Part shown: positions 1 through 38,509 of the stretch, piece by piece
Layout: every line of letters begins with the position of its first letter
Position numbering within the stretch: the first letter of the stretch is position 1
Source: Candidatus Sungiibacteriota bacterium
GTDB lineage: Bacteria > Patescibacteriota > Minisyncoccia > Sungbacterales > HO2-52-23
Direction of reading: 5' to 3'
DNA: 38,509 bases
Assembly: GCA_016181585.1 (NCBI GenBank)
Contig: JACOYX010000018.1
Span: 1-38,509 of the forward strand
Position numbers and translations under genes: made by a program
Notes under the pieces: model-generated
The model's database searches: none
What the model saw: only the letters and a program-made list of their open reading frames with translations
What the model was told of the DNA's origin: nothing

Positions 1-99
1 AATTTCGAGGCCTATCGGCTTAGATAAGTCAAGAAATTTTGAAGCGATTTTGGCCTAAATTAAGAAATTGCAGTAGAAGTATCTTTACGCAGTAGGTCT
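1..99 (+). repeat. Partial copy (right half, cut by window edge) of palindromic MITE-like element, family A
   Basis: Near-identical to ~31010-31107 (ggcctatcggcttagataag..aagaaattttgaagcgattttggcctaaattaagaaattgcagtagaagtatcttt.cgcagtaggtct). Confidence 0.9.
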
Positions 100-173
100 C
101 TTAAGTAAATCTCCGTATCATCCAAACTATTACCATTCGTAGCGTGGAGAAAAGCGGGCGTCAAACCATCGCG

Positions 174-182
174 TGTGGATAA
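174..182 (-). promoter_or_regulatory. DnaA box
   Basis: TGTGGATAA is the reverse complement of consensus TTATCCACA; lies just upstream of a -35 hexamer. Confidence 0.5.
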
Positions 183-193
183 CACAAAGAACC

Positions 194-233
194 TTGACAA
201 TTGTTTATAAATAAAGTATTGTTATTTATAAAC
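194..233 (+). promoter_or_regulatory. Sigma70-type promoter overlapped by an inverted repeat
   Basis: TTGACA(194-199)-17 bp-TATTGT(217-222); inverted repeat gtttataaataa-N7-ttatttataaac (203-233). Confidence 0.65.
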
Positions 234-266
234 TAAGAATGTTCTTTACAAGGAAAGGATGGGGAT

Positions 267-779
267 ATGAGTAAAACCCACAGGTTTTTCATTTGTTTTT
301 TATGTTCGGTTGCGTTCGTGTTAAACGGATGCTCCGGAACTAATTATCGCGGGGAAGGTGCTGTTTTGGGCGGACTTATTGGCGCCGGAGCGGGACTTGC
401 CGCATGCAGAGGAAACCCAATATGCGCAGGAGCCGCTGGTGCGGGCGGTGCTGTGTTGGGAGCGGGACTTGGTATGATGTTCGACAAAAAGGAGGGGAAA
501 TACGAGCAACAACTCTCTTTGAGAGCAAAGGAGCTCAAGCTCTATGAAGAATGCGTGCGGCTCGTGGAATATCAACCTTCTGAATTAGCTTTGCAGAGGT
601 ATGAAGTATACGGCGGACATCCGTCGCAATACTTACCTCCGCAACAACTGGCAAAAATCGGAAAGTGCCGGCAAATGTTTTCTCAACTATTTTCTCCTTC
701 ACTAGAAGAAGAACAAGAGGAAGAAACAAGGCAATATCAACAACACTACGAAGAGGAGAGTGAATATGAAGAAGAGTAG
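267..779 (+). CDS. Putative lipoprotein with glycine-zipper region and acidic tail
   Basis: Signal peptide with lipobox-like LNGC; GAVLGGLIGAGAG / GGAVLGAGLG motifs; purine-rich RBS. Confidence 0.75.
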   Translation: MSKTHRFFICFLCSVAFVLNGCSGTNYRGEGAVLGGLIGAGAGLAACRGNPICAGAAGAGGAVLGAGLGMMFDKKEGKYEQQLSLRAKELKLYEECVRLVEYQPSELALQRYEVYGGHPSQYLPPQQLAKIGKCRQMFSQLFSPSLEEEQEEETRQYQQHYEEESEYEEE

Positions 780-1731
780 CGTGGTAATCGTTTTTCTATT
801 TTTTTTATGTATTATTGTGGAGCATGCGAACGCGGCGGGGATTGCGTTTGCAAAGAAAGAGCTTACAAAAGATTCACTTGCGGACGCGCTAGAAGCGGAG
901 GAACTAGCCGCTCGTGAAAAACGAGCTGATGAAAAAAAATCTTTATTGGCCGTCCGCGATGCGCTTCTGAATGCTACTTGCGGCCAGTATGTGCAGGGGA
1001 TGGAGATTCTTCACCCAAAAGCAGGGGTGGAGAGTTGTGAAGGGATGCGGGCGTATGTAAGCGACTTAACAGAGGAACGAATCCCTGTTGATGCAAAAAT
1101 AAGTTCGTGCCGGCTGATGGTGCCTGGCCGCAGTGTTGATTGTAATTATGTAAGGCCGGTAAGGCCGGGCGAACGAGGACTATACGACCGCAGTATGCAG
1201 AAATTTGTAATTTCCGCTACCTGCGGGAATGTGATCAAAGTTTTGGTAAAAAAGGTGCGTAAAACAAAACAAGGAGAATATGCTCGTCCACGGATGAAAT
1301 TGAGTACATATAGGCCCATGCGGATGTCGCGACCAATGTTTGCTCCAAGTCAGGTAGATTTTGGAGTAGCATACCGTGATTGCCCAGACGGGAGCGATTG
1401 CTGGAGCGCCAATGTGCTCGCAGGGCATGTGGTTGAGGCGGCGGGATTTGTTGGAGGAATGGGAATTCTGGACATTCCGGATACGAACATTTCAAATGAC
1501 TCGTATTCCACTTCGAATGCGACAGCGTCTGGCGGGCGGGCTACAGCAAACGGCGGGAATGTGGTGTTTCAAAAAGGGCAACAACCTGTGCATCCCCACC
1601 CACCCACACCTCCCGGAGGACCAATACATCCCAACCCACCTGACCCGCCTAGGCATATTGGAGGACCGGTACATCCGTATCCTCCTTATGAGTATGGAGG
1701 CGGAGGAGGATATTTCTCTCCTCAACCATAA
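766..1731 (+). CDS. Secreted hypothetical protein, Cys-containing, with Pro/His-rich C-terminus
   Basis: MKK + hydrophobic stretch + ANA signal peptide; GAGGAG RBS; overlaps the upstream stop; terminator follows. Confidence 0.75.
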   Translation: MKKSSVVIVFLFFLCIIVEHANAAGIAFAKKELTKDSLADALEAEELAAREKRADEKKSLLAVRDALLNATCGQYVQGMEILHPKAGVESCEGMRAYVSDLTEERIPVDAKISSCRLMVPGRSVDCNYVRPVRPGERGLYDRSMQKFVISATCGNVIKVLVKKVRKTKQGEYARPRMKLSTYRPMRMSRPMFAPSQVDFGVAYRDCPDGSDCWSANVLAGHVVEAAGFVGGMGILDIPDTNISNDSYSTSNATASGGRATANGGNVVFQKGQQPVHPHPPTPPGGPIHPNPPDPPRHIGGPVHPYPPYEYGGGGGYFSPQP

Positions 1732-1752
1732 GAAGTATAGAGAGTAACACTA

Positions 1753-1786
1753 AACACATGGCGCGGCTTGTCCCGCCATGTGTTTT
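1753..1786 (+). terminator. Rho-independent terminator
   Basis: aacacatggcg...cgccatgtgtttt hairpin with T-tract. Confidence 0.7.
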
Positions 1787-1797
1787 CATTTACTATA

Positions 1798-1912
1798 TAA
1801 CCTCCTGCGCAAATATTTTTCTACTGCAATTTAATAATTTAGGCCAAAATCACTTCAGTGATTTTGGCGCGAATTGAAATTTTGTCACGAAAATCTTTAC
1901 GCATTAGGTCTT
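1798..1912 (-). repeat. Family A element, internally deleted copy in reverse orientation
   Basis: Matches both ends of 30948-31108 in reverse complement and lacks the central ~45 bp. Confidence 0.85.
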
Positions 1913-1956
1913 ATGTTTCAATATGGGTAAAGCGCAGGAAAGGCGCTCTGTATAAT

Positions 1957-1985
1957 TTGACTTATATATAGTATTTTGATATAAT
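1957..1985 (+). promoter_or_regulatory. Sigma70-type promoter with extended -10
   Basis: TTGACT-17 bp-TATAAT, with TGn before the -10. Confidence 0.7.
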
Positions 1986-2098
1986 AATATTATTAATAAA
2001 AAACGTCGTATTTTGCTTTATATAAACTAAAAAAGCCTTAATTAAGGCCTAATATGGATAATGGTAGGAGGGAAGAGGCGGGGGGATTATATCTATTT

Positions 2099-4324
2099 AT
2101 GAACACCATGAAGACTACATTTATACGGAGCATCTCGGCTTCCGCCGTGCTGTTTTTTGCTTTAGCACTCACCATAAACCCTGTTTTTGCGGTAGTATTG
2201 AACAACGACCCGCAAGATCCGGCTACTTTGCGTGCTATGAATTTTACCCGGCAAGGGATAACCAATACTCAATGGTTCACCTCTGTCAACGGAAGTCAGA
2301 ATGAGGTTATAAGTTTCGCTATTTATTATCATAATACTTCAAGCGAAACCGCACAGAATGTGCGTATCACTTTGAATCCGCAGTCCACTTCTGTAGGCGT
2401 CAATCATTCTTTTAATGCAACGGTGCGCGCAAGCAATGCGCCGACAGTGTCGGGCGCGGCTTCAGTCAATATTTCAAGCGCGCAATCTATGGCGTTTGTC
2501 CCGGGATCGGTCGTGTGGCGCCCAAACCAGACAGTGGCGGGATCGCAGACGCTTCCTTACGGGCAAAACGGCAGTGAAATTTTCACCTCAAGCGGTTTGC
2601 GCATCGGCGATATAGCTCCAGGCTGGAGCACGCAAGGATCGGTTGTTTTGCATTTCAAAATTTCCGGCGCACAATCAACGCAAGCGCCGACTGTTTATCT
2701 CTCGGCAAACCCCACTTCGATTAACCAAGGATCATTTTCAACACTCTCGTGGAATTCGACGAATGCAGGTTCTTGTTTTGCATCAAACGGGTGGTCCGGA
2801 CAAAAATCCCTTTCAGGTTCGGAGCAAGTAAACCCTTCGTACACTACTTCATATACTATTACTTGCACAAACTCACAGGGACAGAGTGCCACACAGAGTG
2901 TGACGGTTTTTGTGAATCAGCAACAGCAGGATCTTCCGACTGTTTCTATTACTGCCAGTCCAACTTCTGTTTCCCAAGGGCAATCAACGGTATTAACATG
3001 GACTTCGTCCAATGCGACTTCTTGTTCTGCTTCATTTAGTTGGTGGGGCACAAAACCGCTTTCGGGAAGCGAAGTGGTTGTGCCGGTGAATGTCAGTGGA
3101 AGCAATATCTATCGCATAATGTGCAGTAATTCATTTGGATCGCGCTCGGATGAGATAAACGTGGACGTATATCAAGCGCAAAATTTGAGCGTATCGCTTA
3201 CCGCGAGTCAAACCAGCGTGAACGCGGGAAATCCAGTCACTCTTTATTGGAGTTCCACCAATGCAAATTCCTGTTTTGCCACCAATGGGTGGTCGGGCAC
3301 AAAAACATTTTCTGGAAATGAAATCGTCTACCCACAGACTACTACGACATATACTATTACTTGTCAGGGTTCGAGTAACCAACAGCGCTACGAAAGCGTA
3401 ACTATTACCGTCAATCAGCAAACGCCCACGGTTTCAATTACCGCAAACCCAACACAAATTTATCAAGGAGGATCTTCTGTGCTTGTTTGGAATTCAAACA
3501 ACACTAATTCCTGCTACGCGACCGGCGCATGGTCAGGATCAAAATCAACTTCAGGATCGCAGACGGCGTATCCTTCGGTAACCAGCACCTATACAATCGT
3601 TTGCACCGGTTCAGCCGGGTTGCAGACTCAATCGAGTGTTACGGTCTCCGTAATTCCTACCACAACCCCTCCTCCGCCAACACAAATTTTTAATGCGGCA
3701 TGCGTTCCGGATTCTTCGGTAGTGCGCGTGGGACAGCGGGTAGAATTTTTTGCGGGAACATCTGACGGGGCGCGGCCGCTTTACTACAGATGGAGCGGTG
3801 CGGTAAACGGTTCTTCGGAATCGGTAAGCACGACATTCAACTCAACCGGAACTAAAACCGCATACCTTACTATTACCGATGCTACAGGAAAAAAGGCGAG
3901 CGCAAATTGTTCAGCGAAGGTGCTTGCGGCGGTGGTGACTAGTGCTACTCCGAAACCCAAACCAGTTCCGCCTCCGGCACAGCCCCCCTGCACTTACTAC
4001 TGCATTCCGGTCATTATGCAGGGAGGGGTGATGTATCCGGCATATCCGAATATGCCGCAAGGACAGGCGCCAGAGCAATGGCAAATGTCTCCGACATGGC
4101 AGGTTCCGCCGGGACAAATTGATCCGAGCAGTGGTTTTGGTGCAAATACAGCCAAAAATAACGGAAGCGAGAAATCAACGCTCGCATCGATTCTTTTAAC
4201 CGATGATGGCGCGCCGCGCAGTGGAATAATGTTCCTATTCTATCTTTTCCTATTATCAATCCTAGCACTGATTATTTTCGCGATTTACTCCATGATCGTA
4301 CGTTCGCGAAAGCCGATGATTTAA
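2099..4324 (+). CDS. Large cell-surface protein with repeated Ig/PKD-like beta domains and a C-terminal membrane anchor
   Basis: Signal peptide; four ~85-aa repeats (V.l/itA.ptsv..G....L.W.S.Na.SC.As..WsG.K..SGse.v.P..t..YtI.C); Pro-rich linker; C-terminal TM helix. Start could be 2054, 2099 or 2108. Confidence 0.85.
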   Translation: MNTMKTTFIRSISASAVLFFALALTINPVFAVVLNNDPQDPATLRAMNFTRQGITNTQWFTSVNGSQNEVISFAIYYHNTSSETAQNVRITLNPQSTSVGVNHSFNATVRASNAPTVSGAASVNISSAQSMAFVPGSVVWRPNQTVAGSQTLPYGQNGSEIFTSSGLRIGDIAPGWSTQGSVVLHFKISGAQSTQAPTVYLSANPTSINQGSFSTLSWNSTNAGSCFASNGWSGQKSLSGSEQVNPSYTTSYTITCTNSQGQSATQSVTVFVNQQQQDLPTVSITASPTSVSQGQSTVLTWTSSNATSCSASFSWWGTKPLSGSEVVVPVNVSGSNIYRIMCSNSFGSRSDEINVDVYQAQNLSVSLTASQTSVNAGNPVTLYWSSTNANSCFATNGWSGTKTFSGNEIVYPQTTTTYTITCQGSSNQQRYESVTITVNQQTPTVSITANPTQIYQGGSSVLVWNSNNTNSCYATGAWSGSKSTSGSQTAYPSVTSTYTIVCTGSAGLQTQSSVTVSVIPTTTPPPPTQIFNAACVPDSSVVRVGQRVEFFAGTSDGARPLYYRWSGAVNGSSESVSTTFNSTGTKTAYLTITDATGKKASANCSAKVLAAVVTSATPKPKPVPPPAQPPCTYYCIPVIMQGGVMYPAYPNMPQGQAPEQWQMSPTWQVPPGQIDPSSGFGANTAKNNGSEKSTLASILLTDDGAPRSGIMFLFYLFLLSILALIIFAIYSMIVRSRKPMI

Positions 4325-4336
4325 TGTGTACTGCAC

Positions 4337-4366
4337 AAAAACCCCTCGCCGCGGCTAGGGGTTTTT
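4337..4366 (+). terminator. Rho-independent terminator
   Basis: aaaacccct..gccgcggc..aggggtttt hairpin. Confidence 0.65.
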
Positions 4367-4369
4367 GGT

Positions 4370-4398
4370 TTGACTTTATTGGTTTTGTATGCTATGCT
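4370..4398 (+). promoter_or_regulatory. Sigma70-type promoter
   Basis: TTGACT-17 bp-TATGCT with TGn extension. Confidence 0.6.
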
Positions 4399-4559
4399 TA
4401 AAGAGTATTCTTTATCAATTGCTTAACCTTGTCGGCGCTGTGTGTGTTGGAGTGAATGCACATAATCAAAAAGCATGGCCGATATTGGGGCTTGAAGTGG
4501 TTTGGGTCATAATATCGGCAGTGGGTTTAATACGAATTTTTTGCGGAAGGGAGTGAAAA

Positions 4560-4949
4560 ATGGTAAGAGGATTAGTTTTTGTGTTCTTTATGGTGGTTTG
4601 TGGCGGGTGCGCCGCGGCGCTGGATCCGGTAGGATATTACGATTCCACGCCGCGGTATGGCACATATTACGGTCGCGATGTATATGGGCGGCCGTATTAC
4701 GAGCGGATGCGGGGTGATGATCATCGGCGTCATCATAAAAAAAAGAAGAGACACCATCATTCTAGTGTTCGTGGAGGAACCTCGTATGGCGGCGGCCGTA
4801 TTCCTGGGCCACCAAATATGCAACGTGTTATCCCTCCGCCTTCGGGTTCTCGGTATGGCGGCGGAGGATATTCTGGCGGAGGGAGCATGACGCCAGCCGG
4901 CCGTGAGTTTCGAGGTAGGCGGGTCAGACCGCGGCAAAGACAGAGGTAA
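4560..4949 (+). CDS. Putative lipoprotein, low complexity (Arg/Gly/Tyr/His-rich)
   Basis: Hydrophobic N-terminus ending CGGC; AAGGGAG RBS; two hairpins downstream. Confidence 0.65.
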   Translation: MVRGLVFVFFMVVCGGCAAALDPVGYYDSTPRYGTYYGRDVYGRPYYERMRGDDHRRHHKKKKRHHHSSVRGGTSYGGGRIPGPPNMQRVIPPPSGSRYGGGGYSGGGSMTPAGREFRGRRVRPRQRQR

Positions 4950-4987
4950 AAACTGCCTAGCATCATCAGAAGATGCTAGGCCACAAC

Positions 4988-5021
4988 AAAACCGTTATTT
5001 CTTCATTGAAATAACGGTTTT
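4988..5021. terminator. Rho-independent terminator
   Basis: aaaaccgttatttc-N6-gaaataacggtttt perfect 14-bp stem. Confidence 0.7.
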
Positions 5022-5052
5022 AATTTTCCCAAAAATACGCTAGGGTAGTGAT

Positions 5053-5517
5053 ATGGAGAAGGCAGTCATTCATACAAAAAACGCCGAGGAGACGCAAAAA
5101 ATTGCCAAAAAATTTGCTGAATCGGTAAAAAAAATCAGTTCGGATAATGCGGTAGTAATCGCGCTTGAGGGAGAATTGGGTGCGGGAAAAACAACCTTTG
5201 TGCAGGGGTTTATGCAAAGTTTCGGCATTACGGAACATGTGGTGAGCCCTACCTTTGTTGTTATGAAAATGTATGCCGTAAAAAAAGAGACGCGCCATCT
5301 TGTGCACATAGATTGCTATCGCCTCGATTCGCCGCAGGAAATTTTGCATTTAGGGTTTGAAAATATACTTCAAGATCGCGATGCGGTAATTTTGATCGAA
5401 TGGGCGGAGAAAATTAAAGAATTATTGCCGGAAGATGCGATATGGATAAAATTTGAGTATGGCGGCAAGCCGGAGGAAAGAATTCTTCAAATTAAAAATG
5501 AGAAAATCAAAGTGTAA
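5053..5517 (+). CDS. tsaE: tRNA threonylcarbamoyladenosine biosynthesis ATPase TsaE
   Basis: GELGAGKTT Walker A; SPTF, HIDCYRL and IEW motifs. Confidence 0.96.
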   Translation: MEKAVIHTKNAEETQKIAKKFAESVKKISSDNAVVIALEGELGAGKTTFVQGFMQSFGITEHVVSPTFVVMKMYAVKKETRHLVHIDCYRLDSPQEILHLGFENILQDRDAVILIEWAEKIKELLPEDAIWIKFEYGGKPEERILQIKNEKIKV

Positions 5518-5594
5518 AATTATGGTATCCGGTCCGCCGCGGCGGGCGGTATGGATTTATGTCATTTTGCATTTTGATTTTTTATTTTTAATTT
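5489..5594. repeat. Imperfect inverted-repeat element (family C) overlapping the tsaE stop
   Basis: aaattaaaaatgagaaaatcaaagtgtaaaat pairs with attttgcattttgattttttatttttaattt around a GC-rich core; related arm at ~34655-34685. Confidence 0.55.
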
Positions 5595-5598
5595 TTTT

Positions 5599-8265
5599 AT
5601 GAATCGCTTTATTTTAATAGACGCGCACGCCATCATTCACCGCGCGTATCACGCGCTTCCGCCGTTGACCAGTTCTTCGGGCGAGCCGGTGAATGCGGTG
5701 TATGGTTTTACCACCATTCTCTTGCGGATGCTCCGCGAATTGAAACCGAATTATGTTGCGGCGGCTTTTGATTTGGCGGGGCCAACTTTCCGCCATGCGG
5801 CATACGAGCGTTACAAAGCGCATCGGCCGGAAACGCCGAGCGATCTTTCTAGCCAATTCAATAAAGTTAAGCGCGTGCTCGATTCGTTCGGAATTGCGAT
5901 TTTCGAAAAAGAAGGATACGAGGCGGATGATATTATCGGCACCATCGCAAAAAAAACCGCAAAAGATAAAGAGCTTGAGGTTATTGTGGTGACGGGAGAT
6001 ATGGACACACTGCAATTAATCCGCCCGCGCCTCAATGTGTATGCCATGAAAAAAGGTGTGAGCGATATTATGATCTACGGCGCGAAGGAAGTAAAAGAGC
6101 GCTACGGCGTCACTCCCGAAGAGATGATTGATTTTAAAGGGCTTAAAGGCGATCCTTCGGATAATATCCCGGGAGTAAAGGGTATTGGCGAAAAAACCGC
6201 AACACTCCTTATTCAAGAATTCGGTTCGATCGAGGGAATTTACGCGGCGCTCAAAAAAAAGAACAAAAAAATTTCTCCCGCGGTTGCCGCGCGCCTCGAG
6301 GCGGGAGCGGAAGAAGCAAAATTTTCGCGTGATCTTTCAACTATTGAGACCAATGTGCCGATTAGTTTTGACCTTGAAAAAGTCCGCTATCAAGATGGTG
6401 TTCCCGAACGTGCGCTTGATCTTTTTCAGAATTTCGGTTTCCATGGTCTTCTGAAGCGCATTCGCGGCGAAGCGTCTCCTGCGGCTAAGTCAGGAAAAAA
6501 AGAAAAAGCTGTCACCATGCAAGTTGCTATGTTTGGGGATGCGGGAGGCGAGCGCAAAACCGCGGTACTTGCTCCGGAAAGCGAAAAAGAGTGGAGCGCG
6601 TTTTTTGCGCGCGCAGGAAAAAGCAAGGTTGGGCTGATTCTTTATTCCGCAGACACTGAAGGCGCTCCTCAACTTTTTCTTATTGCCGAAGATTTGAAAG
6701 ATGTGCTTCAAATATCCCCGAAAATTTTGCGCATCGCCTCGGTTAAAAAATATTTTTCCGAGCATGCCGGTATTTGGACATACGGCGCAAAGGCAATCAT
6801 TCATTTTTTCCGCGCATTTGGCATAGAACTTGCGGAAGTGCGCTATGATCTGGAGCTTGCCGCCTATTTGACCGGAGAATTCAGCAGGGATTTTTCGTAC
6901 ATCGGCATTGCGAGCCGCGAGTTGGGTCGTTTGGTTAGTCAAGATCCGCGGGAAGAGTTTGCTCATTTTTTTGAGATTGCGCATATGCTAGAAAAAAAAC
7001 TTGCCGAACGAAATTTGGGGAAGGTCATGTTTGATATTGACTTGCCGCTCATGCGGATTCTCGCAGAAATGGAGGAACGCGGGGTACTGCTCGACTGCGG
7101 TTTTTTGGAAAAACTTTCAGTGGAAATTGGCGGGGAAATTGATACGCTTACCAAAGAAATTTATAAACACGCGGAAGAAGAATTTAACATAAATTCCTCG
7201 CAGCAGCTGTCAAAAATTCTTTTTGAAAAACTGGGTATAAAAACGCACGGGCTTCGCAAAACGGAAAAAGGAGGAGTTATTTCAACAAGCGCTTCCGAGC
7301 TCGAAAAGTTGCGCAATCTGCATCCGGTGATCGATCTGATCCTCCGCTATCGCGAGCTTGCCAAACTCAAAACAACGTATGTGGACGCACTGCCGCGCTT
7401 GATTAACAAAAACACCGGCAGGCTTCACACCACCTTTCATCAGACAGTGGCCGCTACGGGACGGCTTTCTTCTTCAGATCCCAATCTGCAGAATATCCCG
7501 ATTATGTCCGAGGATGGCCGAGAGGTGCGTAAAGCATTTGTTGCGGAAAAAGGGTTTGCGTTGGTGGCGTTTGATTATTCGCAAATCGAACTTCGCGTAG
7601 CGGCGTCTCTGGCAAAAGACGAAAAAATGACCGATGCCTTTCGCAAAGGAATCGATATTCACGCGCTTACGGCATCTGAAGTGTACAATGTGCCGCTTGA
7701 GAAAGTTACCGCCGATCTCCGCCGCGCCGCCAAAACGCTCAATTTCGGTATTCTCTACGGCATGGGGCCGCAGTCGCTTGCGGAGCAGACTGGTATGGCG
7801 CGCGACGAGGCAAAGAAATTTATTGAAGAATATTTCCGCGATTTTTCCGGCGTACGGACATTTATCGAAGCGACAAAAACCAAAACGGAGCAGGATGGCT
7901 ATGTAGAAACACTGTTCGGGCGCAGGCGCTATATTCCGGAAATTTATTCCGCGAATTGGCAGTTGAAACGTGAAGCGGAGCGGATGGCGGTGAATGCGCC
8001 GGTGCAGGGTACGGCGGCGGATATTGTAAAGCTTGCGATGATACAAGTTGCAGGATGGATTAAAAAAAACAAAAAAGAAGATAGTGTACTGCTTTTACTG
8101 CAGGTGCACGATGAACTGGTATTTGAAATCAAGGAAGGTATAAAGGATGCGGTGATTTCTGAAATAAAAAAAATAATGGAGCAAGCGGCTGATATTGGCG
8201 TGCCTTTGGTGGTGGATGTTAAGGTGGGGAGGAACTGGGGGGAGATGGACGTGTTCGCATGTTGA
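5599..8265 (+). CDS. polA: DNA polymerase I
   Basis: 5'-3' exonuclease motifs (RAYHALP, EADD, GDPSDNIPGV); polymerase motifs DYSQIELR, AKTLNFGILYG, QVHDELV; 3'-5' exo domain looks degenerate. Confidence 0.98.
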   Translation: MNRFILIDAHAIIHRAYHALPPLTSSSGEPVNAVYGFTTILLRMLRELKPNYVAAAFDLAGPTFRHAAYERYKAHRPETPSDLSSQFNKVKRVLDSFGIAIFEKEGYEADDIIGTIAKKTAKDKELEVIVVTGDMDTLQLIRPRLNVYAMKKGVSDIMIYGAKEVKERYGVTPEEMIDFKGLKGDPSDNIPGVKGIGEKTATLLIQEFGSIEGIYAALKKKNKKISPAVAARLEAGAEEAKFSRDLSTIETNVPISFDLEKVRYQDGVPERALDLFQNFGFHGLLKRIRGEASPAAKSGKKEKAVTMQVAMFGDAGGERKTAVLAPESEKEWSAFFARAGKSKVGLILYSADTEGAPQLFLIAEDLKDVLQISPKILRIASVKKYFSEHAGIWTYGAKAIIHFFRAFGIELAEVRYDLELAAYLTGEFSRDFSYIGIASRELGRLVSQDPREEFAHFFEIAHMLEKKLAERNLGKVMFDIDLPLMRILAEMEERGVLLDCGFLEKLSVEIGGEIDTLTKEIYKHAEEEFNINSSQQLSKILFEKLGIKTHGLRKTEKGGVISTSASELEKLRNLHPVIDLILRYRELAKLKTTYVDALPRLINKNTGRLHTTFHQTVAATGRLSSSDPNLQNIPIMSEDGREVRKAFVAEKGFALVAFDYSQIELRVAASLAKDEKMTDAFRKGIDIHALTASEVYNVPLEKVTADLRRAAKTLNFGILYGMGPQSLAEQTGMARDEAKKFIEEYFRDFSGVRTFIEATKTKTEQDGYVETLFGRRRYIPEIYSANWQLKREAERMAVNAPVQGTAADIVKLAMIQVAGWIKKNKKEDSVLLLLQVHDELVFEIKEGIKDAVISEIKKIMEQAADIGVPLVVDVKVGRNWGEMDVFAC

Positions 8266-8347
8266 AAGGGCAAGTAAGTTTATTTTGAAACGCGATCGGC
8301 CGCTTCCCGCGGCGGCTGAACTAATCAGCGGGTCTAAGGAATAATAT

Positions 8348-9151
8348 ATGCCGGAGTTGCCAGAGGTAGAAACAATTGTCCGTGCGGTGAAGCCCTATGC
8401 GGAGGGCAAGAAAATACAGGCGATTCGTTCCGATACGCCGCGGCTTTTTCGCGAGTGCAAAAGTTTCGGGGCGGTTAAAAAAGCGGTTGAAGGAAAACGC
8501 ATTATAGCATTGGAGCGCATCGGTAAAAATATTGTTTTCCGGCTCGACGGCGAGTATGATTTGTGGCTCCATCTCATGATGTCGGGGAGTTTACTTACGG
8601 GTCGCGAAGCGGGCAAGGAAACATATATTCGTATGGAAATCGAGCTGGATAACGGCAAAAAAATACTTTTCCGCGATATTCGAAAATTCGGAAGAGTGCG
8701 TTTGGTGGAAAAAATTGACACCAGTATGCGACTTGGTCCGGATGCGTTGGTTGTTTCATTTTCGCAGTTTGCTTATATAATCCAGAGAAAGAAAAAGGCG
8801 GTTAAAACGGTGCTTCTGGACCAGTCGCTTGTATGTGGTATTGGCAATATCTATGCCGATGAAATTTTATGGTATGCAGGAGTTATGCCTTTGCGTAATA
8901 CTGATTCGCTTTCTATGGAAGAGATAAAAAAGATTTACAAATATATGAATACGGTGCTCTCCGCCGCGATTCGCGTCGCGGGAACAAGCTTTCGCGACTA
9001 CCGCAAACCGGACGGAAGCGAAGGAGGGTATTTTGCCGCGCGTAAAGTATATCAGCGGACGGGAGAGGCTTGCGCCAAGGACGGTGCGCTTATTCAACGT
9101 ACAATAATAGCACAGCGGGGAACGCATTTTTGCCCCGCGCATCAATTATGA
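8348..9151 (+). CDS. mutM: Formamidopyrimidine-DNA glycosylase
   Basis: N-terminal MPELPEVET; GIGNIYADE H2TH motif; C-terminal Zn-finger-like region (C-AK-D...C-PA-H variant). Confidence 0.96.
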   Translation: MPELPEVETIVRAVKPYAEGKKIQAIRSDTPRLFRECKSFGAVKKAVEGKRIIALERIGKNIVFRLDGEYDLWLHLMMSGSLLTGREAGKETYIRMEIELDNGKKILFRDIRKFGRVRLVEKIDTSMRLGPDALVVSFSQFAYIIQRKKKAVKTVLLDQSLVCGIGNIYADEILWYAGVMPLRNTDSLSMEEIKKIYKYMNTVLSAAIRVAGTSFRDYRKPDGSEGGYFAARKVYQRTGEACAKDGALIQRTIIAQRGTHFCPAHQL

Positions 9152-10077
9152 TATTTGTTTTTCACGGCAAAGACACCTACCACAGTCGCCGCGCTTTAAA
9201 CGCGCACATTCGAGAATATCAAAATAACAACGGTTCAGCGCTGAATATGCACCGGATCGATTGTGAAGAAGAAGGTGTTGGCGATATAAAAAATCTGTGC
9301 GGCGCTGAATCTCTTTTTTCCGCAAAAAAACTAATTATTGCGGAAAACTTTTTGCATAACGGCGCGGAATTCGAAAATATTTTGCCGTCCGTTTCGGCTA
9401 TAGCCGAAACTTCCGATACGACTCTTTTTTTGTGGGAGCGGGCGATTGGCAAGGATTTGAAAAAAAAGTTTTCTAAATTATTTGCCGCGGCGAAGGTAGA
9501 GGAATTTGAAGAATATACGGTAGCGGAGAAACAGAAATTTATTGAAAGTGAAGCAGAAAAACGCGGCATCGTGCTCTCGCGGGAGGAGAGGGAACGGCTT
9601 TTTTTGTGCCGCGATGCATGGGGAATCATAAACACGCTTGACATGCTGATGCTTGGGCGTGATCAAGAGAATGGTAAGGGCGCCGCACTTCCTTTACAAA
9701 TTTTTGCGCTGGGCGATACGTTCCATTCCGCAAGCCCGGGCAGAGCGCTTTCGACGCTATTTGATCTTATTCGCCAAGGGGAAGATGATTTTGGCGTGTT
9801 TGGATATATTTCCGGCCACACCAGAACACTCCTAATTGTGAAAGCATTTGCGGAAATGCGCGAGCCGCTGCCCGCTTCTTTCGGCATACATCCTTTTGTA
9901 ATTAAAAAAACAGCGGCCATTGCGCGCAATGTGCCGATCAGCGAAGTTATTCGTTCATATACTTCTTTTTTTGAAGAAGATGTGCGCATAAAAACCGGCC
10001 TTACCAATCCACAGCACGCTTTGGCATCCATGCTTTGCTCGCGCGCTTTGAGGGGTTTGTTGCCAAATAGCCTGTGA
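9148..10077 (+). CDS. holA: DNA polymerase III subunit delta (divergent)
   Basis: MIFVFHGKD start; SLFSAKKLII; GIHPFVIKK; DVRIKTG; adjacent to rpsT; ATG overlaps the mutM stop. Confidence 0.85.
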   Translation: MIFVFHGKDTYHSRRALNAHIREYQNNNGSALNMHRIDCEEEGVGDIKNLCGAESLFSAKKLIIAENFLHNGAEFENILPSVSAIAETSDTTLFLWERAIGKDLKKKFSKLFAAAKVEEFEEYTVAEKQKFIESEAEKRGIVLSREERERLFLCRDAWGIINTLDMLMLGRDQENGKGAALPLQIFALGDTFHSASPGRALSTLFDLIRQGEDDFGVFGYISGHTRTLLIVKAFAEMREPLPASFGIHPFVIKKTAAIARNVPISEVIRSYTSFFEEDVRIKTGLTNPQHALASMLCSRALRGLLPNSL

Positions 10078-10080
10078 AGT

Positions 10081-10117
10081 AATAAAAATACCTCCGACTT
10101 AAGGAGGTATTTTTATT
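10081..10117. terminator. Bidirectional terminator between holA and rpsT
   Basis: aataaaaatacctcc-N7-ggaggtatttttatt. Confidence 0.8.
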
Positions 10118-10119
10118 GT

Positions 10120-10383
10120 TTATTTTTTGGGCTGAATAAGTTTGGTAAGGCGCGATTTCAAACGGCTTGCTTTGTTGGGTTTGATGACATGAGTTTTGGC
10201 CGCCTTGTCCAATGCTTTATATAGTGCGGAAAGTTTCGCCGCGGCTTCCGACCCACTACCTGCTTCGACGAGCGTGCGCACGATTTTAACCGCCTCTTTA
10301 TAGGCATCTTTTCTTTTAATGTTTTGTGCGCGGCGCCGGACCGACTGGCGCAGAGCTTTTTTCGCTGATTTGGTAATAGGCAT
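10120..10383 (-). CDS. rpsT: 30S ribosomal protein S20
   Basis: MPITKSAKKALRQ...LDKAAK..VIKPNKASRLKSRL. Confidence 0.97.
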   Translation of the reverse strand: MPITKSAKKALRQSVRRRAQNIKRKDAYKEAVKIVRTLVEAGSGSEAAAKLSALYKALDKAAKTHVIKPNKASRLKSRLTKLIQPKK

Positions 10384-10426
10384 AGTTTTTTAAGTGTAGC
10401 TTAATTTAATAAAAAAGTCAAAAATA

Positions 10427-10457
10427 AAACCCATTCTGATATTCAGGAATGGGTTTT
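10427..10457 (-). terminator. Rho-independent terminator after pyrB
   Basis: aaacccattctga-ta-ttcaggaatgggttt hairpin. Confidence 0.7.
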
Positions 10458-10459
10458 GG

Positions 10460-11674
10460 TTATTTCGCGATATAAAACTGCGGATGACAGCGGTCACACA
10501 CGGTTTTTGCTTTTATGAGATGTTTTTTCACTTCAGGGTCCATATCTACCCAGTTGGTATGAACCCGAACGCGGGGGCAGGAAGGTTCAGGGCATACCGC
10601 ATTAATGAGTTGTGCCGGTAGTTCGATCGGTCTCGAGAAATATCCCGATACCCAAACGGATTGCTGTTCCGCGAGGATTGTTCGTATGTCGAGCGTTGGC
10701 ACGAAAATCAGTTTTAGAAGCGCCATGCGCACAAAAAAACCATTGTCCGCTTGTTCATAGTGGATAAACCGCGAATCCATTAAATCAATTTTTTCCGGAT
10801 ATTCTTGATTTGCGGGGAGCGGATGCAGAAACCAGGAATCAGTTCTTGCGTATTTGCGAATACTCGCGCCGTACACTCTGATGTAGTGTTCGATTTGTTT
10901 TTTGCTTAACCTTTTTCCTTTTCGGAGGTTGTCCTGAATGCGTGTTATGTACCAATAATCCACCAAGGCGGCGATGTCTCGCGGGTTTATGATTTTTTCA
11001 ACAGAGATTTTATTGGTGTCTATTTCAGAAAAAACCCAATCAGGAACATTTTCTTCCTCTGGTCCCACGAGGAAAACTTTGCCGCCAAATTGCGAAAGCC
11101 CGATAAGATTCGAATGAATGGTGCGGCTATGTGACAGATCGCCGACCAGCGCCAGCGTAAGTTCTCCGTTCATGAATCGCAGTTTGTCCCGTCTCCAGAT
11201 GGTGTAAGGATCGACCAGAGCTTGTGTTGAATGTTGTCTACTGCCACTTCCGCCATCAATAACAACAGTTGCAAGTCCGTATTCCTCAGCCGCTTCTGCC
11301 ATTTTTTTTGCGGCATAGTCGTCTTTGTCATCGCGGATGATGATGCAATCACAGCGCGGGCCGTGTATGCGGAGCGTGCTTCGGTGGGTTTCCCCTTTGG
11401 CGGCAGATGAAAATTCAAGCGGGTTTGTTTTTACTTCTCCGCCCATTGTTTCTATCGCGTCTTCAAACGAGCCGATGGTGCGCGTGCTTGCGCCGGAGTA
11501 GAGAATTCTAAATCGAAACGCTTCGCCGTTTGCTTTTTTAAGAAGATACATGAGCGATAAGCGTTTTACAGGATCGTTGTATATTGCCCGCAACTCTTCT
11601 GCGGTTCGGAAAATTTCCAAAAAATCTAGAAAGCCGAAATCTTTGGCGCTGGTGATATGGCGAAGTTCTGCCAT
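10460..11674 (-). CDS. pyrB: Aspartate carbamoyltransferase (divergent) with C-terminal PyrI-like Zn-binding extension
   Basis: STRT, KGE, HSTQALVD, GDLSHSRTIHS, YITRIQ, LHPLP, QADNG..VRMALL; tail CPEPSC...CDRC. Confidence 0.88.
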   Translation of the reverse strand: MAELRHITSAKDFGFLDFLEIFRTAEELRAIYNDPVKRLSLMYLLKKANGEAFRFRILYSGASTRTIGSFEDAIETMGGEVKTNPLEFSSAAKGETHRSTLRIHGPRCDCIIIRDDKDDYAAKKMAEAAEEYGLATVVIDGGSGSRQHSTQALVDPYTIWRRDKLRFMNGELTLALVGDLSHSRTIHSNLIGLSQFGGKVFLVGPEEENVPDWVFSEIDTNKISVEKIINPRDIAALVDYWYITRIQDNLRKGKRLSKKQIEHYIRVYGASIRKYARTDSWFLHPLPANQEYPEKIDLMDSRFIHYEQADNGFFVRMALLKLIFVPTLDIRTILAEQQSVWVSGYFSRPIELPAQLINAVCPEPSCPRVRVHTNWVDMDPEVKKHLIKAKTVCDRCHPQFYIAK

Positions 11675-11711
11675 TGTGCCTCCTTTTCTTGTGGTAAGAG
11701 CCTCACGAGTT

Positions 11712-13667
<1,956 letters not shown>

Positions 13668-13725
13668 TTTATTTTAAACATGCTTAACCACACGCAGTTT
13701 TTTTATGTGTACACTGGGGTTATAT

Positions 13726-13977
13726 ATGTCTAGTGTGGAAAAGAAATACCGATTGCAAGTGGATTTTGGCGAGGAACCATATATAGAGCTATGTGTTTTG
13801 GAGAAGCAATCAGGTAATACTTCAAAGGCGGATGTCATAAGCGATGCGCTGGGTGTTTATAAATGGGCGCTAAAAGAAGTGCGTGCGGGTAGTAGGATTC
13901 TTATAGAAAGAAAAAAAGATGATGGACAAAAGGAAACAGAAGAAGTAGAGTTTCCTTTTATAAAATCAAAACTCTAG
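13726..13977 (+). CDS. Small hypothetical protein, possibly a ribbon-helix-helix DNA-binding protein
   Basis: RLQVDF strand followed by helices with SKADVISDAL; upstream -10-like TACACT; terminator downstream. Confidence 0.55.
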   Translation: MSSVEKKYRLQVDFGEEPYIELCVLEKQSGNTSKADVISDALGVYKWALKEVRAGSRILIERKKDDGQKETEEVEFPFIKSKL

Positions 13978-14033
13978 AATTTGCCGAGTTATCTCGGCTT
14001 TTTATTTTTTTAAAAAACCGGTACGATAAATGT

Positions 14034-14615
14034 ATGATTGCATCACTCGAAGGAATAGTTGAATTAAAAGGCGAAAAATTTCTTGTTTTAAACGTTTCCG
14101 GTGTCGGCTACAAAGTTTTTGCCAATATTGATACGCTTCAAAAAATACCAGAAAAAGGAGTAAAAGTCAAATTATGGACACATCAGCATGTGCGGGAAGA
14201 TGCGATATCGCTCTACGGATTTTTATATTTTGCAGAGCTTGATTTATTCGAAACACTCATCGGAATTTCTGGTATTGGACCAAAAGGGGCGCTGGGTGTT
14301 TTGGGAGTAGCGCCGGTGGATACTTTAAAAAAAGCGATTGCCGCAGGCGATACGTCGTATTTGACGCGTGTTTCGGGAATAGGAAAAAAAATGGCGGAAA
14401 AAATTGTTTTGGAGCTTCGCGAGAAAATGGCTGGGCGCGGCATTTCGGTGGATGCGCCGGAACTGCAGTCGGAAGCCGATGCGCTTGAGGCGCTGGTAGC
14501 GCTTGGGTATACACAGCGCGATGCGAGGGAGGCTTTAAATATGGTTTCGGGAGAGATTACAGAAGTGGGGGAACGCGTGAGACAGGCGTTGAAGAAATTG
14601 GGGAAATCGAGGTGA
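14034..14615 (+). CDS. ruvA: Holliday junction branch migration protein RuvA
   Basis: GVGY, VREDA..LYGF, ISGIGPK, VSGIGKK.AEKI, ALVALGY. Confidence 0.97.
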   Translation: MIASLEGIVELKGEKFLVLNVSGVGYKVFANIDTLQKIPEKGVKVKLWTHQHVREDAISLYGFLYFAELDLFETLIGISGIGPKGALGVLGVAPVDTLKKAIAAGDTSYLTRVSGIGKKMAEKIVLELREKMAGRGISVDAPELQSEADALEALVALGYTQRDAREALNMVSGEITEVGERVRQALKKLGKSR

Positions 14616-14638
14616 TGGAATAATTATAAAAATTGAGA

Positions 14639-15535
14639 ATGACTTATTCATTTCTACAATCCCTCGAATGGGAGAATATACAAAAAAAACTGGGGAGAAA
14701 AACATGGAGAGTTGGCGGGTGTTTAATTATTGAACATTGTCTTCCATTCGGTTTTAAATATCTCTACGCTCCGCGCCCTGATATTGCGGACGAGGACAAG
14801 TTTTTTTATTCGGCGGCAGAGATAGCGGGAAAAGGAGGGCATGTTTTTTTAAAAATAGATCCGGTGAGTCCGGTGGTTTTTAAAAATAAAATAGCGGCGC
14901 ATTCTTTTCAACCGCGCGATACGATTATATGCGATCTTCAAAAAAGCGAACCGGAACTTCTTGCGGCCATGCATGAAAAAACGCGCTACAACATCCATCT
15001 GGCGGAAAGAAAAGGGGTACACATCAAGAATCATGAATCAAGAATCATGAATCAAGGGGAAGCGCAAGAAATATTTTGTAATTTACTAAACGAAACGGCA
15101 AAGCGAGACAGGTTTCATCTTCATCCGCCGCGTTACTACAAAGTTCTTTTAGAGATACGTTCCGAATGTTTCTCTAATGAACTTTTTTTTGCGGAGTATC
15201 AAAATAGGCCTATTGCCGCAGCGCTTATCAATTTCTATCGAAGTGAGACTTCAATAGATGGTGGTACGGCGACTTATCTTCACGGCGCCTCAAGCTCGGA
15301 ACAGCGAAACCTTATGGCACCTCACCTTCTGCACTGGGAGGTTATGCGAAGAGCAAAACAGATGGGGTTTTTGCAATATGACTTCTGGGGCGTGGACGAG
15401 AAGCGCTGGCCGGGGGTTACGCGGTTTAAGCGCGGGTTTGGCGGCAAGGAAATGATATATCCCGATTCTTTTGATATTATATATAGAAAGAGGTACTATA
15501 CACTCTATTCTTTGGCCCGCGCATATAGGAAGTAA
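14639..15535 (+). CDS. FemABX-family peptidoglycan bridge formation aminoacyltransferase
   Basis: FLQS.EW, KTRYNI..A..KGV, ATYLHGAS, YDFWG, GVTRFKRGFGG. Confidence 0.9.
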   Translation: MTYSFLQSLEWENIQKKLGRKTWRVGGCLIIEHCLPFGFKYLYAPRPDIADEDKFFYSAAEIAGKGGHVFLKIDPVSPVVFKNKIAAHSFQPRDTIICDLQKSEPELLAAMHEKTRYNIHLAERKGVHIKNHESRIMNQGEAQEIFCNLLNETAKRDRFHLHPPRYYKVLLEIRSECFSNELFFAEYQNRPIAAALINFYRSETSIDGGTATYLHGASSSEQRNLMAPHLLHWEVMRRAKQMGFLQYDFWGVDEKRWPGVTRFKRGFGGKEMIYPDSFDIIYRKRYYTLYSLARAYRK

Positions 15536-15540
15536 CGGTC

Positions 15541-16830
15541 ATGGCTATAATCATAAAAAAAGTAATTCCTCTTTTTCTTTTTTCTGCGCTTCAACCGGCG
15601 TATCATTTTCTGCTCGCGTTTTTTTCAACGCTTTGGTACGGTTTTCCTTCGCGAAATCTGGTAGTAATCGGTGTGACCGGCACCAAAGGCAAAACCTCGG
15701 TTGTGGAACTTTTGCATGCTGTTTTTTCCGAAGCGGGGTATGCGACTGCATCGCAGTCTTCCTATGCTTTTCGCATTAAGGATAGCGAAACCAAAAATGA
15801 CAAAAAAATGACTATGCCGGGGCGTTTTTTTGTGCAAAAGTTTTTGCGCGATGCGAAAAAAGCGAAGTGCCGGTTTGTGATTTTGGAAGTCACTTCGGAG
15901 GGAATCAGGCAGTATCGGCATCGCTTTATTAATTTTCACGCGGCTGTTGTGACCAACATTGCGCCGGAGCATATCGAGTCGCATGGAGGGTTTGAGCCCT
16001 ATGTCCGCGCTAAGCTCGATCTTTTTATGCGCCTGCCTCATGATGGTTTTGCAGTCATAAATGCGGACGATAATGAGTGTCCTCGATTTTTAGCGGCTAC
16101 CAGCGCAAAAAAAGTTTTTTACGGGAAAGAAAAAGTAGAGTTTTCCGGAAAAAAAACTTTGGTGAAAGACATCGAGGCGGGCGAAAAAGGGATCGAGTTT
16201 TCAATAGACGGCAAAGCAGTGACATCTCCGCTGAAAGGGGAATTCAATGCATATAATTTGCTTGCGGCATATACTGCGGCCGCGGTTTTTCATGTATCTC
16301 CTGAAAAAATTATTTCCGCATTCGAAAAATTTAAAGGAGTTCCGGGAAGGATGGAGTATGTATTACACGATCCTTTTCATGTGGTGGTGGATTACGCGCA
16401 TACGCCGGATTCGCTTAAAAGCGTGTATTCATTTTTAAATTCGCAGAAAAAAGGAAAAATGATTTGCGTGCTTGGATCCGCAGGAGGCGGACGCGACAAA
16501 TGGAAGCGTCCCGAGTTCGGAAAAATTGCCGGGGAATTTTGCGATGAAATTATATTAACCAACGAAGACTCCTACGATGAAGATTCTCAAAAAATTCTCG
16601 AGGAGATTGCGGCGGGATTACCCGCAACGCGAATCATGAAGTATAAAAACATACTTGATCGCCGCGGAGCGATTCATGACGCCCTAATGTTAGCAAAACC
16701 CGGCGATACGGTAGTTATAACCGGCAAAGGATCGGAGCCGTGGATCATGGGTTCCAATGGCGCTAAAACCCCATGGGACGATCGGGAAGCGGTGAGGGAA
16801 GAATCCCAAAAAATTGACGTGAAAAAATAA
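15541..16830 (+). CDS. murE: UDP-N-acetylmuramyl-tripeptide synthetase MurE
   Basis: GVTGTKGKT, LEVTS, TNIAPEH, PGRME, DYAHTPD, GKGSE. Confidence 0.93.
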   Translation: MAIIIKKVIPLFLFSALQPAYHFLLAFFSTLWYGFPSRNLVVIGVTGTKGKTSVVELLHAVFSEAGYATASQSSYAFRIKDSETKNDKKMTMPGRFFVQKFLRDAKKAKCRFVILEVTSEGIRQYRHRFINFHAAVVTNIAPEHIESHGGFEPYVRAKLDLFMRLPHDGFAVINADDNECPRFLAATSAKKVFYGKEKVEFSGKKTLVKDIEAGEKGIEFSIDGKAVTSPLKGEFNAYNLLAAYTAAAVFHVSPEKIISAFEKFKGVPGRMEYVLHDPFHVVVDYAHTPDSLKSVYSFLNSQKKGKMICVLGSAGGGRDKWKRPEFGKIAGEFCDEIILTNEDSYDEDSQKILEEIAAGLPATRIMKYKNILDRRGAIHDALMLAKPGDTVVITGKGSEPWIMGSNGAKTPWDDREAVREESQKIDVKK

Positions 16831-16872
16831 AAAACCTACTCTAGCGGTAGGTCTTTATATGGGAGGCAACTA

Positions 16873-17607
16873 ATGTTGCTTAAATCATTTGAGGGAAATT
16901 TGGAAGCTGTACGGGAAATGGCGAAGCATCAAATGGGAACGATTAATCCTTCGGAATTGGGAAGATCGATGACGCAATCATTTATTGTGGAATTTCGGGC
17001 GGCACTTCACGGCCAGCCCATACATCGTGGTGTATTTCCGGAGTCAAAAGAAGTGGAGCTCGTCCATGTAGGTAAATTGCTTCGAAATAAAAATGTTCTT
17101 ACCTTTGTTCCCTACGATGAATTGCGCAAGGATGCGGCGGAACGAATATGTAAACTTGGGACATTTTTAAGGAAATGGCTCAAAAGTGAGCATTCAAATT
17201 TTTTGGGCGCATTTACATGGGGTACGGTTTTTTATAAGTCACGTCTCCATTTTGGCCCCGCATTTTTGCCGTGTTACGACATGTTGGTGCATCTCGGAAT
17301 AGATATTCTTGGGCGGTTAATGAAAAAAGATAAAATGCTCAAACGCATTTCCCTCGAAAAATGCGAAGAAGCCTTTTGTTTATATATACACGATGCGATT
17401 GCTTCGGGATGCGGAATCGAAATTGAATGGCTAGGAGTTATTAAACCCGATTTTTCTCTTGAGATTGATGCGCGGTTTGAGGAAGAATTGAAGATTTTAC
17501 ATAATCCGCCGCCCGTAGCGAAGGATCCCGACTTCTTTTTTTCTGATCTCAAAACAGGATCACTTCCGCGGTTTTCACACGGAGGACTGGTAACAAAGAA
17601 ACATTAA
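16873..17607 (+). CDS. Hypothetical protein
   Basis: 244-aa ORF with GGAGG RBS and a downstream terminator; no recognised family. Confidence 0.7.
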   Translation: MLLKSFEGNLEAVREMAKHQMGTINPSELGRSMTQSFIVEFRAALHGQPIHRGVFPESKEVELVHVGKLLRNKNVLTFVPYDELRKDAAERICKLGTFLRKWLKSEHSNFLGAFTWGTVFYKSRLHFGPAFLPCYDMLVHLGIDILGRLMKKDKMLKRISLEKCEEAFCLYIHDAIASGCGIEIEWLGVIKPDFSLEIDARFEEELKILHNPPPVAKDPDFFFSDLKTGSLPRFSHGGLVTKKH

Positions 17608-17737
17608 AAAACACACGCGGGCCCCCGCGTGTTTTATTGTTGTGTTATTTGTAGCATATCTGTTGACGCCTCTTTGTATCTAAGGTATGGATGAAGCAGA
17701 TAGTGCATCTTTGACAATTGAATAAAAGGGAGATTTT

Positions 17738-20044
17738 ATGCACCAAAAAGAATTTTCACTGATGCTACACAGGATCATGGCGCGGACACGCGCTACTACT
17801 GAAATGCTGATTTTGCATCGCTCCGATATATTTGGGGCGTTTCTTACCGGGCTCGGACAAGAAGCCGTGGCCGCAGGCATTATGGGTGCATTGCTCGACA
17901 TGGGCATTGCCATGCAGTCGCTGAAAAACGGAGATCATCGAAACCAGTGGGCGCTTGCCGCGGGGCTGGATGAAATTACCAGAGTCTCGGGGCATAACCA
18001 CATGCTCGAGATTATGAAAAACCACTTGTGTAAGGCGACGAGCGCAAACAAAGGGTTAGATGGAAATATTCATTGGGGCTGTCTTGATTGCATGCTTTTG
18101 CCGTTCCTCTGTTCAGATATGGGGCGCTTGCCGCCGGTTATTTGCGGTATGGCGGAAGAAATTGCGCGGCGCGATACATGGCGCACAATGCCTGTGCGTG
18201 ACCGCCCGGTGGGTGTAGTATTTTTCGGAGAAGGTGCGGATTCGCAGGGTGTAGTGCATGAGACCAATGTCATGACTGCCGCTTCGAACTGCAAAAGAAG
18301 TGAAAAGGAAACTGCGCCATATTTGAAATATGGCGATCCACTGCTTCCGGTGTCGGGAGTGCTTCGCGGAACGCCGCTTGTCGAAATTGTGATGGTAAAT
18401 GAGCATTCTATTTATACCGATCCCGCGGATGAACATGGGCATTCAGACTTAGCCGCTAGAGCAAAGGGGTACGGCAATATGGCAGGCATCAACGTTGGTG
18501 GTGATGACGTGGAGGCGATATGTTCCGCGGGGCGTAGTGCGGTGTATTCGGCGCAAGAATTTGTGGCAACCCGCATGGTGGTGCATACCTATCGCCGCAC
18601 AGGTCACAACGAAGATATGATTCGCCGAAATCCCACTGTGCTTGAGGAGGCGCGTGAAGCGTTTCGCAAAGGCAATTGGGGACATGCGATTGACTGGGCG
18701 GATGGGAAGATTGAAGGAGTTGACCCCGAAATTTTTAGAGAAAAATGGAAACGTGAACCATTGCGCCTGCATCGCAAAAAATTAATCAGCGCCGGACTTG
18801 CTAGCGAGAAGGAACTTGATGAAATTATCTGTAGTGCGCGGGAAGAGGCGTGGGAACTTTATACAAAAGCAAAAGCGGAGCCCGATGTTACGCCGGAAGA
18901 TCATAAAAACCATACTTCTGTTTTGATGCCGTTTCCGCAGTGGACTTTGTCCGAAGAAAAGCCGAGGGTAGCTACCAAACATAAGCGGCTTGGATATAAC
19001 GATGCATATATAGAAATTTTAAGGGAGGTGCTTGAAAAGGACTGGCGGGTTACATTTTTTGGGCAAGATGTGCGTACGGGAGGCGTGCTGGTGCCTACAC
19101 GCAAACTCGCGGAACAATTTGGGCCACTGCGCGTATTTAATACGCCAATCACCGAGGAAGCCACGCATTCAAATGCCGCGGGTCGCTCGCTTGTGGGCGG
19201 TCGGCCGATTGTAGAGGTACAACAATTTGCCCCATTTTCCGCCGATGCGTTTGCTTCCATGCTCACAGTGGTTGCAAATAACTTCTACCAGAAAAACTTG
19301 AGGTTTCCGTTTATCAATATTTTCCATTGCGGTGTGGTACGCGACGGCGGCTCGGGGGAATATCATGAAATGATGCCAGAAGCCTTTATCACCGCGATGC
19401 AGGGTATCGTGGTAGTGGCGCCGGCGGATGCATATGATCTTATCGGTCTTATGCGCGCGGCGCATGAGTACGAAGGACCGGTGGCGGTGATTTTGCAGAT
19501 TCATGCGGCAAATAAAGATGAATTTGCATCAGATATTCCGGCGGAAAGCTATTGCATTCCTCTTGGGAAAGCAAAAGTAAAACGCGAGGGAAGCGATTTC
19601 ACTGTCATTGCATATGGCGCTTCCTGTGTCAGGACAGCGCTAAACGAAGCGGAAGAGCTGGCCAAAGAAAATATAAGTGTTGAAGTAATCGATATGCGCA
19701 CTGTCTGGCCGTTTGATCTCGATACCCTGCGGAGATCTATTAAAAAAACACGGAGGTTCACCGTATTTCAAGAAGACCGCGAATCGCGCGGAGTGGGGAA
19801 CACGCTTGTTTCCGCGCTTTTAAAGGGGAAGGACAGTGTACTTACTTATCTCAACATGGAATCGGTCGAGGTATTGGGCGCGCTTGACGTCCCTGCACCG
19901 ACCGCTCGTGCGCTTGTCTGGCATCGTTTGCCGTACGAGGTGGTCAATGTAGAAAAACTCGATCATAAAAACCGGCCGATCTGGAAACCCATTCATCGCT
20001 CGCCAAAGCTTGCGCGAATGATTAAGGTTTCGTGCGGCGCATAA
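17738..20044 (+). CDS. Fused E1 alpha/beta 2-oxoacid dehydrogenase (TPP-dependent), divergent
   Basis: GQEA; FFGEGA...HE; TYRRTGHNE.D; beta part GQDV..GG, FNTPITE, IPLGKA..KREGSD.TVIAYG, EVIDMRTVWPFD. Confidence 0.9.
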   Translation: MHQKEFSLMLHRIMARTRATTEMLILHRSDIFGAFLTGLGQEAVAAGIMGALLDMGIAMQSLKNGDHRNQWALAAGLDEITRVSGHNHMLEIMKNHLCKATSANKGLDGNIHWGCLDCMLLPFLCSDMGRLPPVICGMAEEIARRDTWRTMPVRDRPVGVVFFGEGADSQGVVHETNVMTAASNCKRSEKETAPYLKYGDPLLPVSGVLRGTPLVEIVMVNEHSIYTDPADEHGHSDLAARAKGYGNMAGINVGGDDVEAICSAGRSAVYSAQEFVATRMVVHTYRRTGHNEDMIRRNPTVLEEAREAFRKGNWGHAIDWADGKIEGVDPEIFREKWKREPLRLHRKKLISAGLASEKELDEIICSAREEAWELYTKAKAEPDVTPEDHKNHTSVLMPFPQWTLSEEKPRVATKHKRLGYNDAYIEILREVLEKDWRVTFFGQDVRTGGVLVPTRKLAEQFGPLRVFNTPITEEATHSNAAGRSLVGGRPIVEVQQFAPFSADAFASMLTVVANNFYQKNLRFPFINIFHCGVVRDGGSGEYHEMMPEAFITAMQGIVVVAPADAYDLIGLMRAAHEYEGPVAVILQIHAANKDEFASDIPAESYCIPLGKAKVKREGSDFTVIAYGASCVRTALNEAEELAKENISVEVIDMRTVWPFDLDTLRRSIKKTRRFTVFQEDRESRGVGNTLVSALLKGKDSVLTYLNMESVEVLGALDVPAPTARALVWHRLPYEVVNVEKLDHKNRPIWKPIHRSPKLARMIKVSCGA

Positions 20045-20109
20045 CAATAAAAAGCTTAGCTTACTCGCTCGAGGCTAAGCTTTTTTAAACCAAAGAAGAG
20101 GAGATACCG

Positions 20110-21690
20110 ATGACCATAAAATTCGGGTTTTTTGTTTCGGCAGGCGGATCAGGGGAATACGGAGGACTAACGGAAGCAGAAATAAAAGAGTGGTATGTGA
20201 AGCCGGGAGATGCGGTGAAAAAGGGAAGTCTTTTGTGCGCTGTGGAATCGGATAAAGCATCGTTCGATGTTGAAGCAATATGCGACGGGATTATAAAGAC
20301 ACTCAATTATGAGGCGGGCGAGAAATGGCAGAGGGGACCGGAAGAGGAGACGCCCTATGGTGCGCTGTTATTGCCGGAACTTGGCACTTTCGACCCGCTA
20401 GAGGAAAATGCCAAAAATATGAACGTATTGCCGCTAAGTGCAACGACGAAGCCAATAGAAAAAGAAGCAAGAAAACCATTGATTACCGCGCTCGCGAGGA
20501 GAAAAATAGACGAACATAATATATCGTTCGATGAATTGAAAAAAGTTTTTCCAGAAAAAGACAGGATTGAGGCGGAGGACGTCGATCGGTATATGGAATT
20601 ATGCGGGAAACTGCAAGAATTGGCAGAACAACTTTCGGGACAAACCACAGAAGCAAAATCGGAACAAATGAAAAAAAAGAGTGAGCCGACTGAAGAAGAA
20701 TTAATGGCGGCGGAAGAACGTATGCGAGAACGCATAAATGTGCATGTTCAAAAAACACTCGCACGCGCAGTGCCGGCAGCACGCAAGCGTGCGGAAGAGC
20801 TCGGTGTTTGGCTTGGTGATGTTGTGGGAACGGGAAGTGACGGGTTGATTACCGTACAGGATGTGGAAAATAAAGCCGCGGAGCAAGAAAAGGGGATACC
20901 ATCCTTGCCGACGAATGCGCCAATGTCGCGGCTTATTCATCCATCGTTTGAAAATGCGGAACTTATTGAAACACCGACGCCTTTGCGAAAAGCGATTGCA
21001 CGGAATCTTAAGCTCTCGAAAGATAACATTCCGCACGCCGGAGATGAGGTAGTAGTGGATATGACGAGGTTGGTGCAAAAACACAATGCGATAAAAAAGA
21101 TTTGGGAGAAAGCGTTTACTGCCGAACTCAAATATGACCACTATATCATGTATTTTGTGGCACAAAATATTTTACGTCCGGAATTCAAAATTCTCAACGC
21201 CTACTGGGATATTAATGATCCGGCAAATCCAAAAATCGTCTGCATACCTCATGTGAATTTAGGCATTGCGGTAAAGACCTCCGACGGACTCATTGTGCCG
21301 GTGGTGCAAGAGGCCGAGAAATTGGGATTTCCGGAGCTTGCGCGGAAAGTAAACGAGCAGGTGAAAAAAACGATTGAACGCAAACTTATGCCTGCGGATT
21401 ATCATAATCTTTCAGTGACTGTAAATCGCGCGGCATATTTCGATGCAACATTTGGTGAAATAATCGGCGGCGAACGCCCCGAACCGATTATTCCCTATAC
21501 CACAGGGATAAATGGAGAACGCTCGACTACGCTGATTCTTGCGTTCGGAAAAATGCAGGAGCAAAACGGAAAACATCTTTTGAGGATTGTGTTTCGGTTT
21601 GACCACCGCATCGTGGACATAAGCCCCCCGCTTCCTTTTGTGTGGAAGTTGAAACAGTTTCTTGAAAAAGATATTTTTGAACTTTTTTAA
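20110..21690 (+). CDS. 2-oxoacid dehydrogenase E2 (dihydrolipoamide acyltransferase), divergent
   Basis: Lipoyl domain W.VKPGD.V...ESDKA; E3-binding motif PAARK.A.ELG..L..V.GTG.DGLIT..DV; NLGIAV.T.DGLIVPVV; FDHRIVD. Confidence 0.9.
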   Translation: MTIKFGFFVSAGGSGEYGGLTEAEIKEWYVKPGDAVKKGSLLCAVESDKASFDVEAICDGIIKTLNYEAGEKWQRGPEEETPYGALLLPELGTFDPLEENAKNMNVLPLSATTKPIEKEARKPLITALARRKIDEHNISFDELKKVFPEKDRIEAEDVDRYMELCGKLQELAEQLSGQTTEAKSEQMKKKSEPTEEELMAAEERMRERINVHVQKTLARAVPAARKRAEELGVWLGDVVGTGSDGLITVQDVENKAAEQEKGIPSLPTNAPMSRLIHPSFENAELIETPTPLRKAIARNLKLSKDNIPHAGDEVVVDMTRLVQKHNAIKKIWEKAFTAELKYDHYIMYFVAQNILRPEFKILNAYWDINDPANPKIVCIPHVNLGIAVKTSDGLIVPVVQEAEKLGFPELARKVNEQVKKTIERKLMPADYHNLSVTVNRAAYFDATFGEIIGGERPEPIIPYTTGINGERSTTLILAFGKMQEQNGKHLLRIVFRFDHRIVDISPPLPFVWKLKQFLEKDIFELF

Positions 21691-21693
21691 CAA

Positions 21694-22437
21694 TTAAAAA
21701 CCGTTCCTATACGCAGGAGCGGTTTTATTATTCGTGTCCATTTTTTCAAAACATATGCCGTAAGGGGCATATAGTTTGGAAAATGCGCGGACAATGAGGA
21801 GAAGCACTTCTTTGCATGTGATGCGAATACCAAGCTCTTCCTCAAGCGAGGTCATGGGAATATCAAGTCCGCAAGGGAAGATATAAGAAAAATAGCGGAG
21901 ATTGGTTGATACATTGAATGCAAAGCCGAAACGGGTAATGAGGTGTCCATCTGGCGCGCGCAGCGCTGAAATGGCGCGCTGGGTAATTTTGCGTTTTCCG
22001 GTAATCCATACGCCCTTTGCATAATGATATTGTGAAAGTTCGGAATGGGGTGTCGGTGCGGCAGAGAGTCCGAGTCCCGAAAGAAAGCCGATTATTCCAT
22101 CGATGAGCGACGTGCTAAATTCGATAAAATCAAAAGGCAATACGGTGATATCAAGTATCCAATAGGCGACAAGCTGTCCGGGGCCGTGATATGTTGCATT
22201 GCCTCCGTGGCGGACTTTTATAATCGGCACATTGAGGTTTGCAAATATTTCGTACGGCACGCGGAGCTGCGTTTCGATCGGCTTATTATGGCTATAGGTA
22301 AAACAATGCGGATGTTCCGCGAATAAAAGCATATTTTTTCTTTCCCCTGCGTAATTTTTTTGAAAGAGCGCATCTTGAAACGCTAGTACGGATTCAATCG
22401 GTTGCATGCCAAGCCAATCCCAATAGATGGTGTGCAT
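21694..22437 (-). CDS. lipB: Lipoyl(octanoyl) transferase
   Basis: EH, GG..TYHGPGQLVAY, RKI, GFAFNV..L..F..I.PCG. Confidence 0.9.
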   Translation of the reverse strand: MHTIYWDWLGMQPIESVLAFQDALFQKNYAGERKNMLLFAEHPHCFTYSHNKPIETQLRVPYEIFANLNVPIIKVRHGGNATYHGPGQLVAYWILDITVLPFDFIEFSTSLIDGIIGFLSGLGLSAAPTPHSELSQYHYAKGVWITGKRKITQRAISALRAPDGHLITRFGFAFNVSTNLRYFSYIFPCGLDIPMTSLEEELGIRITCKEVLLLIVRAFSKLYAPYGICFEKMDTNNKTAPAYRNGF

Positions 22438-22537
22438 AGTACCCCCTCTTTTCCTTTGGTTCTGTTATATGGTAATTTACCATAAAGAACAAGCAGTATA
22501 CGAAGCTAAGCTTCGTGTGTTACAATGTTTCGTAGAT

Positions 22538-23365
22538 ATGCAAGAAGAATATAACAAAGAACGGTTTCATCCGTTCGCTCAAAAAGAGGTTGCTACGCCG
22601 CATGACCCGGGAAAAGAATTTCAATCGTTTATGGAAGAACGCATGCGGCTTTTGCTTGCGGAAAAAGAAAAGTATCGCGGTCCCGATGTACCCGTAGAAA
22701 AAGTAATTTCTGCATTGTATACAGAAAGCGAAATTGGCCGTCTGGTTCGGGAAAATCCTCGATTGCAATTTAGCGTCACTCAAGCGCGGTGGACCGGATC
22801 ATTCGCGTCAATGGCGGAGCGGGGCAATTATTATCTTAAGAAAACGCTTGCGGAATTTTTATTTAACCAAGAAATGCGCAAAAAAATTAATCTCGGGCTT
22901 GCCTATCACGGAGTTGCGGGAGAGGTGATGGCGCGCCAAGTGCTGGAGAAAAGCGGTGTGGCAACCGCCCATGCGCGTCCCGAGCTTGATGCGGCATGCG
23001 GGGTTGATTTGTTGGGATATAAAAAAACAACAGACGGCAGGGAATTGTATTTTGCCATCCAAGTTAAAACAAATCCGACGAGCGAAAAAGTACGTTTTGA
23101 AAAATTGACGAAAGAATCAATGCAGGCGTTGAAAAGCAAAGCCGCTCGGTCGCCGGATGAAGAAGAAATTGTAAACAGCGGGGATCGGGCTATTGAAGCG
23201 GTATCACACATGCGGCGGTTATCTCAAAAACCATACGAGCCGTTTCTTTTTGTCATGCCATCAATTCGTGTGGTACATGACATGCATGCGGTTAATTTAG
23301 GGTCATTTAAGCTGAACCCGGAACTAGTTGACAAATTCGCTCAAAATGTGTTAAAAATTAGTTAG
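22538..23365 (+). CDS. Hypothetical protein with a PD-(D/E)XK nuclease-like motif
   Basis: GE...LDAACGVDLL...FAIQVKT; -10-like TACAAT just upstream favours ATG 22538 over 22427. Confidence 0.6.
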   Translation: MQEEYNKERFHPFAQKEVATPHDPGKEFQSFMEERMRLLLAEKEKYRGPDVPVEKVISALYTESEIGRLVRENPRLQFSVTQARWTGSFASMAERGNYYLKKTLAEFLFNQEMRKKINLGLAYHGVAGEVMARQVLEKSGVATAHARPELDAACGVDLLGYKKTTDGRELYFAIQVKTNPTSEKVRFEKLTKESMQALKSKAARSPDEEEIVNSGDRAIEAVSHMRRLSQKPYEPFLFVMPSIRVVHDMHAVNLGSFKLNPELVDKFAQNVLKIS

Positions 23366-23381
23366 CTATTAAAGGAAAAAT

Positions 23382-23567
23382 ATGGCCGACAATAATAAAC
23401 AAGATGATCTTTTTACGCCTTTTGGGGCGATGTCCATGACCAAAGAAGAAGAGGATGATTTTTTGGCAAATTTTGCAAAAGCGGGGGAAATTTTATTTGG
23501 AGAAGATGAATCATCCGTTTCTTCAGAAGAAAACAAAAAAACAAAGAAACAAAACAATCCGCAGTAA
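23382..23567 (+). CDS. Small acidic hypothetical protein
   Basis: 61-aa ORF with AAGGA RBS following the upstream gene. Confidence 0.55.
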   Translation: MADNNKQDDLFTPFGAMSMTKEEEDDFLANFAKAGEILFGEDESSVSSEENKKTKKQNNPQ

Positions 23568-23578
23568 AGCTCTGCGGA

Positions 23579-23636
23579 TTTTATATTCTCACCACCTAAT
23601 CGCGCGATCGCGCGATTAGGTGGTGAGAATATAAAA
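23579..23636. repeat. Perfect 58-bp palindrome
   Basis: ttttatattctcaccacctaatcgcgcga|tcgcgcgattaggtggtgagaatataaaa. Confidence 0.95.
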
Positions 23637-23639
23637 AAT

Positions 23640-23678
23640 AAACACCCCTCTCCAAAGAGAGGGGAATGGGTGTTTTTT
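23640..23678. terminator. Likely bidirectional terminator closing the minus-strand small-ORF unit
   Basis: aaacaccc / cccctct-ccaa-agagagggg / gggtgttttt, between convergent genes. Confidence 0.6.
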
Positions 23679-24036
23679 ACGGATACCATAGATAGTATCC
23701 TATCGCAACTCCGGCGAAAATGCCGAGAATCGCAAAAAGAACAGGGAGTGGGTTATGTATGGCTCCATGAAAGAGCCATACGATTACCTGCCACAGGTGG
23801 GGAATAAGCCATCGAAAGAAATTCCATACCTGCCCGATGACCCATGAAATCAGGCCGAGAGCGAGGTGGACAAAACCTTCGATGGTGCGGGCGGCGAGAC
23901 GGCCAGTCCACCGAAAATAGGGGGCGGGATTTCCGTGATTCCGATGAATGGAGATCACGAGTCCAAAACCCCAGAAGAAAACAACAAATCCTAGTACTGA
24001 CGCGACGAGCCGCCAGCAATAATCCATTTTTACCAT
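23677..24036 (-). CDS. Small membrane protein (last ORF of the array unit)
   Basis: 119 aa with several hydrophobic, Trp-rich helices; ATG overlaps the end of the upstream small ORF. Confidence 0.7.
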   Translation of the reverse strand: MVKMDYCWRLVASVLGFVVFFWGFGLVISIHRNHGNPAPYFRWTGRLAARTIEGFVHLALGLISWVIGQVWNFFRWLIPHLWQVIVWLFHGAIHNPLPVLFAILGIFAGVAIGYYLWYP

Positions 24037-24173
24037 CCTTGCCTTCTGTAAAACTCTTTCTGTTTTTTCCGGTTGTACCCCTTATTGCCCTTTGGTGATC
24101 CTTGCGGACCGCCAGTTTTTTGCGGCAAAGGAATTCTGCCGAGCTCAATTTTCCGTTTGGCTTCTTTCCTCAT
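24030..24173 (-). CDS. 47-aa basic peptide MRKEAKRKIELGRIPLPQKTGGPQGSPKGNKGYNRKKQKEFYRRQGW
   Basis: Manually translated (below the ORF-track cutoff); AAGGAG / AAAGG RBS; its end overlaps the next ATG. Confidence 0.6.
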   Translation of the reverse strand: MRKEAKRKIELGRIPLPQKTGGPQGSPKGNKGYNRKKQKEFYRRQGW

Positions 24174-24213
24174 CCTTTTCTCTTCTCCTTTTACTAGTTT
24201 TCAAAAATCTATC

Positions 24214-24275
24214 CTCCCATCAAAATTTCCGATTGTTCAGAATCTTTGATGGATGCTCAAGATTGTTTCTTGAGC
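24214..24275 (-). repeat. Double-hairpin array element, copy 6
   Basis: Minus strand GCTCAAGA-aacaa-TCTTGAGC ATCCATCAAA..TTTGATGGGAG, enclosed by AAAAATCT/AGATTTTT. Confidence 0.8.
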
Positions 24276-24313
24276 AGATTTTTTCATCTCCATTGTTTAA
24301 AAAAAGTCACAGA

Positions 24314-24580
24314 CTACTGCTTCCGGAAACCGAGAATGGCGGGAGTTTTTTGAACTGAAGATTTTACTGTCTCAAACTCCCGTTCCAGTAAACTCCACTC
24401 CTCGTCCGAAAGTTCGACGGTTGCGTCGATGTCGGGATATTTTTCTGGTGGAAACTTGTCGATGTTCCGTGCACCGATTTTGTTGAGTTTTTGGAAGAAC
24501 TCGAGTTGCTCTTCCATCCACTCGTGATAAGGCGGCAGTTCTTCCTCTACCATTTTCTTAAAATCACGAACGGTTCCCAT
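24314..24580 (-). CDS. Small acidic hypothetical protein
   Basis: 88 aa; AAGGAGG RBS. Confidence 0.75.
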   Translation of the reverse strand: MGTVRDFKKMVEEELPPYHEWMEEQLEFFQKLNKIGARNIDKFPPEKYPDIDATVELSDEEWSLLEREFETVKSSVQKTPAILGFRKQ

Positions 24581-24620
24581 GATTCCTCCTTTTTATTTTC
24601 CGTAAAGATCTTTAGGGTTT

Positions 24621-24679
24621 CCCCCTTTCAGAAATTTGAACTATTCAAATCTCTGAAAGGGAGGCGAGTCTTTTCTCGC
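24621..24679 (-). repeat. Double-hairpin array element, copy 5 (variant junction)
   Basis: GCGAG-aaaaga-CTCGC CTCCCTTTCAGAGATTTGAA-tag-TTCAAATTTCTGAAAGGGGG. Confidence 0.65.
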
Positions 24680-24984
24680 GCTCCGGTTTTTTGAAAGGGT
24701 TTGGGGCTCCCGGATAATATGCGTGCTCTCGCACTGCATCAGCGAAATGCTGTGGACATGTCTCCGTCGAGCGATGACAATAGCCCAATTATCCGAGGAG
24801 TTGTTCCCCTTACATTGCACCCTTGGGCAACGCACGCGGCTTGGCATTTCCGCGCGTGGGTTTTGGTGAGTGTCTTATATGACCCGGCTTTTATTATATG
24901 TTCAAGAGCTGCCAACTCTCTCCCATATACGCCCAAAACCGGGTGACACCACCTCTCGAGGGACCCATCGACCCCCGAACCCTT

Positions 24985-25197
24985 CTACTCGACAGGGCCG
25001 CCGCATTTGTGACCGCAATGATGACCAAATGCTTTTCCCTGCCGGCGGAGCAGCCGCTTCACTTTGCGTTCATCACGCTTGGTGAGTTTTAACGGCTTGC
25101 CCCTCGCAACCGCCATATCCTGGTAGCAGTCATAGCGGAACGACACGGAGATTTTTCTTCCCCGGTACCAAACCGATTCACCGCAATACCATGCCAT
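24985..25197 (-). CDS. Small basic Cys/His-containing hypothetical protein
   Basis: 70 aa; AAGGAGG RBS; upstream TGTTCTTTAA motif. Confidence 0.7.
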   Translation of the reverse strand: MAWYCGESVWYRGRKISVSFRYDCYQDMAVARGKPLKLTKRDERKVKRLLRRQGKAFGHHCGHKCGGPVE

Positions 25198-25447
25198 GGC
25201 GATCCTCCTTTTTCAAAATTTTAAATAAAATTAAAGAACAACGGACGAGAGTGTGGCGTGGCGGCGCCGTACTCCCTGGGGACACCGCGACTTGCGTCGC
25301 GTGTCCGCGGGCGATAATTTCATCATTTTTATATTTATCGCCTAGCCCCATTGATTTGCTACCGCCATAACTCCCCGAAGGGATTTCAAGTAATCCATGA
25401 TGAGCGCGGTTATTCAGGGGTTTGGTCCGCGCTACGATTGGGAACTT

Positions 25448-25527
25448 CTCCCATCAAAATCTTTATCTTTCCTTTTACAAAAGAAAAACTTTTATGGAAG
25501 CCCGAACTTTGATTTATTCGTTCGGGC
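25448..25527 (-). repeat. Double-hairpin array element, copy 4
   Basis: GCCCGAAC-N12-GTTCGGGC TTCCATAAAAG..TTTGATGGGAG; 22 bp at 25441-25462 identical to 26001-26022. Confidence 0.8.
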
Positions 25528-25639
25528 ACTTTTGCGCAATACGGTCTCGCTCATGCTTATAAGAATATGGCTAGTATTCTTTTATTTCACATGAATCCCC
25601 GTTCACGTGCCTTGCGTTGGCACGGGAGGTTTCGAAACT

Positions 25640-25936
25640 CTAGTATTCCGATTCCAGAGTTTCGGCAATCTTTCGATGCAATTCTCCACTTGCAATCATG
25701 CTTTTAGGCAGATTACAAAGGAATGCTCCGAGAGGATTGCATGACCCATCACATCTACCCCTTACAATGCTCGTAAGATGTTGTGCGTGGACCACGCGCT
25801 CTTCCTCCATATAAATGACGTCAAGCGAGTCTGCGTGGAAATCACCATTGCATCCGTGATTCCACTGGAGCTTTCCGTCATCTTCCGTCATACCATGTTC
25901 AGTGGTCTGACGATAAGTTCGGAATTTTCCTTGCAT
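25640..25936 (-). CDS. Small hypothetical protein (Cys/His-containing)
   Basis: 98 aa; AAGGGGGTG RBS. Confidence 0.7.
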   Translation of the reverse strand: MQGKFRTYRQTTEHGMTEDDGKLQWNHGCNGDFHADSLDVIYMEEERVVHAQHLTSIVRGRCDGSCNPLGAFLCNLPKSMIASGELHRKIAETLESEY

Positions 25937-26007
25937 GGTTCACCCCCTTTCTTTCTCCTGCGAGCCACCGCAGGATTGGTTTTGGTAAAAAAGAATTTTC
26001 GGAACTT

Positions 26008-26076
26008 CTCCCATCAAAATCTCTTAATGATTAAGAAACTTTGATGGGAGTCCGATGATCTTGTGAATCATCGGAC
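26008..26076 (-). repeat. Double-hairpin array element, copy 3
   Basis: GTCCGATGATT-cacaa-GATCATCGGAC TCCCATCAAAGTTTCTTAAT-c-ATTAAGAGATTTTGATGGGAG. Confidence 0.85.
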
Positions 26077-26090
26077 AAACTAGCAGTGTT

Positions 26091-26294
26091 TTACTCAGGG
26101 ATTTTGTTTGCCACCGCCGCGAGACGGTCGGCTTCCGCCCGGAGTATGTTCACTGCTTCTACCAACGCGACTTTGCAGCCACGCTGGTCGGGGTACACAT
26201 TCAAACCGCATCCTGCCTCCTGCGCTTTATGTAAGGCATTGAGCGTGTTACGTACCCCACTGAAAATTTCATGTACTAAACCTTCATTAACCAT
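26091..26294 (-). CDS. Small hypothetical protein (67 aa, MVNEGLVHEIF...)
   Basis: AAGGAGG RBS directly before ATG 26294. Confidence 0.7.
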   Translation of the reverse strand: MVNEGLVHEIFSGVRNTLNALHKAQEAGCGLNVYPDQRGCKVALVEAVNILRAEADRLAAVANKIPE

Positions 26295-26684
26295 CTTCTC
26301 CTCCTTTTGGTCCTCTTTTTGGTTGGCCAATGGTTTGTTTAAATTTTGTTTTGTATAAAAGAACTTTGGAATGGCCAGCGGAGCCGCAAAAAATACGCGG
26401 ACGCTGGCTATAAAATATGCGGCTAGGGCATCTCCGTTACTGGTCTCGCACAGGCTACCTCCTTGCCCGAGCTCCAGTTCCCACTAAAACCTTTGCGGCC
26501 GCTTACGCAAAGGGGTTTCCCAAGTATCCATCGGGGCAGCGATGGATCGCTCCCGTGGGAGTGCTTGGGATTCCGGCCTCAAAATGCCGGAAGGAGATGT
26601 TTCGCTTACCGGTTCTTACTGAAAGAACCGCTTGCGTCTCGAGGCCTCGTCCCCGAGAATAAGCAAAAACGTTGGGTTTCAGAT

Positions 26685-26774
26685 CTCCCATCGAAGCAAG
26701 AGAGCGTAACGAATAATTATATAAGGTTCGCTCTCGCGCTTCGATGGAAGCAGAAGGCGCTGGTCGCTTTCTGC
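26685..26774 (-). repeat. Double-hairpin array element, copy 2
   Basis: GCAGAAAGCG-accag-CGCCTTCTGC TTCCATCGAAGC..GAGAGCG..CGCTCTC..GCTTCGATGGGAG. Confidence 0.85.
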
Positions 26775-26787
26775 TGTTGCGGGGTTT

Positions 26788-26949
26788 TTACTTACTACGC
26801 GGGTCCTCTGCCTCCCGCGCCTCCAGCCAGCTTTCGCGGCTGGAGTGGACAACACCCCGATTGTCGGTGACATATTGATAATCGACGGGGCGGACCCCCT
26901 CAACGATCATCGCTAGCCGCTCCTCCAACGTAATTGTGGTGTTTTCCAT
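26788..26949 (-). CDS. Small hypothetical protein (53 aa, MENTTITLEERL...)
   Basis: AAGGAGG RBS before ATG 26949. Confidence 0.65.
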   Translation of the reverse strand: MENTTITLEERLAMIVEGVRPVDYQYVTDNRGVVHSSRESWLEAREAEDPRSK

Positions 26950-26993
26950 TTTCCTTCCTCCTTTTCTAAGAACATAGAGAGATTGTAAATTTT

Positions 26994-27115
26994 CTCCCAC
27001 CGAAGTAGCGACTGGTTGTTAGCCACTAGAAGTTAGTAATTTTTTAGTTTACTAGTGGCTAGGAACTAGTTGCTAGTCGCTATTTCGGTGGAAGGGGATA
27101 GAATTACCCATCCCT
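26994..27115 (-). repeat. Double-hairpin array element, copy 1 (promoter-proximal, longest stem)
   Basis: GGGAT..ATCCC CTTCCACCGAAATAGCGACT..TAGCCACTAG..CTAGTGGCTA..AGTCGCTACTTCGGTGGGAG. Confidence 0.8.
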
Positions 27116-27170
27116 CAATCCCCACCTCCTTCTTAAAATGTTTAAGTTTTTCCCAAACCGTTATGCCTAC

Positions 27171-27198
27171 ATTATACACAATCTATATAATTTGTCAA
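27171..27198 (-). promoter_or_regulatory. Consensus sigma70 promoter driving the small-ORF/hairpin unit
   Basis: Minus strand TTGACA-16 bp-TATAAT. Confidence 0.8.
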
Positions 27199-27439
27199 GT
27201 AGCGATGACATAATGAAGAAGTAATCCCTAAAAAATGGCTTATATAAAGCAAAAATTAGAGATAAATATTTTTATCTCAAGTAAAACATTTTATCTTTTT
27301 AAAACCGAAGATAATTAAAAATTAACTTACTCTTCACCAAAGGTGCATCGGATCTTTCCATTTTATAAGTAAGAAATAGTGTGAGAGGTATGGGCAAATA
27401 TCTAGACTGGCGCACTTCAGGCTTGAATTTTACATTTAC

Positions 27440-27468
27440 TTGACACCACATGTATTTATGTATATAAT
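27440..27468 (+). promoter_or_regulatory. Consensus sigma70 promoter (divergent)
   Basis: TTGACA-17 bp-TATAAT. Confidence 0.85.
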
Positions 27469-27473
27469 ATGGG

Positions 27474-27740
27474 TAGATGCCGCGCACTAAGGGCGGCATC
27501 TAACTGGTTCTTTCTGGAGGGTTCTTGAGTAAATGTCTTCTCTACTGGATTCCTGCGCATGGCAGGAATAACAGAAGAGGGTGCTCAAGGAATTGGTGAG
27601 CGAGGGCGTGTTCTCGACCACTTAAGTCCGACCGGACGGGTTTAGGACATGCTCAAAAAGTTTTTTCAAGCTCGCCATTTTTTTGTTCTCCTGTATGGCG
27701 AACAAAAAAAGAACCCCCTCCGATTCAGAGAGGAGGGATA
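27474..27740 (+). ncRNA. Putative structured non-coding RNA, family unknown
   Basis: Follows a perfect promoter; no ORF >=60 aa; multiple nested stems. Confidence 0.5.
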
Positions 27741-27881
27741 ATATAATGGGCGGCATGTAATTTTTTGGTCCCTTTTATATTTTTGGAAAATTTAAAAAAA
27801 AAGAAAAACGACGGAAAAAGAAAACAAAAACAAATTGGTATAATTAAAAGGGGACTACGCAAACGCGTACCCCCTTTATTT

Positions 27882-28634
27882 TTAATCAGTGGGTCTTATT
27901 AATTTCCAAAAAAGCATGAAAAGACTTCGAAAAGAATCCGCAACGCTCGAATGCTGGATAATAGTGCCTGATGGTTTACCTTTAAGGGCGGCAATTCCTA
28001 TCTTGTCATCATAGATGGTGAGATCGATATTAATGGGCAAATCCTGTGCTGACACATATTTTGATTCACGAAGCGATGCATTATCTTTTTCTTTCAAGAA
28101 GTCGCCGCGAGAAGAGGTATAGATAAGCGATGAATGGATGCCGTGTTTTACCCTTTCTGAAATATAAGTACTCGGATGTTCCGGAAAAATATCAAGCACG
28201 TTGTCCGCGGAGGCAATGGAATATATATGTTTTTCCTTTGTTGATAAAAAATCTTCCTGCATTCTCAAAAGCCCTTCTCTCCCTTCAAAAAAACGCACTT
28301 GCGGTTTTGAGTCTGAAAGGCGAAAGAGCGCCTCGAGTTCGGGGAGGAACTTGGCAAGTTCCTCTTTTTTGTGTTCGGCGGCTTTGCGTTCTTCTTCGAT
28401 GACGGACAGGAGCTGGTTCGGATCCTCCGCGATGAAAAATTGTTTTTTGCCTTTGGTCTGCGTGCTTGCGAGACCAAGTTTTTTCAAGCGTTCGATTTGG
28501 ACATAGGCGGTAGGGCGGTTGATTTCCGCTTTGGTGGAAATCTGGAGCATGGTCGAGGGACCGAGCTCGAGCATGGCAAGATATACCCGCGCCTCGTTTT
28601 CCGAGAGGCCCATTTGTCGGAGTTGATTAAGCAT
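27882..28634 (-). CDS. TrmB-family transcriptional regulator
   Basis: L..MGLSENEARVYLAMLELG wHTH; INRPTAY..IERL...GL; PQVRFFEGREGL; TIYDDKI. Confidence 0.92.
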   Translation of the reverse strand: MLNQLRQMGLSENEARVYLAMLELGPSTMLQISTKAEINRPTAYVQIERLKKLGLASTQTKGKKQFFIAEDPNQLLSVIEEERKAAEHKKEELAKFLPELEALFRLSDSKPQVRFFEGREGLLRMQEDFLSTKEKHIYSIASADNVLDIFPEHPSTYISERVKHGIHSSLIYTSSRGDFLKEKDNASLRESKYVSAQDLPINIDLTIYDDKIGIAALKGKPSGTIIQHSSVADSFRSLFMLFWKLIRPTD

Positions 28635-28822
28635 GTTGGATTTACTATAGTTTGAGTATACCATATAAAAATGGAAAGCGAAAATATAAAAACAAACTTT
28701 TAAACTTTAAACTTTAGGACTTACGCGTTTGAAAAGGAATACTTTTTTATATAGATTGCCGAGTCCAGATAGTAATCGTGACTCGCAATGACATCAAACG
28801 CGTAAGTCCTAACTATGTAGGC

Positions 28823-29740
28823 ATGCCCAACACATTTGATCTCCAAATTCAATCCACCGCATCCGATGGTAAACACACTCCGCGTGAGATTGTCATTATG
28901 GCAAAAGAGCTCGGGTTGCAGACGATCGCGCTTACCGACCATGATACGGTGTCGGGGATTGCCGAAGCGCTTGCGGCGGGCGCGGAATGTGGCGTGCGTG
29001 TGATTCAGGGGATCGAAATGTCGGTGGAAGAATACGGCGCGCATATTTTGGGATTTGGCGTGAATCATGAAAATGCGGATTTTTTGGCTGAATTGCAAAA
29101 ATTTAAAGAAGGCAGGCTGGAGACTGCAAAAACAATGGTGGAAAATTTGAAGCGAGCGGGATTTGCGGTGGATTGGGAAGATGTGGAGCGGGAAAAAACG
29201 GGTGAGGTGGTGGCGCGGCCTCATCTGGCGCGCGCGGTAATGAAGCGGCCGGAAAACAAAGAAAAACTATCGGGTGTCCAGTCGGTGCATGATTTTATCG
29301 AACGATTTTTGGCAAACGATAGTCCTAATTATGTAAAACGCACGGCGATTTCCGCAAAAGATGCGATTGCACTTTTGCATAGCGCCGGGGGTGCGGCGGT
29401 GTGGTCGCATCCGGCTATACATTTTAAAGGAAATTATGAAGAGCTTGAAAGTTTTTTAAAAAAGTTGATTGAGTGGGGCATCGACGGCATTGAAGTGTTT
29501 AATGCTCCGCATACGGAAGATGACGCGGAATTTTTGCAGGGTCTTGCCGTGCAGTACAATCTCTTGCGGACGGCTGGTTCGGATTTCCACGAAAAAGGCG
29601 ACCATCCTGCCGATCCTGAAACGGGCTTGCACTCCGCACGGACGCTTGGCGACTACGAAACATACGGCTTTGATACGAATGATATTGTTGAAAAATTGGA
29701 TCAGATAATGAAGCAAAAAATTGACATCTCTGGCGGTTGA
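28823..29740 (+). CDS. PHP-domain phosphoesterase (TrpH/YciV-like)
   Basis: STASDG, IALTDHDT, GIEMS, HILG, RPHLA, SHP, GSDFH. Confidence 0.92.
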   Translation: MPNTFDLQIQSTASDGKHTPREIVIMAKELGLQTIALTDHDTVSGIAEALAAGAECGVRVIQGIEMSVEEYGAHILGFGVNHENADFLAELQKFKEGRLETAKTMVENLKRAGFAVDWEDVEREKTGEVVARPHLARAVMKRPENKEKLSGVQSVHDFIERFLANDSPNYVKRTAISAKDAIALLHSAGGAAVWSHPAIHFKGNYEELESFLKKLIEWGIDGIEVFNAPHTEDDAEFLQGLAVQYNLLRTAGSDFHEKGDHPADPETGLHSARTLGDYETYGFDTNDIVEKLDQIMKQKIDISGG

Positions 29741-29781
29741 TTTTATCCTGAAGCCAGAACTTTGCTTTTTCAGGAGCCCCT

Positions 29782-30186
29782 GTGCAATACGAGGCAGAGC
29801 CAAAGACGTTGGTGGTGGTTTACGATTGGTGTATTCCCTTAAGGCAATTCCAGAAGATAATACCTCCCCGCGTTGAATTTGCGAAGCATATTTTCGCATG
29901 TTTGGCGATAAAGCAGGATTTGCTGCGGATCAATGACTACGCATTTTTTGCGCATGTGGCGGATGTTTATTGCGTCAAATATCCAAATTGCAGGATCGTG
30001 ATTATAACGCAGGATCAGAGTTTTTCAGACGAGGTGGAACGGCATAAAGCATACAAAGATGGTACTGTCGAAGTGGTGACCATCATTCCCTGCAATAGTG
30101 AAATTATGAATAATAAGCGCGCCGAAGAAGTTGCGGGGATGCTAATCAAAAAATACGCCGCAAAAAAGGCGGAAGCGGCGGTTTAA
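29782..30186 (+). CDS. Hypothetical protein, possibly a DUF5615/PIN-like fold; start uncertain
   Basis: VVYD.CIP...ND....IITQDQSF pattern; terminator at ~30219-30249. Confidence 0.5.
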   Translation: MQYEAEPKTLVVVYDWCIPLRQFQKIIPPRVEFAKHIFACLAIKQDLLRINDYAFFAHVADVYCVKYPNCRIVIITQDQSFSDEVERHKAYKDGTVEVVTIIPCNSEIMNNKRAEEVAGMLIKKYAAKKAEAAV

Positions 30187-30288
30187 CGCTTTTTTAACGT
30201 AGCGGGGACATAATTTCTAAAACCGCGCGCAATCGGCTGCGCGGTTTTTATTTTTTTATACATTGTGGTATAATATTTCATAATTTAT

Positions 30289-30963
30289 ATGAAAGAGCGG
30301 GTTACGCTAACTACGAAAGATAACTATACTCTTGCCGCAGATTTTTATCCGGTTGAAGCTTCGGAAACCGGAATTATTTTGTTGCACATGATGCCCGCGG
30401 ACAAAACAAGCTGGACTGCTTTTGCGGAGAAGCTTCAAACGCGGGGCTTCCATGCGCTTGCTGTTGATTTGCGCGGCCATGGCGAATCGCAAGATGGTCC
30501 GCAAGGATATGAGCGGTTTTCCGATGCCGAGCATCAAGATTCGTATCGCGATGTCGAGGCCGCCGCAGATTTTTTACACTCACGCGGAATAAAAAAGGTG
30601 AATCTAGCTGGCGCTTCCATTGGCGCGAATCTGGCGCTTTGGTATTTGGCGGATAATCCGGAAATTCGCTCCGCAATTTGCTTATCTCCGGGACTTAATT
30701 ATCGGGGCATCGAAACGGAGCCTTTAACGAAACGAGTGGGCAAGGAGCAAGGGGTCTATTTTGTCGGATCGAGCGAAGACGAGAGGTCTTCAGGAATTTC
30801 GGCGGCTCTTGCCGCCGAACGCCTTTACGAATTGTGCACAGGGGGAAAAGCATTGAAAATTTTTGACGGCGCGGGGCATGGCACAGTCATGCTTGAGCGG
30901 AATCAGGATTTCATGGATATTCTTGTTGGCTGGCTAGAAAAAAGAAATAGACCTACTGCGTAA
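30289..30963 (+). CDS. Alpha/beta hydrolase
   Basis: DLRGHGES; GASIG nucleophile elbow; GAGHG catalytic His. Confidence 0.92.
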   Translation: MKERVTLTTKDNYTLAADFYPVEASETGIILLHMMPADKTSWTAFAEKLQTRGFHALAVDLRGHGESQDGPQGYERFSDAEHQDSYRDVEAAADFLHSRGIKKVNLAGASIGANLALWYLADNPEIRSAICLSPGLNYRGIETEPLTKRVGKEQGVYFVGSSEDERSSGISAALAAERLYELCTGGKALKIFDGAGHGTVMLERNQDFMDILVGWLEKRNRPTA

Positions 30964-31108
30964 AGATTTTCGTAACGAAATTTCAATTCGCGCCAAAATC
31001 GTTGAATAAATTTTGCGGCCTATCGGCTTAGATAAGCCAAGAAATTTTGAAGCGATTTTGGCCTAAATTAAGAAATTGCAGTAGAAGTATCTTTGCGCAG
31101 TAGGTCTA
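30948..31108 (+). mobile_element. Full-length palindromic MITE-like element, family A (161 bp)
   Basis: Terminal inverted repeats TAGACCTACTGCG(T/C)AAAGAT match 19/20; TA at both ends; whole element is an imperfect hairpin; further copies in window. Confidence 0.75.
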
Positions 31109-31119
31109 ATACATAAACA

Positions 31120-32562
31120 GTGAATAAAACAAATAAAAAGCGGGCGCATACTATTCTTACTCTTTTTATCTGCATAGCGCTTCTCGGAGCGATATTTTTT
31201 GTTTTTTCATTTTTTCGTATTTCGGAAAAAAAGCTTGGAGACGGTAAAGAAATGGAAATGCCTGTCGGCGAAGCGGCAAAAGAATCTTTTGTCGAATTTG
31301 CGGATGCAAAAGTTTCGGTTGCCATCGCCGATACGCCCGCACTCCGCGCGCAGGGCCTTTCCGGGGTAAAAGAATTGCCGCAAAATAGCGGACTGCTTTT
31401 TCTTTTGAACATGCCAGCTTTCCATTCGTTTTGGATGAAAGATATGCTGATACCGATTGATATCATCTGGCTTCGCGGCGGGACGGTGGTAGACGTAACG
31501 GCTCGTGCCATGCCGGAGCCCGGCAAGGCTTTACAGGATCTTACTATATATATGCCGCGAAAAGAGGCAGACACGGCGCTTGAAGTGAATGCCGGTTTTG
31601 CCGCGGCGCACGGCATCAAGGAGGGGATGACGGCACATATCGCGGTGAGGGGAGAGGAATTGAGCGCACCGCTTGAAAAAAGCGCGGCCGCGCCGGTTTC
31701 CGGTTCCGCTTTTTTTATTTCAGCATTGCGTTCGCGCGAACGCGCGGGAAACGATTTGAAAATTGAAAAAACGCTGGCGGAAACCGAGGTGTATACAAAA
31801 TATCTGATTTCGTATTTTTCTGACGGTTTGAAAATAAGCGGTATTATGAATGTGCCGAAAGGGGACGCGCCGAAAAACGGTTTCCCCGTGCTTATTTTAA
31901 ACCATGGCCTTATCGGCAAAGATATTTATTTTCCCGGCAGAGGATCAAAACGCGAGCAAGATTTTTTTGCGCGCCACGGATATGTGGTTATTCACCCCGA
32001 TTACCGCGGGCTCGGAGAATCGTCTGACGATATTTCAGCACATCATGATTTTTATGTGGGATATAGTTTGGATGTGGCGCATCTTGTGGATGCGGTAAAA
32101 GAGCGGGATTTTGATTTTATTGACGAGCGAAGAATCGGCATGTGGGGACATTCAATGGGAGGCGGCATTGCGGCGCGGGTTTTGCTCCTGCGTCCGGAAA
32201 TTCGCGCGTTTGTTTTTTTTGCTCCGATAAGCGCGGATGCCGAAGACAATTTTTATGAACTTACCAAAGAAGAAATCGCATGGCTTCGCGAAACCTACGG
32301 TCCCGCGGGGGCGCGAGTGTACCGCGAGATTTCCCCGATTACTTATTTCCATCTCGTTTCTTCGCCCGTGCAGTTGCACCATGGTACTGCGGATAAAGAT
32401 GTGCCGATTTCTTTTTCTGAAAATATGTATACTGTTTTGAAAGGTTACGGGAAATACGTTGAATTTTTTGTATACCCCAACGAGCCGCATGAATTTATCA
32501 AGGAGTGGCCGCTTGCCGCGGAGCGGTCTTTGCAGTTTTTTGATCGGTATGTGAAAGAATAA
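31120..32562 (+). CDS. Membrane-anchored DUF192 plus S9-like alpha/beta hydrolase fusion
   Basis: N-terminal TM helix; ADT...RAQGLS...FWMKDM.IPIDIIW...LEVNAG (DUF192); GHSMGG, HGTAD..VP, EPH triad. Confidence 0.9.
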   Translation: MNKTNKKRAHTILTLFICIALLGAIFFVFSFFRISEKKLGDGKEMEMPVGEAAKESFVEFADAKVSVAIADTPALRAQGLSGVKELPQNSGLLFLLNMPAFHSFWMKDMLIPIDIIWLRGGTVVDVTARAMPEPGKALQDLTIYMPRKEADTALEVNAGFAAAHGIKEGMTAHIAVRGEELSAPLEKSAAAPVSGSAFFISALRSRERAGNDLKIEKTLAETEVYTKYLISYFSDGLKISGIMNVPKGDAPKNGFPVLILNHGLIGKDIYFPGRGSKREQDFFARHGYVVIHPDYRGLGESSDDISAHHDFYVGYSLDVAHLVDAVKERDFDFIDERRIGMWGHSMGGGIAARVLLLRPEIRAFVFFAPISADAEDNFYELTKEEIAWLRETYGPAGARVYREISPITYFHLVSSPVQLHHGTADKDVPISFSENMYTVLKGYGKYVEFFVYPNEPHEFIKEWPLAAERSLQFFDRYVKE

Positions 32563-32596
32563 TCTCACTTAGCGGTGAAACCGCTAAGTGAACTAT

Positions 32597-32649
32597 TAGA
32601 CCTGCTGCGTAAAGATTTTCGTGACGAAAATATTTACGCAGCAGGTCTA
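32597..32649. repeat. Family A mini-element (53-bp palindrome)
   Basis: TAGACCTGCTGCGTAAAGATTTTCGT-G-ACGAAAATATTTACGCAGCAGGTCTA. Confidence 0.9.
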
Positions 32650-32693
32650 TTGAAATTATTTGGAAAACATAGTATGATGCTTTCATACTATTT

Positions 32694-33518
32694 ATGAACG
32701 ACGCACGAGACACATTGGTTATAGACCTCGAAACGAAGAAATCGTTTGCGGAGGTTGGGGGCGAGCGCAATATCCGCGAACTCGGGATTTCTGTTGCCGG
32801 AGTATATTCTTATCTAAAGGATAAATTTTTTGCATTTGAAGAGCATGAACTTGCCGAGGTGGAGACTATGCTAAAAACCACGGATCACGTGATCGGTTTT
32901 AATATCAACCATTTCGATATTCCGGTGCTGATGCCTTACTTAAAAGAAGTTACTTTCGACACGATCGCCGTCACGGATATGTTCGCGGATGCGGTGGAAT
33001 TTTTGGGACATCGTGTGGGATTGAATGCGCTTGCGCAGGCCACGCTTAATGCCGCAAAATCCGGCAACGGGCTTGAAGCGCTTGAGTGGTTTAAACAAGG
33101 GAGGATCGAGGATGTAAAGAAATATTGCATTCAAGACGTAAAAATCACCCGTGATTTATATGAATACGGAAAAAAATACGGGCATGTTTTATTTCAATCG
33201 TTTGTCGACCAAAAACAGCACTCGATTCCCGTGCGGTGGGGCTCGCATATAAAAGTGCCTGTTCGAAAAATTTTGGAAGATGCGTTTACACAAAGGGCGC
33301 GGCTTGCTATAGAATATGTGTCTTCCGCGGATGAAGAAGGTCTCGGCTTTAAAAAAGAGCGTCTGATCGATATTTATAAAATCAAAAAGGAAGAGGTGGA
33401 GGCATACTGCCACTTTCGGAAAGGCTTGAGGAACTTCCGCATTAACCGTATTCTCAAAGCGGATCCCATGGCGGAAACCTATGTGGTGCCCGCAGACGTA
33501 CAGAACTCGTTATTTTAA
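32694..33518 (+). CDS. RNase H-like (YprB/RNase_H_2, DEDD-type) exonuclease fused to a WYL domain
   Basis: DLET, GFN...FD, YC.QDV; C-terminal IEY...ER.I.....EAYCH.R...RNFRINRI. Confidence 0.85.
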   Translation: MNDARDTLVIDLETKKSFAEVGGERNIRELGISVAGVYSYLKDKFFAFEEHELAEVETMLKTTDHVIGFNINHFDIPVLMPYLKEVTFDTIAVTDMFADAVEFLGHRVGLNALAQATLNAAKSGNGLEALEWFKQGRIEDVKKYCIQDVKITRDLYEYGKKYGHVLFQSFVDQKQHSIPVRWGSHIKVPVRKILEDAFTQRARLAIEYVSSADEEGLGFKKERLIDIYKIKKEEVEAYCHFRKGLRNFRINRILKADPMAETYVVPADVQNSLF

Positions 33519-33529
33519 AAGGAGAGTGT

Positions 33530-34021
33530 ATGAGCATCGAAGAAGCAATATTTAAAAGCCAAACGTTCGGCACGCTGAAGTTTTCCGAAATGATGGACGA
33601 AACAAAGCGGTTCATCGCGCGCGATCCGGATCGTTTTTATAAAATAATTATCGGCACTGATTCAAACCCGGCAGTTCCGACGGTGCTTGTGACAGCCATT
33701 ACCATCTGGCGCGTCGGCAACGGAGCGATTCACTTTTGGACGGAATCCGAGCGGAGAATGTTTCATTCTATGCGTGAGCGCGTATGGCAGGAAGCAATTA
33801 ATTCCATCACTTTGGCGCAAGAGCTTCGCGGGCATTTGCGCGAACATTTAGGAGAAGACTTTTTCTGGGAAGGCAACGAAATCCATGTGGATATGGGCGA
33901 AAAAGGCCCGACAAAAGAATTTGTCGAAAGCGTGATCGGTATGATTAAGGGGTATGATTTTTTGCCCGTTATAAAACCCTATGCTTTCGGCGCGTCCGTT
34001 GTGGCGGACAGGCATACATAA
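33530..34021 (+). CDS. Ribonuclease H-like YkuK-family protein
   Basis: IIIGTDS, R.G.G, E...SI.LA, EIHVD.G..G.T, IKP.AFGAS.VADRHT. Confidence 0.9.
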   Translation: MSIEEAIFKSQTFGTLKFSEMMDETKRFIARDPDRFYKIIIGTDSNPAVPTVLVTAITIWRVGNGAIHFWTESERRMFHSMRERVWQEAINSITLAQELRGHLREHLGEDFFWEGNEIHVDMGEKGPTKEFVESVIGMIKGYDFLPVIKPYAFGASVVADRHT

Positions 34022-34096
34022 AACCGGAGGCTGGGGGGGGTTAGAGAATGGAAACCGGAAAAAACTTCCCAAATGGGAAGTTTTTAAAATTCTTTT

Positions 34097-34175
34097 ATGG
34101 GACTGTTGCCGAATTGCACTTTGTCGCGAAATTTCAGAAATTCGAGGCAAATACTCACACAAATTTTGCGGCCTT
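34097..34175. repeat. Partial copy of family B palindromic element
   Basis: atgggactgttgccgaatt..ttcagaaattcgaggcaaat matches the reverse complement of the right half of 35782-35934. Confidence 0.8.
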
Positions 34176-34184
34176 AACGCACGG

Positions 34185-34646
34185 CTATTTAAATTCTTCG
34201 AATGCTTTAAGTACGTCATAGCGGCTTACGACGCCGATGACGTGTTTTTTCGTATCGATAACGGGAATGGGATTTACGCGATGATGGTCTTTAAAGGCTT
34301 TCACCGCTTCTTCATAAGTGGCGTTTTCGGCAAGAGTGAGAGGATCTTTGTTCATCACATCTTCCACTTTTAGCGATGAGATTTCCTGCACTTCTTTTTG
34401 AAACTGTGATTTATCTTTTTGGAATACTTTTAGATTTTGCAGTACTGTCTGCAGAGTGGGGAGATGGATTGCGGCGCTTGAAACCATGTCATATTCGGTG
34501 AGGATGCCCACCAAAACATTCGAAGCATCAATAACGGGAACCCCGTCAAAACGATGCTCGGCAAGTATTTTGGCCGCATCGGAAATGGGTGCGTTTGGCG
34601 CGATCGATATTACCTCTTTTGTCATGATGTCTGTTACGGAAAGCAT
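34185..34646 (-). CDS. CBS-domain protein
   Basis: Two CBS repeats (V.DIMT..V...PVID...LVGILT..D; V.DVM...PVID...IGVVSR.D). Confidence 0.93.
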   Translation of the reverse strand: MLSVTDIMTKEVISIAPNAPISDAAKILAEHRFDGVPVIDASNVLVGILTEYDMVSSAAIHLPTLQTVLQNLKVFQKDKSQFQKEVQEISSLKVEDVMNKDPLTLAENATYEEAVKAFKDHHRVNPIPVIDTKKHVIGVVSRYDVLKAFEEFK

Positions 34647-34772
34647 AAGAAAAATTTTAAAATGAAAATATCAAAATGCAAATTGGCGTTTCGCGCCAAT
34701 TCGCATTTTACATCGGCATTTTTAAGGTTAAGAGCCTGCTCAAGTATACCAATCTTTCAAAATAGAGCTATA

Positions 34773-34801
34773 TTGACATATATTTAAATTTGGTGTATAA
34801 T
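34773..34801 (+). promoter_or_regulatory. Consensus sigma70 promoter
   Basis: TTGACA-17 bp-TATAAT. Confidence 0.85.
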
Positions 34802-34807
34802 TAACGT

Positions 34808-35142
34808 GTCTTTGAAATATATCATTTTTTTATATTCGGGGCTTTGAAACAGCCTTACCGACCCTCCTCGGTATGGTTTGTCTCTCTCTTTCTGGGAGTT
34901 TTTAAAGACTAAAGACATCTTGCATAATAAATTTCGTTACGAAATTTATTATGCAAGATGTCTTAGATTGGGAAGTCTTTTTGTTAGCATGAAATCAAGT
35001 AAGATATAGTTGTTCAGAAGCGGACATAAGCTTTCAGAAAGAGAGAGGCTAGGGGCCTCGAATATAAGGAAAGGATTGCTTGACGGCTTCAGCCTCCAAT
35101 TGGGGCAAAAGTAACGAACACAAAGTTCGTTGCTTTTTTTTG
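34808..35142 (+). ncRNA. Putative structured non-coding RNA, family unknown
   Basis: Perfect promoter; long-range stems 34831-45/35052-66 and 34883-900/35029-46; terminator 35107-35142; no credible ORF. Confidence 0.55.
34912..34964. repeat. 53-bp perfect palindrome, distant family A mini-element
   Basis: AAGACATCTTGCATAATAAATTTCGT-T-ACGAAATTTATTATGCAAGATGTCTT; same length and centre as 32597-32649. Confidence 0.85.
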
Positions 35143-35196
35143 GGAAGGCAACCATCCATGTTTCCCTTAATTCAGGGTTTGCTGTATAATGAACGC

Positions 35197-35595
35197 ATGG
35201 AAAACCTGACGGAAAATAACCCTATTATACTTCTTGTCGAAGATGACAAGTTTTTGCGAAATATCATATCCCAAAAATTAACGCAGGCGGGTTTCCGCGT
35301 GGAAGAGGCGGTAGACGGCAAAGAAGCGCTCAAGAAAGTGGAATCCAAGGCTCCGAAGCTTGTACTGCTTGATCTTCTGCTTCCAGAAATAGACGGATTT
35401 GCGGTCTTGAAGCGTCTTCAAGAAAATAATGATCTCAAAAAAATTCCAGTCATTGTTTTAAGCAATCTCGGCCAAGACGAAGATGTGCGGAAGGCCAAAG
35501 AACTTGGCGCCAAGGACTACATGGTAAAAGCCTATTTTACTCCAACCGAAGTAATCGAGCGCGTGCAAAAAATTCTCCGCGAAGTGTATTTTTAA
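35197..35595 (+). CDS. Single-domain response regulator (receiver)
   Basis: ILLVEDD, LLDLLLP.IDG, LSN, DYMVK; TATAAT 6 nt before the ATG (leaderless-like). Confidence 0.93.
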   Translation: MENLTENNPIILLVEDDKFLRNIISQKLTQAGFRVEEAVDGKEALKKVESKAPKLVLLDLLLPEIDGFAVLKRLQENNDLKKIPVIVLSNLGQDEDVRKAKELGAKDYMVKAYFTPTEVIERVQKILREVYF

Positions 35596-35695
35596 TTCGT
35601 TTGTGCGTGGTATAAAATTATGATACGGTTTCCGTGGGCTGATGCCCGCGGTTTTTTATTATTAGGGAGCAAGTCTATCGGGACAGTTTCATCTT

Positions 35696-35767
35696 GTCCC
35701 CGTAGCTCAATGGACAGAGCGCAGGCCTCCGAAGCCTGAGATTGAGGTTCGATTCCTCATGGGGACA
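35696..35767 (+). tRNA. tRNA-Arg (CCG)
   Basis: Cloverleaf with GTCCCCG/TGGGGAC acceptor stem, D arm GCTC..GAGC, anticodon loop CTCCGAA and TTCGATT T loop; CCA not encoded. Confidence 0.95.
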
Positions 35768-35781
35768 AAAAATGAGTCATA

Positions 35782-35934
35782 ATGGGACTGTTGCCGAATT
35801 ATCTTTGGCTACAATTCCATAAATTCGGTCAAATTTTCCAAAAAATTTCTTGGCTTACCTTGCAGGTAGGCCTCGAATTTTGTTTGAAAAATTTGCCTCG
35901 AATTTCTGAAAAGATAATTTGGCAACAGTCCCAT
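35782..35934. mobile_element. Palindromic MITE-like element, family B (153 bp)
   Basis: Terminal inverted repeats ATGGGACTGTTGCC(G/A)AATTATCTTT match 24/25; partial second copy at 34097. Confidence 0.7.
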
Positions 35935-36032
35935 AATAGCACAAATTTGAGTGTGCGCACGGAGCGCAAAAACTCTCTGTGGAAAAGTCTTTTTATGAGT
36001 TCTTTACAAAAAGGTGTACTATAAAAGCACAT

Positions 36033-36332
36033 ATGCATAAACATTTGTTGAAACATTCAAAATGGTATGTAGGCGGGGTTATTGTTTTTGTTTTGGCTGT
36101 TTTATTTTTTTTGAATCAATTAGTAACGCGGCCAGCGGGTAATGATAAAGATGGCACTCTATTAACCGAAGACTTGCTTCTTAAACAAGATATGGAGTTG
36201 TTAAGCGCTTTTAGCGCCGCCCATAGCGAAGCCGTAAATAACCAGGACGAACAGGTGGTTCTTAAACAGGAAATGGAATCTTTAAAAAATTTTGAAAGGA
36301 CCAATCAGGATTCTTTATTTCAGGAAAAATAA
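36033..36332 (+). CDS. Small single-pass membrane protein
   Basis: N-terminal TM helix; internal repeat LLKQDME / VLKQEME. Confidence 0.65.
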   Translation: MHKHLLKHSKWYVGGVIVFVLAVLFFLNQLVTRPAGNDKDGTLLTEDLLLKQDMELLSAFSAAHSEAVNNQDEQVVLKQEMESLKNFERTNQDSLFQEK

Positions 36333-36383
36333 ATTTAACAAAAATAAGTATTCTTTTAAATAGGTTTTTAATTATTCATTTTT

Positions 36384-37754
36384 ATGGACAAAACACGTAT
36401 TTTTTTTATTGTTTTCGTTGTGCTTGCATTGGTAGGGGTATTTTCGCAAACACAAGCCGTGCATAATGTTTTTTCGTTGTCGCGCTTTGACTTTGCCGCA
36501 ACAGCAATCACTGCAACATCTAAGCCTCTATGCGATCCTCCTAATTGCAATACTCCGGAACCTCTTAATGTTGGCGCCGTTACCCAACAAAAATTGTATA
36601 ATGCTTCCACAGGGCAGGGCGATATTGCGATGAGCGGAAACTTAACTGTTCGTAGAAATATATTATTTTCCACTGTGTTGGGGACGCGTTTGATGCTCGG
36701 TGCGACTAGTCCGGAGGAAGTTTTTCATCCCGGTGTCAAATTGGATATTACTTCAGCTCCCGGGCGCGCTCCGAACTCACAAGTCGGCATGTATATACGG
36801 AACACAGGTACTGTGGGTGATACCGGTCTCGCCATTCAAAAGGGCGGTACTTGGGATGCGGCTATGTTTGTTGCAGATGACCGTACGTTGGTGATTAAAA
36901 GCCGAATTGGAACCAAGGCAACGGGGAAGCCCCCTACGCCTATCAGCTTTAATACCGACGATATTGGGCGTCTTTATATTACCGGTGATGGTAAGGTAGG
37001 TATTGGTACCTTAAGTCCTGAGGCTAGGCTGGAAGTGAATGGCAATTTCTCTGTGATAAACGGCAATGTAGGCATCGGCACCAATGCTCCCGCCTACTTT
37101 TTTGATGTTACAAGACCAGGTTTTGCGCACTTTGCCGGAAATAACTCTGGCGTTATTCCCGCAAGCAGTGCTAGCGGCGGCTTATTGATTGGCTGGAATA
37201 AATCTGGTGGTGCGGCGGAAGTTAATTTTTTCAACGCATACAACAACGCCTCAACTGCGTTTATGTTCAGTCAAAAAACGGGTGCCAGTACTCTGACCGA
37301 TCTTATGGTTATCAGGGGGAATGGCAACGTGGGTATTGGGGTTACAAACCCGACGGCAAAACTGGAGGTAAATGGAAGTTTTAAAGCAACAACAAAAAGT
37401 TTTCTTATTGCTCATCCGGCAAAACAAGGCATGCTTTTGGAACATGGCAGTTTAGAAGGACCGGAGCATGGGGTTTTTTACCGCGGCGAGGGGAAATTGC
37501 AGAATGGCAAAGTAATAATAGAGCTTCCCGATTATTTTGAATCACTCACTAGAAAAGAAGGGAGAACTGTTTTGATAACTCCGAAAATGGAAATGGATGA
37601 CGAAACAGTGAGCGCGCTTGCCGCATCTTCCGTGAGGGATGGGGTGTTTATCGTGCGGTCAATTGGCGGCAACAACCAAAACCAAGCATTCTATTGGGAG
37701 GTAAAAGCGATACGGGCTGATGTACCTCTCATGCGGGTGGAACAGGCGCAGTAG
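36384..37754 (+). CDS. Secreted fibre-like protein with G(N/K)VGIG repeats and a chaperone-like C-terminal domain
   Basis: Signal/TM segment; three GxVGIGt..P repeats; KSFLIAHP...LEHGSLEGPE.GV.YRG...LPDYF C-terminal domain. Confidence 0.8.
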   Translation: MDKTRIFFIVFVVLALVGVFSQTQAVHNVFSLSRFDFAATAITATSKPLCDPPNCNTPEPLNVGAVTQQKLYNASTGQGDIAMSGNLTVRRNILFSTVLGTRLMLGATSPEEVFHPGVKLDITSAPGRAPNSQVGMYIRNTGTVGDTGLAIQKGGTWDAAMFVADDRTLVIKSRIGTKATGKPPTPISFNTDDIGRLYITGDGKVGIGTLSPEARLEVNGNFSVINGNVGIGTNAPAYFFDVTRPGFAHFAGNNSGVIPASSASGGLLIGWNKSGGAAEVNFFNAYNNASTAFMFSQKTGASTLTDLMVIRGNGNVGIGVTNPTAKLEVNGSFKATTKSFLIAHPAKQGMLLEHGSLEGPEHGVFYRGEGKLQNGKVIIELPDYFESLTRKEGRTVLITPKMEMDDETVSALAASSVRDGVFIVRSIGGNNQNQAFYWEVKAIRADVPLMRVEQAQ

Positions 37755-37774
37755 ATTCTCCATATCCTACTTTT

Positions 37775-38509
37775 ATGAAGCGATTTAGCCATAATGCCAT
37801 TATATTTCCTTTTATTGTGTCTGTAGCGGCAGGCATGATGTTGGCTTTGATTGTTTCTTCTCCTTTAAGCTCGTTAGCTTCCACTAACGAGCTTTCCGGA
37901 TGGGCGTGGTCTTTGAATATCGGCTGGATCAGTTTTAATTGTCAGGACACGGGCAATTGTAGGGCATCTCAATATAGTGTGGTGGCAGAGGGAACGGGAT
38001 CGGTAAAAACACTATCGGGATATGCATGGTCTCCAAATATCGGCTGGATTACTTTTAATAGTGCAGAATTGAGCGGCAGGCCTCCGGTAAGTGTGAATAC
38101 GCAAAATGGTGTTGTAGATGGATGGGCGCGTGCATATTCATGCATTAACCCGGGTTGTCAAGGCTCCCCGAATGGATGGGACGGGTGGATTGATTTCAGG
38201 GGTACAAATTTTGCTGTAAAGTTTAACAAAACAACGTGCGCTCTTGAGGGCTGGACGTGGGGCGGAGGAGACGATTCTAATTTTGTAGGATGGACAGCGA
38301 TTTCCGGTGATAATTTTAGAGTTAATTTGCCCGAATATTTATGCGAGTCCGCCATCCCCGCACCCGCCCCAAGCGCCCAATGCCCGACAGGACAATCATT
38401 CGGCAATCCTAAATCATTGGGAGGAGCAACTCTTAATCAAGGAGTGGTAGAAAACTTCGGATCCGGAGACCGCTTGATTATCGCTGTTCAAGGCACCAAC
38501 AACGGAGTG
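37775..38509 (+). CDS. Secreted GWAWS-repeat protein, partial (runs off the window)
   Basis: Manual translation MKRFSHNAIIF...LSGWAWSLNIGWISFN...LSGYAWSPNIGWITFN...; absent from the ORF track, presumably for lack of a stop. Confidence 0.85.
   Translation, partial: MKRFSHNAIIFPFIVSVAAGMMLALIVSSPLSSLASTNELSGWAWSLNIGWISFNCQDTGNCRASQYSVVAEGTGSVKTLSGYAWSPNIGWITFNSAELSGRPPVSVNTQNGVVDGWARAYSCINPGCQGSPNGWDGWIDFRGTNFAVKFNKTTCALEGWTWGGGDDSNFVGWTAISGDNFRVNLPEYLCESAIPAPAPSAQCPTGQSFGNPKSLGGATLNQGVVENFGSGDRLIIAVQGTNNGV

Follow-up and report, generated by a model that had tools for sequence, protein, structure and literature searches.

Anatomy of the locus

The window, a stretch of 38,509 nt (38.5 kb) from a Candidatus Sungiibacteriota bacterium, has a context of chromosomal housekeeping genes. 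Its minus strand carries an array of small ORFs and six copies, u1 to u6, of a double-hairpin unit (Table 1). The main features appear as the original prediction described them. The promoter is a perfect sigma-70 promoter, the ORFs of 53, 67, 98, 70, 88, 47 and 119 aa are all present, a terminator-like site ends the array, and all six units fold on the minus strand as two abutting hairpins. The shuffle z-scores of the units range from −5.1 to −9.8, and none of 200 shuffles folds as well. The two hairpins of u1 begin about 50 nt past the promoter, with no cistron ahead of hairpin 1.

Table 1. Features of the array and its upstream neighbour, in the order of the minus strand
Feature	Coordinates	Strand	Remarks
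TrmB-like wHTH regulator, 260 aa	27882..28664	-	directly upstream of array; Pfam TrmB E 2.6e-14
array sigma-70 promoter, TTGACA / 16-nt spacer / TATAAT	27171..27198	-	consensus 12/12
unit u1: hairpin 1 27114-27095, long hairpin 2 27094-26994	26994..27115	-	-56.7 kcal/mol, z -8.5
53-aa ORF, strong SD	26788..26949	-	no family match
unit u2	26685..26774	-	fold z -6.4
structured non-coding RNA segment, u2 to 67-aa ORF	26365..26684	-	conserved in L003
67-aa ORF, strong SD	26091..26294	-	
unit u3: hairpin 1 11 bp, hairpin 2 19 bp	26008..26076	-	z -9.8; model 44.2 bits
98-aa ORF	25640..25936	-	
unit u4	25448..25527	-	z -5.1; model 29.1 bits
non-coding stretch with weak double hairpin at 25272-25342	25198..25447	-	
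70-aa ORF, basic, Cys/His clusters; recurrent array family	24985..25197	-	
non-coding stretch of about 300 nt, 70-aa ORF to u5	24680..24984	-	
unit u5, type B, CUUUCAGAG...CUGAAAGGG base	24621..24679	-	z -7.2; model 48.8 bits
88-aa ORF	24314..24580	-	
unit u6	24214..24275	-	z -6.1; model 42.1 bits
47-aa ORF, small basic protein, conserved Gly/Lys-rich core, recurrent family	24030..24173	-	
119-aa ORF, hydrophobic; start overlaps 47-aa ORF end	23677..24036	-	
intrinsic terminator closing array; 8-bp stem then T-run	23645..23664	-	

Some details require correction. One clear unit had been placed before each of the first six ORFs, but u2 and u4 are not directly in front of theirs, being 391 and 251 nt upstream. 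The gap after u2 contains a conserved structured RNA, and that after u4 contains a structured part (25205-25350, z −2.9). The G-U wobbles had been said mostly to favour the minus strand; u3 to u6 do fold better on this strand, but the plus strand gives u1 and u2 a slightly better fold. The degenerate seventh unit suggested at 25272-25342 folds only weakly (z −2.2 and −2.9) and does not have the hairpin-2 consensus. Another candidate degenerate unit, before the 67-aa ORF, is not supported, with a fold z of −0.43.

The six units lie in a single locus of the 867-kb genome. Scatter of the motif over the genome, which would have spoken against an array element, was not seen; the motif with a paired stem is confined to the array. 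The top covariance-model match in the genome is u5; the model's other matches, on C28 and C24, have no hairpin 1 and are AT-rich palindromes. The TrmB-like gene is present in one copy (tblastn).

Structure and covariation of the unit

Hairpin-2 stems are 19 bp long in the median, and 62 of 81 matches to the covariance model have 17–20 bp; the base of the stem reads CCAYC...GRTGG. The 3′ arm is rich in purines around a GGAG or GAGG core, and an A-rich tail comes after it; this SD-like arm is base-paired within the intact hairpin. The stem of hairpin 1 shares the pattern GNCRAG...CUYGNC among units. The stems are nearly perfect, without conserved extrahelical bases or an unpaired spacer.

Covariation had been named as a check on the unit, and hairpin 2 covaries strongly in both sets of sequences used. 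In a hand-collected set of 29 sequences from 16 loci, whose first ten pairs were selected for pairing, 83% of cells pair versus 64% in shuffles, both sides have changed in 130 cells versus 48, and the covariation score is 0.59 versus 0.28 shuffled, with slid controls at 0.19–0.26. For the 83 model matches, in an alignment (A6) itself fitted to the covariance model, 93% of cells pair and the score is 0.80 versus 0.28.

At three stem positions a wobble outnumbers every other pair (U·G in 43/83, G·U in 37/83 and U·G in 37/83). These would be A·C mismatches on the other strand; the wobbles favour the coding strand. The sense strand folds better in 73 of the 83 matches; as the model chooses whichever strand fits better, part of this preference is circular. 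A hairpin 1 of at least 6 bp ends 0–3 nt before hairpin 2 in 55/83 matches, compared with 42 of 490 control positions. In 35/81 matches, versus 54/467 controls, an SD-led start codon is found 15–60 nt past hairpin 2. The covariation, together with the fixed spacing to the start codon, indicates selection.

Genes and RNA segments between the units

Two of the seven ORFs, those of 70 and 47 aa, belong to small-protein families also present in other arrays, where their position and module context vary. The 70-aa ORF is 65% identical to ORFs in the arrays of loci L019 and L125 and has two other homologues among 5.8 billion proteins. The 47-aa family has homologues in 10 other loci and 171 representatives at E ≤ 0.001 among 1.84 billion; its protein has no match in the PDB. 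The 98-aa and 119-aa ORFs each find only themselves among 5.8 billion proteins. The 53-aa ORF matches no family and is unlike the 53-aa ORF at the same place in locus L003.

Much of what had passed for spacer is itself conserved structured RNA, which the earlier reading missed. The segment 26365..26684 is 76% identical to L003 over 343 nt, and 8 of its 73 predicted pairs carry compensatory changes relative to that locus; it has no match in Rfam. The stretches 25198..25447 and 24680..24984 display no similarity to the other loci.

A family across Patescibacteria

The double-hairpin unit is a widespread Patescibacteria family, a point that was also overlooked. The covariance model identifies same-strand arrays in 19 further Patescibacteria loci, often adjoining a TrmB-like gene. 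Matches lie on one strand only in 19 of the 21 other loci with at least 2 matches, and the unit strand is that of the SD-led ORFs in all 16 mapped arrays. TrmB homologues adjoin arrays in other genomes, and one was found near only 4 of the 12 stretches around unanchored model matches there. The array promoter is conserved in L003, and the arrays of L004, L009 and L013 open with TTGACA promoters resembling it.

Individual units are conserved in different ways. Between u1 and its L003 counterpart the hairpin-2 base and about 17 nt of tail are kept while the interior is replaced; hairpin 2 of u2 is conserved in L003 with changes that preserve the structure. Over 55 nt, u5 and a unit of L023 are 84% identical, compared with only 41% for the TrmB homologue of that locus, and the u5 base motif was found in 4 other genomes out of 401 searched. 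Units are homogeneous within an array and lineage-specific between arrays. In L048, L013 and L019 whole units are near-identical, loops included, which points to duplication or gene conversion at the DNA level and not to RNA selection alone.

The element is matched by no described family, as the original prediction had supposed from inspection: the unit and the ORFs have no match in Rfam, Pfam, PHROGs, NCBIfam or PADLOC, and two exact unit patterns have none among viral contigs.

A cis-acting element that may divide the transcript

The best reading of the unit, and one that we think has about an even chance of being right, is a cis-acting RNA element dividing a polycistronic transcript. One long RNA would run from the promoter to the terminator, and each unit would be the border between two segments, a segment being either a small ORF or a structured RNA. 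An endoribonuclease would cut at the unit. RNase III, with the approximately 19-bp hairpin 2 as its substrate, and RNase Y, with a cut where the two hairpins join, are the candidates. Hairpin 1 would remain as a stem-loop on the 3′ end of the upstream segment and protect it against 3′ exonucleases. Hairpin 2, or its exposed SD-like purine arm and A-rich tail, would protect the downstream mRNA from RNase J attack at its 5′ end. Stabilisation of a 5′ mRNA end by a stem-loop or an SD-like tract is a principle set out in section 16 of PMC3997798. A single promoter would in this way yield a set of small mRNAs and RNAs, each stable on its own and translated separately.

The genome encodes RNase III, RNase J and RNase Y, and RNase E/G was not found in this 86% complete assembly. 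The segments that hold conserved structured RNA instead of an ORF fit the release of RNAs from a precursor. The original prediction had left the choice between an RNA signal and a site for gene capture. The RNA signal is the better supported of the two, because of the positions at which G·U is commonest, the placement on the coding strand and the regular spacing to start codons. Some observations suit processing less well: the slight plus-strand preference of u1 and u2, the differing module number among close relatives, the near-identical units of L048, L013 and L019, the hairpin 1 of u1 without a cistron ahead of it, the last unit of L009 and L017, which no ORF follows, and the pairing of the SD-like arm in the intact hairpin.

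The unit could instead be a DNA recombination site, folded as ssDNA or a cruciform, at which modules are inserted, lost or exchanged, the array being an integron-like cassette platform with an unrecognised recombinase. We consider this unlikely. In its favour, many ORFs have no detectable relatives, the recurrent families vary in position and module context, and conserved bases at the foot of a hairpin of variable length are attC-like. Chromosomal integrons carry homogeneous attC repeats, and units here are near-identical within arrays and lineage-specific between them. Among relatives with TrmB genes about 80% identical in DNA, the number of units varies (0 in L018, 1 in L004 at a contig end, 2 in L017, 3 in L009), and the single distal unit of L017 resembles a fusion of L009 units 2 and 3. 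The first ORFs of the window and L003 are unrelated, yet both have 53 aa between conserved units, a pattern that may also come from plain divergence with the constrained parts kept. Module number differs between relatives, but structural variants were not seen: contigs of four runs revealed no joints or indels, a weak test because the runs are of one study, one strain and low depth. The absence of an adjacent integrase and of an attC consensus, both already remarked, stands. The 38.5-kb window contains no recombinase, the only tyrosine recombinase found in the genome sits on another contig, and the units have no attC-type core, extrahelical bases or unpaired spacer in their nearly perfect stems. 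Y1 HUH transposase-like genes do not co-occur with the unit: the four in this genome lie elsewhere and share no sequence with the array, and such genes occur in 12/19 genomes with model matches versus 53/82 without. The wobbles favouring the coding strand and the regular start-codon spacing also speak against a recombination site.

Rather unlikely, too, is a reading in which a dedicated trans-acting factor binds the unit in nascent or mature RNA. Candidates for that factor are RNA polymerase and three locus-encoded proteins, the basic one of 47 aa, the Cys/His one of 70 aa and the TrmB-like one. Such a factor would act in processive antitermination (nut- or put-like) or in translational control of each cistron. 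Both stems do conserve sequence (the hairpin-1 pattern, the hairpin-2 base, fixed wobbles and A-rich tail), two abutting hairpins just downstream of the promoter are put-like, a small, very basic protein family recurs in arrays, and a TrmB-like gene adjoins many of them. However, the 47-aa family was seen in just 11 loci and that of 70 aa in 3; the short arrays of L009 and L017 have neither, and a TrmB homologue was found near only the minority of unanchored stretches given above. Antitermination would call for a single site in each transcript and not for one at every cistron. The stems of hairpin 1 resemble the terminator stem of the L004 array, but no U-run follows them, leaving little to antiterminate. 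The same resemblance, with a stem of this type plus a U-run closing L004, could make the units ordinary terminators or attenuators, or else selfish REP-like palindromes, without a specific role in the array. In favour are the GC-rich stem-loop of hairpin 1, placed after stop codons, and the capacity of repeats to spread locally, but this reading is very improbable. No unit scores as a minus-strand terminator, with 2–4 U in the 8 nt after hairpin 1; the motif keeps to one locus in its own genome; hairpin-2 sequence is conserved across lineages as distant as those of u5 and L023; and there remain the covariation and the fixed start-codon spacing.

Comparison with known systems

REP/BIME elements, which are associated with RAYT transposases, form palindromic hairpins between genes, some of them inside operons, and can stabilise the mRNA upstream of them. 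The units are likewise intergenic palindromic hairpins in a genome with Y1 HUH genes, but REPs are scattered in many copies whereas the units occupy one locus, without sequence link to or co-occurrence with Y1 genes. Integron attC arrays, including the repeats of chromosomal superintegrons, are similar in being promoter-led and one-directional, with small, mostly unknown ORFs separated by variable-length imperfect palindromes that have conserved bases at the stem foot, are homogeneous within an array and vary in content between relatives. The attC core carries a GTT triplet; the foot here is CCAYC...GRTGG without a GTT-type core. The units further differ in having no adjacent or recognisable IntI, no extrahelical bases or unpaired central spacer, a second hairpin always attached, and wobbles that favour the coding strand.

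The put RNA of HK022 comprises two stem-loops. The units resemble HK022 put and lambda nut in having two stem-loops 0–2 nt apart and a first copy shortly after the promoter; they differ in occurring once per cistron, not per operon, and no terminators that would have to be read through lie downstream of them. RNase III sites sit between the early genes of phages T7 and SP82. Shared with these are a strong promoter, a row of small genes and hairpins of about two helical turns between cistrons (here a median of 19 bp), whereas the context of the array is chromosomal housekeeping, PHROGs give no match and hairpin 1 is additional.

Bacillus-type mRNA decay includes intercistronic processing, with RNase III or RNase Y cutting beside a stem-loop, and 5′ stabilisers of the SD-like 'STAB-SD' or polypurine kind. 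Agaisse and Lereclus (1996) and Hue et al. (1995) are among the references of the review PMC3997798. There, as here, a stem-loop or a purine tract resembling an SD is situated close to the 5′ end of a cistron and lacks its own start codon. The decay machinery is also alike, with RNases J, Y and III present and RNase E/G not found. In the Patescibacteria array, cutting at the units is a prediction and the purine tract is paired in a hairpin. Unlike the Bacillus-type stabilisers, the element here is a two-hairpin module of conserved sequence, repeated before nearly every cistron, phylum-wide and tied to one type of locus.

Array architecture in the window

The minus strand of the array carries six two-hairpin units (u1–u6) and seven SD-led ORFs. 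The TTGACA-16-TATAAT promoter of the original prediction is present, and the terminator expected to end the array was found by the terminator scan. Each of the six proposed copies folds into a pair of abutting hairpins, at z-scores between −5.1 and −9.8 relative to dinucleotide-shuffled sequences. The units are 59–122 nt long and differ in sequence, and the spacing between them is 309–827 nt, with the SD-led ORFs inside. The complementary strand of the units folds as well. The suggested preference for the minus strand holds for u3–u6, in which this strand is more stable by 2.4 to 9.2 kcal/mol, whereas in u1 and u2 the plus strand is more stable by 2.5 to 4.1 kcal/mol. The degenerate seventh unit of the original prediction (~25272–25342) is weak (z −2.2 and −2.9) and does not have the hairpin-2 consensus; a different degenerate unit, suspected before the 67-aa ORF, was rejected (z −0.43). 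The minus-strand promoter scan of the array lists nothing besides the promoter at its head, so there are no internal promoters among its results.

The source genome (867 kb in 31 contigs, 86% complete; the window is contig C29) was scanned for the CCAYC...GRTGGG foot with an extended stem. Ten matches were found: four array units, the reverse complement of u3, and five chance matches elsewhere with stems of 3–5 bp. The array is therefore unique in its genome: paired units occur only here and are not scattered genome-wide.

Features of the array, its surroundings and the comparison loci (L-numbers)
Feature	Position	Strand	Remark
Array promoter	27198–27171	minus	12/12 consensus match
Array terminator	23664–23645	minus	terminator scan
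Further true terminator	27734–27714		terminator scan
TrmB-like gene	27882–28664		one flank of array; Pfam TrmB E 2.6e-14
Second perfect sigma-70 promoter	27440–27468	plus	12/12; opposite strand to array
Candidate small RNA	27440–27692	plus	~215 nt strongly structured after the promoter; −93 kcal/mol, z −6.2; ends in stem and T-run
Palindrome, perfect	23581–23634		~54 nt; z −12.6 on both strands
Short repeat inside u1 hairpin 2	27048–27086		depth up to 38
Structured RNA after u2	26365–26684	minus	~300 nt; 76% identity to L003 over 343 nt
Diverged ~190-nt copies	L013 11940–12130, 12540–12730, 13436–13625		each just before a double-hairpin unit
Structured leader, ~420 nt	L004 820–1240; L009 2915–3340	minus	from array promoter to first ORF
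Sigma-70 region 4/RNA polymerase alpha C-terminal domain fusion ORF	L078 7839–8369	plus	near an array; Pfam E 7.6e-18, 5.7e-20

Other structures lie close to the array. The gap separating the array promoter from the TrmB-like gene holds the candidate small RNA, which has no Rfam match. The palindrome separates the array terminator from that of the convergent genes, and its arms (CACCACC...GGTGGTGAG) recall the foot of hairpin 2. Several other contigs from the same metagenome runs match the interior of u1 hairpin 2, which has loose ends on either side and is a short repeat that other DNA of the sample also contains.

The unit as a family across Patescibacteria

The TrmB-like protein, a 260-aa wHTH regulator encoded upstream of the array, served as the anchor for 13 metagenome loci, and the alignment of its homologues gave 80 genome loci. 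The relatives in the public genome collection carry the labels Parcubacteria or Patescibacteria. The closest relative is L003, with a TrmB 57% identical, the same promoter, a u1, a u2, and a ~300-nt stretch after u2 at 73–76% nucleotide identity. More distant loci have rows of the same two-hairpin module in lineage-specific sequence. L013 carries four units with the foot CUCUCUC...GAGAGGG, and such rows are also found in L019, L027, L048 and others.

By hand, 29 hairpin-2 sequences from 16 loci were aligned and their 19-pair structure was counted. The paired cells amount to 83% (64% in shuffled alignments), cells changed on both sides to 130 (48 shuffled), and the covariation score to 0.59 (0.28 shuffled; slid controls 0.19–0.26), thereby bearing out the covariation expected of the units; the first ten pairs are partly selected, because the collection rule required 9 of them to form, and pairs 11–19 are free of selection.

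A covariance model was built from this alignment. In its own genome it finds the array and two AT-rich palindromes, on contigs C28 and C24, which were rejected as units, and nothing more. Among 101 relatives it has matches in 19 genomes (E ≤ 0.01), clustered in six of these. The window and 95 fetched loci (1.33 Mb) yield 83 matches at E ≤ 0.02. Their alignment has 93% of cells paired and a covariation score of 0.80 versus 0.28; it leans toward the structure because it was fitted to the model. An exact type-A pattern was too specific and matched none of 60 relatives.

At least one model match occurs in 21 of the 84 TrmB-anchored loci, and at least two in 15. The anchored arrays are downstream of the TrmB gene and co-directional in 12 loci, and upstream and divergent in L009 and L017. 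A TrmB homologue is present in 4 of 12 stretches around unanchored matches in other genomes, and the link with TrmB is therefore frequent, not universal.

Strand, spacing and sequence rules

Loci other than the window with at least two model matches, of any origin, have all of them on a single strand in 19 of 21 cases; the two plus-strand matches in the window are the reverse complements of u3 and u5. The match strand folds better in 73/83, by a mean of 5 kcal/mol, a figure that is partly circular because the model picks the strand. In all 16 arrays mapped, the strand chosen by the model is that of the SD-led ORFs, which is independent of the model's choice. Wobble is the commonest pair at three stem positions (U·G 43/83, G·U 37/83, U·G 37/83), and each would read as an A·C mismatch on the opposite strand. 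In the hand alignment, G·U cells number 70 versus 32 A·C cells.

Hairpin 1 is always on the 5′ side of hairpin 2; by the strict rule of a stem of at least 6 bp ending 0–3 nt before hairpin 2, it is present in 55/83 matches versus 42/490 controls. Its stem has the common pattern GNCRAG...CUYGNC. The stem of hairpin 2 has a median of 19 bp, with 17–20 bp in 62/81; the 5′ arm is pyrimidine-rich, and the 3′ arm is purine-rich with a GGAG or GAGG core, followed by an A-rich tail. An SD-led start codon lies 15–60 nt past hairpin 2 in 35/81 matches versus 54/467 controls. The wobbles, the ORF strand, the order of the hairpins, the start-codon spacing, and the stem and arm patterns together argue for a function of the unit in the sense transcript.

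Content of the modules

No relative was detected for five of the seven ORFs in the window. The 98-aa and 119-aa ORFs retrieve only themselves among 5.8 billion proteins, and none of the fetched loci has a match for the 53-, 67- or 88-aa ORFs. The remaining two are members of recurrent families. The 70-aa ORF is 65% identical to ORFs within the L019 and L125 arrays. The basic 47-aa ORF belongs to a family present in ten other loci, with 171 representatives at E ≤ 0.001 among 1.84 billion. Other arrays have common families absent from the window, for example a ~100-aa zinc-ribbon-like ORF and small membrane proteins. Pfam, NCBIfam and PHROGs have no match for the seven array ORFs, and no library names these or the further shared families. 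With the 47-aa family as a profile, PDB yielded no match; the ESM Atlas gave unnamed clusters and one 21% DUF7230 lead.

Some modules contain no ORF. The conserved structured RNA after u2 has a long run of identical columns in its core; 8 of its 73 predicted pairs are compensatory against L003, and it belongs to no Rfam family. The ~190-nt copies of L013 share a conserved hairpin; pairing of its loop with a CUCAC tract further downstream is possible and could form a pseudoknot. The ~420-nt leader is common to the L004/L009/L017/L018 group at ~70% identity and, as scanned in L004 and L009, has no Rfam match.

Genomic setting

The genes around the array are housekeeping genes (PolA, Fpg, HolA, UvrB, Mur ligase, 2-oxoacid dehydrogenase E1 and E2, lipoate ligase), and thus the window is not an obvious phage or plasmid. 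The flank opposite the TrmB-like gene holds a convergent 312-aa ORF without known family. Two exact unit patterns had no match in viral contigs. The only PADLOC matches are weak HTH ones to the TrmB-like protein, leaving a defence-system reading unsupported. For the C-terminal domain of this protein, a catalytic PLD-like role was rejected: the invariant alignment columns hold no His or Lys. One comparison locus has, near its array, an ORF fusing two transcription-related domains (L078 in the table).

Function of the unit

The unit is a genuine, conserved element that had not been filed before. Most probably it is an RNA punctuation signal, acting in cis to divide a polycistronic transcript of small ORFs and RNAs. 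Genes for RNase III (contig C13), RNase J and RNase Y (contig C23) are present in the source genome, and a search for RNase E/G in this 86% complete assembly found none. In bacteria with such RNases, mRNA is stabilised by occlusion of its 5′ end or by a strong SD that has no start codon (PMC3997798, section 16). This repertoire and this mode of stabilisation underlie a proposal in three steps. The unit would be cut, the upstream fragment would be capped by hairpin 1, and the downstream fragment would be guarded by hairpin 2 or its exposed purine arm. The 19-bp median stem and the rnc gene are compatible with an RNase III processing site. The position 15–60 nt before start codons, the purine arm and the RNase J gene are compatible, and only that, with a 5′ mRNA stabiliser.

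The arrays vary between relatives. L018, L004, L017 and L009 have TrmB genes ~80% identical in DNA; in this order, their unit counts are 0, 1 (at a contig end), 2 and 3. The distal unit of L017 has the position of L009 unit 2 and the sequence of L009 unit 3. Between the window and L003, the feet of the units flanking ORF1 are kept, though the two ORF1 products, both of 53 aa, have no similarity at E up to 100. Cassette exchange would give this pattern; so would a long divergence that keeps the constrained parts, or recombination between units. Of the gain and loss looked for between relatives, unit number varies (0–3); the contigs of four DNA runs of one study, a weak test, agree in sequence and show neither joints nor indels, and no RNA run is listed for the locus. 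That the unit is a DNA recombination site is unlikely in our view, given also the evidence for the sense transcript. A broader form of this idea is speculative and we would not expect it to hold: the arrays would be a gene-capture platform of Patescibacteria, independent of a recombinase or using an unrecognised one, in which the double hairpin is both the DNA site for swapping ORF or RNA modules and the RNA expression signal of each captured module. It would be a functional integron analogue, independently evolved in ultra-small symbionts and linked to the TrmB-like regulator.

A unit that is the site for a locus-encoded protein or RNA polymerase is quite unlikely; the TrmB-like gene accompanies many arrays, and not all. 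Plain terminators or selfish repeats are very improbable. The units do form stems and recur, and the minus-strand terminator scan lists none of them, in keeping with the lack of a stem followed directly by a U-run; REP/BIME elements are many copies dispersed over intergenic regions, with a RAYT flanked by the repeats, and the units are confined to one locus.

As an RNA punctuation signal, the unit would provide a testable model of how organisms with RNase J/Y/III adjust the amounts of many small proteins made from a single promoter. As an RNA motif family, common to distant lineages, it is new and strongly backed by comparative evidence. Patescibacteria genomes are tiny and densely coded, yet about half of this locus is structured non-coding sequence and ORFs without known relatives. 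The unit offers a handle on an unannotated locus type of uncultured bacteria, with a TrmB-like gene, a strong promoter, and small-ORF and RNA modules. Should units also exchange modules, this would explain the variable gene pool of reduced genomes.

Comparison with known systems

Among 4227 Rfam models, only a tRNA reaches the gathering threshold in the window. At E up to 5, nothing comes near threshold in 23300–27900, and eight related loci have no match, in agreement with the original view that the element belongs to no described family. Literature on Patescibacteria integrons/attC and on CPR structured RNA yielded no description of the unit; in the main text of 2026 preprints on non-coding elements, Patescibacteria, TrmB and CPR have 0 occurrences.

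Integron attC sites have inverse core and core sites with a GTT triplet, an unpaired spacer and extrahelical bases. The unit has the foot CCAYC...GRTGGGAG and nearly perfect stems without conserved bulges. A Pfam scan of the 20 long ORFs of the window for an IntI next to the array found no recombinase, and the single PF00589 match of the genome is on contig C24. The predicted absence of both an attC consensus and a nearby integrase is thus confirmed. The genome also has four diverged ~230-aa paralogues with a Y1 HUH transposase-like domain, on C5, C2, C13 and C24 (L147–L150), and such genes are present in 65/101 related genomes. As the co-occurring recombinase sought they were rejected, since the four loci have no sequence in common with the array and do not co-occur with it. 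A CRISPR array consists of identical repeats and spacers of fixed length with cas genes; the units are variable, and their spacers hold SD-led ORFs.

On the defining features that were tested, the unit thus falls outside integrons, REP elements, terminators, CRISPR and all Rfam families. By analogy, the closest systems in working would be Bacillus-type mRNA decay, with its intercistronic processing and 5′-stabiliser elements, and phage early operons. Unlike the elements of these systems, the unit is a module of two hairpins that is conserved, repeated and bound to a single type of locus.

Follow-up and report, generated by a model that had tools for sequence, protein, structure and literature searches.

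An ORF-less cassette of a TrmB-linked array in a Sungbacteria-type bacterium probably carries a strongly folded RNA

Between two small open reading frames of a Sungbacteria-type bacterium lies a stretch of about 310 nucleotides (26371-26680) that is filled with GC-rich stems, and the question raised by this locus is what such a stretch could encode in the middle of an array of short genes. The window, by which we mean the whole 38,509-nt stretch of DNA that was analysed, is an entire contig of a 0.87-Mb, 86%-complete CPR genome from groundwater metagenomes; the four DNA sequencing runs, all from a single groundwater study, contain the same strain. A first-pass annotation, made from the letters of the sequence, had proposed a novel non-coding RNA or a ribozyme-like cargo. 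Our analysis suggests that these 310 bases most likely form a cassette that lacks a protein gene and encodes a strongly folded RNA outside the known families, and that the stretch is probably the cargo of an ORF-less cassette in a TrmB-linked, promoter-driven array of this CPR bacterium.

Direct reading of the sequence recovered all five stems that the first-pass annotation had named, namely atggccagcg/cgctggctat (26371-26380 with 26402-26411), cctttgcg/cgcaaagg (26490-26497 with 26506-26513), tcccaagta/tgcttggga (26518-26526 with 26562-26570), which encloses tccatcg/cgatgga (26527-26533 with 26540-26546), ttccggc/gccggaa (26571-26577 with 26586-26592) and cggttctt/aagaaccg (26611-26618 with 26624-26631). 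Its expectation that the domain would fold better than dinucleotide shuffles was borne out as well. The folding energy of the 310 nt is -131.0 kcal/mol on the plus strand and -131.2 kcal/mol on the minus strand, the means of the shuffles being about -105 and about -104 (z = -4.96 and -4.90, respectively), and none of 100 shuffles equalled the energy of the domain on either strand. When the whole window was scanned, the 310-nt frames over the domain came out among the most over-folded for their GC content, the neighbouring S2 hairpin (see below) contributing to those frames that overlap the domain. The D2 core of the domain (also below) has a z of -3.85 when folded alone.

No Shine-Dalgarno motif was found in the 18 nt upstream of any of the three ORFs that overlap the domain (judged by eye for the plus-strand ORFs), in agreement with the first-pass annotation, which had seen no evident ribosome-binding site. 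All three are absent from a collection of 15 billion proteins in which four neighbouring cassette ORFs are present, a protein search with the 81-aa plus-strand frame gave no candidates, and neither the kept frame nor the ribosome-binding site of a protein-coding cassette was found in the domain. The 147-aa plus-strand frame, searched against 1.84 billion representatives, gave two matches to long proteins, each consisting of 11 short stretches, and these were taken as spurious.

The same annotation had failed to match the domain by eye to RNase P, tmRNA, SRP, an intron or a riboswitch, and models agree: no family of Rfam 15, including ribozymes and 6S, reaches its gathering score with the domain or with its homologue on a metagenome contig, L125 (see below), and known ribozyme and riboswitch models match neither of the two. 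The E-value search of the domain against Rfam admitted matches up to E 10. Its best sub-threshold match for the window is LAGLIDADG-2 (RF03094; 19.1 bits against a cut-off of 94.9, E 0.31), a weak alignment of three consecutive hairpins on the plus strand; being far below the gathering score and missing in the search with L125, it was read as chance. The best match in L125, at 23.7 bits, is to a microRNA model and is placed on the S2 hairpin.

The domain lies within an array (24.2-27.1 kb) of small ORFs, all on the minus strand, with conserved-arm hairpins between them. This hairpin set occurs nowhere else in the genome, and none of the array ORFs has a Pfam or NCBIfam match. A sigma-70-type promoter (TTGACA, 16 nt, TATAAT; 12 of 12 consensus positions) at 27198->27171 on the minus strand is aimed into the array, with a near-identical promoter at the matching position both in L125 and in a further locus, L052, while a second consensus promoter (again 12 of 12) at 27440-27468 on the plus strand points away from it. 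Farther on, at 27882-28664 on the minus strand, lies a gene for a TrmB-like regulator of 260 aa (PF01978, E 2.6e-14). The locus thus combines a TrmB-like neighbour, an inward consensus promoter and two-hairpin spacers between small orphan genes; its cassettes are one-way and promoterless behind a common promoter, and their content differs between relatives.

We considered and rejected a reading of the array as an integron or a CALIN, an integrase-less cluster of attC sites. The core sites of attC are RYYYAAC and GTTRRRY at the repeat ends; in 24100-27200 the motif GTTRRRY occurs twice on the plus strand and not at all on the minus strand, where about 2.9 occurrences per strand are expected, and no occurrence lies at a unit boundary. 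No recombinase was found among the ORFs of 20.1-31.0 kb. The single PF00589 match of the 86%-complete genome is on contig C24, not on the array contig, and this recombinase scores 186, 180 and 168 bits with the XerC, XerD and XerA models, compared with 68 bits for the integron-integrase model, whose cut-off is 265. Having neither IntI nor attC core motifs at its units, the array is neither an integron nor a CALIN.

Read on the minus strand, a unit of the array consists of an S2 hairpin, a cargo and a variable S1 hairpin that abuts the next S2. The base of S2 is conserved, with CTYCCAYCRAA as its 5' arm and TTYGRTGGGAG as its 3' arm. All of the following features lie on the minus strand. The first S2, a long form, occupies 26994-27094 and precedes the cargo of cassette 1, an orphan 67-aa ORF with a strong Shine-Dalgarno motif (26788-26991), at whose position L125 has an unrelated 58-aa ORF. 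The S1 that closes cassette 1 (26751-26775) is about half identical to that of L125, with the fold kept, and the S2 that opens the RNA cassette (26685-26750) is about 88% identical in L125, being co-conserved with the domain. The domain itself comprises D1, a variable peripheral stem (26607-26672; z -3.6 and -4.6), D2, a conserved core of 192 nt (26415-26606), and H1, a 3' hairpin of the S1 type (26371-26411) built in two tiers, with 7-8 pairs in the outer and 4-5 in the inner one.

Downstream of H1, comparison by eye with the unit at 26008-26050 and with the tail of a protein described below, P0008, revealed what looks like a remnant of the next S2 at 26330-26369, in which the 5' arm is recognisable with a loss of 2 nt and the 3' arm is gone. 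This stretch would be a decayed S2 whose loss fused the RNA cassette to the next one, and such decay would explain the AT-rich linker to the next cargo, another orphan 67-aa ORF with a Shine-Dalgarno motif (26091-26294). That ORF found only itself among 5.8 billion proteins; it is followed by an S1 at 26051-26076 and the adjoining S2 at 26008-26050.

The predicted cassette boundary is the S1|S2 junction, because S2 and the domain are conserved in L125 while the preceding S1 has diverged and the preceding ORFs are unrelated, and because a contig of sequencing run X4 matches the window rightwards from 26054 and has other sequence leftwards. Position 26054 is the S1|S2 junction of the unit that follows the RNA cassette. 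The X4 contig hints that the 67-aa cassette is also present in another context. On its minus strand a T-run directly follows S1 at this place, so that S1 would be a terminator there. A second X4 breakpoint was seen at 24681, again with a match only to the right and other sequence to the left.

Some parts of the array depart from this scheme. In its left half, 24620-24670 and 24900-24985 appear by eye to be variant spacers, an example being a hairpin with arms CCTCCCTTTCAGA and its complement that replaces the standard S2, and the cassette grammar is therefore not uniform along the array. The ORF-free stretch before the 70-aa ORF (25198-25446) has a fold that is not significant (z -1.8). Within the long first S2, positions 27047-27086 match other contigs of runs X1, X2 and X4 at less than 90% identity and with unrelated flanks on both sides, which suggests a short dispersed repeat common to other organisms of the community.

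Structured stretches were also seen elsewhere in the window. Immediately left of the array, at 23579-23636, is a perfect palindrome of 29+29 nt with zero spacer, and the frames around it are the most over-folded of the window. The promoter at 27440-27468 drives about 400 nt without an ORF (27440-27880, plus strand) towards the 3' end of the TrmB-like gene; this stretch folds with a z of -7.3, finds no match in Rfam (SorY comes closest, at 20 bits and E 0.12), and parts of it seem, by eye, to be conserved in L125. Finally, an AT-rich gap of 433 nt at 34647-35079, where nested palindromes of great length accompany a perfect promoter-like site, folds with a z of -9.9, yields only microRNA-type hairpin noise in Rfam and may be a foldback mini-transposon.

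A metagenome scan with the S2 pattern resulted in 83 loci, and an nhmmer search with the domain among all fetched loci found one homologue (E 3.9e-41). This homologue, L125, is on a 3,259-nt contig of a related organism that ends inside H1, and its order is a PHP gene, a TrmB-like gene, twin promoters, a first S2, the 58-aa ORF, S1-S2 and the domain. Direct comparison between the two copies shows 93% identity for the core, compared with 72.6% for the TrmB gene, 66.5% for the PHP gene and 73% for the promoter region. Within the core the two copies are offset by indels of 2, 1, 2 and 1 nt, and none of the reading frames runs open through it in both, so that, when a conserved frame is set against conserved pairing, the small non-triplet indels and the missing common frame favour pairing. 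This one homologue keeps the pairing and not a protein frame, as the first-pass annotation would have it for a structured RNA.

On the minus strand, the RNAalifold consensus has 56 pairs in the core and lays D2 out as a long-range closing helix, P1, with four arms, Pa, Pb, Pc and Pd, the second of which forks into Pb1 and Pb2. The core carries 23 substitutions, 15 in unpaired and 8 in paired columns. All eight substitutions in paired columns retain a standard pair and no pair is broken: three pairs, one of P1 and two of Pb2, have both partners replaced, two are changed on one side from C-G to U-G, and the remaining pairs are invariant in the two sequences (51/56). A helix that joins ends about 170 nt apart thereby survives change on both sides. 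The pattern is suggestive of pairing that is kept under change. As controls, 60 of 500 shuffles reached the observed covariation, a test without power when there are two rows, and none of 100,000 random placements of the substitutions left every pair unbroken, a test that is circular because the structure was derived from both sequences. When structures of single sequences were used instead, the placement P on the minus strand was 0.005 with one structure and 0.26 with the other, the plus-strand values being 0.04 and 0.005.

Outside the core, H1 has kept its two-tier shape despite diverged sequence, with -20.9 and -20.2 kcal/mol (z -4.7 and -4.5) in the two genomes. D1 is Y-shaped and 66-70 nt long in the window and a single 31-nt hairpin at the same position in L125, and variation of this sort is typical of peripheral stems. 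Inside the core, two alternative folds of Pb each fit both sequences by eye, and the Pc loop GCGGC could possibly form a pseudoknot with an invariant 3' GCCGC beyond P1, to judge from these two invariant 5-mers, picked out by eye. The Pd loop is invariant as well; on the minus strand it spells AAGGAGGU, which is Shine-Dalgarno-like and precedes a frame of 4 codons, and on the plus strand it reads ACCUCCUU.

Further evidence for an independent cassette comes from a protein record. A spurious minus-frame ORF of L125 is recorded as the 183-aa protein P0008, from a 5,332-nt contig; P0008 is identical over the 145 codons present in L125 and then continues for 38 codons more. These extra codons begin with both S2 arms translated in register, over about 42 nt: the 5' arm is CTTCCACCAAAG, the start of which is visible in the DNA of L125, and about 20 nt after it the 3' arm fits TTTGGTGGGAG. 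With tblastn, the tail peptide aligns to three of the window's S2 units, each match being weak (E 0.07, 1.4 and 2.7). Going by this translation in place of the DNA, S2 would directly follow H1 in the relative, and sequence unlike the window would come after it. With an S2 in that position, H1 would be the S1 of the cassette and the domain would be an ORF-less cassette bounded on both sides. In the window, no intact S2 is found between the domain and the next ORF.

We searched for further copies of the domain. A DNA search of its own genome found only the domain itself; 35 other genomes of the family, searched with the DNA and with a model, R1, built from the window and L125, held no copy (one noise match, E 0.42); and there was none in 150 sampled genomes of the class (model R1) or in 400 sampled genomes of the phylum (DNA search). 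Among the 95 other fetched loci, R1 found nothing besides the two sequences used to build it, and each of two exact words from the core gave 0 matches in viral contigs. Considering that the element is so rare, the high identity of the core could mean recent transfer and not selection.

The type of array, by comparison, is widespread in CPR. An exact scan for the hairpin pattern in 185,579 species genomes resulted in 47 loci, 11 of which (on 9 contigs) have CPR names (Saccharibacteria, Paceibacterota, Zambryskibacteria, Yanofskybacteria, Patescibacteria), and with a relaxed pattern five of these CPR-named loci have arrays of 4-5 units. In three of the six loci scanned with Pfam (L052, L051 and L055), a TrmB-like gene of 252-260 aa flanks the array on the side and in the orientation seen in the window, and L125 also has such a gene. 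At all five TrmB-linked loci, the window included, a near-consensus promoter leads into the array, and in three of the five it belongs to a back-to-back pair. The nearest TrmB homologue within the family, in genome G009 (47% at the amino acid level), has no array beside it, and a lone S2-like hairpin in genome G019 was dismissed as not being part of an array. In loci of gut Clostridia/Eubacteriales (L019, L020, L027, L029, L034, L042, L045, L049, L050, L058 and L059), one perfect palindrome per locus fits the S2 pattern on both strands, and locus L057, on a contig labelled Nanoarchaeota, has an S2-type hairpin together with further right-arm-like motifs.

As to the strand, we are fairly confident that the minus strand is the one transcribed, because the array promoter reads in that direction with no terminator seen before the domain (partly by eye), because the wobble pairs of S2 are asymmetric, and because the sole candidate region for a plus-strand promoter is not conserved in the relative, where S2 replaces its AT-rich stretch. 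U-G wobbles on the minus strand (C-A on the plus strand) are found in the S2 arms of 4/5 units of the window, 2/2 of L125 and 3/4 of L055, which points to a role at the level of the transcript, or of this one strand. The energies of the core (-86.4 plus and -81.1 minus in the window, -82.6 plus and -86.7 minus in L125) choose no strand, and the wobble positions are mixed, with at least one favouring the plus strand. It would follow from a plus-strand origin that the RNA is antisense to the array transcript, possibly acting through the C/U-rich Pd loop ACCUCCUU, which we take to resemble the anti-Shine-Dalgarno end of 16S rRNA. The plus strand does fold as well as the minus strand, two stems have G-U pairs on it that would be A-C on the minus strand (by eye), and a TATAAA box stands 12 nt before H1. 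Yet no promoter passes the scan at this place, where the -35 match is 2/6 by eye and the genuine promoters of the locus are textbook ones; the stretch upstream is an S2 hairpin in the relative; and the two U-G pairs of L125 exist on the minus strand only. We therefore regard a plus-strand RNA as quite unlikely.

The domain could instead be a cis-acting 5' leader (a riboswitch, thermometer or element of translational control) of the 67-aa ORF at 26294->26091, since in the window H1 and the Shine-Dalgarno motif of this ORF are parted only by about 75 nt of AT-rich sequence, Pc with a U-run forms a terminator-like hairpin inside the domain, and two Pb pairings are compatible with both sequences (by eye). 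This reading is quite improbable, given that the relative has a new S2 right after H1 and then different sequence, that the terminator-like hairpin sits in mid-domain and not at the 3' end, and that riboswitch models give no match; the ORF is without relatives, so there is no conserved RNA-gene pair, and neither a conserved downstream gene nor a 3' expression platform was found. We also think it very unlikely that the domain is a dead remnant, whether of a decayed protein cassette or of old spacer hairpins. Decay of the adjacent S2, an H1 that is simply an S1-type hairpin, the rarity of the element and the Shine-Dalgarno-like AAGGAGGU with its 4-codon frame in Pd, which could be the relic of a gene start, would all suit a functionless remnant, but its core would hardly be more conserved than the flanking housekeeping-type genes (93% vs 66-73%), nor would its substitutions avoid or compensate pairs and leave a long-range helix (ends about 170 nt apart) intact through two-sided change. 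The structure might lastly work as folded single-stranded DNA in recombination or replication, as attC sites do, a reading that accommodates both the equal folding of the two strands and the evident exchange of cassettes at the S1|S2 junction. Against it, a multi-arm junction with a long-range closing helix is unlike known recombination hairpins, the units come with neither an integron integrase nor an attC core motif, and the lone tyrosine recombinase is Xer-like and encoded on another contig; we consider a DNA-level role extremely unlikely.

For the ORF-less RNA cassette, which remains our preferred reading, we propose that the domain would be read on the minus strand within the array transcript that starts from the promoter at 27198->27171. 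The RNA would then fold into the variable stem D1, the D2 junction of about 190 nt with its four arms, and a 3' H1 of the S1 type, and would act as a stand-alone structured RNA, distinct both from a protein gene and from a leader of the ORF that follows. Of the flanking hairpins, the long upstream S2 and the downstream S1 would most likely serve as RNA punctuation, that is, as processing sites or protective ends, through which an RNA of about 330 nt may be released or stabilised. Our guess is that this RNA is a protein- or ligand-binding scaffold; a catalyst is less likely. A bolder possibility, which we regard as unlikely, is that D2 represents a new functional RNA class (a catalyst or a specific binder) that is exchanged between ultra-small bacteria as a mobile cassette, by an integrase-free system whose units are delimited and processed at the RNA level by S1|S2. 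The novel non-coding RNA of the first-pass annotation thus stands as far as the strong fold, the lack of an Rfam match, the kept pairing, the lack of a common frame and the bounding hairpins carry it, tempered by a comparison of two sequences and a deduced strand.

Cassette arrays are known as swappable stores of protein genes, and here the cargo seems to be a folded RNA instead, found in CPR, a lineage whose accessory biology is hardly known. Should this RNA prove real and active, it would count as a new RNA family, and regulator-linked arrays would be seen to exchange RNA genes besides small proteins. The S2-cargo-S1 grammar with its S1|S2 boundary was worked out here, and it provides a simple rule for dividing arrays, by which a systematic catalogue of RNA cargo becomes possible. 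The parts of the literature available to us hold no description of TrmB-linked cassette arrays or of the RNA of this domain.

Among known RNAs, the closest parallels are OLE, ROOL, GOLLD and raiA, members of a class of large orphan non-coding RNAs that comparative genomics uncovered in bacteria, all of them included in Rfam. Like them, the domain would form an RNA rich in GC, a few hundred nucleotides long and built of many stems, in which the junctions are conserved and the peripheral stems vary. Unlike them, it is much rarer, with two known copies, and sits in a swappable cassette where they have a fixed locus; it matches none of their models.

Among known cassette systems, the comparison is with integrons, in which ORF-less gene cassettes are known, for example from an oral metagenome (PMC6557892). 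As far as the accessible part of that literature describes them, the likeness extends to a gene-free unit within a one-way array of small, promoterless units served by one upstream promoter, and to neighbouring cassettes that vary between related genomes. Within the same bounds, the array differs from integrons in having no IntI and no attC core sites, and in that its conserved neighbour is a TrmB-like regulator and not a recombinase. Its units are instead bounded by a variable S1 and a conserved S2 with wobbles pointing to RNA, and the cargo of the ORF-less cassette described here, unlike that of its integron counterparts in those sources, appears to be a conserved multi-arm RNA.

Follow-up and report, generated by a model that had tools for sequence, protein, structure and literature searches.

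A promoter-to-terminator unit with a putative ribosome-binding-site toggle beside a TrmB-family regulator gene in Candidatus Sungiibacteriota

Between a perfect promoter and a hairpin at the stop of a convergent regulator gene, the DNA analysed here (the window: contig JACOYX010000018.1, 38,509 nucleotides, from a Candidatus Sungiibacteriota bacterium, an ultra-small inhabitant of groundwater) holds a compact and strongly structured stretch that we have compared with its counterparts in related loci. Our best explanation, to which we give about even confidence, is that this would be a real promoter-to-terminator unit: a lineage-restricted, structured small-ORF transcript built round a ribosome-binding-site toggle, with the ORF decayed in the window. 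Judged from alignments and predicted pairings, the conserved core of the unit is this putative toggle and not the multibranched shape, and the unit is, on the same grounds, a member of a small, patchily distributed family in bacteria of the candidate phyla radiation (CPR).

Limits, coding content and predicted fold of the unit

The promoter of the unit matches the consensus at 12/12 positions (27440-27468, plus strand; Table 1) and, as the preliminary description had observed, is divergent from its neighbour, a second perfect promoter reading the minus strand (27198..27171). Perfect TTGACA/TATAAT-type sites number 14 in the whole 867-kb genome versus 0.67 expected from base composition, a 20-fold enrichment, and elsewhere in the genome they are sited 5' of genes or RNAs. 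Together with its leader, the divergent promoter is 78% identical between the window and the metagenome locus L051; its -35 overlaps an inverted repeat (TGTCAAG, 5-6 nt, YTGACA), present in the window and in all related loci inspected, which is a candidate operator.

The predicted transcript, of about 310-410 nt, probably reaches the hairpin and U-run at 27851-27886, and a hairpin at the stop of the regulator gene is found in every related unit. A stand-alone ncRNA of ~270 nt had been proposed; an independent promoter-to-terminator unit without a conserved long ORF is indeed present, but its length is probably ~410 nt, to the hairpin just named. The A+U-rich hairpin that may form a first terminator was not among the sites called by a terminator scan of the window, and the A-rich tail behind it has a similar counterpart in L051 and none in L053. 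No plus-strand ORF of at least 45 aa starts inside 27440-27764, the only one nearby (27765-27902) passing through the terminator. To call the stretch ORF-free is accurate at that length, but it passes over a 24-codon UUG ORF (27525-27599) and a 4-codon ORF behind GGAGGG (27746-27760). The latter is all that precedes the terminator; the next gene is convergent, so the claim that no plus-strand gene lies downstream is borne out, and there is no downstream gene for a toggle to control.

The minimum-energy fold of 27472-27775 has -126.1 kcal/mol on the plus strand (z -6.3), and 0/100 shuffles are equally stable; it contains every stem named in the preliminary description: the hairpin at the 5' end and, within the outer stem, the three inner hairpins together with the stems nested in them. 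The minus-strand fold, at -98.0 kcal/mol (z -5.7), is 28 kcal/mol less stable, so that the plus strand is favoured in the window, in agreement with the earlier argument from G-U pairs, which occur in P0, P1 and P3 and are A-C on the opposite strand. Over the 8 units defined below, the plus strand is the more stable in 6/8; L071 shows no difference between the strands, and in L072 the minus strand has the advantage. The multibranched shape had been taken as the mark of the RNA; it is present in the minimum-energy fold, but it is not the conserved part, as hairpins A and C and the filling of hairpin B vary or are missing in relatives.

Table 1. Features of the unit and its immediate neighbours, in window positions.
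Feature	Position	Strand	Basis
Divergent perfect promoter of small-ORF operon, TTGACA-16-TATAAT	27171..27198	-	promoter scan
Perfect sigma-70-type promoter of the unit, TTGACA-17-TATAAT	27440..27468	+	consensus match, kept in relatives
P0, 10-bp hairpin at 5' end of transcript	27474..27502	+	fold; 10/10 standard pairs
boxA-like GUUCUUU directly before SD1	27507..27513	+	heptamer comparison
SD1, the 5' strand of outer helix P1 (GGAGGGUUCU)	27516..27525	+	fold; 10/10 pairs
P2 (hairpin A), three-tier nested hairpin; 5' strand holds UUG start of putative ORF remnant	27523..27590	+	fold
24-codon UUG ORF, stop in 5' arm of P3	27525..27599	+	ORF comparison with related loci
P3 (hairpin B), base GGUGAGC/GCUCGCC	27595..27676	+	fold; base conserved in L051 and L053
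Diverged copy of dispersed ~45-nt palindromic repeat, invariant core CCGGACGGGTTTAGGA, filling P3	27611..27657	+	genome copies aligned
P4 (hairpin C), U-run/A-run stem	27678..27710	+	inverted-repeat list, fold
P1 3' strand, ending in anti-SD CCUCC (27717-27721)	27710..27721	+	fold
P5, alternative hairpin anti-SD:SD2 (SD2 = GGAGGG, 27732-27737), mutually exclusive with P1	27716..27737	+	duplex energies; 6/6 pairs
A+U-rich hairpin round mini-ORF, then UUUUU; possible weak first terminator	27741..27786	+	predicted fold; terminator role putative
Mini-ORF AUG GGC GGC AUG UAA, 4 codons, 8 nt after SD2	27746..27760	+	SD2 context
A-rich unstructured tail	27787..27848	+	sequence, predicted fold
Hairpin with U-runs on both strands, common to unit and convergent regulator gene	27851..27886	both	predicted fold
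TrmB-family HTH regulator gene, syntenic anchor of unit	27882..28664	-	Pfam PF01978, E 2.6e-14

The helices differ widely in how far they are kept. The window, L051 and L053 all have P0, P1, P3 and P5, every pair being a standard one (100%); the P0 position is taken in the two relatives by hairpins of unrelated sequence (with 2 and 1 G-U pairs, respectively); the L067 group has two 5' hairpins. The heptamer GUUCUUU, which we take to resemble boxA, is identical and in the same position in L051; L053 has only CUCUUU inside an extra hairpin, and the L067 group lacks the heptamer. Among the relatives' leaders, which were only briefly inspected, one 16S leader has GUUCUC behind a hairpin; the genome's own rRNA operon is unassembled. 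The three-tier architecture of P2 is that of the interior (ORF start) domain in L067, L070, L071 and L072; among the close relatives only a 9-bp hairpin is found in L051 and none in L053. The base of P3 has standard pairs throughout in the window, L051 and L053 (7/7, 7/7 and 8/8), with one U-G pair in the window versus C-G in the others and one C-G pair in the window and L051 versus A-U in L053; a P3-like helix was not found in the L067 group. At the position of P4 there is a hairpin of unrelated sequence in L051 and none in L053 or the L067 group. The junction sequences differ among the window, L051 and L053, so that no junction nucleotides are conserved, and whole hairpins are gained or lost (P2 and P4 are missing in L053).

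Related loci and alternative pairing of the ribosome-binding sites

Related loci were gathered through orthologues of the regulator gene, at 49-60% identity. One of them, L051, has a clear homologue of the unit at the same place (blastn 62.5% over 184 nt, E 3e-9 in a small database), and the same position and motif order are found in six further loci (L053, L067, L068, L070, L071 and L072); with the window these make up the 8 units of our counts. In all 8 loci the unit and the regulator gene face each other, and behind the promoter of the unit a second perfect promoter points the other way; every relative has a perfect or near-perfect promoter at the equivalent position. Two loci kept outside the counts, L059 and L061, share with the window no sequence and have no CCUCC element; at the equivalent place they carry a promoter and a structured stretch, together with 3-codon ORFs that follow strong SDs. 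Also outside is L073, which contains Ns and differs in layout. Synteny in relatives gives a divided answer: the unit is kept beside the regulator gene in L051 and the six further loci, but protein genes occupy its place in the closest GTDB relative with an orthologue of the regulator (family level, 47% identity) and in 6/12 metagenome loci from the first set of regulator orthologues.

Close homologues number three (the window, L051 and L053), and L053 is without a blastn match to the other two; blastn between the window-type and L067-type groups gave no cross-group match. A covariance model (R1) built from the four units with a 40-codon ORF finds only its own four sequences, leaving the window, L051, L053 and L068 unmatched at E up to 10, and its blank result in 151 genomes of the class shows little because that sample had no positive-control genome. 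A DNA search of 60 relatives with the unit returned no full-length match, only the 45-nt repeat described below and A-rich or terminator pieces; among the sequencing runs listed as containing this genome there was none of RNA, and the four DNA runs, all of one study, hold the identical strain and added no variation. The link between the unit of the window and the group with 40-codon ORFs is a tentative one, suggested by synteny and motif order.

The toggle layout consists of one CCUCC-type anti-Shine-Dalgarno (anti-SD) stretch and two GGAGG sites, SD1 upstream of it and SD2 downstream, with either of which it can pair. The order SD1, anti-SD, SD2, AUGGG (or GUGGG) is kept in 8/8 units, across regulator identities of 49-60%. 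Both duplexes, P1 (SD1:anti-SD) and P5, are likewise present in 8/8 units, at -10.7 to -17.2 and -7.4 to -19.6 kcal/mol, respectively (-14.2 and -15.3 kcal/mol in the window), energies that shuffled anti-SD windows seldom attain; there is little covariation in P1 and P5 because GGAGG and CCUCC are almost invariant. The alternative pairings, hiding or exposing an SD, that define a small-ORF mRNA with an SD-sequestering structure were thus found in 8/8 units, with standard pairs in the window, L051 and L053.

In 8/8 units SD2 stands before an AUGGG or GUGGG that opens an ORF of 3-5 codons. In L067, L070, L071 and L072 this mini-ORF is in frame with a 40-43-codon ORF that runs from SD1 to the mini-ORF stop, and the spacing from UUGUC to AUGGG (105, 111, 108 and 111 nt) is always a multiple of 3. 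The length of the SD1-proximal ORF is not conserved among the close homologues (24 codons in the window, 7 in L051, 0 in L053), and the 24-codon ORF of the window may be a truncated remnant of the 40-43-codon form. An ORF profile search of 1.84 billion representatives matched six predicted proteins of 40-74 aa; a word-based protein search with the 40-aa ORF gave no candidate, and the ESM Atlas no usable match. The 40-43-codon ORF shows no codon periodicity and thus no coding-type substitution pattern, with 10, 10 and 13 differences at codon positions 1/2/3 in 38 codons and 2 synonymous versus 17 non-synonymous changes; for the neighbouring regulator gene the values at positions 1/2/3 are 0.29/0.15/0.51. 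The open-frame signal is weak: out of 2000 shuffles per unit, 33 to 668 reach the observed frame. As frame and length are kept while the peptide is barely constrained, what counts may be less the peptide than its translation as such, or the RNA.

These elements can be assembled into the following scheme. In the fuller form, seen in four loci, SD1 would drive the 40-43-codon ORF through the anti-SD and SD2 to the stop of the mini-ORF, and the anti-SD, pairing with either SD1 (P1) or SD2 (P5), would gate the loading of ribosomes. In the lineage of the window, the stretch from the start domain to the anti-SD would have gained the hairpins P3 (filled with the repeat) and P4, whereby the ORF would have been cut to 24 codons. 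What remains there would be a stable, strongly transcribed RNA, for the most part non-coding, in which toggle and mini-ORF survive; any action of it on the regulator gene or in trans is conjectural.

Neighbouring elements and alternative explanations

The convergent gene had been named trmB; it is convergent as claimed (27882-28664, minus strand), but its product is a TrmB-family HTH regulator and not the tRNA methyltransferase TrmB, and it has a weak, sub-threshold Csa3-type HTH match (17.1 bits versus a cut-off of 60.2 in NCBIfam), the sole hint of a Cas link nearby. The neighbouring small ORFs belong to no family in PHROGs, NCBIfam or Pfam. On the minus strand, ~900 bases from the unit and within the hairpin-punctuated small-ORF operon, lies a four-way-junction RNA (26428-26596) that is 90% conserved; in a DNA search of 62 genomes of the order it turned up in the window alone, and exact 20-nt patterns gave 0 matches in genome contigs and 0 in viral contigs. 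This RNA is far better conserved than the toggle unit, and may be the more rewarding target.

The ~45-nt repeat within P3 has 5 copies in the genome (4 besides the P3 copy); the copy in P3 is short, palindromic, intergenic and nested within other inverted repeats. Its core, with at most 1 mismatch, occurs in 9/62 genomes of the order versus 2/62 for a reversed control pattern, and the repeat has no Rfam match. Multiple copies within and across genomes place 27611-27657, and this segment only, among dispersed palindromic repeats; a second copy of the other hairpins was not found in the genome, the rest of the unit being single-copy. A long hairpin at 26999-27089 turns up again, in part, elsewhere among the contigs of the sequencing runs (loose ends: 27048 and 27082). 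Four further dispersed hairpins share CCAUCRAA arms (24214, 25448, 26008 and 26685), each following a small ORF, 560-1234 nt apart.

The preliminary description had placed the RNA beside an array. Of the 7 small arrays that Tandem Repeats Finder reports in the window, none is CRISPR-like and none lies close to the unit, and a direct-repeat scan of the window found no CRISPR-like or other tandem array; the supposed array can only be the four CCAUCRAA-arm hairpins. Pairing of the unit with these hairpins does not stand up either, as RNA-RNA duplex energies fall within the shuffled range (3, 35, 38 and 29 of 40 shuffles are as good or better), and no Cas/Tas-like genes were found by Pfam on 33 window ORFs, PHROGs on 9 or NCBIfam on 10. 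There is, then, next to no probability that the unit serves a guide array nearby in a tracrRNA-like or scaffold role, a reading that has in its favour only the proximity of four hairpins that form no tandem array and each follow a small ORF. In being a non-coding transcript of a CPR genome beside repeated hairpins, the unit is like tracrRNAs and the TIGR arrays of CPR bacteria (TIGR-Tas, PMC12045711); unlike them, it has neither a tandem array nor anti-repeat complementarity, and no nuclease gene is associated with it.

Other known identities fared no better. Rfam, proposed as a check, gave no family match for the unit and nothing relevant in the window or the related loci at gathering and E-value thresholds. 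For 6S RNA (RF00013) there was no match at E up to 10 in the window and up to 1 in the genome, and the fold is multibranched and not a rod with a central bubble; SRP RNA (RF00169, RF01854) gave no covariance-model match in window or genome, although RF00169 matches 0/21 genomes of the order and the model may simply fail in this lineage. The genome's RNase P RNA (C3:258-805) and tmRNA (C18:3710-4061) lie elsewhere. A CsrA sponge was set aside as no CsrA gene was found in the genome, which is 86% complete.

A stand-alone, trans-acting structured ncRNA, in which the hairpins would scaffold a protein or target RNAs and the GGAGG and CCUCC blocks would be structural or mimic ribosome-binding sites, appears unlikely, but deserves some weight. 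It would suit the perfect promoter, the 5' terminal hairpin, the unit's own terminator and the lack of an Rfam family; among the window, L051 and L053 no ORF is conserved save the mini-ORF, and the conserved base of P3 has one compensatory change. It fits poorly with the unconserved junctions and two of three inner hairpins, and with the 40-43-codon ORF that units of like layout carry through the same elements; nor was a target or partner found, there being no complementarity to the neighbouring hairpin units and no CsrA gene. A ligand-sensing leader, with the multibranch as aptamer and the anti-SD/SD2 hairpin as expression platform, is very improbable: the 3' strand of P1 does double as anti-SD, which is the classical layout of a translational switch, but the window, L051 and L053 have no junction nucleotides in common, entire hairpins are present in one and absent in another, no regulated gene lies downstream, and no Rfam riboswitch matches at E up to 10.

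Three further readings concern the locus as a whole, and we give little credence to any of them. In one, the unit would be a cis-antisense or transcription-interference device acting on the TrmB-family gene, its very strong promoter being directed at the 3' end of that gene and the toggle or mini-ORF setting passage past the shared terminator. Convergence and the shared hairpin at the regulator stop are strict in all 8 units and in L059 and L061, and the inverted repeat overlapping the divergent promoter is conserved; against this, a hairpin and U-run parts the two units in every locus and the mechanism is wholly conjectural, so that we regard such a device as improbable. It is equally doubtful that the stretch has no function of its own and consists of palindromic insertions piled up between a promoter and a terminator that serve neighbouring genes, as might be argued from the dispersed repeat in one hairpin, from P5, which the terminator scan of the window scored as a terminator-like site on the minus strand, and from the recurrence of part of the 26999-27089 hairpin in other contigs; yet the other hairpins have no second genome copy, the order SD1, anti-SD, SD2, AUGGG holds in 8/8 units at regulator identities of 49-60%, and perfect promoters are rare and elsewhere stand before genes or RNAs. 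The most elaborate reading, again a long shot, is a hitherto undescribed, CPR-specific, RNA-centred regulatory module made up of the regulator, the two back-to-back promoters with their operator-like palindrome, the toggle RNA as a sensor of ribosome availability, and the operon with the 26428-26596 RNA. The fold and stability of the RNA, and the amount of convergent transcription arriving at the regulator gene, would then depend on ribosome occupancy at SD1, SD2 or the mini-ORF; were this so, translation capacity would be coupled to regulator output in organisms with very few classical regulators.

Comparison with known systems

To our knowledge, almost nothing is known of the regulatory RNAs of CPR bacteria, whose genomes are tiny, and the titles and abstracts covered by our literature search hold no description of such a unit. 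The decayed small-ORF transcript that we favour would be of interest as a perfect-promoter, ORF-poor transcript traceable over several CPR lineages through its synteny to a regulator gene. Were its toggle a sensor of ribosome loading, the unit would make a highly economical regulatory device; otherwise we have here an ordinary decaying small gene.

Leaders of the ermC type are translational-attenuation units with alternative SD pairing, and the unit is like them in having a short ORF behind its own SD, one segment with two partners that hides or exposes an SD, and a weakly constrained peptide whose frame is kept. It differs in that no resistance or other gene lies downstream, SD2 serves only an ORF of 3-5 codons that shares the frame of the first one, and the leader ORF is broken in the window. 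SgrS/SgrT, RNAIII/hld and SR1/SR1P are dual-function small RNAs that also encode a small peptide; like them the unit has a promoter and a terminator to itself, is strongly structured and contains a small ORF, whereas no target complementarity was found, the peptide is unconserved in the lineage of the window, and a partner of the Hfq or CsrA type is lacking (no CsrA gene turned up). The orphan ncRNAs raiA, OLE, ROOL and GOLLD, none of whose Rfam families matched in the window, are similarly bounded by promoter and terminator, multi-hairpin and lineage-restricted, but they have conserved junctions and abundant covariation, where the unit has only the SD/anti-SD blocks and one helix base conserved.

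REP, ERIC, Correia and RPE-like elements are small palindromic dispersed repeats, and the filling of P3, at 45 nt, is like them in being short, palindromic, multi-copy and intergenic, the remainder of the unit being single-copy. Dispersed palindromes and hairpin insertions can thus inflate a small-ORF transcript into the likeness of an ornate ncRNA, which calls for caution when motifs are sought in CPR genomes.

A promoter-bounded unit beside a TrmB-family regulator

In this genome (867 kb in 31 contigs, 86% complete), a Pfam scan of the ORFs of the window, contig C29, found ordinary housekeeping genes flanking the surroundings of the unit; the exception is a 3.8-kb stretch with no ORF longer than 135 aa (see the table). 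A perfect palindrome (29+29 nt, zero spacer) lies between two genes further upstream, and the terminator-like hairpin after it gives a weak Phe-leader look-alike score in Rfam (31.6 bits against a cut-off of 55).

The preliminary description saw here a stand-alone RNA of about 270 nt, driven by a perfect promoter and possibly partnered with a neighboring array. The promoter matches at 12 of 12 consensus positions, and perfect sites of this type number 14 in the genome against 0.67 expected from base composition; such sites are in use in this genome. Every stem that had been named was recovered in the predicted fold (-126.1 kcal/mol, z -6.3), and the preference for the plus strand was borne out, the minus strand reaching only -98.0 kcal/mol. 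The unit is a predicted promoter-bounded transcript whose length has to be revised: the convergent units are set apart by a hairpin flanked by U-runs, which makes a transcript of about 410 nt more likely, or one of about 310 nt should a weak A+U hairpin terminate it earlier. The unit is identical, with zero differences, in four DNA sequencing runs, all holding one strain. As described, no plus-strand gene follows; the next gene is indeed convergent, but the “trmB” reported there encodes a TrmB-family HTH regulator (PF01978, E 2.6e-14) and not its namesake, the tRNA methyltransferase.

Features of the window and of related sites, with coordinates as in the respective contig
Feature	Position	Strand	Remark
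Perfect palindrome	23579-23636		
Stretch without long ORFs	24036-27882		
Hairpins with shared arms	24214-24252; 25448-25470; 26008-26050; 26685-26750		preceded in each case by a small ORF on the minus strand that has a ribosome-binding site of its own
Second structured RNA candidate	26428-26596	-	on the divergent transcript; hairpin at 26677-26758
Imperfect palindrome	26999-27089		recurring part 27048-27082
Leader hairpin	27070-27170	-	divergent transcript
Second perfect promoter	27198..27171	-	fires the opposite way
Inverted repeat	27180-27215		candidate operator
Promoter TTGACA-17-TATAAT	27440-27468	+	
Folded region	27472-27775	+	
45-nt repeat	27611-27657		in hairpin B
Weak A+U hairpin	27741-27786	+	possible earlier terminator
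Hairpin with U-runs	27851-27886		between the convergent units; from the fold
Regulator gene	27882-28664	-	
Other copies of the 45-nt repeat	C12:~11231-11275; C13:~12281; C18:~19834; C21:~25183		same genome (G000)
Copy of the 45-nt repeat in a relative (G060)	L041 1480-1720		
CCUCC, loop, GGAGG, AUGGG site	C11:22440	+	same genome
Other structured stretches	L059 1221-1634; L061 5269-5730	-	

Related loci and predicted anti-Shine-Dalgarno pairings

No full-length copy of the unit was found by DNA search in its own genome or in 60 relatives, and within the family the closest GTDB orthologue of the regulator, 47% identical, is followed downstream by protein genes instead. Searching metagenomes with the regulator protein yielded 12 loci. 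In two of these (L051 and L053, 57-59% identity) a hairpin-rich stretch between a promoter and a terminator occupies the place of the unit, convergent to the regulator; six have protein genes there; a different structured stretch is present in two (L059 and L061); and L060 and L062 hold too little downstream sequence to judge. Scanning the genome collection with an alignment of three regulators added L067, L068, L070, L071, and L072 (54-60% identity), which share the layout. In blastn comparisons L051 is the sole match of the window (62.5% over 184 nt, E 3e-9 in a small database); L067, L070, L071, and L072 match one another and no hit crosses the groups; a covariance model of these four units likewise matched neither the other units nor anything in 151 sampled genomes of the class. 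The proposed link between the window type and the L067 type therefore rests on position and motif order. The stretches in L059 and L061 also run from promoter to terminator, beside regulator orthologues of 41% and 37% identity, and each has two 3-codon ORFs behind strong Shine-Dalgarno (SD) sequences; they are mutually homologous (E 2e-13) and not detectably homologous to the window.

Four elements are kept in the window, L051, and L053: a 5′ hairpin of unrelated sequence in each, the outer helix P1 (GGAGG with CCUCC), the base of hairpin B (P3), and a local hairpin, P5, in which the CCUCC of P1 pairs with a second GGAGG. The conserved helices consist entirely (100%) of standard pairs; G-U pairs in the 5′ hairpin, P1, and P3 would be mismatches on the opposite strand, and one P3 pair is C-G in two of the sequences and A-U in the third. 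L053 lacks hairpins A and C altogether; in L051 hairpin A, which is long in the window, is a stub of 9 bp, and hairpin C differs in sequence. On this comparison the multibranch is therefore not a conserved feature of the unit. Across all eight units both duplexes are possible (P1 -10.7 to -17.2, P5 -7.4 to -19.6 kcal/mol), energies which shuffled anti-SD windows seldom attain, and in every one AUGGG (GUGGG in L068) lies 4-8 nt beyond the second GGAGG, with a stop codon 3-5 codons further on. Elsewhere in the genome a single site on contig C11 has CCUCC, a short loop, GGAGG, and AUGGG in this order, with a 20-codon ORF after it.

A small ORF, a dispersed repeat and the competing readings

In L067, L070, L071, and L072 an ORF of 40, 40, 40, and 43 codons, respectively, starts 8 nt after the first GGAGG, crosses the anti-SD together with the second GGAGG, and shares its stop with the mini-ORF; the distances from a conserved UUGUC at its start to AUGGG (105, 111, 108, and 111 nt) are all multiples of three. 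A profile of the four peptides retrieved six proteins of 40-74 aa, of the same family, among 1.84 billion representatives. Between L067 and L070 the ORF differs at 10 first, 10 second, and 13 third codon positions, and 17 codon changes are non-synonymous against 2 synonymous; this is not the pattern of a protein under constraint (the neighboring regulator gene has 0.29, 0.15, and 0.51 at these positions). Read backwards from the mini-ORF stop, the frame stays open over 44-77 codons in seven of the eight units; this is a weak signal, since per unit 33 to 668 of 2000 shuffles do as well. On our reading, translation of the ORF or its RNA structure would matter more than its product.

Hairpin A of the window and the start domain of these ORFs are alike in architecture, each nested in three tiers. 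A UUG ORF begins in the 5′ strand of hairpin A and runs for 24 codons, its stop lying in the 5′ arm of hairpin B; hairpins B and C sit between the start domain and the anti-SD, without counterpart in the four ORF-bearing units. The simplest history would start with insertions that disrupted the ORF in the lineage to which the window, L051, and L053 belong; a dispersed repeat would later have invaded one of these insertions, and the toggle, in which one anti-SD could pair with either GGAGG, would have survived together with the mini-ORF. The repeat is a 45-nt piece of hairpin B, matched repeatedly in the DNA search of the genome and its 60 relatives, with five copies in the genome of the window; its invariant 16-nt core occurs with at most one mismatch in 9 of 62 genomes of the order, against 2 of 62 for a reversed control pattern. 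As small palindromes, the copies sit inside other inverted repeats, at times in tandem; none matches an Rfam family, and the remaining hairpins of the unit are single-copy in the genome. The C13 and C21 copies have about 45 further bases in common on one side, G060 holds the repeat in tandem and in multiple copies, and the C12 copy lies 12 nt before a start codon, directly after a gene whose C-terminal translation looks, by eye, sigma-factor-like.

Taken from its anatomy only, the unit has in our estimate an even chance of being a structured toggle transcript derived from a small ORF. That it acts in trans as a non-coding RNA is a less likely alternative. An antisense or interference device directed at the adjoining, convergent regulator gene is unlikely, and we hold it just as improbable that the unit is a function-less spacer laden with repeats. 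A riboswitch is very improbable.

Least credible is the tracr-like or scaffold role. Tandem Repeats Finder and a direct-repeat scan found no CRISPR-like array in the window and no tandem array near the unit; the sole repeated units nearby, probably the “array” of the preliminary description, are four hairpins sharing CCAUCRAA/UUYGAUGG arms. The unit RNA is no more complementary to these than to shuffled versions, and no Cas-like protein was found among the scanned ORFs. The small ORFs before these hairpins match nothing in Pfam, PHROGs or NCBIfam; a hairpin with CCAUCRAA-type arms is also present in L071.

Known RNA families and the divergent transcript

Rfam's curated thresholds yield no match for the unit, and relaxing them to E up to 10 brings up nothing relevant. 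RNase P RNA and tmRNA were rejected as identities, the genome's own copies sitting elsewhere, and the 6S and SRP models matched neither in the window nor in the whole genome (RF01854 included). The SRP result says little about the unit because the small SRP RNA model (RF00169) matched none of 21 genomes of the order, including ones reported 100% complete, with control genomes matched; either this lineage has a highly divergent SRP RNA or it is lost at the first filter of the search. The parts seen of the literature on structured or small RNAs in CPR/Parcubacteria/Patescibacteria, and on anti-Shine-Dalgarno small ORFs, describe no such unit.

The divergent promoter is kept at all loci where it could be read (the window, L051, L053, L068, L070, L071, L072, L059, L061, and L073); L067 has none at the corresponding position. 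At every locus that has the promoter, its -35 coincides in part with an inverted repeat (TGTCAAG, 5-6 nt, YTGACA), a candidate operator that the TrmB-family regulator might bind. In its leader the divergent transcript has a conserved hairpin pairing AAGGAGGUGGGGAU with AUCCCCUUCCACC, the second SD-like/anti-SD-like pairing at the locus, and the promoter-plus-leader block is 78% identical to L051. A 90-nt imperfect palindrome here is probably another dispersed repeat, because part of it recurs in other contigs of the sequencing runs, from other organisms or other places.

Further along this transcript lies a second structured RNA candidate, which has no Rfam match and was not found in any of 61 further genomes of the order. 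With L051 it shares 90% identity over the core (150/166 aligned bases), against 46% for the ORF between it and the promoter; every reading frame of the candidate is broken by an indel, and its predicted fold is a four-way junction (z -5.9). It is likely to prove more rewarding than the unit itself.
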